A stretch of DNA of 63,377 nt, filler included, from Stramenopiles sp. TOSAG23-2 (taxonomy: Eukaryota): assembly GCA_900128395.1 (NCBI GenBank). It is 10 parts of 10 records of this genome, joined end to end, with 100 filler letters (N's around TTAATTAATTAA, not from the genome) between each part and the next. Parts side by side here need not be neighbours in the genome. Positions count along the whole stretch, not along the records: positions 44,529 to 50,754 come from LT650498.1; 9 more parts are not named here. One strand, 5' to 3'. Both the position numbers and the translations under genes were made by a program. The notes below the pieces were generated by a model. The model saw nothing but the letters and a program-made list of their open reading frames with translations, searched no databases and was not told the origin of the DNA. Of the stretch, positions 1 to 63,377 are shown in pieces. Within the stretch, counting starts at the first letter, position 1, and the number at the start of each line of letters is the position of its first letter.

Positions 1-1
1 C

Positions 2-1825
2 GTATATACAAAATTGTGGCCAGAACCGAGGAGATGGAAGCCACGCTGTGGCGATGTATGGCCATGTTGTAGTAAAATCTTTCGAGAAACACAAATTGTA
101 CCGTTAGCGAACAATAATGAAAATACTACTACTACTACTACAAATAATAATAATAATAATAATAACGAAGGTAAAACAAGTAATAAAAATAACACTGATG
201 TTGGAGATGAAAAAATCAATGGAAAACAAAATTCTGATATGATAAACATTATCCCTGTTAACAAAAAAAATGAAATAAAGAAAGGAAATATCACTGAGAT
301 ATTTTTTGAAGATTATTATACACCAACATTATTTGGCGATATTAAAATGCGCTTAATCGTTGCATTTCTATTTATGGTCATGGTTGGTATTTTCTTGGCA
401 TTTGCTTTGCAAATTAGAGCATCAGAGAAAGATTTTAAAGCGGAAAGCTTTCCAAGTTCCAGTAATTTAATGAGAACACTCAATATTTTGGGTAGATTCG
501 AAGGGGAACAAGATTCTCAAGTTGGTTCGTTTCTATGGGGAATGGGTATAGATGGTTCAAAAGCAGTAAATCGAACAGGGATGGATACTAATAATCCACG
601 TGAATTTGGCTTGCCTGTTTATGATACGAATTTTAACCCATATACGCCTAAAGCACAACAACATGTAATTGATACGTGTAATATTTTTCGCAAAAATAAA
701 CATGTAAAACCAGATGCTATTTACAAAGATGAAGCTGGGGTTTACTGCTTCATGGAACACTTTTGTGATTGGGTACGTGCATTGAACGAAACCTTTCCAA
801 TACCAGAAAAAGCAAAATTGAACAGATTAATGGCCAATTTCATGAACCAACCTTCAAAGACTGTATGTGATTTGGGACAATATCCAGCAAACATATCTGG
901 TTGTGGTGAATATTATGAAACAATTAAAAAGTATCCAGCAACATTATGGATTGGTGCAGACAACTTACACAATGCATGGAATGGTTATGTACGATGGCAC
1001 AATGTAGAAAACAAAGATATAAAACCTGATATTGCTGCTATGTTTATTCACTTTAATGTTTCTATCTTCTGGGATACAGGTGCAATCTATGCAAGGCCAA
1101 TTGCAGATTCTTTAGAAGAATCTATGAAGGAAGCAAATGGTTTGATTGGCAATGATTTCCAAGGATTTCAATATATTCATAATTTATATGTAAACATGCG
1201 TACACAAGAAATTATGTATACTGCATCTTTCATTGGAGCAGCCGTTTCCGGATTGGTGGCTTTTGTAGTATTATCTCTTTCAACAATGAATATAATTATG
1301 GCAGCATATGCCATGATTAATATTTGTTTTATTGTCATATGTTGCATTGGTTTTATGGTAAGCATAGGTTGGGCACTAGGGACAATTGAAGGTATCTGCA
1401 TCACTATTTGTATTGGCTTTTCTGTTGATTTTGTAGTACATGTTGCTATTGCATATGTAGAAGCCGATATTTTATTAAATCGATATGAAAAAACAAAGAA
1501 AGCATTAGGGGAAATGGGAATATCAGTTCTTGGAGCTACCATAACAACAGGTATGAGCTCATTTATCATGGCTTTTTGTCCAATGATACCATTTTCAAAA
1601 ATCGGGATATTCATTTTATTTGATATATCTGTTTCATTACTTTTTGCCGTTGGATTGTTTCCAGCAATGCTAGCAACATTTGGCCCAGAAGGTAACAGTG
1701 GAAGTATTCAGCATATATTGTGTCATAAAAAATGTCCATGGAAAAGAAAAAAGAAGAAATTTACAAATAAAATTGTTGATGCTCGAAGTAGCGATGATGA
1801 ATCAAGTGATGCAGTAATGTTGTGA
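2..1825 (+). CDS. Dispatched/Patched-family RND transporter, C-terminal half (5'-partial)
   Basis: Frame is open from the window edge (VYTKLWPEP...). One TM, a large luminal loop, then five TMs with the RND/Dispatched motif 'IGFSVDFVVHVA' (GxxVD..H) and 'ALGEMGISVLGATITT'. Confidence 0.85.
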   Translation, partial: VYTKLWPEPRRWKPRCGDVWPCCSKIFRETQIVPLANNNENTTTTTTNNNNNNNNEGKTSNKNNTDVGDEKINGKQNSDMINIIPVNKKNEIKKGNITEIFFEDYYTPTLFGDIKMRLIVAFLFMVMVGIFLAFALQIRASEKDFKAESFPSSSNLMRTLNILGRFEGEQDSQVGSFLWGMGIDGSKAVNRTGMDTNNPREFGLPVYDTNFNPYTPKAQQHVIDTCNIFRKNKHVKPDAIYKDEAGVYCFMEHFCDWVRALNETFPIPEKAKLNRLMANFMNQPSKTVCDLGQYPANISGCGEYYETIKKYPATLWIGADNLHNAWNGYVRWHNVENKDIKPDIAAMFIHFNVSIFWDTGAIYARPIADSLEESMKEANGLIGNDFQGFQYIHNLYVNMRTQEIMYTASFIGAAVSGLVAFVVLSLSTMNIIMAAYAMINICFIVICCIGFMVSIGWALGTIEGICITICIGFSVDFVVHVAIAYVEADILLNRYEKTKKALGEMGISVLGATITTGMSSFIMAFCPMIPFSKIGIFILFDISVSLLFAVGLFPAMLATFGPEGNSGSIQHILCHKKCPWKRKKKKFTNKIVDARSSDDESSDAVML

Positions 1826-2139
1826 GGAGGTGGGAAAAATGCATTTTAAAGCTCGTTCGGTAAAAGATTTATTAAATTTTTATTTTTCTCTCTCTCCACA
1901 CAAATTTATTAAAAATATAAAAAATTCTCTAACTTATAAGTTAAAGATTTTATTTACTCATACTGTTATATTCACTATTCATATATGTAAATTAAATTAT
2001 ATAATGTGTAACTACCAAAAATAATATCATAATAAATTTAAATATATTATGATATGACATATTTTTATTTTAAATTTAAAATATTTTTTGAGTTATCATA
2101 TATTATAAAAAAAATACACACACACACACGCACGCATCA

Positions 2140-3033
2140 CTACACTTGACACTCATTTTTTTCCAACGGTGGCTTAGCAATTTGTGGAGGCAATAAATGA
2201 CCACTTGAAACGACTCTAAATGCTATTCTTTCAATCCAATTCTGTAACAAATCCATTTGATCAATAGATGACCAAAAATTAAATAAATCAAAATCGATAT
2301 TCATATTTTTATTATCAAAATGAAACACACGTAATAGTTGTGATTTACCTGATATAAGTCTACGAGATGTCGTATTCATTGGTAATGCATATAAATTAAT
2401 ACGTGGATGAATATTTCTAAAACAATCTTCCATTTCGCAATCCCTCTCGTAATTTTTATCATCATTGTGACACGACAACGTGTTTCTATTGATGGTGCCA
2501 TTTGTTATATTCGTTTGTTGTTTTTTCCCTTTATTATCATTATTATTACAATTTAAAGGCTTTTTGTTAATATCAAAACTTAATGTCATAAAATGTCTGA
2601 CTAACAACATGTCTTTATTATGAAACTTTTTTATTTTTAACAAAATAGATGCAGCTGAGTTTGGTAAACCATGAACCTCCGGTAAATATAATATATTTCC
2701 CCGTCTGATACTATTAGCAAAATACCCACTTAATGGCAAAGTAATCAAATCTGCTAATCCATTGTTTATATTTCGATTAATTACTTCTTCATGATTTGTG
2801 TACATTTGATATAATCCAGCTGCTTGTTGTATTCTATATTTTATACGATCAACAATTCCACTGGCATGTGCAGGTATTTTTCGTATCGATGGCCATGTTC
2901 GTTGCTCATATTTTACTTCTAAAAATCGATGAAGTGCTCTTGATAAATATCTCCATTGGCCAATATTTAAATATGGCGTATTCCGGTTGTATAAATGTGG
3001 CGGATACTGAATCAATGCTCCTGCAAAAAACAT
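2140..3033 (-). CDS. FOXRED2-like C-terminal region without the FAD-binding domain (truncated gene or pseudogene)
   Basis: 'MFFAGAL...WRYLSRALHRFLEVKYEQRTWP...IKYRIQQAAGLYQMY' resembles the FOXRED2 segment FRY..RA.HR.LE....WP...R.NEASGLYQMF. The frame is open upstream only to an in-frame TAA at 3119-3121. Confidence 0.55.
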   Translation of the reverse strand: MFFAGALIQYPPHLYNRNTPYLNIGQWRYLSRALHRFLEVKYEQRTWPSIRKIPAHASGIVDRIKYRIQQAAGLYQMYTNHEEVINRNINNGLADLITLPLSGYFANSIRRGNILYLPEVHGLPNSAASILLKIKKFHNKDMLLVRHFMTLSFDINKKPLNCNNNDNKGKKQQTNITNGTINRNTLSCHNDDKNYERDCEMEDCFRNIHPRINLYALPMNTTSRRLISGKSQLLRVFHFDNKNMNIDFDLFNFWSSIDQMDLLQNWIERIAFRVVSSGHLLPPQIAKPPLEKNECQV

Positions 3034-3681
3034 ATGTGATACATTTGATGAGAAATCATACGAATATTTAATTATATTTGTGTTTTCAATATTATATAAT
3101 TTTTCAAAAAACTTTGAGTTATTCTTTACATGTATTAATATTATAGTACTATTGTAAATATGTATCCAAATTAAAATATGATAAATTGTACAGTATATAT
3201 ATATATATATATATATATAATTATGTATGCACTATATGCATCAATATATATATTTGTTTCAGTAGAACCAATAATTTTGTACATATGCATATCACACGCA
3301 AACGTGCACACCTCTGGTACACATTATTGCGCATGCCGAAAACCTTATTTACAAAATCCGTCTTCCCCCTCCCCAGCTCTCTTTTTTTTTAGTTCATTCG
3401 TGTGTTTATAGACTAATAAGTACAATATGATATGTGAATTTTATGTGATTTTATATTTGTTCATTTTTAGGTAGGTCTAAGTCCAGTCCAGGCAGTTGTG
3501 CAACAACAATAAATAATACCAGGTATAATAATAATATTGTTGAATTTTAAAATTTAAGTTTATATATATAGATTGTAATACAAGATATCTAATCTTCTTA
3601 TCTATATATATAAGTAAATATCTATATAATTTCTTTTTTGTATTATTAAAACATTTTTGTAAAATTAGCAGTATCATAATA

Positions 3682-5805
3682 ATGAGAGCTGCACGTGATA
3701 TTAAAGATGCTAAGTCCGTTGAAAAGCGTGATAAAACCGAAGCTACAACGTGTAAATCCGACGTATTTCTTTTAGAAATGCGTGCTGATAAATTACGAAA
3801 ATATAGGCCACCAACTAGTAAATTACCAAGACAAATACGGCGACCCTCATTATCAAACGGGTCAAAAGTATCGGAGGAGAAAATTCAAAAAGTTATTGAA
3901 TCAAATCGTGTACCTCAACAAATTATAAAGCGTTATGAATACAAGTCAGTTGATGAAACAATATGTAAACTTGCAACAAAATTAGAATTACAACAACTAG
4001 TTGCTCAAAAAACTATGCTTGTTGAAAAATTATTAGTAGCTGTTACAGTTGGTGCTGAAAATGCAATTGATAGTAAAATGATTGAAGAAGTAGATAAAAC
4101 TTTTTCAAATAACGGCCCATCCTTAAGTCGTTTACCTAGTTTCATGGGTGTAGTTGACCGATGTTTACATTTACATAAATTATTGTGTGAAACAAAGGAA
4201 AAATTAAACAAAGCTGACATTCAGAATAATAAGTTATTGAAAGAAGCTAACGCACGTGTGCTTGCTCCAATAGCTAAAGGTGTATTTCCGCCATCAGCAA
4301 ACTCTAGCAATAGCAAGAACAACGACACCACCACCAATAATAATAACAACAACAACAAAAAAAATAACAATAATAATAATAATAATAGTAATCTAGAATC
4401 AAGAAAAGAAGAAGAGAAAAAACAATTGATTATGGAAGAATCGCAAGGCAGTAAGGATGAAGAAATATTAAACGAGTTGAAAGTCAAACATGAAAATGAG
4501 ATAAAAGAATTAAATAAAAAACTATCAAATTTAGAAAAACAACGAAAAGCCGCTGTCACAAGTATACGCGCTATGACAAATACAGTCAAAGCACATGAAA
4601 CACATATTTCTGATTTGGAAAATAAATTAAAGAATGAAATGAATAGAAACAATAACAATAAATTATTGCAAGAGCAGGAACAACAAGAGGAAGATAATCG
4701 TAATAATGAAAGAAATAACCAGAATGAAAAGGAGTATAAATTAAAACTGGCAGAAAAAGGCACGCAAATTACAGAATTGAACGCAAAATTGAAAGCCCTT
4801 GGTGTAAAATATGATACAATGAAGAAAGAATTTGATGTAAAGAACGAACATTGTGATACGTACAAAAAACAATTGGAAAAATTAGACAGTAAATTACAAA
4901 AGGAAATGGAAAAGAATCAAATCATTTTTGATTCAAATGATAAAATGACGAATGAAACTAATCAATATAAAGATCAACTAGATAATGCAAATATACAAAT
5001 TGAAAAATTGGAACAAAAGCTAACAAATGTCGAAAGTGAATTTGAAAGCACAAAACTCGAACTAAAATCTACTAGTGATGATTACCAAAAGTTGCTCGAA
5101 ACGTTGCAAGAAAGTTTAAATGAAAGGCAGAAAAGTAGCCAACATGAAGAAGAATTGCGTCTTTTAAAAATTGAATTGAAGGATATGAAGGAAAAATGGA
5201 CTACGCGAGAAAATGAATTGATTGAAGCAGGTGTCAATACATTAGCACGTGAGAAACAGTTCGAAAAAGAACGAAATGAAGCATTGAAGGAGCTGGAACG
5301 AATTAAGGTTCAATTGAAAACAGCGGTGGAGGTTCCAAAAATTATTGAAAGGTTGTCGAAAGAATCATCTGAACGCTATCACAATATGGTAAGCGAACAG
5401 AGTAAAGAATTGTCGAAATTGAGACAACAAATGTCTGTCGATGAAATGACAATTAAAAGTTTAAATGAAGAAATTAAGATATTGAAAAAACAAATCCAAG
5501 AATTAACAGATAGTCGGGGCGCTGCTTTAATGAAAGCAAGTGGTATGTCTCGTACTGAGTTTGAAGATACATTTGAAGCTGTTATGAGAGAAGAGTTTGA
5601 TGCGATGCGTGCAGCATATGAAAAGCGGCTTACTATGAAACAACATGAAATGGATAAAATTAAACGCACATGTAATAAAGAAGTCCGTGATGCCATTGAT
5701 AGTTCGAAACAAAAATTGGTGCGTTTGGAAATGGCAACGAGACGAAAGGATGCTGAAATAGAGAGTTTAACAGAAAAAATTTTAGGATCATCGAAGCAGA
5801 ATTAA
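3682..5805 (+). CDS. Long coiled-coil protein of unknown function with poly-Asn tract
   Basis: 707-aa ORF, E/K/L/Q-rich heptad pattern over most of its length, ATG start and TAA stop. Confidence 0.75.
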   Translation: MRAARDIKDAKSVEKRDKTEATTCKSDVFLLEMRADKLRKYRPPTSKLPRQIRRPSLSNGSKVSEEKIQKVIESNRVPQQIIKRYEYKSVDETICKLATKLELQQLVAQKTMLVEKLLVAVTVGAENAIDSKMIEEVDKTFSNNGPSLSRLPSFMGVVDRCLHLHKLLCETKEKLNKADIQNNKLLKEANARVLAPIAKGVFPPSANSSNSKNNDTTTNNNNNNNKKNNNNNNNNSNLESRKEEEKKQLIMEESQGSKDEEILNELKVKHENEIKELNKKLSNLEKQRKAAVTSIRAMTNTVKAHETHISDLENKLKNEMNRNNNNKLLQEQEQQEEDNRNNERNNQNEKEYKLKLAEKGTQITELNAKLKALGVKYDTMKKEFDVKNEHCDTYKKQLEKLDSKLQKEMEKNQIIFDSNDKMTNETNQYKDQLDNANIQIEKLEQKLTNVESEFESTKLELKSTSDDYQKLLETLQESLNERQKSSQHEEELRLLKIELKDMKEKWTTRENELIEAGVNTLAREKQFEKERNEALKELERIKVQLKTAVEVPKIIERLSKESSERYHNMVSEQSKELSKLRQQMSVDEMTIKSLNEEIKILKKQIQELTDSRGAALMKASGMSRTEFEDTFEAVMREEFDAMRAAYEKRLTMKQHEMDKIKRTCNKEVRDAIDSSKQKLVRLEMATRRKDAEIESLTEKILGSSKQN

Positions 5806-6276
5806 GATTGAATGTTATTTATTTGAGCATTAATATATATATATATATATACGAGGGGATCGTACAATATATTATATATATATATATACTATGCGCGAAA
5901 TATATATTTTTATATTTTAGTGCTTTATTTAAAATGACAGAAAGAGTATTTTTAATTTTATTCTAATTTAGGGTATAGAGTAAAATGTATAAATAGGGAA
6001 TATTATTAATAACAATAGTCGTCTATACTTGGTACTACGGGTAATTTGGATGTTATTAATCCGACAAGGTTTTCGGCCAATTTTTGAGAACTGACCAAAA
6101 TTTCATGCATACGTAGATTTCAGCCTTTGGACAGCACCACACAGTATTATTAATATTTGTGTTTATATTTGCTGTGGTGAGCACGCGTGTAACGCTGTCC
6201 AGCTGTGTCGTTTATTATTAATAATTCTAATTTTCTTTTTTCAAAATTCTGGTTGTGCACTTTTGTCCAGCTGTGC

Positions 6277-6376
6277 NNNNNNNNNNNNNNNNNNNNNNNN
6301 NNNNNNNNNNNNNNNNNNNNTTAATTAATTAANNNNNNNNNNNNNNNNNNNNNNNNNNNNNNNNNNNNNNNNNNNN
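6277..6376. other. Artificial scaffold spacer N44-TTAATTAATTAA-N44 (also at 12653-12752, 19029-19128, 25401-25500, 31769-31868, 38101-38200, 44429-44528, 50755-50854, 57069-57168)
   Basis: Nine identical 100-bp spacers whose 12-mer gives stops in all six frames. The intervening segments are ordered by non-increasing length. Confidence 0.98.
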
Positions 6377-6380
6377 ATAT

Positions 6381-8681
6381 TTATTCCCTCTTGGTATAGT
6401 TTCTAAAAAGCAAGACATCTCCTGTAACTGTTGCCAAACGTCGTAAAATTGTTTTACATATAGTTGGTGTTTCTGGATTTGGGCTATATAATCTTAATAT
6501 TTCGCCATGTTTACGTGCATACTTTGCAAGCATGTTTGCTAAAAATTCCCCTGACACGACTTTTCGTAAAACCATACCTGTATTTGCACGAATTGCAACT
6601 ACATGCAATTCACTTTCAATATCTACAATTTCAACAAAATAATAAAAATAACCAGAGAAATCTTTACATTCAATATCATAGAAATCAGGTAATTTCATCG
6701 TAGTTTGAAGTATGACTGTATGTTCCATTTTTTCTCTAAGTATGGTGTTAGAAGTGCCGCCAACTTTTATTCCTTCATCATATTTTGATTCTGTTGTAGA
6801 TGCAATTGACATAGCATCGTCTAAATCACTTTCTGTATCGGCATCTTGGCCAAATAATGTCACTTCGTTTATATGATCATTGTGTAAGCCATGGTGTTGA
6901 TTGCTTTTACCTGAAAAAATTGAAGATTTGGCATCTTTCGTGCGAACGATTAAAGAGGACATACTATTATCATGACGGAATATACTCATTGCATGAATTT
7001 TACCTTTTACCGCTCTTGCAACAGTTGCAAGCGATGTCCGTTGCTGACCTGGAATTTCATGTAAATTGGCAGCTGGTACTTGCCATGGAGATGCTGCGTG
7101 TGAAACCTTATACCTATTTTTCTCATTTGGAAGAGCAGAGTAAGTGCTACCAGTTGATCCATGTTGCTTACGCGACATGCTATCTAATTTATCACTTGGC
7201 ACCTCCGGATGATATTGATTTGGAGTCACGACCGATCGTTTCTTCTCTTCGTCTTCCAATTTGTCTTTGTGTTTTATTCTTCCAGGGGAAGATTTCGGCC
7301 TGAATATCGAACCTCCAAATTCTTGCAATTTCTCTAATGAGGTTATCGGCGCTAGTTCGGATTTACGTGGATCCAATGCATCTAAAAATTGTAATAATGG
7401 ACTATGTGATCTTCTACTTCTTGATGGAACGGCACTTGGCGGGGATTCTAACCGATTTCGTATGGATGCATATTGATTTAGAACGGTTGGAGTCGGAGTG
7501 TTTTGCAAGCCATTGATTAATGCATGAAATGCTAAAAATATAGATGCATCATGCATTAGCTTTGGTAACTCTTCGTGGGCCCAATTAATCGCATAATTTA
7601 TATGTTTGGAAATGAATTTTATATTGTCCATGTTATTATTGTCATTTGCGGCCGAATGTATACTTTTCATATTTGAAAATACATGTTTAGAAACTGTACC
7701 TGAAGATGCATGTAGGGTCCATATTGTTGTATGTTTTTTCTTTGGGTTTCTCTTTAAATTTACTAACAATAGAGCACCATTGTATTTTATAGTACATCGC
7801 AAAAAATGTTTATTTTTTTTCGCCGTATTATTATAAATTGTATCACCATCGTCCCTTCCGAAGCGCTCATGTACTTCTAATTCATCTACATTTGTTAACA
7901 AAGGTTCATTTAACTTTATATCTGGATCTAAGAATTGGTCAGGTGGCAATAGTGCAGGTAAAGGAAAAACTGCAGGAGGCACTTTATGTATGGGATCATT
8001 TTTTTCTAAATTAGTCGACGGGTACATTTCACGAGATTTTACGCTTGGAGACATGATAATTTCTTCAATCATATCTGTTATGTCGTCTTTAAATTTGACA
8101 CCTCGTTTTTTTCTTTTAGGCTTCTTTAAAATACTTTTCAAGCCGTTTATTGGTTTCCATTTAAAACCTGGCATTCTACGCCCTGTTCTTTGATCATATA
8201 ATTTTGGTAAAGCTTTGCTAAACATATGATGGTCTGTTTTCTTAGCAAATTTAGGTGTCATAAAATATTTGTCAGGCATGATTGGTTTCGGGGTCAGTTT
8301 TTGTCTTTTAACGCTTAGATCATTGCTATACTTGGTATCTTTATAATTGCGTTGTGGTGCCATTTTTGGCCACTGTCCTTCACGATTACTCTGTTCTGAG
8401 ACTCGAATTAAAGCTCTAGCACCTTCTGAGTTTTTCCCACGTGCTCTAGGATCATATTTTATGAATTCATCTAGCCATATGTCAAGCGATGCACTTGTGA
8501 CATCATAAGTTTTGGTTTGTCTAGTATTTCTTTGTTCATACAATTTTTCTTCCGAGATAGTATGTTGTGTTAAAATGCTCTGTCTTGATAATAAATCTCT
8601 TTCCAATATTCTATTCTCTTGACTGACTTGTTTTTTCTTTTTATTTTTCATTTTAATTAGCTCAGATACATTATACGACAT
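6381..8681 (-). CDS. Hypothetical protein (766 aa)
   Basis: Long uninterrupted ORF with ATG start. No family recognised. Confidence 0.65.
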   Translation of the reverse strand: MSYNVSELIKMKNKKKKQVSQENRILERDLLSRQSILTQHTISEEKLYEQRNTRQTKTYDVTSASLDIWLDEFIKYDPRARGKNSEGARALIRVSEQSNREGQWPKMAPQRNYKDTKYSNDLSVKRQKLTPKPIMPDKYFMTPKFAKKTDHHMFSKALPKLYDQRTGRRMPGFKWKPINGLKSILKKPKRKKRGVKFKDDITDMIEEIIMSPSVKSREMYPSTNLEKNDPIHKVPPAVFPLPALLPPDQFLDPDIKLNEPLLTNVDELEVHERFGRDDGDTIYNNTAKKNKHFLRCTIKYNGALLLVNLKRNPKKKHTTIWTLHASSGTVSKHVFSNMKSIHSAANDNNNMDNIKFISKHINYAINWAHEELPKLMHDASIFLAFHALINGLQNTPTPTVLNQYASIRNRLESPPSAVPSRSRRSHSPLLQFLDALDPRKSELAPITSLEKLQEFGGSIFRPKSSPGRIKHKDKLEDEEKKRSVVTPNQYHPEVPSDKLDSMSRKQHGSTGSTYSALPNEKNRYKVSHAASPWQVPAANLHEIPGQQRTSLATVARAVKGKIHAMSIFRHDNSMSSLIVRTKDAKSSIFSGKSNQHHGLHNDHINEVTLFGQDADTESDLDDAMSIASTTESKYDEGIKVGGTSNTILREKMEHTVILQTTMKLPDFYDIECKDFSGYFYYFVEIVDIESELHVVAIRANTGMVLRKVVSGEFLANMLAKYARKHGEILRLYSPNPETPTICKTILRRLATVTGDVLLFRNYTKRE

Positions 8682-9053
8682 GATCTATATTATATATATT
8701 ACAGTTGGTATTTGTTTGAGCCTAACAATAAATTATTCAATAAAAATCGATTACTGTAATGTTTCCCCCCAGAAATATAGGCAATATTGCCAAACATGAA
8801 AATTAGATTGAAATGATTATACCTTTTATTATAGCTCCGGCATATAGATGACTTATAGACTATTTGCCAGAAGAAAAAAAAGAAGAAGATAGATTATTGA
8901 AGTGGTAACTGATACATATTATATATCTCGCTGTTGTTGTATTTATTATTATTATTATTAATTTTACCTGCTGGTATACCAGTATACCTGTGGCATCCTC
9001 GTACTCTACTAGGAGCTACTTAAGCAATAAGTTACTCAGGAAACCTTAACGAG

Positions 9054-9627
9054 NNNNNNNNNNNNNNNNNNNNNNNNNNNNNNNNNNNNNNNNNNNNNNN
9101 NNNNNNNNNNNNNNNNNNNNNNNNNNNNNNNNNNNNNNNNNNNNNNNNNNNNNNNNNNNNNNNNNNNNNNNNNNNNNNNNNNNNNNNNNNNNNNNNNNNN
9201 NNNNNNNNNNNNNNNNNNNNNNNNNNNNNNNNNNNNNNNNNNNNNNNNNNNNNNNNNNNNNNNNNNNNNNNNNNNNNNNNNNNNNNNNNNNNNNNNNNNN
9301 NNNNNNNNNNNNNNNNNNNNNNNNNNNNNNNNNNNNNNNNNNNNNNNNNNNNNNNNNNNNNNNNNNNNNNNNNNNNNNNNNNNNNNNNNNNNNNNNNNNN
9401 NNNNNNNNNNNNNNNNNNNNNNNNNNNNNNNNNNNNNNNNNNNNNNNNNNNNNNNNNNNNNNNNNNNNNNNNNNNNNNNNNNNNNNNNNNNNNNNNNNNN
9501 NNNNNNNNNNNNNNNNNNNNNNNNNNNNNNNNNNNNNNNNNNNNNNNNNNNNNNNNNNNNNNNNNNNNNNNNNNNNNNNNNNNNNNNNNNNNNNNNNNNN
9601 NNNNNNNNNNNNNNNNNNNNNNNNNNN
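9054..9627. other. Within-scaffold assembly gap (574 N)
   Basis: Run of N without the spacer 12-mer. Confidence 0.97.
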
Positions 9628-9710
9628 TAACTTCTTTTCATTGCACGTACTAACTACATCTAAATGTAATACCAAGTGGATAACTAGAATAAGAAGATAT
9701 CAGATATATT

Positions 9711-11950
9711 ATGGAAACTTTACAGGATGGTGTAACTCCACATCCAGATGTCGTTTCGGATGAATTAAAAGAAGCGGTAGATTGGAGTATGCAAGAACTG
9801 CTGAAGCGTGCAAAGCAACGACCAAAACTTACAAATCCACTCTTATACTTATCGCAAAAATTACAACAATATTCCGATACAAAACGTAATACTATGCAAA
9901 GCGGCGAGCCGCAAGCGGTTAAAGGTATACTTGGAGAGCGGAGTGGTAGACGGGGTGTTGTGTTTGAAAGCGATGGCGTAGAAAAAGCTGTTCCAAAGGA
10001 AGATATATCTAACCTCCCTGCTGTATCTGAGAAAACAAGTGATAATGCGGAAGCAGCTTCAAAATCGGAAGAAAAAAAAGAGGAGCAAAGCAAGGAAAAG
10101 AAAAAAGAAGAATCTGTTCCTAAGGATGTGAAAGCAACACAAAAAGCAAACCTCAAGCCAACGGAGAAAGCTGTACTAACAGCGGGGAACACAGAAGATT
10201 CTGCTACTATCGATGAAACTATCTTTCAAAAACATCTTTTATTCAAAGATCTGTCGAAAAAGACTGTTACAAAACTACTTGAAGCTATGGTAGACAAAAC
10301 GTACAAAAAAGGTGAGGTTGTTTGTCGTGCAAATACGGATTGTGACTTTGCGTTTGTTTTAACATCAGGGGAATTTGAAAATCCTATGCCAAAAAATGAA
10401 TTTGTTGGAACTGCAAATTTAATGTATGCTATAAAAGCAACAACGACAATGATTGTCTCCAGCGATACTTTAACAATTAAATTGCTTCACAGGAGTAAAT
10501 TTAAATCTACTATGATAGAAAATGGTAAAAATCAATTGAAAGAATATAATACGTTAATTAAAAATTCTACATTTTTTCAAACTCTTGAACATGCAGAAGT
10601 GAAACAATTAGTGAAAGGTCTAAGATCTGCAAAATATGGAGCTGAAGATATAATATTTCAAGTATGCGAATCAATGGCGGAAGATTTGTATATTCTGAAA
10701 AGTGGTACGGTGGAACTTGTAGATCACAATGAAAGTAAAATGCTATCAAAAGGTGATGTATTTGGTGATGAAGTTTTGACATCACCATATTTTCCATATT
10801 CCAGGCGCACAACTGCAATATCAAAATCAGCAGATACAGAAGTGCTTGTAATTAATTATAAATCTTTCAATCGATTGCTGGGATCAATGCAGACTTTTAT
10901 TCAGCGTGATGCTGATATGTATAAAATTTATCAAGAAGAAATCGATCCAACGCCTATTGTCGCGGTTAATGGCAGGCGTGATAGAAGGGAGCAAGTTTAT
11001 GATTTTGATACGACATTTCCAGAGATTGAAGACACTGGTAGTAGTCCTAAAAGGAAACCAAAAAAATCTGAAGAACGTGTTGAATTAGAAAAGGAAGCTA
11101 GAAAAATATTGAAACAAAATGATTATTTTTCATTGAATTATGATAATTCTCAAATATCACAAGTTGCCCAAGCGATGGTGGAGGAAGAATTTGAAGCCGG
11201 TGGTGAAATAGTAAAAGAGGGAGAAATGTCAAACAAATTGTATCTTGTAGTAGATGGTGATGTAGTAGGAAAAAATAGTACTGATGAGGATGTGGAGGGA
11301 CCACTCTTATTTGGAAAAAATAACATGCTGAAAGATTGTCCGTGGAGCAAAACCTTAATATCACCAGATGATTCGGAAGATGGTACAACATGTTTATCAA
11401 TAACACGAGAAAATTTCAAGCGTGCCATTAAATTGGCTATAGTGAAACGGAATAGTGAAATTATGAAATCATTAAAAATTAAGGTACTGAAAGTATTGAC
11501 AAATAAAGAATTATTAAAATTGTGTGACTTTGTCGAATCAAAGGTTTTTAATGCGGATACAGTTGTCATGGAACAAGGTGATATAACAAATGATATGTAT
11601 GTAATAGTTCAAGGTGAAATAGAATCAACAAAGAAAGATGGAAAATCAAGAACATTGAAAAAAGGCGATTATTTCGCGGAAATGGCATTAATGGGCCAAA
11701 TTCCATCTTCATTAACGTATAAAACGAAGAAAAAAACCAAATTGTTTGTTATTAATCGTGATAGTTTTGTTCGAATGCTTGGTCCGTTACGTATTCTTAT
11801 CACCAGGTCTCCAAGGTTATATTATTGTTTGTTATTAATCGTGATAGTTTTGTTCGAATGCTTGGTCCGTTACGTATTCTTATCACCAGGTCTCCAAGGT
11901 TATATGCTGAGTTTGATCGTCGATATCGAGGGAGTCGAAATAAAAAGTAA
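9711..11950 (+). CDS. PKA regulatory-subunit-like protein: Dpy-30/RIIa-like docking motif plus four cNMP-binding domains
   Basis: N-terminal 'LKEAVDWSMQELLKRAKQRPKLTNPLLYLSQKL', then 'RRGVVFE'. CNB signatures 'YKKGEVV', 'DLYILKSGTV...KGDVFGDE', 'FEAGGEIVKEGEMSNKLYLVVDG', 'VMEQGDITNDMYVIVQGE...GDYFAEMAL'. Collapsing the 83-bp duplication gives the end '...RSPRLYAEFDRRYRGSRNKK*' (TAA 11948-11950) instead of the track's 11975. Confidence 0.85.
11741..11905 (+). repeat. Tandem duplication, period 83 bp, frameshifting the cNMP gene 3' end
   Basis: attgtttgttattaatcgtg...ccaaggttatat starts at 11741 and again at 11824. Confidence 0.92.
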
Positions 11951-12057
11951 AAACGTAATTTTAATTAAATTTTGATGTGCAACCACATGTGACTTCCAGT
12001 TCCTAAAACAATATATTTTCTATTTTTCAATAAAAATTAATTATATTATATTTTGAC

Positions 12058-12549
12058 CCGGTTTTTCTGAGAGAGGACTTTTTTGGCCCAAAATTAAAAT
12101 GGACAAATAACATATTATATAGGTAAATATTTCTAGTATACAACTACTCCGTACTTAGACCAGAGATTTCAACAACCATGTAAATATGATGATGATGGGA
12201 GAAAAAGTGTGAAAATGCGTGAAATGAAATTGTTATTGTGATGGATTACTTAAATAGATGTATACCTTCACCATTCTATCATTTCACTTTCTGTTGATCA
12301 AAAAAAAAATTCTTTATATATAAAATCACCATCGTGCCCTTTATAAAAATGCTCAATTTCCAGAGTGCTTTTTTTATAGCATCTTCTTGGATTAAAATAA
12401 AAAAGCGACAGATTTTCCAAAAATTCATGATTTTTGGGAGATCTAGGAATTATAATGCACGGAGTTTGATTGTAAAATATGTCTAATTTATACTTATTAG
12501 TATACTAAAATTTTATTTATCAACTGAAGGTCTCTCTCAGAAAAACCGG
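12058..12549. mobile_element. MITE-like non-autonomous element with 18-bp perfect terminal inverted repeats
   Basis: ccggtttttctgagagag (12058-12075) and ctctctcagaaaaaccgg (12532-12549). The interior (about 12220-12390) has a diverged homologue at about 55519-55661. No ORF. Confidence 0.7.
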
Positions 12550-12913
12550 AAATGTATATCATATGATATTTTGATGGTTAAAAATCTAAAGTTATATTTA
12601 AATATTATTATATAATAAAAATATCATATATATATATAATAATATATAAATANNNNNNNNNNNNNNNNNNNNNNNNNNNNNNNNNNNNNNNNNNNNTTAA
12701 TTAATTAANNNNNNNNNNNNNNNNNNNNNNNNNNNNNNNNNNNNNNNNNNNNTGAATTGGAAATTAATACACCTTTTTCGATTTATTCCTATCAAAATCG
12801 TATAAGTCTCTTTAAACGGCAATATGTGCCATACGCAGTGCTATACCCTCTAAACCGTGTCAAAACTGTACAAACCGTGTCAAAACTGTGCACTTAATGT
12901 AACACTTAACAAA

Positions 12914-13056
12914 TAACACTATTCACTATTGGGAATATGTAAATATCGTTTTCTAAAATGCCAATTTTATTTTTCATATATTTGCAACAAAAAATAGTAA
13001 ATATCCGAAAATATTAGAAAAAATGATGAATATTTCCCCCATAGTGAATAGTGTTA
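12914..13056. mobile_element. Small MITE-like element, 16-bp perfect inverted repeat including terminal TA
   Basis: taacactattcactat (12914-12929) and atagtgaatagtgtta (13041-13056), extended inward by imperfect (t)gggaatat / atatttcccc. Confidence 0.5.
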
Positions 13057-13290
13057 AGAGTACATTTTTTGTACGTGGTGGTATTTACATGCTATTTTGA
13101 TTGAGGAAACGTATAATCGTAAAATTAAAAAAAAAATCGAAAAAAAAAAGAGGGGCGCAACAACAGCTTTTATTGCATAGTTAAAAAATAATGCAAGTAA
13201 ATTGTAGATATACTTGTAGATATATGTAAACGTAAACATATCGAAAGAGTAATTTATCTACCAAGATAATTGAGATTAGCAAACAGCAAA

Positions 13291-14487
13291 ATGAAATTAC
13301 ATACAATTGTCTTTATTGTTCTCTTTATTAGTTATGCCACAGTATCCTTAGGGCATACTTTAACTTCACAAGCTTCTAGTGGCAAATGGGGACGTAAAGG
13401 TGGTAAAGTTAGCAAAAATGTGTTGAAGAAAAAGGATAAAAGCTTATTGAAGAAACAGCAAGATGATATGAAAAAAGCACCAATTGATAACGATAAAGCA
13501 GAAGAAGACAAAGAGATATCAAGTAATACCAATGGTGGCACCAAAATTCATTTTAAAATGGTTGGTTACAAATCACGTTCAACAGCTGCTTATGAATTTG
13601 TTGATTATACTAAAAGTAAAGAGCCTACACCAGAAAATTATTCTGTGAAAACGTTGGGTGCTTTGTGGCGGTATAATAAAAAAATAGATAAAAAAAATAC
13701 GGGCCTGCCAACCGATATATTAGAGGAACTAATGTGCCTTAATTTCAATCTACAGGATCCAAAATATAAATTAAGAGAACTGGCGAAAACGCTTGGTTTT
13801 GAGAAAGAATTAAAATACCAGTGTCCATATATATACCAATTTTCTGAGAAATTTGTTTGGAAGTACCAGCCTGAATTGAAATTAGTTCATGGTAAACGGT
13901 ATGATGGTAGATTACAAGAACGTAAGCGAAAAACGCCATTTCCTAAAGATCCAAATCATCAGTACAAGTGCAGAGATAAGGAAGAGTTTAAAACCTATAC
14001 AAATGGTAACTGGTTAAATTGCTACATTTGTGCGTTTGAACAAAAACTTCTACATCGTGTAGTAAAATGTGATGAAGAGAGAAAAGAACAACATAATCTA
14101 ATACATTCTTTGAAACTTGCAAGTAAAAGTTATCGTGTGTATGATAAATGTGAAAATAGTCTGGTATGCACTGGTGGGGTCTCTGGATACTGGAAAAAAA
14201 AATGCCATGGTGCCCAGTTCGATGAGAAAAAATGTCATCTTCCAAACCCAATGACACCACAAACGTTTTACAAAAAAAATAAGAAAGTCACAAAACCAAA
14301 AAAACTTTGTAAACGCTTATCGAATATGCAGAACCTGGTCCATGATAAATACCTTAAGACGTTTTTGAAGGATGCAGAATTTCACAAAATACCAAAAGTA
14401 TGCAAACCGACTGAACATATGAATCTATATAAAGTAAAAGACAAATTGATAAAAAAAAAGGTTTTGAAGATGATTGTTGTGGTGTAG
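13291..14487 (+). CDS. Secreted Lys/Cys-rich protein of unknown function
   Basis: ATG at 13291 is followed by a signal-peptide-like 'MKLHTIVFIVLFISYATVSLG'. The mature part is very basic with scattered Cys. Confidence 0.65.
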   Translation: MKLHTIVFIVLFISYATVSLGHTLTSQASSGKWGRKGGKVSKNVLKKKDKSLLKKQQDDMKKAPIDNDKAEEDKEISSNTNGGTKIHFKMVGYKSRSTAAYEFVDYTKSKEPTPENYSVKTLGALWRYNKKIDKKNTGLPTDILEELMCLNFNLQDPKYKLRELAKTLGFEKELKYQCPYIYQFSEKFVWKYQPELKLVHGKRYDGRLQERKRKTPFPKDPNHQYKCRDKEEFKTYTNGNWLNCYICAFEQKLLHRVVKCDEERKEQHNLIHSLKLASKSYRVYDKCENSLVCTGGVSGYWKKKCHGAQFDEKKCHLPNPMTPQTFYKKNKKVTKPKKLCKRLSNMQNLVHDKYLKTFLKDAEFHKIPKVCKPTEHMNLYKVKDKLIKKKVLKMIVVV

Positions 14488-15041
14488 ATCTACCATTTGT
14501 TGATTGTACACGGCCCGCCCAGTGTTAAAGAGAGAAAACGAAAAACATGTGTACCGGCGATGAAGAATAAAAACAATTTCATTTAATAAATTAAGAAATA
14601 TCTCTTTTTCTGTTATTTAAACACACATACACATGCCCTTTGTGAACACCTTCTTCTTCATTCAACAGCAATTTTACACCTTTTCCCCATCAAATTTCCA
14701 TTTCCTTTTGCATTACCACCACCACCAACGACATCAATATCAAAAATATTTCCTCTTATGACAAAAACAAACAAATGTTCAACGGTATCAACTATCTTTT
14801 TTAATACAACGTAACAAAACCAAATCGCAATCATATTATACATCACATCAAAAAACAATATAGATATTAATATAGTTTTCATTTATCACCACAATCATCA
14901 ATCATTTTGAAATTTTAGGGAGAAAGTATATATAGATTTATTAATAATAATAATAATAAATTAAAAATTAACAAAAACCATTTTGAAATATAAAAAAAAA
15001 GAAATCCAAACGATTTAAACCTCCAACCAAAAAACAAATAG

Positions 15042-17749
<2,708 letters not shown>

Positions 17750-18581
17750 TACATATTTTTGCATCACGTATACTTTCTTCATAAAATCTTCCAGCAAAAA
17801 ATGCATTACTACGATTGGATACATTGACAACATCATTTGGATTTAATTCCATCGCTTCCGTGTAACATTGTATAGCCATTCCATATTTTTGATCTTTAAA
17901 CCATTCATTACCTTCCTCACGTTTTGCAATTGCTTGGTCTTTTCGTTCTTGTATTTTTTCTTCTTGAGCTAGTTTTTCTAATTTTGCAAATAAATCTTCA
18001 TTTTTATTCTTGTTGTATTTTCTTTTTTCCGTTTGATTCGTATCCATTACAACAGTACTTTTATTCTTTGTATTATCACTCTTATCCTTTTTTATTATTG
18101 TTTTCTTTTCCTTTGTTGTTGTACTATTAATAGTATTATTATCACCTTTTTGTTCTTCTCTTTTTATATATGACATATCATCATTTATTTCCATTTGTTT
18201 AAAACATGCCATTGCTTCATTCATAACAGTTTTCAATGGTACATTATTTTTAATAGCTAAACGTTTACAATCTTCATATTCTGGATGTCGATTGGTTATA
18301 TATCCATCATCATTAATACCAATTTTCACAGTCAATGTTCCATATTTTGTTTCTACTTGTACAAAATCACGACTTAATGTATTTCGTTCCACAATTGATT
18401 TTCGTATACCTAATGTAGTTGTTTCCATAAATATTATATTTGATAATCGTTTAACATCTTTTTCTTTTGATAAAACATGTAATGTATACCCAGGTCGACC
18501 TTTTTTCATAATAATTTGACTTGTCCATACATCAACTGCACCATGATCTAATAATTTTTCATTTACATATGATACTAATTG

Positions 18582-18967
18582 TGGTGTCATATCATCAATA
18601 TTTGTTTCCAATAATACAATAGTTTTTTTTTTATCAAAAACATTTCCTCCTCCTCCTCCTCCCATAGATGATAATAGTACATCTTCTTGTTGCATTGGTG
18701 TATTATTAATATTATTATTAGTAGTAGTATTGGTAACAAGATGGTTACGATTGTTTGGTTGTTCTTGAATAATATGGTGTCATATCATCAATATTTGTTT
18801 CCAATAATACAATAGTTTTTTTTTTATCAAAAACATTTCCTCCTCCTCCTCCTCCCATAGATGATAATAGTACATCTTCTTGTTGCATTGGTGTATTATT
18901 AATATTATTATTAGTAGTAGTATTGGTAACAAGATGGTTACGATTGTTTGGTTGTTCTTGAATAATA
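18582..18967. repeat. Perfect tandem duplication, period 193 bp, frameshifting larC
   Basis: tggtgtcatatcatcaata...gttcttgaataata at 18582-18774 and 18775-18967. Confidence 0.93.
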
Positions 18968-19128
18968 GCATCGCCAATAATTAAACGTAAACAATTTGGT
19001 ACATTCTCAAATTCTTTTGTACCAGCACNNNNNNNNNNNNNNNNNNNNNNNNNNNNNNNNNNNNNNNNNNNNTTAATTAATTAANNNNNNNNNNNNNNNN
19101 NNNNNNNNNNNNNNNNNNNNNNNNNNNN

Positions 19129-20670
19129 GTGTTAAAACGCTTTAATTTGAAAAAAGTGAAGAATGTTCCATTGCTTTTTGTTGCTGCAAATGGAAACAAA
19201 CCATATCAATTGACGGATGTAAAAGTTTTTACCAAGCCAGTGAAAGGGAAAAAAAATACTAGGGAATTTTCGGCGAAAAAATTAGTCAAACACGTATCAA
19301 AAAACTCACGTCCTCGATTATTTACTGTAACAAAGCCATCTGATTTTCAAACGTATTGTTTAAAACGCCGTTATTGCGTGGCGTTCGCACTTGGCCGTAA
19401 TGGTGGTGGGGATGGTAGGAGTGGCAAGAAGAAAAGAAAAAGAAAGAGAAAATCACCTACTTTAAATTCCAATCAAAAAAAAGTTGTAAATAAATTATTA
19501 CGAAAACACAGAAATGTTGGATTTGTAGTTATCGATACGTCGAAATGGGAGCTTGAAGTTTTAGGGGAAAATATAGAAGGGTTTCAAAAGAAAGACGATG
19601 ATGTATCTACGATTGATTATCCAACCATTGTTGCATTTAGGAAAGACGTAAATGATACGACACTTGGAAAAGGTCGTTTTCGGCATTTAAATAAAAAAAT
19701 AAAAGAAGGCACTTCTGCAATGTCTATGTCCCTTTGCCGTCATTTAATTCACTCCAACACGACAAAGGAGGAGGCACGAAAAATATTTAAAGCCCATAGG
19801 ATTAATTTTAAAACATTCAAAGAAAAACCAGTGTCATTGCTACGGCATGAAAACGTTTTATATCGCATTAATAAAAAATATTATACATGGAAAACGGCAG
19901 CATCGTATATTGCATCCGAAATGCTATTTAAACAGGCATTGCCATCCTCATTAATGGAAAAAATTGATAATCATACAGCAAAGGATGATAAATTGAAAAG
20001 AAAAAAAGCGCGAACAGATGTTCAGGTAGTATCTGCAAAGAAATATGACCCTAAGAATAACAATAAAAAGAAAAGAAAAGAACGATATTTTTCTGAATCT
20101 GGTCTAGATGAGTTTATACAATCAATACCTAAAAGCAAAGAATTCAAGATGGCAGAAACCCCACCAAATATTAAGAAATTTTTAAGTATTGCTGAGAAAA
20201 CAGAAATGGAAGAGGCGAAAAAACGTAAAAAAATGCAAAATTTACAAAAAAGAAGAAAGCGAGAAAAAGCAGCGAAAAAACGTTCTGAAGGTGTTAAAAA
20301 AAGAAGTGAGAGAAAAATGAAAAGAAAAAATCGTCGTGGCGGAGCAAATAGCAAAGAAGAATTACAGAAAGAACAATCAAGACGAGAACGTGAAAGACGG
20401 GAGGAAATGGACCGTGAAATGGAACAGTTTGGCGCAACAGCAGTGGATGATGATGATGACGACGACGACAATACATACGATGACAATGACAATGATCATA
20501 ATGATGATGGTACATACGATGACAACGATGATGATCACATATCATACGATGTTGATTCAGATGGCGAAACAACAATGTATGGAGATGATTATGACGATGA
20601 TAGTAATGAGGATGATGATGAGGTTGTTGATTTGGGGGATTTGGAGGATGATTATGATGATGATATGTGA
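19129..20670 (+). CDS. Hypothetical protein, possibly thioredoxin-like domains, with basic coiled coil and Asp-rich tail (5'-partial)
   Basis: ORF is open from the scaffold edge. 'FQTYCLKRRYCVAF', 'VGFVVIDTSKW' and 'YPTIVAFRK' are reminiscent of non-catalytic thioredoxin folds. Poly-Asp C-terminus. Confidence 0.5.
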   Translation: MLKRFNLKKVKNVPLLFVAANGNKPYQLTDVKVFTKPVKGKKNTREFSAKKLVKHVSKNSRPRLFTVTKPSDFQTYCLKRRYCVAFALGRNGGGDGRSGKKKRKRKRKSPTLNSNQKKVVNKLLRKHRNVGFVVIDTSKWELEVLGENIEGFQKKDDDVSTIDYPTIVAFRKDVNDTTLGKGRFRHLNKKIKEGTSAMSMSLCRHLIHSNTTKEEARKIFKAHRINFKTFKEKPVSLLRHENVLYRINKKYYTWKTAASYIASEMLFKQALPSSLMEKIDNHTAKDDKLKRKKARTDVQVVSAKKYDPKNNNKKKRKERYFSESGLDEFIQSIPKSKEFKMAETPPNIKKFLSIAEKTEMEEAKKRKKMQNLQKRRKREKAAKKRSEGVKKRSERKMKRKNRRGGANSKEELQKEQSRRERERREEMDREMEQFGATAVDDDDDDDDNTYDDNDNDHNDDGTYDDNDDDHISYDVDSDGETTMYGDDYDDDSNEDDDEVVDLGDLEDDYDDDM

Positions 20671-21023
20671 GGTTGATAATAAAAAAATGGTGGTGGTGTG
20701 GTGATGCACCTATTACACAATTACAATATAATGTGCCTATAATAATATTTTTGTATTTTTTTAAGGGGTTAACTAACATAGTCTAATGAGTATTAAATAC
20801 CTTACTGTATACTTCAATACAATTTAAATAGCCCCAGGAGTTATAGAAAAAAGGTGTACCTTTATCGTACTGTATGTAGCACTACCGGACTCATTCCAGG
20901 CATTTATATATATGATTCAAAATATTAATGATATCCAGGAAAATCATATAACCGCCTGCATATGTGACAATATCTTATAATATTAGAATATAAAAACATC
21001 ACACAACTAATGATTAATTCGTT

Positions 21024-23923
21024 ATGAAATCTATTATTTTCTGTTTGTCAATATTCTCATGTATTATTTTAAGTTTGGCCAACACTGAGTGTACCAAAGG
21101 TCTTTACATGAGCATTTGGAAGCATAGCGAAAATGTCGAGTTAACTGCATGGATTCAGCGGAACGTACTAGATACACTGAGAACACAGGAAAATACAGAA
21201 AATGCTATTTTTGCTAATTCTATACAACCTGCAGAAACAAATGAATACATGAATCATGCAGAATTAATGGTAAAGGAAGGAATTTTGGACATATTCGATG
21301 TTGATATTGTATACGCAGGTAGATTTAAAAATCTCACTTCAGATTTAAATAACTCTCCAGTTATAAAAAATTTGACAAACTTTCTTGATGAGGATCTTAA
21401 AAAATATTATTCAACTTCCGATGGAAAGAGACTGATCGCATTTCCATGGAAGCGAGACCAAGGAGTGTTAATGTATAGGAAAGATTTACTGAAAAAATAT
21501 AAGTATTCAGAAATCATGCCCCAAAATGATGATTTTACGTGGGAAAAAATGGAAGAAATAGCAATGAAAATTCAGAAAAAAGAAAAAAATATAACAGAAG
21601 GATATGCTTGGCAAGGTAAAAATTACGAAGGCTTGACTTGCAATGTAATGGAATGGTTCGCATCGGATGGTTTAAATTCGAGTATTATTGAGGATGATAA
21701 AATCGTTTTAAATAAAATGAATAGGGACATAGCGATCAAGTCTTTTGAGCGGGTTGCTGGGTGGATAAGTGAATCTAAAATAACATCAGCGAAAGTAATA
21801 GAAGACACAGAAGACAGTGTCAAACAGAGATTTGTTGATGGCGAAATTTTATTTTTACGGACGTGGAATGGACATTATGACATTATACAAAAGGATATTC
21901 AAAGGAACAATCAAAAGAAGGGATTGGAAAAAATGGAAATAGGAGTTTCGTTTTTGCCAAGAGGCAACAAATTGAAAGGTATGTTCTTTCTGTCTTCCTC
22001 CCTCTCTCTTTTTATACACTCTTGTAAAATGTTTCTAACTAAATATATATTTTTACCATATGATTATATATATAACAGCGGCAACACTTGGTGGATGGGG
22101 AATCAGCATGAATAAATTTGAAGGAAAAAGTGAAGGTAAAAACAATTATTGCAGGAAAACGAATGCTGAGAAGGCATTAAGTAAATTGGCCGATAGTACC
22201 ACACTAGAATATTTTTATTCGACGTTTCAAAGATTCCCACCATTTAATCGCGAGTATATGGAGAAAATTTGCACTAATATAAACAATTCAAAAACTATTC
22301 CATGTATTTTAACTAATATGACTATGAAAGATAAGCACGGCAATATTATTAGAAAAATAGTTTCAAGACCAGATGTATCTAAAAATTACCATGAAAAATC
22401 AGAAACTATTTATGATTTTGTCAACATGTTTTTAGCATTACAAGTGTATCAAATTCCATTTGAATCCACAGATAATAAATCAGATATATCCAAATTAAGC
22501 AATGCGAGCAAAATGATTGATCAAATGCGATGTGTCCTTGAGAAGGAACTTTCGGAGGCCGGCGACGGCGTAAATCGTTTGAACGAATTAAGTAGGACAG
22601 AAAACAATAGAATTTTATTCCTTGAAAATCACTATTGTGAGCATGATTTTAGTTTTATTAATATTGGCACAACAGTAATTGGTTGGTTTTTTGTTTCGAT
22701 AATCTACATTATATCATTAGGATTAGTAATTTGGATATTGATGAATTATAAACATGTAGTTGTTAACCATTCTCAGCCTTTTTTTCTAATAATAGTTTTA
22801 TTTGGCGTTTGCTGTAACGTTTCAACTATAATACCTTTTCTACTAGATGAATCCAAAATAAGTGAATGCCAGGAATTAAGAGGCAAAGAGAACTATAATG
22901 TGAATGAATATAGAACTAATTTCACAAAACAATGCCAAGAACAATTAGATGCCGCATGTCGCTCCATACCCTTTTTATATTCGTATGGGTTTGTTTTGAC
23001 GTATTCCGCGCTATTGGTTAAACTATGGCGTATAGAAAAGATATTTCATAACAAAAAGTTACGAAGATTAAAACTAAACATGAAGCATCTGCTGTCATTG
23101 ATTGTATGTTGTATTATTGTTGCTACTGTTATAAATTTATTTTGGATTAGTAGCTGTGAATCATTTGTCGATGGCGAGGGATTTACATGGGTAAGTTAAT
23201 TCTATTCCCCTAAACCTATAACATATTTCCTCTCTAACACCTCATTCTTTCATACGCTATGCTCCACAGTGGCGAAAAGAAATTGTAAACAAAAATGTAG
23301 GAAGTAAAAAATGCAAGGAATTAAAGCTGATAGATCCACAGTCACCAAAACCAGCAAAGAAGCAAATAGAATTTTGCAATAAATATTATGAAACATATTA
23401 TGATCAGGTGTTTTCTACTTCAGTAGGCATGTGTCGATTTTCACAAGCTACATGCGACACTACTGCAAAGTCTGATAATGTTGAAGCTGGTGGTCTTCCG
23501 CCTACGATATGGTTGCAATTGACGTTTGTTATCCTTTTTTTAACATATGGAATATGGTTAGGATTTAAAACGAGGAACATTGCAACTTCATACAACGAGG
23601 GAAAATTTATATTGATAAGTTTAGTCAATCACCTGCAACTTATTGTTGTCTTTATTGCTATTGTGAATAGCGTGAATACAAATCGAGATCCATCTGCATT
23701 TGTCCTCATAATTTCATGTGTAATCGGTTTTAGCAATCTCTGTACACTTGCTTTCATCTTTGGCCCAAAAGTATTTGTTTTTCTATTACCTGAAAAAGCA
23801 AAAAAAAGCTTTCGTTTAAAGAGAGTTCCAACAGGCAGTGTCGATGAAGGTACACCTAGGGAGAATAGAGCTATATCATCTCCAACATCTCCCAACGACA
23901 TTGAATTAACCGGAAAAAAATAA
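21024..23923 (+). CDS. Class C (GABA-B-like) GPCR with N-terminal ABC-type sugar solute-binding domain; exons 21024-21978, 22079-23190, 23270-23923 (906 aa)
   Basis: Signal peptide. SBP motifs 'DIFDVDIVY', 'LIAFPW..DQGVLMYRKDLLKKY', 'TWEKM', 'GYAWQGKNYEGLTCNVMEW', 'FLRTW', 'ATLGGWGISMNK'. 7tm_3 motifs 'SQPFFLIIVLFG', 'GFVLTYSALLVKLWRIEKIF', 'KTRNIATSYNEGKFI', 'IFGPK'. Introns 21979-22078 (gtatgt..ctaac..acag) and 23191-23269 (gtaagt..ctaac..acag) both splice in frame. Confidence 0.88.
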
Positions 23924-24342
23924 AAGTTTGTATTGTTATTATATATTGTGCGTCATTTAAATTGTGTTTGTTGTTGTTCTAATTAAATATATTATTGCCT
24001 GGATATTTTTTAATATTTTTTAGGATTTGCTATACAGCATTAATAGGCTAAAAATATAAAAATTTAAGTATAATGTTTAGTAGTCAAAAGAGCAAACCAC
24101 CATATGTATATAATCAAATCTATCATCTCCTCCATCTTAATCTAGCCATGTTATATTTATATTGTTGTTGTTCTTTTGAAGTTATTATTAATATAAATTC
24201 GACGAAGAAGAAATTTACCAGGTAATATAGCAAGCACAAAACAAATAAATAAAATAAATTATAATATATTTAATGTATAAACTAAGATTTAGTAAAAGCA
24301 ATCCACAAAACGAAATAACAGAGAAACAAAAACGGTATAAAA

Positions 24343-25101
24343 ATGGCACGTATTGCATCAATTAAAGATTTGAACAAAACGGAAGATGATGATAAGAGCA
24401 AAGGTCAAGAATTTTACGCGGGTGGTGCTGGTAGAAATGGTGGAAGTGGTGTATCTGTAGTGGGTCCAAATAGCGGAAATAATAATAACAAAATTGATAA
24501 CATTATGAAAAAAGCATCTGAAGGTCAAGGTGGTCGCCAAGGAGGTGGTACATCGTTTAAAATAACTTTTTACAAAGATGCATTCCAAGTTGATGATGGA
24601 CCAATCCGAATGTTAAACGATCCAGCAAATCAAAAATTTGTGGATGAAGTGTCACAAGGATACGCACCGAAGGAATTAATTGATCAAGGTGGTAATGCAC
24701 CAGAAATTGATATCATTGATAAACGTTCTGAAAATGCACCAACGAACGTTCAGCCAAAATTTAAATCATTCGAAGGTTCTGGTGTATCTCTAGGTGGTAG
24801 TAAAAAGAAAGCAGCTAGCAGTACGGTATTTACTGTGCAAAACGGAAAGGAAGCAGCTGTTGATACATCTAAACCAACTACTAGAATTCAGATTAAATTA
24901 CCAAATGGCAAACGTGCGGTTGGAAAGTTTAATAAAACACACACGGTGAAAGAGTTAGTAGATTTTGTAAATTTAAATGTAAGTGGCATTCAATCCTATC
25001 AACTTTTGGCTGGAAGGCCACCAAAAGCAATTGAGCATTGTGACAAAACACTTGATGCAATGGGTTTATGCAATGCAAGTTTGGTAGTACAAAGTGTTTA
25101 A
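24343..25101 (+). CDS. p47/Shp1/UBXN2-family p97 adaptor (SEP + SHP box + UBX, no UBA)
   Basis: 'EFYAGG', SEP 'ITFYKDAFQVDDGPIR..NDPANQKF....GYAPKEL', SHP box 'FEGSGVSLGG', UBX 'TTRIQIKLPNGKR...FNKTHTV...GRPPK'. Confidence 0.9.
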   Translation: MARIASIKDLNKTEDDDKSKGQEFYAGGAGRNGGSGVSVVGPNSGNNNNKIDNIMKKASEGQGGRQGGGTSFKITFYKDAFQVDDGPIRMLNDPANQKFVDEVSQGYAPKELIDQGGNAPEIDIIDKRSENAPTNVQPKFKSFEGSGVSLGGSKKKAASSTVFTVQNGKEAAVDTSKPTTRIQIKLPNGKRAVGKFNKTHTVKELVDFVNLNVSGIQSYQLLAGRPPKAIEHCDKTLDAMGLCNASLVVQSV

Positions 25102-26735
25102 GAAATATGAAATGGGACACCGAAAAAGAAGAAAAGGGGTGGGGGGGTTAAAAACAAATGTATTAAAATATAGGCATATATATGATATGCCTAGTCTTTT
25201 ATCATATCATAATATATAAAATGTTCTCTTACTCATATATTATACAAATTTTGTTTTTTTTATTTTTTACCGTATATTTTCTCAAGTACAATACGAAGTA
25301 TATTTTATATGATAATGAACATATAAGATACACATATATATATTTACATTTAGATTGATTAAACCATGTGATTTACAACTTTATGAAGGAGTATCTCTTT
25401 NNNNNNNNNNNNNNNNNNNNNNNNNNNNNNNNNNNNNNNNNNNNTTAATTAATTAANNNNNNNNNNNNNNNNNNNNNNNNNNNNNNNNNNNNNNNNNNNN
25501 ATATAATTTTGTTGTATCATTACTATTTTCGTTATACTTGTTATTTATTTTATCTTTTTGCGTGTGCGGCGATATGTACATAATGATTTTATGGCTTGTA
25601 TAGTTGATAGATAATAGCAGTAGATATTTAATGAAGTGATTTTTGTTTATCTATTTGTTTATCCAAACAAAAATCTTCGATTATACTCGGTATATTTATA
25701 TAAATTTTCAGGAGTACCTTTTTTTTTTCTTTTTCCGGCTCCGCAGCCTGCCCTAAGGCCTGGCTCTATTCCTCGTATACTGTATTCCCTAGATTTTCGC
25801 CTAGCAGGCGTGTAAAGGGCACTTCTGCCATTTCCGTAAAAAAATTGCCGCAGGTATCCTTGCAAAGTTGAAATTACAAGGGAATAGCATTGGCGCAATT
25901 CTGCCAAAAATTCCCAACCGAAAATCTGAACTCGCCCAACTTTTTTTTCCAAATCCCTTAAAACGACCCAAAAAATGCCCCGAATGGGAGCGATTTTCAA
26001 ATACTGCAGCTTTGAATTCTGGAAAAAGGACCGAAACAGCCACATTAGCATGGGAATAGAAGGCGCACAATATTGCCTGCTATTGCGATATAATTAAATT
26101 CGGATATGTAAAGAATATGCTAGCAGGTAAATAACACGCTTAATATGGTGAAAAAAAATGGCTTTCTTTTATGATATTTACTATGAAGATACAACTATTA
26201 CACCCGCGAACGCATATATAAAAAACAATGTAAAATTAAAAAACAAACATACAATGGAAAATTAAAAGAAAAAAACAATATAACAATAATAAAGGAAATA
26301 ATACAAAATAAAATATCATGGGCAAATTGATGTTGTAACACATGCACATGGGTGTATGAAAATAAAAATGTCGTGCGAGTAAAAAAAATAAATAAATGTA
26401 TGTGTATTATAAATTGTCTATATATTTTTTGAACTATATGATGTATTTTCAATCATCGACAAGGCAATATCATGGATGGCTATTCGACTTCGTAGCCAAT
26501 TCTCCACCCATGCTACGCCCTTATCCCCACAAATGGGATATAGAAACCTAGCCAAAAGGAAGGCAGTGGAGTGGTTCAAAATAACCGCATCGAAAAATCA
26601 TCATTTCTATAATAAAAAATAATAATTTACATTTTTTCAATCAATTTATTATTGAACCGTGTACCAAAACAAAACCACTTTGTGAAATCATAACATATTG
26701 CAAACCTATTTATTGATATATACCGTAGAGTGGAT

Positions 26736-28730
26736 ATGACAACAATTAATATGGCAACGTTGTCTAGCGACCCATCGTATGAACCGAAAGAAAAAAAAAC
26801 AATAGTTGTGGATCAAGAAGAGGTGACTCGTAGCCCTTCTGAAGTTTCCCTTGAGTTAACTACACCACCAAAACGTTCCAAACGCAGAGATACAGTTGTT
26901 CGTGTGAACATAAAGTTTTGTACTCATGTTGGATTACAAGGTGTCGTTGTCTTATTATTTATGTTAGCCATAGCTGGCTTGTTTGGTTACATAATATACC
27001 AGTACACGTCGTATTTTAACAATTTTCATCGAGAGTTTGTCTGGCTGTTTATGTTGATGGGGCTGATCTATTTTCTAGCCGTCTTGTGGTTTACAAAGAG
27101 GTGGAAGAAGATTGCCGACGACTACACGAAACGTGCTACCGGGAGAAATAGGAAAAGTTCAGGAGGAAATACGCTTCTAAAATGGTATTCAAAAACCTTT
27201 ATCAATGGTCCTTTCTTTTTGTGGAAACTTTATATCATAGAATTTTGTGAGAGTATCAACCAGTTGATTAATTTTTTCACGGTGTATTTATGTTCACTCC
27301 CAGTTGAATGGAGTGCTGGCTTCGCTGTTGCTTTAGGAATAGACAGTTTTTTTCGTGGGTATGGTGTATTGCAGAAAAATACTCCTATACGTAGAGACCG
27401 ACAAGTAAAAATCGATATAGGAATGGATTTTTTCTGCATAGCGTTTCCTCTGTTCATGATGTGGTTTCGATATGAGGTACCGATATCTGTGCATGATATG
27501 ATACAAATTGTATTGTTTCCAGCCTTCTCTTTTTGGATGAAATCACGTTCCATCTTTAGGGAAATTATCCGAGTCAAAAGTGTTCAGGTGGTATTGAAAG
27601 AGGAAGATGTTATTGCTAAAAGTTTAAAACGTCGCCGTAAAAGTATTTATTTGGAGGATGAAACCATCAAGATAGCAAGAAAACAACAAAATATAATCCC
27701 GTACAAAGTTCGTGTTGGGTTTGTTGTGTACAATGTGTTGTATGGACTGTTTTTATTTGTTGTCGTAATTGTTCATTTAGCTACACAAAACAAAACTTGT
27801 AAATCGTCGTTATTATGGGACAGCTGTCTGATCAAAACGCCTTTTTGTGGCAATGCCTTTAGCCCCACCTGTAATTGCGTCGTATTGAATGTTCGAAGAC
27901 ACAATTGGACAACATTACCGGATGAAATACAGGAAATGAATGCATTAAAAGTGATGCAAATCAATCATGGGCCGTTGGAGGTGATTCCAGACGGGTTTGA
28001 TAAGAGTTTCAGTAAAGTAAGTCTTTTGGATTTGAGTCATAATCAATTGACAGATATACCGGAAAGTTTGGGTAACATGAAAACCAATAGATTGAAATTA
28101 ACAGATAATAATTTAGAAGCTTTACCAGATAGTATATGGGAAAGTAAAGATTTGTTTTGGTTACAATTGGATAACAATAATATTTCCAAAATTTCTCCGT
28201 TGATAAAAAATGCTCAATCCTTGATGATTTTTACCACCAGTAATAATAGCTTGTCCATTCTCCCAGCAGAAATGTTTATCAACAGCAAAACAAACGTTAA
28301 TTCAAAATTGGTATCGTTATTTGTTGATGGTAATTTTCTGAAAGAAATACCACAGGAAATTCGCTACGCAAGTTCACTAAAAAATTTTGGAATTAATAAC
28401 AACCATATCTCAAATGTACCAAAAGAAATAAATATGTTAAATAGACTTTATGATATCGATTTAAGAAACAATACAATCGAAGACCTTCCGAAAGAATTTA
28501 CAGAGTTAAAGAATACACTTAAATTTATATATCTTCATGGCAATTCAATTTGTTCAAATAGATGGTTAGATGAAGAGAAAGATATTAAAGTGATGATAGA
28601 GAAAGTGCCTGAAGCTGGATGTACTGCGCAGTGTTCAATTTATTGCCAAGATAGATTTAAAGGGGATGGTGAATGCGATTCATTTTGTAACACTGAACCA
28701 TGCGGGTTTGACGGCGGAGATTGCCTATAA
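26736..28730 (+). CDS. Multi-pass membrane protein with C-terminal LRR domain and LNR (Lin-12/Notch) repeat
   Basis: Several hydrophobic TM segments, a Cys-rich cap, about nine LRRs ('LDLSHNQLTDIPESLGNM', 'LQLDNNNISKI', 'IDLRNNTIEDLP') and terminal 'CSIYCQDRFKGDGECDSFCNTEPCGFDGGDC'. First ATG at 26736. Confidence 0.85.
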   Translation: MTTINMATLSSDPSYEPKEKKTIVVDQEEVTRSPSEVSLELTTPPKRSKRRDTVVRVNIKFCTHVGLQGVVVLLFMLAIAGLFGYIIYQYTSYFNNFHREFVWLFMLMGLIYFLAVLWFTKRWKKIADDYTKRATGRNRKSSGGNTLLKWYSKTFINGPFFLWKLYIIEFCESINQLINFFTVYLCSLPVEWSAGFAVALGIDSFFRGYGVLQKNTPIRRDRQVKIDIGMDFFCIAFPLFMMWFRYEVPISVHDMIQIVLFPAFSFWMKSRSIFREIIRVKSVQVVLKEEDVIAKSLKRRRKSIYLEDETIKIARKQQNIIPYKVRVGFVVYNVLYGLFLFVVVIVHLATQNKTCKSSLLWDSCLIKTPFCGNAFSPTCNCVVLNVRRHNWTTLPDEIQEMNALKVMQINHGPLEVIPDGFDKSFSKVSLLDLSHNQLTDIPESLGNMKTNRLKLTDNNLEALPDSIWESKDLFWLQLDNNNISKISPLIKNAQSLMIFTTSNNSLSILPAEMFINSKTNVNSKLVSLFVDGNFLKEIPQEIRYASSLKNFGINNNHISNVPKEINMLNRLYDIDLRNNTIEDLPKEFTELKNTLKFIYLHGNSICSNRWLDEEKDIKVMIEKVPEAGCTAQCSIYCQDRFKGDGECDSFCNTEPCGFDGGDCL

Positions 28731-28811
28731 GGCGTGTGTGTAAAATTTATAATACCTCGTATTTTTAAATATAGAGAGCGCTGAGCTAAGAGTCAAAGTA
28801 AAAATATCCAC

Positions 28812-29396
28812 TGCTGATTTTATAAAATGAAATATAAAAAAATTTTCATTAAAATAATACCAATTTACAATTCTATCATTTATATCAAATACACCAAAAC
28901 GTGTTGTTCCATTTAATTTATCAAAATAAAGTGGCAATTCTCCTTTTATTATATTATTTTCATCATATTTTAATGGGAGATCTGGAACAATCATTTTATT
29001 ACCAGTAAATGTTGCTTCATGAATCATACCATTATTAATAAGTGAAATATTTTGTTGATCAAGTAAATTCATATTTTTATCGAAAATATTAAATATAAAT
29101 TTTCCATCTTTAAAATTGTAATTATTGTATCCATACAAATATAAAAGATCTCTCTTTTTATCTATAATAGGATGTGCAGTAGTACTAAAAATATTTTCAT
29201 AATTATTAAATCTCCCATTAGTACTAATATTAAAATTTTTATAATCTATATTTAATTCGTATGGTTTATCTCCTTCGTGTAATGCATACAATTTTCTATT
29301 CCAATATAATAATGCGGTATTTGCAGTTCCTTTGTCTTTATTTATAATATTTAATTTTTCAAATAGAGTATATTGGATAGCTTTAACATGTTTTAC
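28812..29396 (-). pseudogene. Carotenoid cleavage oxygenase (RPE65 superfamily) internal fragment
   Basis: 'KGTANTALLYWNRKLYALHEGDKPYEL', 'TTAHP', 'GMIHE', 'PDLPL', 'TRFGVF', 'FFIFHF'. No start codon (in-frame TGA at 29397-29399) and similarity ends shortly after the third His ligand. Confidence 0.8.
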
Positions 29397-29900
29397 TCAA
29401 AAAATTATGAAAAAATGATATCTGTGCGTTTAAACTTCATTAATATGTTCACTAAGTATGTATATTTGAAACATGAACTAACAAAAAACGTAGGAACATG
29501 GGGGCCCGGGGTCCCGACGTTCCTACGTATCTTTCCCGATGAAGACGTACAAAAAATATTTTTGGAATTAAACAACGTCATTGTTTTGATTCCTGAAATA
29601 AGCGCAAGGACGTATATGTTAATCCAGGATCGATACAAAAAGTCCAATGGTGTACTAGTTTGTTGTCCAAAATGTAAAACAAATATTTATGTGAAACCTC
29701 TTGGATTTGCACGACACAATTTTCGTGTATATGATATTAATGCAGTCTTTAATGCAATATCGTATGAATATAAGTGTCACTACCAACTTTGCCAATTTTC
29801 CGTTGAACTATTTTTCATATTTTTCCATCAATTTTTACCTATGGATATAGTGTGTGCTGGTGTGCCAGGCGGCTATAAGAATTTAAGGCAAGAAAAGTGA
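29373..29900 (+). other. Short ORF with a Cys cluster, possibly a transposon-derived zinc-ribbon remnant
   Basis: 'VCCPKCKTNIYVKPLGFARHNFRVYDINAVFNAISYEYKC' has a CP.C...G....RV.D....Y.C spacing that I associate with transposon-linked Zn ribbons; unverified. Confidence 0.25.
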
Positions 29901-29959
29901 CAATTTGTGTATGTGTTTTTTTACTTTTTCCTTAAACAAATATATATATATATACAAGG

Positions 29960-30901
29960 TCAAAAATGCAATATCATGCTGTTTACTTCACTCCAATACC
30001 TAAGGCTTGGATCCTTACATTTAATGTTACATTTTCCATTTTCATTTAAGCGACAGTATGCTATTTTCGACTTCCAACATATAGTTTTTGTTGCGATTTT
30101 AAACATTTTTTCTCGTTTTATCCACCCTGCTAAAAATTCATCACTTCGTTTCGAATTCACTGTGAAACTAAAATTTGGAACATGATGTATTACCATTGGA
30201 AAAAAAGAATACGCTTGAGTTGATGAGTGAAGAACACCATCAACAGCACCACCCTCAGCATTTGGGTACGTCGACAGTGCAAGTTTTTCCATACCACTCA
30301 CACTCATTGCATATGCAACTGTGCCCCATGAATTTACTTGGACAAAATTGTTTGCAAACACTGGCTTGCTTAAGCTTTTCATTGCATTTGGATTGTGGCA
30401 AAAATAAAAATATTCCCAATTTTTTACACTATTTAAAAACTTAGAAAGTTCGTACAATTTGTACTGAAAGGAATCAACGAACGATTTTGTGAAAGATATA
30501 TCATCTTCAAATACCAAAATTCTTTTATATGTATTTTTTAAAGCATCAATTGCAATATTTTTATGAGATTGCCATGCACCACGATGACCATGTTCCCGGT
30601 CTAGTATACCAACAATAAACTTTACCTGGTTTTCAAGACCAACTTTTTTCAATTCTATCATTAAAGGACCGCGCCTTTCTTTGTTCCAAGGACTAGTGAT
30701 ACAATAAATTTCATCAAACATATCCCAACTTCCACTTTGATCCGTCTCTTTTGTTGGTACCATGCTGTAGTTGAGAGCTACATAATACAGGATGCAAAAA
30801 GATACTACAATAACTATATTCAATTTGATAACATATGGAAAATATTTCGATGGGCGAAGCTTGTATTTCTTTCCCTTCGTCTTGATTTTATTTATAATCA
30901 T
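29960..30901 (-). CDS. Glycosyltransferase family 25-like type II membrane protein
   Basis: N-terminal TM anchor, 'FDEIYCIT...ERR', 'GAWQSHKNIA', 'ILVFEDD', 'GTVAYAMS..GMEKL'. Confidence 0.8.
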   Translation of the reverse strand: MIINKIKTKGKKYKLRPSKYFPYVIKLNIVIVVSFCILYYVALNYSMVPTKETDQSGSWDMFDEIYCITSPWNKERRGPLMIELKKVGLENQVKFIVGILDREHGHRGAWQSHKNIAIDALKNTYKRILVFEDDISFTKSFVDSFQYKLYELSKFLNSVKNWEYFYFCHNPNAMKSLSKPVFANNFVQVNSWGTVAYAMSVSGMEKLALSTYPNAEGGAVDGVLHSSTQAYSFFPMVIHHVPNFSFTVNSKRSDEFLAGWIKREKMFKIATKTICWKSKIAYCRLNENGKCNIKCKDPSLRYWSEVNSMILHF

Positions 30902-31407
30902 AGTTTTTGTTCGGACAGGTGATATTATTCTGTAAAATTTTGGTTTAGTTTCTTGCCTGCAAAATAAAAATCCACATAAATAAAATCAGATAAAACGTCT
31001 AGAGTTTGCAGTGTAAGTTACATGTATATACATATGCGAGTATTAGCATATAGCGGGGTTTCCTGAGTACCCAGACAAATTTTCATTACTAGCGTTGTGT
31101 GTTCCGACTATTTCATTACTAGTCGGAACACACGACGCTTTTGGGAATATTTTAAGGTAAACCGTCTTTTTCAAGGCCTGTGTAGTGCTAACTCGATGAA
31201 ATTAATATTTACATCAAATTGATCCATATATTTATCAATAGTAATACACTTTATTTTTAAAAGCTCTAATGCTATTCTAATGGTAGGTTTTGTACTTAAT
31301 GCAAATCCACACAAGGAATATATTTTGGCCGAGGCAATTTGGCAAAAAATTTAAGGAATTTTTTATTAAAAACTACCAATTTTATAGGTCTTCCACTCGA
31401 AAAATAG

Positions 31408-31677
31408 ATCAAATGAATTATTTCAATTATTATTATAAAATAAATTAATTTTATACAACATTTTTTATATTTTCAATTTTTACATGTAAAATTGAATAAA
31501 ATCGATTAATATTTGGTCGTATCTTAATCTTATAATCATATTATCAAATGAATTATTTCAATTATTATTATAAAATAAATTAATTTTATACAACATTTTT
31601 TATATTTTCAATTTTTACATGTAAAATTGAATAAAATCGATTAATATTTGGTCGTATCTTAATCTTATAATCATATT
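31408..31677. repeat. Perfect tandem duplication, period 135 bp, intergenic
   Basis: atcaaatgaattatttc...ttataatcatatt at 31408-31542 and 31543-31677. Confidence 0.92.
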
Positions 31678-32540
31678 AATCAAGAAAAGTATAACTTTTA
31701 GTATGTTTTGATTACATTAAATATATTTTTTCACCATACGATGATAATTTATCAAAATATAAAGATGANNNNNNNNNNNNNNNNNNNNNNNNNNNNNNNN
31801 NNNNNNNNNNNNTTAATTAATTAANNNNNNNNNNNNNNNNNNNNNNNNNNNNNNNNNNNNNNNNNNNNGTACAGATGGCTGTACCTGCGAAAGAAGAAAT
31901 CTGTACCTAAAAGTGATTTAATTAGATTTTTTATACTTTTAACTTTAATTTTCTTACTTTATACTGTCCATATACTATACTTGTATTATACTTATTAGTT
32001 TACCAGCCGAAAAAAAACATTCAATACCAAAAAAAATAAGAAAAGAAGGGGAAAAAGGACAAAGGAAAAAGATGAAGAATAAAAAAAGTATAGCTGGATA
32101 GCACTAGAGCAACGTGCTATAAAAATAGACTATTAACAATGATAATAAAAAAAAAAACAGAATGTATAGTGCAATGCTATATACCACTGGTAGTCTACCT
32201 GAAATAATAATAATATTCGCTCGTTAATTCTTGACATTCTAGCATTATCTCATCCATTGTGCCATTATTATTATTAATTATTATTATATAATAATAGGTG
32301 CTTATAATAACAATATATATACAATAATAAATTGTATATCTACATATGCTATACTCAACATTAATATAGAACATAGAAAGGAATATATAAGATTTACAAG
32401 CAATAGCAGTGTCAGCTAATTTAAAAAAGAGTTGCACCAAGAAATAAACGCCGTGTGGTTATACATTTCATTAAGTAGTACTGCAACAATATACCAATTG
32501 TAGACATATTTAAAAAGAAAAAAACTGTAAACATTGAAGC

Positions 32541-35500
32541 ATGAACTTGATCAATATGTTTTACAATAAAACATATATTTTGATAGTCGTATTCATTTTT
32601 GTATCCTTTTTCCCACACGCTTGCACCAAATCTGTCATGCGTAAAGGCCAACGAAGAGCCCAAGGAGGAAGTGCCCATACCAGTGCTGTCAATGGCAAAA
32701 ATACTAACCAAGATCATGTAAACGTCATTTTTCGGAAAGGCAGCAGTGCATCGCAACACTTGAAAGCTCAAGGCAAAGCTTATCTTAATAATAATAAATA
32801 CAACTTGTTCACCAACTTCATAAAAGATAAAAATTTTGACCATGCGAAAATTAAAAAAGAGACCAGCTATGCCATTACCTACCCGTCTGCAAATACAGAC
32901 GAAGCATCATCTATAACAAATTCAGATAGCGACATGTATTATAATAGCCACAGCAACGGAAATGTTAAAAAGAATAATTTTAGATTCACTGCAAATAAAG
33001 CTTACATCAACTTGAGAAGTCGTTCTGAAATTCCCGATTTAGGAAAACATGCTAAAAAAGCTGTAAAGGCTGTTAAAAAATTGATAAATGGAGGTAAAAA
33101 GGGTGGATGCAAAGGAAAGAATGGTAAAGTTGGAAAAACAGGGAAAGGAGGCAAATGCGAGGATTTGGCCCCACCAAGAAATAACCTTCAGTCTACAGCT
33201 CTCAGTTTAAGTTCAAATATAGAAGATTTTTATGTACATCCTGACTTGGCAAAACCAATATTGATGAACAATTTAAAAAAGGAAGCAGAGCAAATGTATA
33301 AGAAGGCTCGTAAATTAAATGATATAACTTTTCCAGTGGTATTAGAAAGGTTTCTAAAAGACCCACCGAATCCTTTAAATTACCTTCCGAAAAAAATATG
33401 CATAATAGAATCAGATTTACGAAGAGCAGAGAGGGTCAAAAATTTGAAAATACCATGGACTCCTCCGTTTGTAGGTCCTAATCCAATAGATTGCAAACCA
33501 GTGGAACCAGAAAAACCTACATGTTGCACCTGTCAGCCACACCCGGAAGCACGAGAACCCGGTACCGGGACGGAAGATTTTGGCCCAAGAGCAGGGGAAG
33601 TGACTGGCGCAGGAGATTTTGATCCAAAGAAAGCAAATTTTAATGATATTTTCAATTTTTTACAAATTGGTTTTACAAAAGTTAATCAATTTTTGGGCAT
33701 TGGTACTATTGCACCAGAGAAGGAAAAAAAAGAAAAGCCAAAGCCTGCTGGCAAGCAAATTGAACCAGAAACAAAAAGCAAGACAAGTAAAAGTGGTAGA
33801 AAAGCCCAACCAAATAAATGTTGCGCATGCCCAAAAGATCCGGAAGAAGAAACACGCAAAACATTCAAGCTAAAAATGTTAATTTTATGCAATTTGGGTT
33901 GTAAAATTAGACGATATTGTGCTAATTGGCGGAAGTGGGAGCTTACACAGATTTTGAAGGACAGTCCTGATCCTGAGGCTGTAGATGAAGATGGCGACCC
34001 AATCAAACCAAGAGAATGGATGGTAGCAAGGCAATGTGATGTACAATATACCGAGCCATTGAGTGATGCACCAACCAAGAAGAAATGTTTAGACAGATGT
34101 GAAGAAGTTAGAAGACGGCTCAATTTTTCATGGAATCCACGGGATGATAAGTATGGATATGAGGAACCTAAACCACCGAAGAAGAAAAAGGAAAAGGTTC
34201 CTGGTGGCCCCGATAAAGGTGCCGCTGTATTATTACAATTGAGAAATACTGTAAAAAAAGCGTTTGAAGCAGAAACCAGTCCATCCTCTTTTTTAGAAAT
34301 GCAGGAATCTGTTAACATGATTAGAGACATGACCTACAAGCAAGCTGTTCTAGTAAGTTTGTACAGAGAAGCTCATCAAAAATCGATGAGGGATAAACTG
34401 AAGCATGAGGAGGAAAGCATAAAAAAAGGGATGGTAGACATGGAGTATGGAAGAAAAAAAAGTAGTCGAATTAGGCATAGAAAATTATTAAACTTGAAGC
34501 ATCCTGACATGCATGCAAAAACAAAGGATGCTGCTAATACTGCAAAAGATTTATTACAGCATAGGAAAGGTAAGTTTGGGGGGAAAGCGGATGGGATGAA
34601 GGATTTTATGAAGGAAGTAGCGAAAAGAGAGGAGGAAAAAGCTGAAGGTCATCCTGACGATGTTAAGTATTTTGATACCGTATTGCTTCGTGACGTTATA
34701 TTTCGTTATAACAATAAGCGACAACCATACGACCCGTATCCAAAACCAGATAAAGAAGCAATCAAGAAAATTAAAGAAGCAGCAGCAGAGGCATCTGCAG
34801 CATTGGGCGCAGGCGCAAAAGCAAAGGGTTCCAAAGGCACTGGCGGTGCAATTAAAGGTGGCAATGCTGGTTGCAAACCTGCTTGTCCTGGCAAAGATAC
34901 CCTTTTCGCATGTTTCAATACAGATTGGAGGTTCTATAAAGAATTGATTGCTAAATCGTTTGGAAAATCCCCAAATGGGAACACAGAATTAGTTAAAGCG
35001 TGGCAAGAATGTCCGAAAGATCCGACGGCAATTATTCCATGCGGAAATGGAAAAGATGGCGAATGCATTGATTTGAGAGTTAATAAATGTAAAATCGATA
35101 TTCTACATGGACACTGCCCAGGAAGTCATAATGTTAAATGTTGCCCAGTTGGTCAAGTCGATAGAGGAGAAGTAGAAGTGCCAGTTGAAAAGAAGGAGAA
35201 AAAAAAAATGTTAAATGAATCTGTAGACCCAAACTATACACCGCTGCCCGAAACGATAACAAATAAAGATGGTATTTGGCTTAAAAAGTTTGTCATCAGT
35301 ATGAGGTCGTTAGCATTAGGATTTTGGGCTGAACCAAATAAACTACCGAAAGAGTATAATTTTGTCAAAAAAGAATGGCTGCCTGTATTTCAAGGCGAAG
35401 AAATGATTCATTGTATGTGGAAAAAACAACGATGTGGTTATTGTAATGATACACAATTAGTATTTGCACCAAAAAAGGTGGAGGGCGTCGAAGATTACAT

Positions 35501-38100
35501 GTCCACCTGTTACACGCATGATCCATGTGGTGGGGGTGGCAGTATAAGTATGAAAGGCGGTAAAGGCGGCAGAAAACCCCGTGGGTTACCAACGGCAAAG
35601 ATATCGATTGGAGGAGGAGGAGGTGGTGACAAGAAACACAAGCCAAACATTGTACCAGACTTTCCTGAGGTCGATGCAAAAGATGAGTCAAAAGCTAAAA
35701 TAATTGAAGAAGCTACTGTAAATAAAGTTGAGCAGGAATTAATACAAGGTAAATCTGGCAACAAAGGTACAGAAGGTACAACAGATACAACATCCAATGA
35801 AACACAGGCTGAAAGTGAAAAGGAGAAAAAGGTAGGCAATAGCCCAGACACGCCACTACCACCCGCTGGTTGGGAAACTAGTGAATTCAATATTAGTAAT
35901 ACGAATTATAGTGGGTTAAATGATGAATTAGACGAATCAAAAGAAACACATGATGTCATTAAAAACAATATTGGATCTAAGCCCCAGGGAGAAAAAGTTG
36001 CGCCAACAGATATGAATTACTGGAGAAGTGGTTTCCCAAAAGGTTTTAATCACACAGCTCGTGGAGGAGAAAGAACTTCTCGTATCATCACTGAATTTAA
36101 TGGTAAACGGATTAAACCAGAAGATATGCCAAGGCCACAACCAGATCCGGACGATTTAGAATTAGATGGTGATGTGATTCACGAGCCAAGTCCAGTTGCA
36201 TTGCGAGTACGAATATTATTGCGTGCAGCAAAAATGTTTCCTGTAGGCACCCCCGATTATGACGAAATTGATGAGTTGACAACAATGATAAATCACAAAG
36301 TTGGTTTCAAGAGGATCGATTTTGAGAAAATGACAGAGAAAGCAATTGAAAAATTGAAAAGTCGGAGAGACAAAATAATTATGAAGAAGCTGCTGGAAAG
36401 TTTGTATACTCTAGCAAATGAGCGTGGTTTAGGCCCCTCCTTATTCATGGGTCGCACGGAGACAGAAATGGCGAGTAAAAATTGGGCAAATATATTTCAC
36501 GCAGCCGTGGTAGCAAAGAAGTTAAATTTAGAAAATGCACCAAAAGAGGAACAAGATGCGGCAAGAGCTGCGGCACGCTTAATTTATGCCCATCGCAATC
36601 ATCCATATGATGTTGAAGCCCCTGCATCTGTGCTTTGTCGCATGTTAGGCCCCGTTAAATGTAAAATGAATTTGAAGACGGCCATCAATCGAAAGGAACT
36701 AGAAGTTCCATTGGCTATGAGAATTCTTAGTCATGGCAGGGCAGGTAGTTTGTGCGATCAAGTAGGGCCTTGGCAATGCCATGAGTCGCTTGCGAAAGCG
36801 AAGGCTTTAGGTCATTCTTCAATTATTGCTGCCATTTCGGCATTAAAACGCGGTTCTGGAGACATGTTAAGAGATACTGCCTTAGCGCTGAGTAAAAAAG
36901 CAATTCGCATACAAAATGACCTTGGAGAAATGAAAAAGGCTGGAACTTTTACAACACAAATCGAAGACTTGGAACAAAAAGCGGCCGAAGCTGAGAAAGA
37001 GGCATTAGAAGCAAAGGAGGCGTTGACACCATGGGGTACACCAAAGCGCTGTTCACCAACGCTGAACGGGACTGACACAGCTGATTGCTACTGTCAAATT
37101 TTGGGGACAAGGCGCTGTTCCATGACGCTATTTCAAGCTTACCGCGATAATAATATAGATGTGATACACGCAATTCGTTCATTGACGGATGGCAAATCAC
37201 CTGGTCCAGCAACAAAATTTTGTCTATCGTTAGGGCCGAGGAAATGCAGAGAGGTTATGTATGCTGCAAGGATGCATTGTCATCATGACGTTGTTTCTGC
37301 ATTTAAAGTTTTAGAGCCACATTCAGTTGACGCATTAAATGCGTGGAGAAACTGCACAGTAACGAATGGTCATGATTATTTTTCTGCGTGTCCGAGGGGA
37401 GGAAAACCACGACTTGCATGCAGCGGAAATGGGCGGTGCGTATTTGAACGAAAAGGATCTAGATGTAATTGTGATGTTGGGTGGAGTGGACATGCATGCG
37501 ATACTTGGAGTGGTGATTTAAATGGCCCCGGTTGTCTAGCACAACGGATAGCGGCAGCAGCTCGGTGCTCAGGTCATGGAAAATGCTCAAATATGGGAGT
37601 ATGCACATGTTTCAAAGGTTATGTAGGAGGACTCTGTCAACAGCAAGGTATCCCAGAAACTCATAAAAAATGCCCGACGGTGAATTTTCATGAGTGTTCT
37701 GGGCATGGACATTGTAACAAGAAAACCGGCTCATGCTCCTGTTATGGCAACTATGCATTTCCTGATTGTGCTGAGCCTGGTGGAACGAACTGCCCAAAAG
37801 GAAAAGGAGATAAAGATAAAAATCAAGTATGTTCTGGTCATGGCTTTTGTACGTTGCATGGGTTTTGTAGCCCCGCCGACAAAATACACAAAACCCCAGG
37901 ATGTAATAAAGGATATCGCGGAAACAATTGCGAAATATCAATTCTAAATCATGTTGGTTGCCGTGGAGAGACAATGCCATGTTTTGGCCACGCTGAGTGC
38001 GAAACAGATGGAATATGTTACTCTGATACCTTGACGAACACCGTCGGTTGCGATGCCGGCTGGAGTGGCGCTGATTGTAGTGTAAAAGGGACGAAGGAGA
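32541..38100 (+). CDS. Very large secreted Cys-rich protein with C-terminal tenascin-type EGF-like repeats (3'-partial)
   Basis: Signal-peptide-like N-terminus, more than 1850 codons open to the spacer. Repeats 'CSGNGRC...CNCDVGWSGHAC', 'CSGHGKC...CTCFKGYVGGLC', 'CSGHGHC...CSCYGNYAFPDC', 'CSGHGFC', 'CFGHAEC...GWSGADC'. Confidence 0.85.
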
Positions 38101-38202
38101 NNNNNNNNNNNNNNNNNNNNNNNNNNNNNNNNNNNNNNNNNNNNTTAATTAATTAANNNNNNNNNNNNNNNNNNNNNNNNNNNNNNNNNNNNNNNNNNNN
38201 CT

Positions 38203-39162
38203 ACTGGAAAATTTATTGGTAATATATATACTGGTGATGATATCACTAATGTTTTTATGCAATTTGCATCGATGATTGTCGTGTCTTTTACTTGTTTTTG
38301 TTCCTATAATTTTATTAAAACATTTTGTGATTTTGATATCTATAATTATGATAAATTTGAGAAGTATTTTTACAACCATGCAGATCGTCCATTATTAACT
38401 GTTGGTAACCATCAAAGCACCGTAGATGATCCAGTAATAATATCAATGATTGCTCCATTCCGTGAAATAACATATGATACAAGACGATTACGTTGGGGTT
38501 TATGTGCAGAAGAAATATGTTTTAAAAATCAATTTTTTTCGTCTTTCTTTGGTGCTGGTAAAATATTACCTATAAAACGTAATTTAACACAATTTACAAA
38601 AGCTTCTGCAATTGAAAAAAATGCTATTGTTACTGATAATGTAAAAAATAGTAATGAACGTGTTGGTATTAATCAAACGCGTTTTCATGCATTTACAAAT
38701 AAATTACAACCTGGACATTGGGTACATATATTTCCTGAAGGACGAGTATGTCAACAAAGATTAAATGTGCCAAATACAAATTGGAAACGTCCATATTTAA
38801 GATGGGGTGTTGGTAAGATGATTGTACAAAGTGTTCGAAAAGGATATTATCCAATTGTATTGCCATTTTATCATGATGGTTTAAAAGATATTTTACCATG
38901 TGATGAAAATGATAACTTAATATCAAATATACCAAAGACGGGTAAACGTGTTGTGATCAATTTTGACGATCCAATTGTATATGAAGATTTAATTGAAAAT
39001 TATTTAAAGAAGGAAAATAATACATTTTCAGATAATCCTTGGGATGAAATTGAAGATTCAAGACCACCACCAACAAAAGAGGAATTAAAATTATATAGTG
39101 ATATCACAAAACGTGTCATGGATAAATTATTAGAATTAGAAACAAAAACGAGGATGATGTGA
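38203..39162 (+). CDS. TAZ: Tafazzin-family phospholipid acyltransferase (probably 5'-partial)
   Basis: 'RPLLTVGNHQSTVDDP' (HxxxxD), 'RWGLCAEEICF', 'GKILPIKR', 'WVHIFPEGRV', 'RWGVGKMI', 'PIVLPFYH'. Frame is open to the scaffold edge. Confidence 0.92.
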   Translation, partial: TGKFIGNIYTGDDITNVFMQFASMIVVSFTCFCSYNFIKTFCDFDIYNYDKFEKYFYNHADRPLLTVGNHQSTVDDPVIISMIAPFREITYDTRRLRWGLCAEEICFKNQFFSSFFGAGKILPIKRNLTQFTKASAIEKNAIVTDNVKNSNERVGINQTRFHAFTNKLQPGHWVHIFPEGRVCQQRLNVPNTNWKRPYLRWGVGKMIVQSVRKGYYPIVLPFYHDGLKDILPCDENDNLISNIPKTGKRVVINFDDPIVYEDLIENYLKKENNTFSDNPWDEIEDSRPPPTKEELKLYSDITKRVMDKLLELETKTRMM

Positions 39163-39331
39163 TGTGAAAAAGTGTGTGTGTGGTGTGTGTGCGTTTGAAA
39201 TAATAGTGTGGTCTCCTTTTTATTTCTCTCTCGCTAGAATATGTAAAATATTCACGTTGGTTATTTTAAAATATTTCATTTTTTTTACAATTTATAATTC
39301 TCTCTCACAACATCTTACGTATATAAATCTT

Positions 39332-39816
39332 CTATGCAGACAATTTTTTGATTAAATATGCTACAGGGTCATCTTCACGTGCTTTTACTACATCTGCCAT
39401 TAAATTTTTAAACATTTCTTTTAAATTATTATCTTGTGCATATTTATCAGACGCAGCACGGTCAATACCATTACCACCTTGTTCTTCACCTTTTAATATT
39501 GATACAAGACATGCATTAATATCGGTAGGTCTTGATAATAATAATCCCTATTTTTATTTTAGATACGGTAGAAAAAATGTATATGTTAGAACATTGTATT
39601 TAAAGCAGATTTTTGTTTGAAGAAACAATTCTCATAAAGTAATTTGATATTTATTATAGGTGTAAACAATACCGATTGTTTATTGTATAGTATATTTATT
39701 GTTTGTTACTAATATATATTTAATATATATATACTTACTCGCATCATATTTTCACTAATTCCTTGTAAATCTTTTTCCACTATATATTTCCTTGCTTCCT
39801 CTTGTGTTGATGTCAT
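39332..39816 (-). CDS. Small two-exon protein (97 aa) made of two Dpy-30/RIIa-like dimerisation-docking motifs; exons 39816-39739 and 39547-39332
   Basis: Manual splice of intron 39738-39548 (gtaagt..ctaac..atag) gives MTSTQEEARKYIVEKDLQGISENMMRGLLLSRPTDINACLVSILKGEEQGGNGIDRAASDKYAQDNNLKEMFKNLMADVVKAREDDPVAYLIKKLSA*. Confidence 0.75.
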
Positions 39817-41349
39817 TGTATTTATATATTATAATTGTTGTTGTGTTCTTTGTGTATATATGTATATTATATATGTTCTTACAGTATGTTTTCGCTATAT
39901 GTTCTTGTTCTTCTTTTGTTGTATGATTCTCTTACTACATACAGTATGTGCAGAGATTAACTATTTATTGATGGGTATATATTTTCTAACAGCTATGTTC
40001 GATGATTATTATTTATGTGCGTGTGTGTGAAACAGTTAGTAGTCTAGCCAGCTAGGCCATGAAGTACTAACACATGATGGTACTATGGAAGATCAGAGGA
40101 GTACATATCATGATGCTATTTGTATGCTATTTGTCATTACGTGTTAAGCTTACAATGTCTGCCCTTTTCAAACCAAGAATTCATTAACCTTTTGTCTGAA
40201 AGAGTTAATACGATTTGAACAATGTATTGTTGCACCAGCTGCATTTGGTTCAACAGCTGTACCACGATCTCCTGAAACTCGGCTTGATGATTACAGCAGA
40301 GTCTGCAATTTCTCACCGTGCAACACGACAAAATGATACTGCCTTCAATGCTAACAATGTGCAAAATGTGTCAACTACAACATTATTCTTCTTTACATCT
40401 TTGTCATTTGTTACATCTTTCTTTGTATTCTTTTTTCACAAGTATCATAAAATGATACAATTGATGGCAGTGGATAGGTAACATCATTTCCAAATATTCT
40501 GGTACAAATTATTGCTGAGAATTTTCTTGTTTCCTCCTCTTTATTGATTGCCTCTCCATCTATAAAATATGTGCAAATGCACTTCTTGCAATAAATACCA
40601 CACTCACTGCAAGCCCCATTTGCATTTGAACCACAATTTGTGCAGGGGAAATCTTTTCTTGGTCTGTTGGATTCCGAAACGTTCAATGATTCTTTGGTCC
40701 TTTGATTGTAAAGGATCTACAGATCGTAAATTGCATCCATGAAACAAATTGGTGTCTACTAAATTTACTTTTGCTTTCACATCGTTCCAATATTCCCCTC
40801 TATATTTAAAAATGGCACTAGAAGTTCAAGTAGAGTTACCAACACGTCTTCGAAGCGTTGGTAAAGATAAAATGTAATTGAAACTTATTATATTTACTGG
40901 TAGCGTATACACAGGATAGAAATGGTTGGTAAAACAGTGTTTCTATTAATAGAATTTTGTTTCGAACAACCAGACTTTTGCTTTTTTTTTATTAATACTT
41001 TTACCAGGTAGTTAGTAGTATATAAAACAACACTTTATACACACAATTTATATGATATAAAAATTTCTCTTATTTATAAATGTGTAATATTATTATATAC
41101 TCGTATAAAAATTTAAATTTATTTTATTTGCCACAAGCGTTGGTAAGGTATGATACGTTCTCTTAATATTTATATTTAATACGAGCATCGTATTAGTGTC
41201 ACCGTGTATACCGGTGGCCACACTGTAAGACTACGAACACAAGTACAACAAATTGTTTGGTTTTCAGATCAAAGTTCCGCCACACAATTTAAAATTTATA
41301 ATGGCCAACATTTTTTATTTCATGTTTTGGAACTAAGTTAGTCTGCCAA

Positions 41350-43455
41350 CTAAAGCCTACAATTACCTTTACTACGATCTTGTAACAATCGCCGTCGCCT
41401 TACGTCATCATTCGAACCAGTCACTTTATATTGCGTTCCTGTCAATACAATAACTTTGGAATATTTTTTACTCGTTATATCATTCAATGCAGTCAACTTA
41501 TCATCCTTACAACCTGGTTTAAGAATACATTGTTTATAATCTCTTAAATCGTCACAACAATTGCTATTATCAACGTATGCTTGCACTTCCACTTTTGCAC
41601 CAATTAAATACTCTCTTGCTTTGCAATATGGCAATTCACTGTTTAAATAACTATTTTCATCTTTTGTATTTAAATTAACAACAGCAACCCATTCTTTTCT
41701 TTCACCTAATGTATCCATTACTACTTGCTGTATGGAAATATCGTTTGCAGTGAATAATGGAGCAGCTGGACAACTGGTGTCTTTGATATCGTATCGTAAC
41801 GATCGTTTCAGATTAATCATGTAACTTGCATATTCTGATGAAATATCACCTTTCAAATAATGAATTGCAATATTTTTAACAGCAGTATTAGATAAATCTA
41901 AATGATTCGAACCTTTACAAAATCGTGACTTCATTTCTACTAAATTACCCGATGTCCATTTTGTACTAGTTACTTTGTGGTTGCATTGCTGCTCTGCTTT
42001 TGGTGTTTTAGATCCTGGTTTTGCTTGCATGATTTGTTGCATCTTTGTATTTTTTCCTATGCGATGTCTGGAATTTAATTGACGTTTACGCAACGACGAT
42101 TCCAACGTTTGTAATAACGAGTATGATGATGAAGATTCCTGTATTTTCATAGGTTTTTCTAAGACTTGTTCAAGTAAATTATAAAATTGTTTCATTGCAT
42201 GATGATACGGTATAAATAATTCACATAATTTATGTTCACTTTTGCCTGGTTCATCAACGATACGTGGTCCACATAACGAGACTTCATTGAAAAAAGAATC
42301 GACTAATTTTTTTGCATGTTTCGTTTTACTTTTGCCCAGGGATTCAAGTAATTTTTTTATACCTTTGTGTAAATAACCATTCTGTTTAATCGTATCAGTC
42401 ACTTCAACATATAAATTATGTTTACTATAATCACCACCTTGTGATAATGCAAATGGTATTATATTTTCACGTTTTATGGTGCTACCTGTAGGTGGATTAC
42501 ATGCTTTTAAATTTTTATCACGTCGTTCTTTACAACATATTTCAGGCCAAAATGATTTTGCTTCTTTATCGATATTTTGTATTTGAAATAAATTATCTAA
42601 ATCCGATGCGAAGGAACAAAATGATTTTAATAATTCATCACGATTGGTATCGATGCATGTAGTATCTTCGTTCAATTCTATTTCATTTGATATTTCAATG
42701 GCAGGAAAGACCACAGTGCCTTTACTACGTTGTGTTTCACATGATTTTTCTTCATTTATATCATCTTTTGCTTTACGTCCTTTCATGTATTTATCATGTT
42801 GCAATCTAATTTGTTCTTTTTGCCATAGGCGCTCATTTTTCTTTGATATTTCGTTCTGTTCTTGTTTCAACGAATTTAGTTTTCCTGATAAAATTTTATT
42901 GTCGTTTTTTATATTTGTTACATCATCAAGCACGGTTTTTTTTAAGTCGTCTGAAGCTTGTGCGGCAGTCTTGTGACATTCCGCGCTGGATTTCGCACCA
43001 GTTATAGAGTTAGTAGTTGGTGCAGATGTTGGACACGGCGTGCATTTATCATTGTTAAGCCCGCCACGGCTATAAGTATTCATAGGACACTTGATGCACT
43101 CTTGTTTGCAAATGCACCCAAGATTACCGTACCCACAAGGAGCACTAGATGAACCAGTCACAAACGAAAGACCTCCTGACTTCACATTCTCGGTACAACC
43201 AGCAGGCCATTTAGTTGATTTTATATGCGTTGTTTTTTTCCGCGTACCAAATATGTTTTTATGCCTCATCTCACACTCTTTCCTTGCCGAGTACAAACGA
43301 GATGACATTATTATTGAGTCACAGTTGCCCTCGCGTAAAACAAAGTTAGGTGCTTTTCCAGTTCTATATCCTGGTTCGCACGAATAGCCTTTAGGTGCTA
43401 CTGAATCTTTGATAATAAAGAACAGCATACACAAAAAAGTCTCCAAAATCCTCAT
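41350..43455 (-). CDS. Secreted Cys-rich protein with a GCC2/GCC3 (ephrin-receptor-like) module and coiled coil
   Basis: Signal peptide, 'CIKCPMNTYSRGG..DKCTPCP....TNSITGAKSSAEC', coiled-coil segment, 'SYSLLQ' and C-terminal 'RRRRLLQ'. Confidence 0.7.
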   Translation of the reverse strand: MRILETFLCMLFFIIKDSVAPKGYSCEPGYRTGKAPNFVLREGNCDSIIMSSRLYSARKECEMRHKNIFGTRKKTTHIKSTKWPAGCTENVKSGGLSFVTGSSSAPCGYGNLGCICKQECIKCPMNTYSRGGLNNDKCTPCPTSAPTTNSITGAKSSAECHKTAAQASDDLKKTVLDDVTNIKNDNKILSGKLNSLKQEQNEISKKNERLWQKEQIRLQHDKYMKGRKAKDDINEEKSCETQRSKGTVVFPAIEISNEIELNEDTTCIDTNRDELLKSFCSFASDLDNLFQIQNIDKEAKSFWPEICCKERRDKNLKACNPPTGSTIKRENIIPFALSQGGDYSKHNLYVEVTDTIKQNGYLHKGIKKLLESLGKSKTKHAKKLVDSFFNEVSLCGPRIVDEPGKSEHKLCELFIPYHHAMKQFYNLLEQVLEKPMKIQESSSSYSLLQTLESSLRKRQLNSRHRIGKNTKMQQIMQAKPGSKTPKAEQQCNHKVTSTKWTSGNLVEMKSRFCKGSNHLDLSNTAVKNIAIHYLKGDISSEYASYMINLKRSLRYDIKDTSCPAAPLFTANDISIQQVVMDTLGERKEWVAVVNLNTKDENSYLNSELPYCKAREYLIGAKVEVQAYVDNSNCCDDLRDYKQCILKPGCKDDKLTALNDITSKKYSKVIVLTGTQYKVTGSNDDVRRRRLLQDRSKGNCRL

Positions 43456-44293
43456 TCTTTAAATTGAATTCGTTTAAAGAAGTATAATTTTCCGGCAAAC
43501 GTATATAACTACAGTTTGGAGTTCTAAACTTTTGTATAGAGAATTTTGCAATATGCAATCCAATCTATAAATTATAAAAATACTACTATAAAATTACATC
43601 TTCCATTAATAAATTATTGCTGTTATTATATCTATTATAAATTCCAGAATATATAATATATAATAATACAGGTAATATTTTTTAATGTGCTAATCTCCCC
43701 CCCCTGCTGGCCTTCCAGCCTTCTTCTCTGCAGCTGCAGAGGCCCGTCCCTCTCCTCCTTTTTTTATTTTAATTTTTTTAGCCAAGTACAAGTATAGTAT
43801 TATATGCGTATTACGTATTAGTATCCATAAATCCATATTATAAATATTATAGCATCAACACAGAACTGAATTCAAGTCTGTTACTGGGTTTCGGTTCATA
43901 GAAAAAGTCTGTCCACTTGGATAATTTTTAGAGCAGCAATAATTTTCTAAGGTGATGTTTTTTTCAGCTACAATAAATTGTAATAATACATTAATATATA
44001 CTTATTTCTAAATTCATCAACCCTATATACTGATTTTTTGGCTTAATCCAAAATCGCCATCATTTTTAGAAAATGTCCATCCAATATTATAATTTATTTC
44101 AACAAAATATTGCAATATTTATATTGCATAGAAAAGTTACTCTGAGTTTTAAAATATAGAAGGTGAATAGCAGTACGTCATTTAGGCCGTAATAGCACTA
44201 CGAAGGTACATTAAAAAGTTTATATGTATCTAGTAGAAGCGATTAATTTGTGTGTTTGATAGTTATAATATAGTATTCGAAAAAAAACATCTA

Positions 44294-44428
44294 CTCTCAA
44301 GTACAAAAAATACCTAATCTGGCCTATCAAATATATCAAACACTACAAATCTACTGAGTATATGAAAAGGACTACATTAAGTATAAATATGATAGGAAAT
44401 GAAAAACAGAAAACATGGCAGAAAAACA
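44294..44428. repeat. Dispersed repeat, near-identical in reverse orientation to 50950-51084
   Basis: ctctcaagtacaaaaaa(t/c)acctaatctggcctatcaaatatatcaaacactacaaatctact...; both copies lie at or near scaffold ends. Confidence 0.85.
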
Positions 44429-44528
44429 NNNNNNNNNNNNNNNNNNNNNNNNNNNNNNNNNNNNNNNNNNNNTTAATTAATTAANNNNNNNNNNNNNNNN
44501 NNNNNNNNNNNNNNNNNNNNNNNNNNNN

Positions 44529-47500
44529 AGTTTAAGAATAGATAACACGTTTGATGTTACAAATTTACAATGTGCATCTGGATATGAAGGTAATAATCTA
44601 ACTGTAACTAAATGTACAAATGATGGTGATCCATATTTAGTAAGTGGCTGTACATTTTCCTTTTGTCAGTGGAACAGTCCGGAGGGTTGCAAAAAGTGCC
44701 AGCATAATTTGTACTTGCACAATGGAACATGCATTTCAACATGTCCAGATGGTTTTGTGGAGCGAAGACCAACGTCACGATCAGCAACTGGAAGAAGTTG
44801 CATGGCCATACACTCGGACGTAATTGTGAAAATGTGGGGGAGTTCTAATAAGCCAAGTTACACTCCTGCAGGATTGACAAGTGGTGTGATTACAATATTT
44901 TCCACTAGGTACGCCTTTGCTGCATTAAAATCAGATGGAAGTGTAAAAGCATGGGGGAGTAGTAGTTATGGAGGCACTGATCCAGGATTGACAAGTGGTG
45001 TGGTTACAATATTTCACACTGGTAGTGCCTTTGCTGCATTAAAATCTGATGGAAGTGTAAAAGCATGGGGGGATAGTGATCGGGGAGGCGCTGATCCAGG
45101 ATTGACAAGTGGTGTAGTTACTATATTTTCCAATTCGTGGGCCTTTGCTGCATTAAAATCAGATGGAAGTGTAAAAGTATGGGGGAATAGTGATCGGGGA
45201 GGCGCTGATCCAGGATTGACAAGTGGTGTTGTTGCAATATTTTCCACTGGTAGTGCCTTTGCTGCATTAAAATCAGATGGAAGCGTAAAAGCATGGGGGG
45301 ATAGTGAAGTTGGAGGCGCTGATCCAGGATTGACAAGTGATGTGGTTACTATATTTTCCAATTCGTACGCCTTTGCTGCATTAAAATCAGATGGAAGCGT
45401 AAAAGCATGGGGGAGTAGTTGGTATGGAGGCGATGATCCAGGATTGACAAGTGGTGTGGTTACAATATTTTCCACTAAGTACGCCTTTGCTGCATTAAAA
45501 TCAGATGGAAGTGTAAAAGTATGGGGTGATAGTAATTACGGAGGCACTGATCCAGGATTGACAAGTGGTGTAGTTACAATATTCTCCAATTCGTACGCCT
45601 TTGCTGCATTAAAATCTGATGGAAGCGTAAACGTATGGGGGAGTATTAGTTCTGGAGGCACTGATCCAGGATTGACAAGTGGTGTGGTTACAATATTTTC
45701 CAATTGGTACGCCTTTGCTGCATTAAAATCAGATGGAAGTGTAAAAGTATGGGGTGATAGTAATTACGGAGGCACTGATCCAGGATTGACAAGTGGTGTA
45801 GTTACAATATTTTCCAATTCGTACGCCTTTGCTGCATTAAAATCAGATGGAAGTGTAAAAGTATGGGGGAATAGTAGATTTGGAGGCACTGATCCAGGAT
45901 TGACAAGTGATGTGGTCACCATATTTTCCACTGGTAGTGCCTTTGCTGCATTAAAATTTGAAAGTTGTGTACGTCCAAGTACAATACGATTATTGGTATC
46001 TTATGAAAGACAAACAAGTTCAAAATGTGCAACTCCAATTACTTCTATGTCTGAATGTAATACTGCTGCTACGCAATTAGATTTTCCGCATACATCGGCG
46101 TACAACGACAATCAAGATGGTGCAAGTTCGGATCCAAACGGGTGTTATTATGAGCATGGCAGTTTAAAATTCAACGCGAAAATGACAAATACGGGAAATT
46201 GTAACGGAAATGACAAATGTCTGTGCAGGAAAGAAGTGTTTGTGCCATTTACATATCCAGTGGGTTACAACGTGACAAATCTAGTTGAAAATAATTTAGC
46301 TATGAATGAAATAAATGTATGTATAAATAAAAAATACTGATCTCCATTTATGTTTTCTTGGCAAAAAAACTAACATTTATTATTTTTTAAACACACGTTC
46401 ACATATATTTTTATTGTATATATATACATATAGGTAACTGGGTTGAAATGTGCTAATGGATACGCTGGATCACCGACAATACTAACATGCAGCTCTGATG
46501 AAACGTTTTATAACTTTACTGGATGCGAATTAATACCAACATGCAAACCTATGTATGTTGATCAGTATTTTATCGCAACATCTGCTGGTTCAACATTTTC
46601 TATTGGTGCAAACCCTATTGACACGTTGAACGAATGTGAAACTGCCATAAATGGATTATTGCCTTCACTTAATGTGGCTACAATAAGTCGCGCATACGAA
46701 ATGCAAATAAGGGGGAAATGTGCAAATCCAATTACTTCTATGTCTGAATGTAATACTGCTGCTACGAGATTAGGGACTACGGATACATCAGCGCGCGACG
46801 ACAATCAAAATCGTGGATGGTTGGATCCAAAAGGGTGTTATATTAAGCAAGTACGCATAAGTAGCAGCAGAGGTGTACACACCTCTTATCATTTAAAATT
46901 CAACGTGAAAATGACAAATACGGGAAATTGTGATGGAAGTAACAAATGTCTATGCAGGAAAGAACCACCAACAAATTGTTGGATAAAAAACCAAAACGCA
47001 AACACGATTCAAGCATATTTTACTAACGTCCAAAGTCAAGGAGCATGTACAAGTAAGTTCCCTTGTGTATTCAAGAGGAAAGTCTGGGCATCCCAATCTA
47101 GATATTCCCAGAAAAGCTATGGGAGATGTATTATTGTTATTCAAACGAAGGATGAATGTGAAGCTGCGGCTATGGCACTTAGTTATAACGATGTAACAGC
47201 CATGTCATATGATAGCAACTCTTATCCGGCAGGGTGTTACTATGAAAGCCTCGGTTCTAGGTTATATTTCAACCGTAAAACAACAAGCAATGCAGTTTGT
47301 AGCTCTAGTCAATCTTGTCTTTGTAATAAAGTACAGCATGTACCATCAATACCAGGCTACAATATTAATAATATACAGGAACATAATTTAAGGACTGATA
47401 TCATTAGTGTTACTGGTGTTACATGTGCACATGGTTATATTGGAACACCAAAAATAATTGGATGCTCTGTTGATAATAGACCATATCATATATCAGGTTG

Positions 47501-50500
47501 CTTTCCAGCATGTATTCGCCCAACAGCATCAGTAGGTTACGATTTTACAAATATCAATGAAACTGATTTAAGAATGAATAGTTTAAAGGTTACTGGTTTA
47601 AAATGCGCACCTGGTTATCAAGGTACACCAAGCGTTAGTAAATGTCATTTTGCAAATCATGAATATTCTGTCACTGGGTGCATTCAATTGCCATCATGCA
47701 CATCTATGAAATTTATGTCTGTTCCAGGCTACGACTTTACAAATGGAGTTGAAGATAATTTAGCGATTGGTCAATTAAATATTTATGGTATCACATGCGC
47801 TAATGGTTATGTTGGATCACCCACAATAAGTACATGCAACGCTGCTGATGAACCATACAGTATATCGGGCTGTATTAAAATACCAGTATGTTTAAGTTTA
47901 TGGATTAATTCTAGCTATTTCCAGAAAACTAGTGGAAGATGTAATGATCTTGATCTTGTTGATCTTGGAATAGGTATTGGTACGAAGGATGAATGTGAAG
48001 CTGGGGCTAAAAAACTTAGTTATAACGATATGACAGCTACAACAACATCTACCCTCCATTTTCCGCCAGGATGTTCTTATTATCACACCACAAACATGTT
48101 GTATTTCAACGCATTACAATCAAGCAACCAAGTTTGTACCTCTAGTAAATCTTGTCTTTGTAAGAAAATAGCGCAGATACCAGGCTATTACAACGTTGAT
48201 AATATACAGGAACATAATTTAAGGACTGATATCATTAGTGTTACTGGTGTTACATGTGCACATGGTTATATTGGAACACCAAAAATAATTGGATGCTCTG
48301 TTGATAATAGACCATATCATATATCAGGTTGCTTTCCAGCATGTATTCGCCCAACAGGATCAGTGGGTTACGATTTTACAAATATCAATGAAACTGATTT
48401 AAGAATGAATAGTTTGAAGGTTACTGGTTTAAAATGCGCACCTGGTTATCAAGGTACACCAAGCGTTAGCAAATGCATTATTGGTAATACAAATTACGTT
48501 ATCGTTGGCTGCACTGCGATACCCGATACATGCACACGGCCATTTTTTTCTTCGCATAACGCACAAGCAAATAGTATGGCGGGATATGATTTTTCGGCAG
48601 TTGTAGAAACAAGTTTGAGAAAAGATCAATTACATGTAACTGGTATCAAATGTGCTGCTGGTTTTGCTGGGGTAGTATCGGTTTCTCCATGTGTAAGTTC
48701 AAACGAACCATATATTGTTTCCGGATGCGTTCAATTATGCAAAAGGCCTACAAATACTGTAGGATACAATTTCGACGCTGTTATCGAATCGTCACTGAAG
48801 ATTAATCAATTTGATGTGACTGGCATTACATGTGCTGCTGCTGCTGGTTATTCCGGATCTGTATCTGTATCTAAATGCGCGAATGGGAATGGTACAGAAT
48901 ATTTAATTACAGGATGTAACTTAGATCCGACTAAAGTTTGCGTACGCCCATCTATTTCTACTTTGCAATCATATGGGTATAACGTCATTGAATACGACAC
49001 AACAAAAGAAGGTTTCAATGTTGTTGTTGATGGTTGTCTTGGAGGTTATGTAACTAGAAATGGGATTATTCCAAGCGTAACCTTGTGCAATGATCTCGGT
49101 GACACTTTTAGTGCTTATACTTTGCAGGGTTGTTATATGAGGAATGTAAGGAGGTACAAACTGGTAACGTCCGGTTTATGCAAGCTGAACGATGAAATTT
49201 TAAACGAAGGAGATTGTAACAGTGGAATTAGTCATCTAGGATTGCACGATGAATATGGTGACGTGTTTAGAGTATTTAGTCATGCTAATACCAATGTTCC
49301 AGGATGCTACGTTTCCACTGAGTTTAAAAAATCGTATTTGAATAGGGGAAATGTTCAATATAGAGAACAGTGTTCATCAACAACGAAATGTATATGCATC
49401 GATTCAACAAAACCACCAGGTGTACCTAATATATACCACACAAGTACAGCTGTACCGACTACTATATTGCCGTCTATTTCAACCACTTCGATTCCAGTAC
49501 CAACAGCTGGTGTTGAAACTACAACGGCAGTTCATCAACAATCACCAACTACTACTACTGCTCCAACCAACCAACAAGTAACAACCTCAAGCCTAGAAAT
49601 TGAAAACATCGTTGTAGAACAAAAATTGGAATTCAGTGGAGCAACTGAAACCCAATTAAAAGCTAATAAAAAAAGTATTGAAAAGGCATTAGCAAAAACA
49701 CTCGGTGTAGCTGCCAATGATGTAACAATCATTGAAATTATTGAAGTTCAACGACAAAAAAGACGAAATTTACTAGGAAGTAGTAGCAGTAGCAGTAGTA
49801 GTAGCACTGAAAAGAGTACATATATTGAAATAATTTATGAAGTAAAAGTTAAAGATGAAGTCGAAGCAAAAGGTATGGAATTAAATATGAAAAAAGAAAC
49901 CTTTAAATCCACTATTAACAGTAACATACAAGCAGAATCACCAAGTTTAAATGCTACTGTAGAAAATGTTGAAAACCCTACTGTTAAAAAAAGGTACAAG
50001 CAGAATGTAGGAAATGCAAATACACTTGGTAGAAAAAGTAATACAGAAAATGACAATCATGCTAGTACAACAGATTCCAATGACAAGGAAGACGCATCCT
50101 CATCATCATCATTTACAATTGTTATAATCTTATTTGTAGCTGCAATATTATTTGGTAGCGGATTCATGATTTATAATCGCAAATATAAAACCAAAACAAT
50201 TAACAATGGTTTCAAAGACAATATTAAGTTACAAAATAGAAATACATGGGATATGAATGCAATTGAATTAAAAAAACGTGATAATCCAAATAAAATAAGT
50301 GCAAATGATAATAGTAGTACAAAAAGTAGTAGTAGTAGTAGTAGTAGCAGCAGCAGCACTACAAATACAAAAATTAAATTTCAATTAAATCCATTACGTA
50401 CATCAGCAATTGGCTTTGTAATAGAAGACAAAATAGAAGCAGCTAGACCCCCAATGTTAAATAAAAATTCAAAGCCGAACCGTCATTCTGTAATGACTAT

Positions 50501-50630
50501 TGATAATGACGAACAATGGATTGAATATATTGATGACAATAATGGCAAACCATATTACCACAATGTGATATCAAATGTAGTTCAATGGGAGAAACCAAAA
50601 GAACTTTTATTTCATAAAATTAGTTCGTAA
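44529..50630 (+). CDS. Modular single-pass surface protein: Cys-rich repeats, RCC1-like repeat array, Thr-rich stalk, SEA-like region, TM, cytosolic WW domain; exons <44529-46316 and 46434-50630 (5'-partial)
   Basis: Frame is open from the scaffold edge (SLRIDNTFDVTNLQCASGY). Intron 46317-46433 (gtatgt..ctaac..atag) restores the repeat consensus 'ENNLAMNEIN|VTGLKCANGY'. TM 'FTIVIILFVAAILFGSGFMIY'. WW 'WIEYIDDNNGKPYYHNVISNVVQWEKP'. Confidence 0.88.
44869..45958 (+). repeat. Coding tandem array of about ten 114-bp (38-aa) RCC1-like units
   Basis: Core gcctttgctgcattaaaa (AFAALK) at 44913, 45027, 45141, 45255, 45369, 45483, 45597, 45711, 45825 and 45939. Confidence 0.95.
47368..48475 (+). repeat. 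Near-identical intragenic duplication of about 277 bp (47368-47644 and 48199-48475, offset 831 bp)
   Basis: Both copies encode NIQEHNLRTDIISVTGVTCAHGY...CAPGYQGTPSVSKC, with only a few substitutions. In frame. Confidence 0.88.
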
Positions 50631-51699
50631 TTAAAATATAAATTATTGACACATTATTAATTCTTGTATATTTTTTTATTTTTATACGTATAGAGTTATC
50701 TACATTAAAGATGGTGAATTTTTTTTTTTTTTTTTTTTTTTTACTTTTTTTTTTNNNNNNNNNNNNNNNNNNNNNNNNNNNNNNNNNNNNNNNNNNNNTT
50801 AATTAATTAANNNNNNNNNNNNNNNNNNNNNNNNNNNNNNNNNNNNNNNNNNNNGATAATTGTCCCTATGAAGTTTTTTTAATATATGGAAATAGCATTA
50901 TAAAATTAGTATGGACACAGTCCTTTCAACATTTTACTCATGAAAATTGTGTTTTTCAGCCACATTTTCTGTTTTCCATTTCCTATCATATTTATACTTA
51001 ATATAGTCCTTTTCATATACTAAGTAGATTTGTAGTGTTTGATATATTTGATAGGCCAGATTAGGTGTTTTTTGTACTTGAGAGAAGGGCAAATTTCTTT
51101 ATTTATCCATATCGGATATTTATACAAATATTTTAACCACAAAAAATAATTGAATTTTTGACCATACCGATCTAATTATCATAAAGTAGATACACTAGTA
51201 AGTATAAAATCTAAAAAGCTCCTATTCGACCTATAAGAATGTTTTTTTTTTCCATGTTTACTGGAGTAAGGAATAAATGCCACCTGGTGGTAGGCTTGAT
51301 AATTTTTTCAATAGTAAACAGTAAACAACAGTGTCTTATTATAGCGTCCATACCGAATACCACCTCCCTATTTTTTTTTCATTGCTGGATTACTTTCATT
51401 ATTGGATTAGTACTAAAGCTTCACATCTTTTTAGTACAATACTATACCAGTACTGTAGTACAATATATTACTGTATTGTAATGGTTATTAATTTCAATTA
51501 TTATCTTTAGCGTATCACACTTATATTTATTATTATTCGAATAAATAATTAAAACATTGTGGTGCTGTGTACAATCTATAATCTTAAAACGTAAGGTCCA
51601 TTATTTAATTTAAAACGGACAACCATAACAAGTAGAGTAGAATTGCAACAACAACAAAGATAACAGCAAATAATACATTTTTTTTTTTAAAGTGTCAAC

Positions 51700-54069
51700 A
51701 TGGCTGCTGTAACTTCCAATTTATCTCAATTTGCACCTGTTTATCAACCTATATCAATTAAAGCACCAAGTGAAGTTGAAAAGTTTGCTTCTAAAGTTTT
51801 AAAAACTTACATAGACCTTGCATATCCTCAGGAATCAACAGAAAGCAGGCAAGCCCGTGAAAAGGTGTTGGCAAAAGTGGAAAAACTTATTAAAACTCTT
51901 GTCAAAAATTGTACAATTGAAACTGGTGTTTCTGAAGATCAAGCAAATGAAGGTGGTGGAAATATTTTCATATCCGGTTCATATCGTCTTGGTGTACACA
52001 CGGAAGGGACAGATATTGATATTATATGTTGTTTACCTAGGCAAGTTAGCAAAGACCATTTTTTCGGAAGTTTTCTAGATCTATTATCTGCCCGTTCCGA
52101 TGTCTCCGAAGTGACGCCGATTACTGAGGCTGTTGTTCCTATGATTGGTTTGAAAATTGATGGTATTGATATTGATTTATTATATTCTTGCTTACCATTT
52201 TCACAAGTTAAGTTAAAGGAAAAAGATATTTTAGATGACAATATATTGAATGGTGTAGACGATCAAACGGCAAAATGCTTAAATGGGCCCAGGGTAACAA
52301 ATATGTTGTATAAATTAGTACCGAATTTTGAAGAATTTGCGATATGCTTACGGTGTTTACGGTTGTGGGGTAAGAAACGTGGCATTTATTCAAACAAAAT
52401 GGGGTATTTAGGAGGGGTAAATTTTGCAATACTAAGCGCGTTTATATGCCAATTATATCCTAAAGCACCTGCAGCAACTTTATTAAAGAATTTTTTCCGT
52501 TTGATGTTAGATTGGAAATGGCCAAATCCAATAAGATTATGTCCAAAATATGAGCCTGGCTTAAATATGGAACAGTGGGATCCAACGATTGATCGTAGGC
52601 AATTACGCGATCTTATGCCAATATTAACACCTGCATATCCAATCATGAATTCTACATATAGTACAAATCAACGAACGATGGAGGTGATGATGATGGAATT
52701 TCAACGTGGAAAAGATATATGCGAGAAAACAATTACGAAGATTATGTTGCGTAAATTGAAGGAAGATAAATTAAGAAAGACATATTCATCATCATCCTCA
52801 TCGCAATCCAACATTGAAAATGATAACCGAAGTAATAATTTTGCAATGAATGAAATCACAGATGAATTTTCAGAATTGTTTAAACCATTTGATTTTTTTT
52901 CTCATTTTTCAACTTATTTAGCGATTTGCATGACAGCAAATACAGAGGATGATCTGTTGAAATGGGAAGGTTTTGTTGAATCTAGAGTTCGACAATTGGT
53001 TATGAAGTTAGGATATTTGCCTTTTAGTGCTGTAAGACCACATCCAAAAGTGTTACACGATGAAGAAAAGAATAAATTGGCAAGCAATGGAAATGGTGTT
53101 TTTTCTGCTATGGCATTTATTGGAATAGAAACTGATCCAAATCGTGCAAAGGGCGAAATACAAATAGGTAGACCAATACAAACATTCAAAGATGCACCGA
53201 AATTTGGTGTAATGAATTGGAATGGGAGAAAGGAAGGCATGAGTGTGGAGGTGAAAATATTAAAATTTAAAGATTTACCATCATTTATTTTTCCAAAGGA
53301 GAATGGTGGAAAACAAGAGGCAAAGAAACGACATAAAATTATTCGCAAGCGTATCAAAGAGGCATATGAGAAGGAAAGATTGAAAAAAGAACAGGAAAAA
53401 CAAGCACTACTTGCTGCAACTACATGGACTAGAAAAACATCGACAGAAGAACAAAAGACAATGTTCGATAATAATGGCAGTGGTGAAAATGATGATAATG
53501 ACAATAGTAACAGCAAGAGCAACAATAATACAAAAACGAATGACGTAGCTAATGAAACAGAAGATAATAACAACAACGTGAAGGGTGTTGAAGATAGCAG
53601 CAGCTTACTTTTAAATGGGAAAGCAGATGACGAAATAAGTAGTGTCTTAGATAATAGTAATATAGGTACTGATATCAATGAAAAATCCAAAGTATTTTCT
53701 GATGTAAACGAAATTACAGATACACTAAAATATGAGATGAAGTCAGCAAATATGGTTGAAACTGATAATGAATTAAACAGTAGCTCTGCTAATGATGATG
53801 ATGATAATAATAATAATAATGATAATAAGCAGATTAGTATTGGTGATCACACAAATGATAAAGTAAAGCAAAAACGTATTACCGAGTTAAATTTATTAAA
53901 AGAAAAGAATAAAGAAGAAGATGATAGACTGAAAGAAGAAATGAGAAACACCATTGATTTAAATTCAATGTTTAAACAATCAAAAAAAAGGAAAAATAAT
54001 GGCAGGACTAAAAAAAGAAAAAAAATGCGTTGTAGCCTCAAAAGTGCTGGAAGCATTCAAGAATTTTAA
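51700..54069 (+). CDS. PAP1: Canonical nuclear poly(A) polymerase
   Basis: 'ISGSYRLGVHTEGTDIDIIC', 'GIDIDLL', 'CLNGPRV', 'WGKKRGIYSNKMGYLGGV', 'WKWPNPI', 'LMPILTPAYPIMNST', 'WEGFVESRVRQL'. Confidence 0.95.
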   Translation: MAAVTSNLSQFAPVYQPISIKAPSEVEKFASKVLKTYIDLAYPQESTESRQAREKVLAKVEKLIKTLVKNCTIETGVSEDQANEGGGNIFISGSYRLGVHTEGTDIDIICCLPRQVSKDHFFGSFLDLLSARSDVSEVTPITEAVVPMIGLKIDGIDIDLLYSCLPFSQVKLKEKDILDDNILNGVDDQTAKCLNGPRVTNMLYKLVPNFEEFAICLRCLRLWGKKRGIYSNKMGYLGGVNFAILSAFICQLYPKAPAATLLKNFFRLMLDWKWPNPIRLCPKYEPGLNMEQWDPTIDRRQLRDLMPILTPAYPIMNSTYSTNQRTMEVMMMEFQRGKDICEKTITKIMLRKLKEDKLRKTYSSSSSSQSNIENDNRSNNFAMNEITDEFSELFKPFDFFSHFSTYLAICMTANTEDDLLKWEGFVESRVRQLVMKLGYLPFSAVRPHPKVLHDEEKNKLASNGNGVFSAMAFIGIETDPNRAKGEIQIGRPIQTFKDAPKFGVMNWNGRKEGMSVEVKILKFKDLPSFIFPKENGGKQEAKKRHKIIRKRIKEAYEKERLKKEQEKQALLAATTWTRKTSTEEQKTMFDNNGSGENDDNDNSNSKSNNNTKTNDVANETEDNNNNVKGVEDSSSLLLNGKADDEISSVLDNSNIGTDINEKSKVFSDVNEITDTLKYEMKSANMVETDNELNSSSANDDDDNNNNNDNKQISIGDHTNDKVKQKRITELNLLKEKNKEEDDRLKEEMRNTIDLNSMFKQSKKRKNNGRTKKRKKMRCSLKSAGSIQEF

Positions 54070-54521
54070 TAAGAGGGAAGAGAGATTGTGAGCCGGCAGG
54101 TCATTAATATTTTTATACAAGCCGTAAAATAAAATAAAAAAGGATTAATAGTATACGAGAATGGGGCATTATTTGTTATTGTATATAATATTTACGAATC
54201 GTATATTTCATATTTTACGAAAAGTTATATTATATATATCAACACACATGAGTAAATTAAAAATAAATTATGCGTAAATTAAATTATATATCAACACACT
54301 AATGGTATAATAATAGTATTAACGGGTGAAATTCGGAGTCTTTTTTTTTTTTCAGGAGACTTTTATAAGGTAAATCTTTAATCAGGAACATATTACTCTA
54401 AGAGAAATGCAACAAATGCAACTGCAAATGTAGTAAATTAAAAAATAAAAAAAAATTGACGCAAATTAAATACGAAAAGTTCGTAGTATATGCGCCCTAC
54501 CATATTATACTATATATGATA

Positions 54522-55244
54522 TTAAGAGTTTATACATGAAAGTTTAATTTCGTTTAATACTTTTGTTGCTGTATCTGAAAGTGGGTGTACCCATAGAAGG
54601 CTTTTTCGATGCCTTACCAAGGCCCGAAGAAGCCGAACTCGATCGTTCGAAGGCATATTGAAGACAAAGTGAAGTGACCCCCATATATCGGCATTCGGCC
54701 CCATGTGCCACATCGATTCGGGTATGGTAATTGTGAAGGATTCATAATTAATTTGCTTTGCAAATGGGGCTACAACTAGATGAAATCCATCGCTGATAAT
54801 AACTGGTATGCAGCCTGCAGCAAGGGCATCATAAAAACGACTAGTATGTGGGTCGTCACCTCGTAATATGAGACAAAATTTCGAGTTTTGCAATTCATCT
54901 TTGTATTGCTCAGTAGTTTGCGCATGTTTATGGCTAACAAAAATACCATGCTTGCCAAGCCCACTTAAGGAGTGTCTTGTGAAATTCCGCAGCCAACCGG
55001 AGCCCCAAGCACGATGAAGATCACTACCAGAGCCCCTAAAATATATCGAAATTTGTCGCTTGTTCCATCTGTCAAAATCTTGCAGCACTGCATCTTCAAC
55101 CATGTAATACTTCCTTGTGAATATTGGCAAATTGATTGTACATCGCCACGGTTCCCATTCCCTTTGCCAGTACTTCCATGGTAAATCGCCAAAACGCTTT
55201 TTCGGTAATACTTTTCGAGGAACACAATGAACATGGCACCACAT
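54522..55244 (-). CDS. Exostosin-family (GT47) glycosyltransferase, C-terminal part; N-terminus and membrane anchor not found
   Basis: 'IYFRGSG', 'YKDELQNSKFCLILRGDDPHTSRFYDALAAGCIPVIISD', 'PFAKQINYESF'. An in-frame TGA lies just upstream of the ATG. Confidence 0.8.
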   Translation of the reverse strand: MWCHVHCVPRKVLPKKRFGDLPWKYWQREWEPWRCTINLPIFTRKYYMVEDAVLQDFDRWNKRQISIYFRGSGSDLHRAWGSGWLRNFTRHSLSGLGKHGIFVSHKHAQTTEQYKDELQNSKFCLILRGDDPHTSRFYDALAAGCIPVIISDGFHLVVAPFAKQINYESFTITIPESMWHMGPNADIWGSLHFVFNMPSNDRVRLLRALVRHRKSLLWVHPLSDTATKVLNEIKLSCINS

Positions 55245-55518
55245 GCCTCATGCAACTCATATTGATTGGTAATAATTTAATAATGATAATACCAGGTAAC
55301 CTGAAAGGCCCGATGAGGCTTGAACTGGAACCCCTGTCCTGCGACATAAAATCCGAGGAGAAAGGCAAAATATTTTAATTTTGTTTCAAAATTCTGACGG
55401 CAACAAAAATTAAAATATATTTAAGGTAAAATACAAAAAAAAACTAAAGTGATCAAAACCGCGGCTTTTTGTCAAAATGTAAATATGAAATATGATGGGA
55501 AATGTGTGTAAAAGGCAT

Positions 55519-55836
55519 GAAATGAAAGTGGATTTGTGATGGATTACTTAATATGGAGATGTACAACTTTCACTTTCTGTTGATCAAAAAAAATATTCTT
55601 TATATATGTATAAAATCACCGTCGTGCTCAATTCCAGAGTGCGTTTATGGCATCTTCTTGGCCTCAGAAAAATTAGGCATGAAATTTTTCAAAAAAAATA
55701 ATTTTTGTCAAAATGTAGAAATTTGGTTTGATAGTGATGTACGGGTAAATTGTACTTAAAGTATACGAAATTAGTTATTTGGCACCTTCCCATCAAGCAA
55801 AGGTCACTTCTCAGATTGTCCGGGTCATAATATGAT
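55519..55836. mobile_element. Diverged partial copy of the MITE-like family at 12058-12549
   Basis: Shared blocks 'ttgtgatggattacttaa', 'tttcactttctgttgatcaaaaaaaa', 'taaaatcacc(a/g)tcgtgc', 'catcttcttgg', and a TIR-like 'tctcagattgtccgggtcataatat' near 55810-55834. Confidence 0.6.
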
Positions 55837-55872
55837 GTTTATATATAAAAATATATAAAATCATTTACTTTT

Positions 55873-56894
55873 TTAGTATACTCCAGGAATTAATCTTTTC
55901 CAATCCTCTTGCAAATCAGGAAAATGTTTCTCATTTTTATAATACCATTTCAATGTAGCATGGCTGCGACCAACTAAATAAGAAAACATACTAACAGAGA
56001 AAACCAAAGACGAATGATGTTGAAAGCATAACGAAAAACCTACCCACTGAATTATTTCACAAAAATAATGTGGACATGCAACTAATGAAAACATCCCACC
56101 GATTGGCAAAATATATTTAAACTCTTTCTTATCATGCATAAAATTAAAAGATGTTCGTAAATTTGCAAGTAGCAAATGGTGGCTAGATATAATGACAAAT
56201 AGTTGATATAAATAACAATTACAAGTAGTAAAATAAAATAAAATAAAATATTGTGTGTTAGTTAAAAATTAAATTATTACGTTATTTTGAAGAGGTCCAA
56301 TGTGGATTTCAATAATTTGATATATACTTACTAATAATTACCACAAATACCAATACAATACAAAAACAAACCGATTACAAATTCCATACTTTCTATCACT
56401 GGTCCATGGTCTTCTATACCTTTTATTCTATTTGTTAGATAATATCCTATAGTAAAGGAAAACATAGAATAGAAACAACATATTGCAATAACTGTTGGCA
56501 AGGACATAAAGCCACTATATTTATGGATATACAACGTTTCTAAACATCTTTTTGAAAAGTGACCAATAATTAAAAGAGATATAATCGTATGGTACCAACT
56601 GATATGGAGTAAAACCGCCCACGAAACATACATAAAAGATAAAAGCGGGACGAAGTACAATATAAGCATTCCAACTTTTGATGGTATTGCACTTTTTTGG
56701 TCCTTTATACCAAATTTTGAATATGCGAAATTTAATAAATTGTTTCCTTCAATAAGTGCTATGAACGGCGACGATAAAATCATTATGGTAAAGATCTCTT
56801 TTTCAATATTAGTTGCTTTATCATCTATAAAATACAAGCCTGTGGAAGAAATGATGCTACTGTATGAATCTACAATTGATGAATAATTAAACAT
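55873..56894 (-). CDS. Steroid 5-alpha-reductase / very-long-chain enoyl-CoA reductase family protein; exons 56894-56332 and 56182-55873 (290 aa)
   Basis: 'AYSKF', 'HFSKRCLETLYIHKYSG', spliced 'GICGNYYHHLLLANLR', 'YILPIGGMFSLVACPHYFCEII.W', 'KRLIPGVY'. Intron 56331-56183 reads gtaagt..ctaac..ctag. Confidence 0.9.
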
Positions 56895-57935
56895 GGCTCA
56901 AAAATTGATTGAGTATTTATTTGAATTTGATTGCATAATGATGCATGTTTAATACACGGTATATTATAATTATTATGATATACATATAATTTATATTATT
57001 ATTATCATCATTTTATAATACAAATAGTTTGCGATCAACATGGGCCACCTGGAAAAACACGACGCCCANNNNNNNNNNNNNNNNNNNNNNNNNNNNNNNN
57101 NNNNNNNNNNNNTTAATTAATTAANNNNNNNNNNNNNNNNNNNNNNNNNNNNNNNNNNNNNNNNNNNNTCGCCATAGTTTCGATAATATTATAATTAATT
57201 AGTTGTCACAATATATATATATATATACCGTTATATATAATCACTTGATCAAGTATAGAATAATAACACACACAACTTTGTCGTGTTCTACTACTCTTCT
57301 TATTTAATTCTATTAATACTATCAATTATATTTTTAAATAAATATTTTGATGAGTCTAACGAGGAGGAGATGGGGATGGTTTTGGTGTTTTTTTGATGCT
57401 GCTCTGGTGCTGTGCACCTGTTATTATATTTTTGGATTTGCCATGCCGGGCATGCAATTTTGCACTTTTCTATTTTTCTTAAAAATATTTTAATTTCAAA
57501 AAAAAAATAAAAACAACAACAAGGAAAATGCGAAAGGTAATTAGAATACTGGAATATAATACCTTAACAATTCTAAAATTTTCTTACGGGTTTAATTAGC
57601 TATTAATAGTAGTGCTATTTGCATGTACTGTATTATTCTCGTCGACGATCAAAAAATCAGAGAGAAATCTCTCTGAAAAAATCATCAAAAAACAGCAGTT
57701 AGAAAAAAAATATATTATTAAGTTATAAAAGTTAAAACACAAGTAAAAACAAATACAATTTGAATTTTGAAAATACTGACTGTAATACATTGTCAAGGTG
57801 TAACAACAACACAAACACGATATTGCATCCACGTATCTACCCCCCCTGTCTCTCCCCTATCTCTGTGATAAGTCTAGACGACTACAGACTTTGTATACAC
57901 AATAACAATTATTATTAAAAATATACAGATAATAA

Positions 57936-60900
57936 ATGAAAAATATGTTACATTCTTCACCGTCTAATAACGAAAATATGATACCACCAGAGGAAAAAAT
58001 AAACAATAATAATAATAACCTACACACTACAATCCAAGAGAATAGTGATAATAATAATAAAACGATACACAACAAGGAAGCACATAAGCTTGCAAATGAT
58101 TTAGTATTAAAAGCAAAGGCATTATCAAGAAGTGTGAAAAAAATGCCACCATCAAGTCCAATGGATGATGCAAAACGTGGATTTAATTTAAAACATTTAA
58201 ACGTATTAGCAACACGGTTTGCTGAATTAGCTGAAATATCAACGGCGTTGGAAGATGAAAATATAACTTTGAAAAAAAAATTAAATAGCTTGGAAGAAAA
58301 TTTCGAATTTGTAAACGATGAAAAGTTGGATTTAGAGCGTAAAGTTAGGACAGTAGAAAGTAATTTATTGCCGAAAATGAAATTGATGAGAAGAGAAGTT
58401 GTAGAATTAAAAAGAGAAAATGTACATATGAACGAATCCATGGAAGAAATTTTATATCAATCTGACATATTAACAAAACGTACAAAACAAGGCGAAATTA
58501 TCGTTGTTAAATTGCAGAATGTTTGTAAACGATTGGTAGATGAATTAAATAAAACCAAGTTAGAACTAATGGAAGCAAAAGCAGTTGCTGCTTCACCGAT
58601 GTTATTAGCAGCAGCAGCGACATCAACATTTACACCAGTTCATCAACAAAATATATCATCACCAATGATTAATACTCCTGGTTCCGTACACCCATTAGAA
58701 GGGACACCACAAGCATTATATGAAGGTGGTTTTCGTGATATGTCACATTTTCAACAATATGTTGCAAAAATGGAAGAACGTCGAGTGGAATTAGAAGAAG
58801 AACGCTTGAAAGCAAAAGCATTACGACATAATAAAGATAATGACAAAGGTGATAATGATAACAATAACGATAGTAATAATAATAATAATAATAATAACCA
58901 ACGAATATCCTCATTGAAACAAACGCATACGGTTCCATCACCATCCTCCACCACAGATAATAATAATAATAATAACAACAACACCGTAACAACACCAACA
59001 CGTGTAGAGAAAAAACAGACAAGTACAACTGGTACATCAACTCCTCGACGTCCAACTATGAAATCGTCTAGTACATCAACACCACCACCAGAGAAAAAAT
59101 CACCAGTGAAAAGTATTGGTATTTCAACCATATCAAAACGTACAACAAATTCTGGTACAAATCCAGAAATGAATGCAATGCATAGTGTTGGCACTGAAAC
59201 GGTGCAAAAACGTAGAGTTACATCTGGTGGTTCTATTTCTCCACCTACACATACAGTAGGTACGGAAACATTTGCATCACCTACGAGCACAGTAGGTACA
59301 GAAACATCTGCATCTCCTACCAACACAGTAGGTACAGAAACAATGCGGTCATCTACTAGCACAATAGGCACAGAAACGATACCAACAAAAATGACATCAC
59401 AAAGTGTTAGCACAATGCAAACAGAAACAGTAAATAGAGGAGTCTCCACCATGGAAAAAGAAACTACTACATCATCAACAAGTACAAATCAAATCGAGCA
59501 AAGGACACAAGGTACATCCACTCCATCATCTCATCATAATAGTAATAATAATAGAAATGGCCGTTTGCAGCAGCATCACCATCATCATCATCTTGGTGTA
59601 GGTGGAAAAGAAAGCAAAACAGGTTCTTCCAAGACAGATATTGACACTTCAACAACAAGAGGAAGTTCCACTACGATCGTATCAGCAAGGCAAAGTAAAG
59701 ATGCTAGCACGGCAACTATGAAAACAAGAATGAAAAATTCAGGTACAAGTCCTGATAAATCACGTACTGTAAGTTCTGGGACAAATCCAGCCCGGAAAAA
59801 AACATCAACTTCATCAACCAGTACTAAAACTTTAGTAAAAAAACAAAATGTGGGAATACAAAGTGGTGTTGTAAAAACGCAGACGACCGGGACGAATCCA
59901 AATAAAGCAAATACACAGGAAACAGGAACAAACCCAACTCTCAAGGAAACGGCATCTGCTGGTACACAAAAAAATTTGATGCAAAAAAATACAACAACGT
60001 CAGGTACACAAAAAAATTTACCTCAAAAAAATACAACAACTTCAGGTACAAATCCTGATAAAAAAACGACAACGTCATCTGGTACATCCACCAATAAACC
60101 ACCGGAAATGGTAACCTCTGGTGTAAATACTACTGCAAAGGAGAACAATAAGAAGAAACCATCTACTAATTCTGCTGGAACACAAAAAAATTTACCTTTA
60201 AAAAATATGACTAATACAGGTACAAGCCCTGATGTGAAAAATATGACTAATACAGGCACAAGCCCTGATGTGAAAAAAACAATGTCTTCTAGTACACAAA
60301 GTTTATCAAAAATTGTTCAAAATACCGGTACAAATCCAGAAATGAAGAAACTTGTTACTTCTAGTACGTTAACAGATAAAAATGATGCTGTAACACATAA
60401 AGCAAACATGAAACAAGAGAAAAAAATAATGAAACATTCAGGTACAAATCCACAAATTACGCCAACAAAATCTTCCTCAACCAATACGAAAAATACTGCA
60501 ACTACCGCTACAGCAACAAGTACTGCTGGTAGCAATAACAATAACAACAACACTGACAAAGGTACAGTTAATTATAGAGAAAAATTAAAGAGTTATGATA
60601 ACAATTTTCGTATTAGTGTTATTAAAAAGGTAGGAAAATCGGAATGGAAGAAGTTAACATTTGAAGAAAGGGTAGATCTGATGGAAATTGAAACAAAATA
60701 TGGCAGTACTACTACTAATAGCAATAAAAAGAAGATTGAACAAGATACAAAAAAGCATCATAGACACGCTCACGAAGAAAATAAATTTCCACCGTTTGTT
60801 AGTGCTACTCGACGAAATACGGTGATAGGAGAAGATAAAGGTGCCATAAGTACGAGACTAAAACCATTTATGGAAAAGGTAAATGAGAAAAAAATGAACA

Positions 60901-61232
60901 ATACGACAACAACAGCATCGATGTCGGTTCAAGTTACCCCAACGAAACCAGAAACAGTATCATTTGGTACAAGTATGGAAGACTTAGATCAATTTAGAAA
61001 AGATGTTGAATTAGTTGAACGTGAAACATTTTTGAAGGAACAATTGGAACAACAAGCATTAATGAAAAAAGAGCAAGAAAAACATTTAGAATTATATCAA
61101 TTGGAAATGGAGAAAAAAATTAGAGATATGACGGAAAAATTTGCTGCTCAAATTGCAGATGCTGCACGTTTAAGTGGAGACGATGAGAGTGATTTTAATA
61201 ATTATAGTGGAACTGATCTTGATACAAATTGA
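57936..61232 (+). CDS. Coiled-coil protein with a long Thr/Ser-rich disordered region of repeated GTET/GTNP/GTQK motifs
   Basis: 1098-aa ORF with N- and C-terminal coiled coils and many short repeats (VGTET/IGTET, TGTNP/SGTNP, AGTQK/SGTQK, GTSP). Confidence 0.75.
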   Translation: MKNMLHSSPSNNENMIPPEEKINNNNNNLHTTIQENSDNNNKTIHNKEAHKLANDLVLKAKALSRSVKKMPPSSPMDDAKRGFNLKHLNVLATRFAELAEISTALEDENITLKKKLNSLEENFEFVNDEKLDLERKVRTVESNLLPKMKLMRREVVELKRENVHMNESMEEILYQSDILTKRTKQGEIIVVKLQNVCKRLVDELNKTKLELMEAKAVAASPMLLAAAATSTFTPVHQQNISSPMINTPGSVHPLEGTPQALYEGGFRDMSHFQQYVAKMEERRVELEEERLKAKALRHNKDNDKGDNDNNNDSNNNNNNNNQRISSLKQTHTVPSPSSTTDNNNNNNNNTVTTPTRVEKKQTSTTGTSTPRRPTMKSSSTSTPPPEKKSPVKSIGISTISKRTTNSGTNPEMNAMHSVGTETVQKRRVTSGGSISPPTHTVGTETFASPTSTVGTETSASPTNTVGTETMRSSTSTIGTETIPTKMTSQSVSTMQTETVNRGVSTMEKETTTSSTSTNQIEQRTQGTSTPSSHHNSNNNRNGRLQQHHHHHHLGVGGKESKTGSSKTDIDTSTTRGSSTTIVSARQSKDASTATMKTRMKNSGTSPDKSRTVSSGTNPARKKTSTSSTSTKTLVKKQNVGIQSGVVKTQTTGTNPNKANTQETGTNPTLKETASAGTQKNLMQKNTTTSGTQKNLPQKNTTTSGTNPDKKTTTSSGTSTNKPPEMVTSGVNTTAKENNKKKPSTNSAGTQKNLPLKNMTNTGTSPDVKNMTNTGTSPDVKKTMSSSTQSLSKIVQNTGTNPEMKKLVTSSTLTDKNDAVTHKANMKQEKKIMKHSGTNPQITPTKSSSTNTKNTATTATATSTAGSNNNNNNTDKGTVNYREKLKSYDNNFRISVIKKVGKSEWKKLTFEERVDLMEIETKYGSTTTNSNKKKIEQDTKKHHRHAHEENKFPPFVSATRRNTVIGEDKGAISTRLKPFMEKVNEKKMNNTTTTASMSVQVTPTKPETVSFGTSMEDLDQFRKDVELVERETFLKEQLEQQALMKKEQEKHLELYQLEMEKKIRDMTEKFAAQIADAARLSGDDESDFNNYSGTDLDTN

Positions 61233-61444
61233 GAGATGTTTTGTGATGTGTGTATATACGTATATTATCGTACTGTTACATGTAAAAATTTATAGAATGC
61301 CACATTCTCTCTCTCTCTCTCTCTAAATGTTCATGCCCCCACCAATCATTGGCTATATCACCATGAAAATACGAACAATACACGCACATATACGTACGTA
61401 TTCATCTCATCATGATGATACACATCTAAATAGTAAATCTCTTT

Positions 61445-61954
61445 TTATGCTTTTACAATAATACGATACTTCAAACATAAGATAGGCGTTCCGTCATCCG
61501 TTGTCCATGATTGCTGTGCTACAAAAGTGCCAGCTGGAACACCATCTGGTAGTGGTTTGGTAATTTTTGATTTGTGTGGGCCTTTTGCAAGTGGGCAAGG
61601 TGTTGGTCCATCTTTTAAATCTGTACATAAATCGTCGTTTTGGTTCACAATAGGCAAACCGTTCAAAGATGCTTTGTACGAAGCTTTACCGGAGGTAATT
61701 TCTTCTGACAAGCTATAGGAAGATGTTAACGTAAACTCGCCTCCATTTTTGCTAACAGTGCAATCGGATGGTTCAAGCGCAACTTCAACATCAGTTGCAA
61801 TATCACCAGATCCACCACATGATATAGCACAACCGGCTGTTACGTTCCACGTGTCTTTACTATCATCAAATGGTATCACTTTAAACTCTTGTTTAATAGC
61901 ATTTGTTTGTGCTGTAATTGCTAATAATGCAATGGTAACTAATAATAATTTCAT
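61445..61954 (-). CDS. ML (MD-2-related lipid-recognition)/NPC2-like secreted protein
   Basis: Signal peptide, 'SEEITSGKA', 'NGLPIVNQNDDLC...TPCPLAKGPH', 'LPDGVPAGTF', 'ILCL'. Confidence 0.88.
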   Translation of the reverse strand: MKLLLVTIALLAITAQTNAIKQEFKVIPFDDSKDTWNVTAGCAISCGGSGDIATDVEVALEPSDCTVSKNGGEFTLTSSYSLSEEITSGKASYKASLNGLPIVNQNDDLCTDLKDGPTPCPLAKGPHKSKITKPLPDGVPAGTFVAQQSWTTDDGTPILCLKYRIIVKA

Positions 61955-63377
61955 GTTAAATATATATATATATTATCCTATATTGCTATATATGTCAAAA
62001 TGATATGAATTTGAGGTAATAAACTATAAAAGATAGTTATGTGTTTTATAACTGTTCGTTGTAATTTTTCTGTTCTTTACATGTAGTGGTTATGTAGATT
62101 TTGTATTATGATGTTATTAATTCGAAAATTCATCATATGTGCTCACCACAAAAAAAGTCATTCATTTTTCATTGCACCATTCTGAGGCATTGTTGCCATT
62201 CTTCTTCATCATTTTTTTTTAATTTGCAAGAAGGGAGGAGAGAGGGTTTGTTTGAAGTTATAATATTAATACATATAAATAGCACTAGACCGAATAGTAT
62301 GAGAATAGCACTACCCTGATGGTAGTCTAACGCATTTTCTGCATCTTCATCAGTTTTTTTTTCCAAATGCAATCTTAAAAATTTTATAGAATCATTTAAT
62401 TGTTTGTTGATGTTTGAGTGCCAGCTGGAAAGTGAACAGGGTAAAATACCAAAAACAGATCGACCAAAGAAACCACCAAAACAAGAACAACAAAGGGCCC
62501 AATCTATCATCGTTTCCTACATTTTATACATTTGTTGTCATTGTCTTCTGGATTAAACTTTTCGGATCCGACTCTTCCACTTTTTTTTTGTAGCCTGGCT
62601 TTGCAAATATTGTACTGAATTTTCCAGTAGTGCGTCTGTACATTTCCGTAATCGGCCCACAACATTTCTCCCGTGGGCAAATTTATTATATCAACATGAA
62701 GTTGTAAAAAGCCCAAGTGTAGATTACATGTTTGTTTGTTGATTGAAAGTAACAAATAATAATTATATTGAAAATAATTTTCACAATATCAATGAAACCA
62801 TTATCAAAGAAACAAATATTATTAAATTTAATGTTGATATGGATTTTATCAACACTTACAACATCTGCATCATATTTTCCATTTTGTAAATCCTGGCTAT
62901 TCTTCAAATTTGTATAGGATACCTTTGGTATCACTACACAAACACCATTTTTGTGGATGGAACTATTTCTTTGCTCCTTCTTAGCTTGTACAATTGCAAT
63001 TGGATAGATTGTTACAGTGAATTCTCAGGCAGCATCAAAAATGTGTCCTAATTTTCATGTTACAATTAGGGTTCAATATTGGGAATGTGTGCTCAGTGGT
63101 TTAGTCGGCCGTCTAACGTGTATGTTCTTATGTGTAGTGTTATTTTTGGATATAATTTAAGGTAAAATGTCTTTTTCAAGGCCTGTGTAGTGCTAATTGC
63201 ATTTTTTTGTAAATCTACAACTTTTTTGCTGATGAAGAAGAAATGTTTTTTTTGTTGGGAATATAGATTGTTCATTTAACTATGCATTTATATTTAATAC
63301 ATTAAATGGAAAAAGATATTATCATAAACTAAAAAATTAAAAGTAAAATTTAATTTTATATTACCTAAAAATTGGGG

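Follow-up and report, generated by a model that had tools for sequence, protein, structure and literature searches.

A repeat array with hypervariable loops in a stramenopile gene: a candidate ten-bladed beta-propeller in a predicted membrane protein

The window analysed here, a stretch of 63,377 nucleotides from Stramenopiles sp. TOSAG23-2, contains a tandem array of 114-bp units in which a nearly constant scaffold alternates with two short variable segments, V1 and V2. This raises the question of what such an array encodes, and how units can be almost identical in most codons and yet differ so strongly in a few. We argue that the array probably forms one beta-propeller of about ten blades, in which copying between blades homogenises the scaffold and the loops on one putative binding face are kept different.

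Repeat anatomy and gene context

The window consists of pieces ordered by falling length and separated by spacers of the form N44-TTAATTAATTAA-N44, which occur nine times, one per ~6.3 kb. It is therefore a chain of separate contigs, genuine context is limited to positions 44529–50754, and adjacent genes were dropped as context for the array because they belong to unrelated contigs joined to it. No copies of any unit or module were found in the window outside 44529–50754. The features of this contig are as follows.

44529–50754, no strand assigned: array-bearing contig; the rest of the window is made of other contigs
44532–46316, plus strand: exon 1, an open frame with its 5' end truncated by the contig edge and a GT donor in phase 0
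44565–44768, plus strand: furin-like Cys-rich segment directly N-terminal of the predicted propeller (Pfam Furin-like_2)
44805–44849, plus strand: N-terminal half unit (strand C and a V2-like loop; unit HMM profile positions 18–32)
44871–45896, plus strand: nine full units of 114 bp, or 38 codons, each (Pfam RCC1_2, 127.6 bits)
44901+114(k-1) to 44912+114(k-1) for unit k (1–9), plus strand: V1, unit codons 11–14
44958+114(k-1) to 44969+114(k-1) for unit k (1–9), plus strand: V2, unit codons 30–33
45897–45962, plus strand: C-terminal half unit (strand A, V1 = STGS, strand B; unit HMM profile positions 1–22)
46317–46433, plus strand: predicted spliceosomal intron (GT..AG, phase 0)
46434–50630, plus strand: exon 2, with repeated Cys modules, a Ser/Thr-rich stalk, the transmembrane segment, the predicted cytosolic tail and the stop codon
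50112–50174, plus strand: single predicted transmembrane segment FTIVIILFVAAILFGSGFMIY, with basic residues next to it (the top Kyte-Doolittle 19-mer of exon 2, 2.64)
50511–50597, plus strand: WW domain at the predicted cytosolic C-terminus (Pfam PF00397, E 4.6e-09, 36.6 bits against a cut-off of 26.9)

Tandem Repeats Finder places the array at 44869–45957 with a period of 114, 9.6 copies, 86% matches and a score of 1537, and also returns a 228-bp super-period (4.8 copies, 89% matches) that outscores the 114-bp period. In the frame of the ORF at 44709–46340 the motif GLTS occurs ten times at an exact spacing of 38 codons, the first at 44871, and the whole array (44871–45962) resolves into nine full in-frame 114-bp units with a half unit at either end. 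The tenth unit retains just its first ~20 codons; a last strand for it is available from the upstream half unit at 44805–44849, which we propose as the closing strand of blade 10. Read in order, V1 is STRY, HTGS, SNSW, STGS, SNSY, STKY, SNSY, SNWY, SNSY and STGS, and V2 is SSSY, DSDR, NSDR, DSEV, SSWY, DSNY, SISS, DSNY and NSRF. The first-pass annotation had given these same two lists, to which the decoded units correspond exactly, and its count of about ten units with a near-invariant scaffold becomes nine full and two half units. Its observation that identical cassettes recur in new V1/V2 combinations was borne out by ACT GGT AGT (found beside V2 DSDR, beside V2 DSEV and once more in the half unit), AAT TCG TAC (three times, with V2 SSWY, SISS and NSRF) and the V2 cassette DSNY (twice, with V1 TKY and NWY). 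So was the enrichment it had seen in Y, W, R, S, D and N, which make up 45 of the 57 residues at the six most variable positions. Cysteine is absent from every unit.

Exon 1 encodes a Cys module, the furin-like piece, the array and a second Cys module, the Furin-like_2 match (E 2e-05, 25.2 bits) lying under the curated cut-off of 28. The intron is predicted from a stop at 46338–46340 and a frame that picks up at 46434, splicing restoring the module NEIN-VTGLKC (junction at the hyphen). A homologue on locus L001 that is 50% identical and has no propeller is broken at the same position, and no RNA contigs were found across the junction at 46317–46433. Two contigs from one RNA run (X4) match exon 2 at 46446–46714 and 46759–46992 with 0 other letters; this run has no contig on the array, which signifies no cover there and has no bearing on array expression. 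A close form of the gene lacking the array is present in DNA and in one RNA library.

A Pfam search of the protein returned only RCC1_2, the furin-like piece and the WW domain, with no NLR architecture (NACHT/NB-ARC with WD40, ANK or TPR) and no cytosolic kinase, the tail terminating in the WW domain. A further match, SNN_transmemb (28.6 bits, 0 stretches), was discarded as a low-complexity artefact of the repeat. The Cys modules of exon 2 match no Pfam family even at E <= 1, and an Atlas search with exon 2 gave no usable match; another homologue (P0121) also carries a precomputed WW annotation. The protein N-terminus lies off the contig, and a signal peptide is inferred from the L001 homologue alone. 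Judged from its sequence features, the array-bearing protein is a type I membrane protein with the propeller in its ectodomain and the WW domain in the cytosol, in agreement with the first-pass annotation, which had placed the array on the extracellular side of a transmembrane segment and a WW domain.

Predicted fold and the loop face

The array matches RCC1_2 (PF13540) at 127.6 bits against a curated cut-off of 22 (E 8.5e-38). The classical RCC1-like domain of RCC1, HERC2 and UVR8 (PF25390, WD40_RLD), with seven blades of 50–60 residues and four strands, scored 65.4 bits, below its cut-off of 150. Two AlphaFold2 models were obtained with pLDDT values of 90.6 and 92.7 and a pTM of 0.88 each, and DSSP assigns three strands to each 38-residue unit in both. 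Nine full blades account for 27 strands in the models, and three terminal ones could supply a tenth blade, giving 30 in model 2, where the N-terminal half unit contributes E7-13 (pLDDT 52–63) and the C-terminal half unit E371-376 and E380-386; model 1 leaves both array ends unstructured. On these models we infer ring closure with ten blades, the termini being of low or moderate confidence.

In every blade of both models V1 lies between the strands equivalent to E29-34 and E38-43, and V2 immediately after that equivalent to E48-52, with a short helical turn. V1 would thus be the tight turn joining strand A to strand B, with V2 beginning the inter-blade loop. Since blade strands alternate up and down, the V1 and V2 connections are predicted to share one face, with the invariant SDGS turn opposite. 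The first-pass annotation had suggested a predicted structure as the check on whether V1 and V2 lie on one propeller face, and the models agree that they do, by strand topology, a placement that is deduced and not measured.

The best matches among solved structures are BLIP-II chains (Foldseek E 5.8e-15, 32% identity; by VIA, Z 17.3, rmsd 7.0, 238 aligned, 37% identity). Taken with the RCC1_2 match and the three-strand blades of the models, this upholds the earlier likening of the units to RCC1-like propeller blades. Matches across the whole model (5–379) were to the eIF2A and eIF3b propellers (rmsd 4.7–5.1, 300–305 aligned), which fit one large predicted ring, and the top viral model match had a TM of 0.81 over 442 columns. 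A sequence search of solved structures gave 0 matches at E <= 0.001 and four chance-level ones at E <= 10, and a profile search of solved structures recovered HERC2 and RCC1, not BLIP-II. Because V1 and V2 fall on one face in the models, and apical turns and inter-blade loops do the binding in BLIP-II, the roughly twenty loops rich in Tyr, Ser, Asn, Asp, Trp and Arg that appear to ring this face most likely make up a ligand-binding surface.

Variation between blades and competing readings

Nucleotide identity between units is 94.7% in the scaffold and 61.7% in the V codons. Polymorphic sites make up 18 of 24 in the eight V codons as against 13 of 90 in the scaffold (Fisher p = 3e-8), and 331 of 502 pairwise differences (66%) fall in V, within 21% of the sites. 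Scaffold dN is 0.034 and dS 0.122, a near-identity that extends to silent sites and is best explained by copying from blade to blade, whereas dN in V reaches 0.586, ~5 times the scaffold dS. Silent divergence is itself raised inside V (dS 0.34 against 0.12 in the scaffold) on only 4.4 silent sites, which makes the dN/dS of 1.7 within V imprecise. Extra codon states are non-synonymous or synonymous in a ratio of 20:1 in V and 7:7 in the scaffold (Fisher p = 0.003). A mosaic signal is also present, with PHI at 0.387 where permutation gives a mean of 0.507 (p = 0.002), and with incompatibility in 111 of the 231 informative site pairs, as expected from the recombination between units that had been put forward at first pass. 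The accompanying proposal of diversifying selection stands as far as the non-synonymous excess of V over silent change in the scaffold is concerned. The dN/dS contrast was computed among paralogous blades within one gene, however, and blade-to-blade copying depresses scaffold dS, so that the excess is confounded as a sign of selection and a ratio above 1 is no proof of an arms race. The antibody- or VLR-like receptor system envisaged at first pass finds no support here, since the documented variation lies between blades of one protein and not between alleles, cells or members of a gene repertoire.

We posit that in this uncultured marine protist the array encodes a single ring-shaped propeller of about ten blades, each of 38 residues and three strands, which would stand outside the cell behind the furin-like Cys-rich piece and be followed by Cys modules, the Ser/Thr stalk, the membrane span and the WW tail. 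Repeated copying from blade to blade, by unequal crossover or gene conversion, would homogenise the scaffold (concerted evolution), and selection would keep or make the loop codons different despite this copying. The loop face may bind a ligand, and the WW tail may signal.

Related arrays place this pattern in a wider family. A scan of viral contigs found nothing with a single-protein query and recovered relatives with an alignment-based one. One giant-virus paper, PMC12906663, was discarded as irrelevant, since RCC occurs in it only in the strain numbers of a culture collection. Ten arrays on IMG/VR viral contigs (L002–L011) are 57–66% identical over residues 2–391; their contigs span 67–250 kb, some labelled GVMAG, and the proteins bearing the arrays are either fibre-like, with pentapeptide and collagen repeats, or giant and Cys-rich. 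In every one of these 10 arrays the unit HMM finds the layout of half unit, nine units and half unit, and entropy maxima fall at unit positions 13, 14, 30, 32 and 33 in all arrays compared. Among nine arrays compared, units of the protist array are no more like the unit of the same rank than like units of other ranks (0.68–0.79 either way), and identity within an array is 0.93 in the protist and 0.74–0.89 on viral contigs, where scaffolds are less uniform. A ten-blade layout common to arrays of 57–66% identity without rank-for-rank orthology points to continued homogenisation, not one burst. Bacterial arrays reach 60–63% identity, and one cyanobacterial homologue has matching loop variation. 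Together with the shared layout and variable positions of the viral arrays, this cyanobacterial pattern indicates a trait of the repeat family, whose members evolve in concert, not a dedicated diversification machine. Most of the longer relatives found are large and bear Calx-beta, cadherin or Ig-like domains (extracellular types). In the longer-protein search none matched the array flanks, query cover being at most 78%, equal to the array alone, in a collection from which the protist protein is absent.

The strongest alternative, which we regard as unlikely, is that this is an ordinary, recently amplified propeller under no selection for diversity, its loops simply being the least constrained positions and each blade requiring loop residues of its own for one fixed, asymmetric binding site. 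The 228-bp super-period that scores above the 114-bp period is in line with it, as is an exact repeat of 105 bp at an offset of 228, for instance through copying of block 6-7 into 8-9. The same holds for the coincidence of variable positions with loops in every related array, and for the excerpts of PMC9218822 drawn on here, in which highly repetitive RCC1/BLIP-II propellers are seen as products of ongoing amplification. Amplification alone accords poorly with units 6 and 8, between which 0 of 90 scaffold sites are changed, as against 3 of 24 in V, these three lying in two neighbouring V1 codons. The fivefold excess of V dN over scaffold dS, and the layout shared at 57–66% identity in the absence of blade orthology by rank, likewise favour the homogenised propeller with loops kept different.

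We give a low probability to an assembly artefact, in which one paralogous array or several would have been merged into a mosaic, collapsed or expanded in an assembly that is fragmentary and may derive from amplified single-cell DNA. Among the listed contigs of runs X1–X3 none covers more than ~320 bases of the array, which leaves unit order and number resting on the assembly, and other contigs of the window hold perfect two-copy tandem duplications that resemble assembly errors. Hand-decoded X1–X3 contigs also carry cassettes missing from the array (RSDW as the V2 of unit 3; TGN and TGG as the V1 of units 4 and 10, respectively), which implies that further copies exist; 10 of 11 variant positions within the array fall in V codons, on contigs too short for assignment to allele, paralogue or unit. 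Against an artefact, the 105-bp repeat is the one exact internal repeat of at least 60 bases, so that reads or k-mers above ~105 bases can order the units, and a 321-base X1 contig (44618–44938) crosses the left junction and enters unit 1 with 0 other letters. The frame is, moreover, open throughout, and the array ends at the domain boundaries seen in 10 of 10 viral-contig arrays. Two X2 features considered as unit-number variation were set aside: a joint from 45079 to 45198 (118 skipped, 4 letters between) decodes to the V2 of unit 4, DSEV, and a variant at 45011–45026 to the V1 of unit 8, SNWY, more simply read as contigs of other units misplaced on the wrong unit.

Two further readings involve viruses. 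We would offer only as speculation, and as an improbable one, a host-virus contest in which the protist propeller serves as receptor, decoy or adhesin, cassette exchange reshuffles its loop face between cells, viral fibres carry a counterpart or captured copy, and array-less and array-bearing forms with the extra cassettes amount to a population-level repertoire. Less probable still is that the array is a virus-derived module or lies on a viral contig, through capture from a giant virus or the reverse, with a role in virus-host recognition. In its favour, the most similar full-length arrays found are those on IMG/VR contigs at 57–66% identity, and an array-less close form of the gene exists besides the 50%-identical L001 homologue without the propeller. 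In GC3, however, the array is equal to the remainder of the gene (0.237 against 0.235 in exon 2), the intron lies at a conserved place, and the transmembrane and WW modules are eukaryotic. An identity of 64–66% is not that of a recent transfer, and set against 60–63% for bacterial arrays it allows no donor to be named; blade homogenisation also makes trees of the propeller domain unreliable. Dedicated diversification, by DGR-type mutagenic retro-homing or VLR-like somatic cassette assembly, is suggested by appearance only, a constant frame with cassettes in new combinations, and is scarcely credible, as no template-like second array copy was found in the window (the array contig being just 6.2 kb), the polymorphic sites in V are spread over all three codon positions (6, 8 and 4) and not solely at adenine-coded ones, which led us to reject a DGR target, and bacterial and viral homologues show the same pattern with no need of such machinery.

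Place among known repetitive propellers

Hypervariable loops on a propeller are not special to this protist gene, examples of the kind already existing in bacteria, phages, giant viruses and fungi. The homogenised propeller described here is thus a clean example of a known evolutionary pattern and not a new mechanism; what is new is its setting, the predicted ectodomain of a type I membrane protein whose cytosolic part carries a WW domain. This adds a cellular eukaryotic, membrane-anchored case to a class of fast-evolving propellers whose known members come mainly from the surface proteins of bacteria, the tail modules of phages and the fibres of giant viruses. To our knowledge, little is known of surface recognition in marine protists, and such proteins would be possible recognition receptors should the loop face bind prey, viruses or other cells. 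A ten-blade module common to a protist surface protein and putative giant-virus fibres also offers a concrete pair for a host-virus link.

The best described model for the evolution of such an array is the HNWD/NWD family, whose WD40 repeats are near-identical in DNA through inter-repeat exchange and carry a few hypervariable positions on their interaction face, and for which repeat-number polymorphism between alleles and a recognition function have been demonstrated. The protist array likewise has near-identical DNA repeats, its scaffold being 94.7% identical between units, and few hypervariable positions with a non-synonymous excess, on a face placed by the topology of predicted models. The HNWD/NWD proteins are intracellular NLR sensors built on WD40, whereas the protist array is of RCC1_2 type, in a predicted ectodomain without NLR architecture. 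Excerpts from the literature on these NLR-like proteins of Podospora anserina (het-d, het-e) describe WD40 repeats with 'high internal conservation' (PMC1805685, PMC2873952, PMC4986451, PMC12222747).

Closer in fold is BLIP-II (beta-lactamase inhibitory protein II), which binds and inhibits class A beta-lactamases. The Streptomyces exfoliatus protein (1JTD, 3QHY, 3QI0) shares with the modelled array RCC1-related short three-strand blades and a short helical turn. As portrayed in the source material at hand, its blades are of ~38–40 residues and three strands, and it is secreted and holds on to the target it binds by apical turns and inter-blade loops; the excerpt of PMC10817188 gives contact residues spaced ~19–21 and 39 apart. 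The V1–V2 spacing of 19 resembles this contact spacing, the mapping of contacts onto V1 and V2 being approximate; on the models V1 and V2 would correspond to those turns and loops by topology. BLIP-II is a small soluble bacterial protein with seven differentiated blades, unlike the predicted domain of a eukaryotic membrane protein with about ten (nine full and two half units).

In the portion of PMC4617170 used here, the plant receptor kinase CRINKLY4 (CR4/ACR4) has a BLIP-II/RCC1-like propeller ectodomain beside a cysteine-rich domain, with seven three-stranded repeats of ~39 residues and conserved cysteine pairs. Its structures 7A0J and 7A0K match the predicted fold (Z 14.5 and 12.7) at an identity of just 14–19%. 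Both are single-pass eukaryotic membrane proteins with an extracellular propeller and a Cys-rich neighbour, on the predicted architecture of the protist protein; CRINKLY4 has seven differentiated blades, Cys pairs and a kinase, whereas the protist protein has ten predicted blades, no Cys in its units and a WW tail.

Extracts of Pereira and Lupas 2022 (PMC9218822) put highly repetitive RCC1/BLIP-II propellers at 10% of all highly repetitive propellers, with ongoing amplification and members that are largely bacterial and in few cases eukaryotic or viral; as far as these extracts go, that set and the protist array belong to the same repeat class and share near-identical blades, and they mention neither the membrane-protein architecture nor the pattern of hypervariable loops. 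The ten-unit IMG/VR arrays have the same layout, hypervariable positions and homogenisation of blades within each array, and differ in being carried by viral-type fibre or giant secreted-type proteins, where that of the protist belongs to a predicted membrane protein having one transmembrane segment and a tail with a WW domain.

Repeat anatomy and loop variation

Tandem Repeats Finder placed the array at 44869-45957 with a period of 114, 9.6 copies and 86% matches, and recovered a 228-bp super-period over it (89% matches). Unit starts from 44871 are spaced exactly 38 codons in the frame of the ORF at 44709-46340, bearing out the roughly ten 114-bp units described in the first-pass annotation, and decoding this frame returned exactly the ten V1 (codons 11-14) and nine V2 (codons 30-33) cassettes that it had listed. 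A profile made from the nine full units matched a partial unit at either end:

44805-44849, upstream half unit: last strand and a V2-like loop
45897-45962, downstream half unit: first two strands and one V1

Variation between units clusters in the V codons far beyond chance, the eight V codons contributing 18 polymorphic nucleotide sites out of 24 vs 13 out of 90 for the scaffold (Fisher p = 3e-8) and 66% of all pairwise differences falling in V codons. At the six positions that vary most, 45 of 57 residues are drawn from S, Y, N, D, R and W, the enrichment noted on first inspection. Between units, scaffold codons have a dN of 0.034 and a dS of 0.122 (ratio 0.28), whereas dN in V codons is 0.586, around five times the scaffold dS, and extra codon states are non-synonymous to synonymous at 20:1 in V vs 7:7 in the scaffold (p = 0.003). 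Silent divergence in V codons is likewise raised (0.34, from few sites), which suggests that the contrast stems partly from homogenisation of the scaffold, with V patches escaping; the non-synonymous excess, in line with the diversifying selection proposed earlier, is confounded by copying between blades. Recombination among units, also proposed, is supported by a positive pairwise-homoplasy test (0.387 vs 0.507, p = 0.002) and by incompatibility of 111 of the 231 informative site pairs. Units 6 and 8 agree over all 90 scaffold sites, and three V1 sites in two adjacent codons set them apart.

Predicted fold and placement of the loops

Pfam identifies the units as RCC1_2 repeats (127.6 bits vs a cut-off of 22), while the classical RCC1-like domain model scored below threshold (65.4 vs 150). 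Two AlphaFold2 models, one from 43 mixed homologues and the other from 32 viral-contig arrays, reached pLDDT values of 90.6 and 92.7 with a pTM of 0.88, and predict that every unit folds into three strands plus a short helical turn. Strands A and B come from the C-terminal half unit in the second model (pLDDT 73-91) and one further strand from the N-terminal half unit (pLDDT 52-63), giving 30 strands in total; with moderate confidence as to closure, these would form ten three-stranded blades in a ring shut by a 'velcro' strand. The top solved match is BLIP-II (Foldseek E 5.8e-15; by VIA, Z 17.3, rmsd 7.0, 238 aligned, 37% identity), followed by UVR8, HERC2, RCC1 and the CRINKLY4 ectodomain, in line with the RCC1-like propeller blades initially suggested; the top viral model match had a TM of 0.81. 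The propellers of eIF2A and eIF3b, which are nine-bladed, match across the entire model at a lower rmsd (4.7-5.1 over 300-305 residues), in keeping with a single large ring instead of two smaller rings.

In both models V1 is a three-residue turn leading from strand A to strand B, the turn from B to C is formed by the invariant SDGS, and V2 directly follows strand C, opening the loop toward the next blade. Since consecutive connections of an up-and-down sheet alternate faces, V1 and V2 would share one face of the propeller, as the first-pass annotation had supposed, and SDGS would lie on the other, a deduction from strand topology rather than from coordinates. This assignment and the 19-residue distance from V1 to V2 agree with a published BLIP-II account, whose listed contact residues recur at intervals of about 19-21 and 39 (PMC10817188).

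Gene context and assembly of the array

The window (63 kb) is split by nine N44-TTAATTAATTAA-N44 spacers into pieces of ~6.3 kb, longest first, and is a chain of unordered contigs rather than a single genomic stretch, so that genes on separate pieces are not neighbours:

6277-6376, 12653-12752, 19029-19128, 25401-25500, 31769-31868, 38101-38200, 44429-44528, 50755-50854 and 57069-57168, N44-TTAATTAATTAA-N44 spacers
44529-50754, contig bearing the array (6226 bases), its sole genomic context
contig edge to 46316, exon 1, 5' end missing
46317-46433, putative intron, GT..AG, phase 0; splicing would restore the repeated module 'NEIN|VTGLKC'
46434-50630, exon 2, joined to exon 1 by the inferred intron
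50112-50174, single transmembrane segment
50511-50597, WW domain (36.6 bits vs a cut-off of 26.9)

The intron is inferred because no RNA contig among the short contigs of the public runs crosses its junction; a 50%-identical homologue at metagenome locus L001 has its own interruption at this position. The encoded parts run from a Cys module through a furin-like Cys-rich piece (25.2 bits, under the Pfam cut-off of 28), the propeller, many Cys modules matching no Pfam family and a Ser/Thr-rich stalk to the transmembrane segment and a tail of ~150 residues ending in the WW domain. The Cys-rich and Ser/Thr-rich parts, together with basic residues past the membrane span, favour an extracellular propeller and a cytosolic WW domain, as first proposed, and the L001 homologue begins with a signal-like hydrophobic stretch. 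The extreme cytosolic end of a single-pass membrane protein is an unusual site for a WW domain, and it is also kept there in the homologue (P0121). Exon 2 found only three relatives among the 5.8 billion proteins searched, and two marine metatranscriptome RNA contigs match it without mismatch (46446-46714 and 46759-46992). At 44529-44736, summed contig depth is 165.6 in run X1 and 71.5 in DNA run X3, with up to 13 contigs stacked at one position, whereas the rest of the contig nowhere exceeds 37, indicating that the first Cys module belongs to a multi-copy family.

No listed short contig of the public runs spans the array, so unit order and number rest on the assembled contig. In favour of the assembly as given, the array holds only one exact internal repeat of at least 60 bases (105 bp), a 321-base contig crosses its left junction without mismatch, and its two ends coincide with the usual domain boundaries of the family. 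Two-copy tandem duplications on other contigs (11741-11905, 15084-15399, 18582-18967 and 31408-31683; periods 83, 158, 193 and 135, perfect in all but the last, which is 99%), one of them within a Myb-like coding region, resemble assembly artefacts and call for caution over assembly quality. A separate contig carries one other feature:

41350-43455 (-), 701-residue ORF with an ephrin-receptor-like Cys-rich domain (23.5 bits vs a cut-off of 23.1), a further Cys-rich surface-type protein of this assembly

An array-less form also occurs. The propeller is absent from the L001 homologue, and 44654 is joined straight to 45965 in one contig of RNA run X4 and a loose end in X3, the same 11 letters replacing 1310 bases in both and yielding a normal inter-module linker, GCTKILYCVRPS. 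The flanks of this join differ from the window at 10/93 and 6/292 positions, so that a close paralogue or allele lacking both the propeller and the furin-like piece is present as DNA. GC3 is 0.237 in the array and 0.235 in exon 2, which argues against a recent foreign arrival of the propeller module. Ten of the 11 variant positions reported inside the array from runs X1-X3 fall in V codons; decoded by hand, SNWY and DSEV are cassettes of other units and RSDW, TGN and TGG are new, indicating further copies or alleles that differ again in their loops.

Related arrays and known systems

An alignment-based scan of viral contigs returned 113 relatives at 72 loci, the best with 57-66% identity over residues 2-391, and the layout of half unit, nine units and half unit recurred in 10/10 dissected arrays. 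Across nine of these (L006, with one poorly aligned unit, was left out), blades of the window's array are 0.68-0.79 identical to viral-contig blades, alike at equal rank or any other, vs 0.93 among themselves. Such an old ten-blade architecture, in which blade identity follows array rather than rank, is the mark by which the arrays appear to evolve in concert. Entropy maxima at positions 13, 14, 30, 32 and 33 are common to all arrays compared and a cyanobacterial homologue has a like loop pattern, suggesting that loop variation is a property of the family. In the proteins of >2380 residues encoded at two IMG/VR loci open at both ends (L002 and L003), ten-unit BLIP-II-like arrays, two of them in L003, occur alongside RCC1 repeats of the classical kind and many Cys-rich repeats. 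At L001 15643-16694, a gene close to that of the homologous receptor contains 84-bp tandem repeats (12.5 copies with 79% matches, and a further period of 252) that encode leucine-rich-type repeats.

The variation documented in the array lies between blades of one protein, and the X1-X3 contigs are too short to tell copies from alleles; the recognition receptor system envisaged in the first-pass annotation would go beyond this. A bolder reading, in which the loops form a recognition repertoire at the level of the population with a link to giant viruses, has little direct support. Fungal NLR-like proteins carry 'high internal conservation' WD40 repeats, and the mode of evolution in the array is that of these repeats. 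Like CRINKLY4, described as a eukaryotic receptor ectodomain with an RCC1/BLIP-II-like propeller (PMC4617170), the array places such a propeller in the ectodomain of a eukaryotic membrane protein; new here are its carrier, which is a type I membrane protein of a protist and has a WW tail, and the location of the closest full-length relatives found on putative giant-virus contigs.
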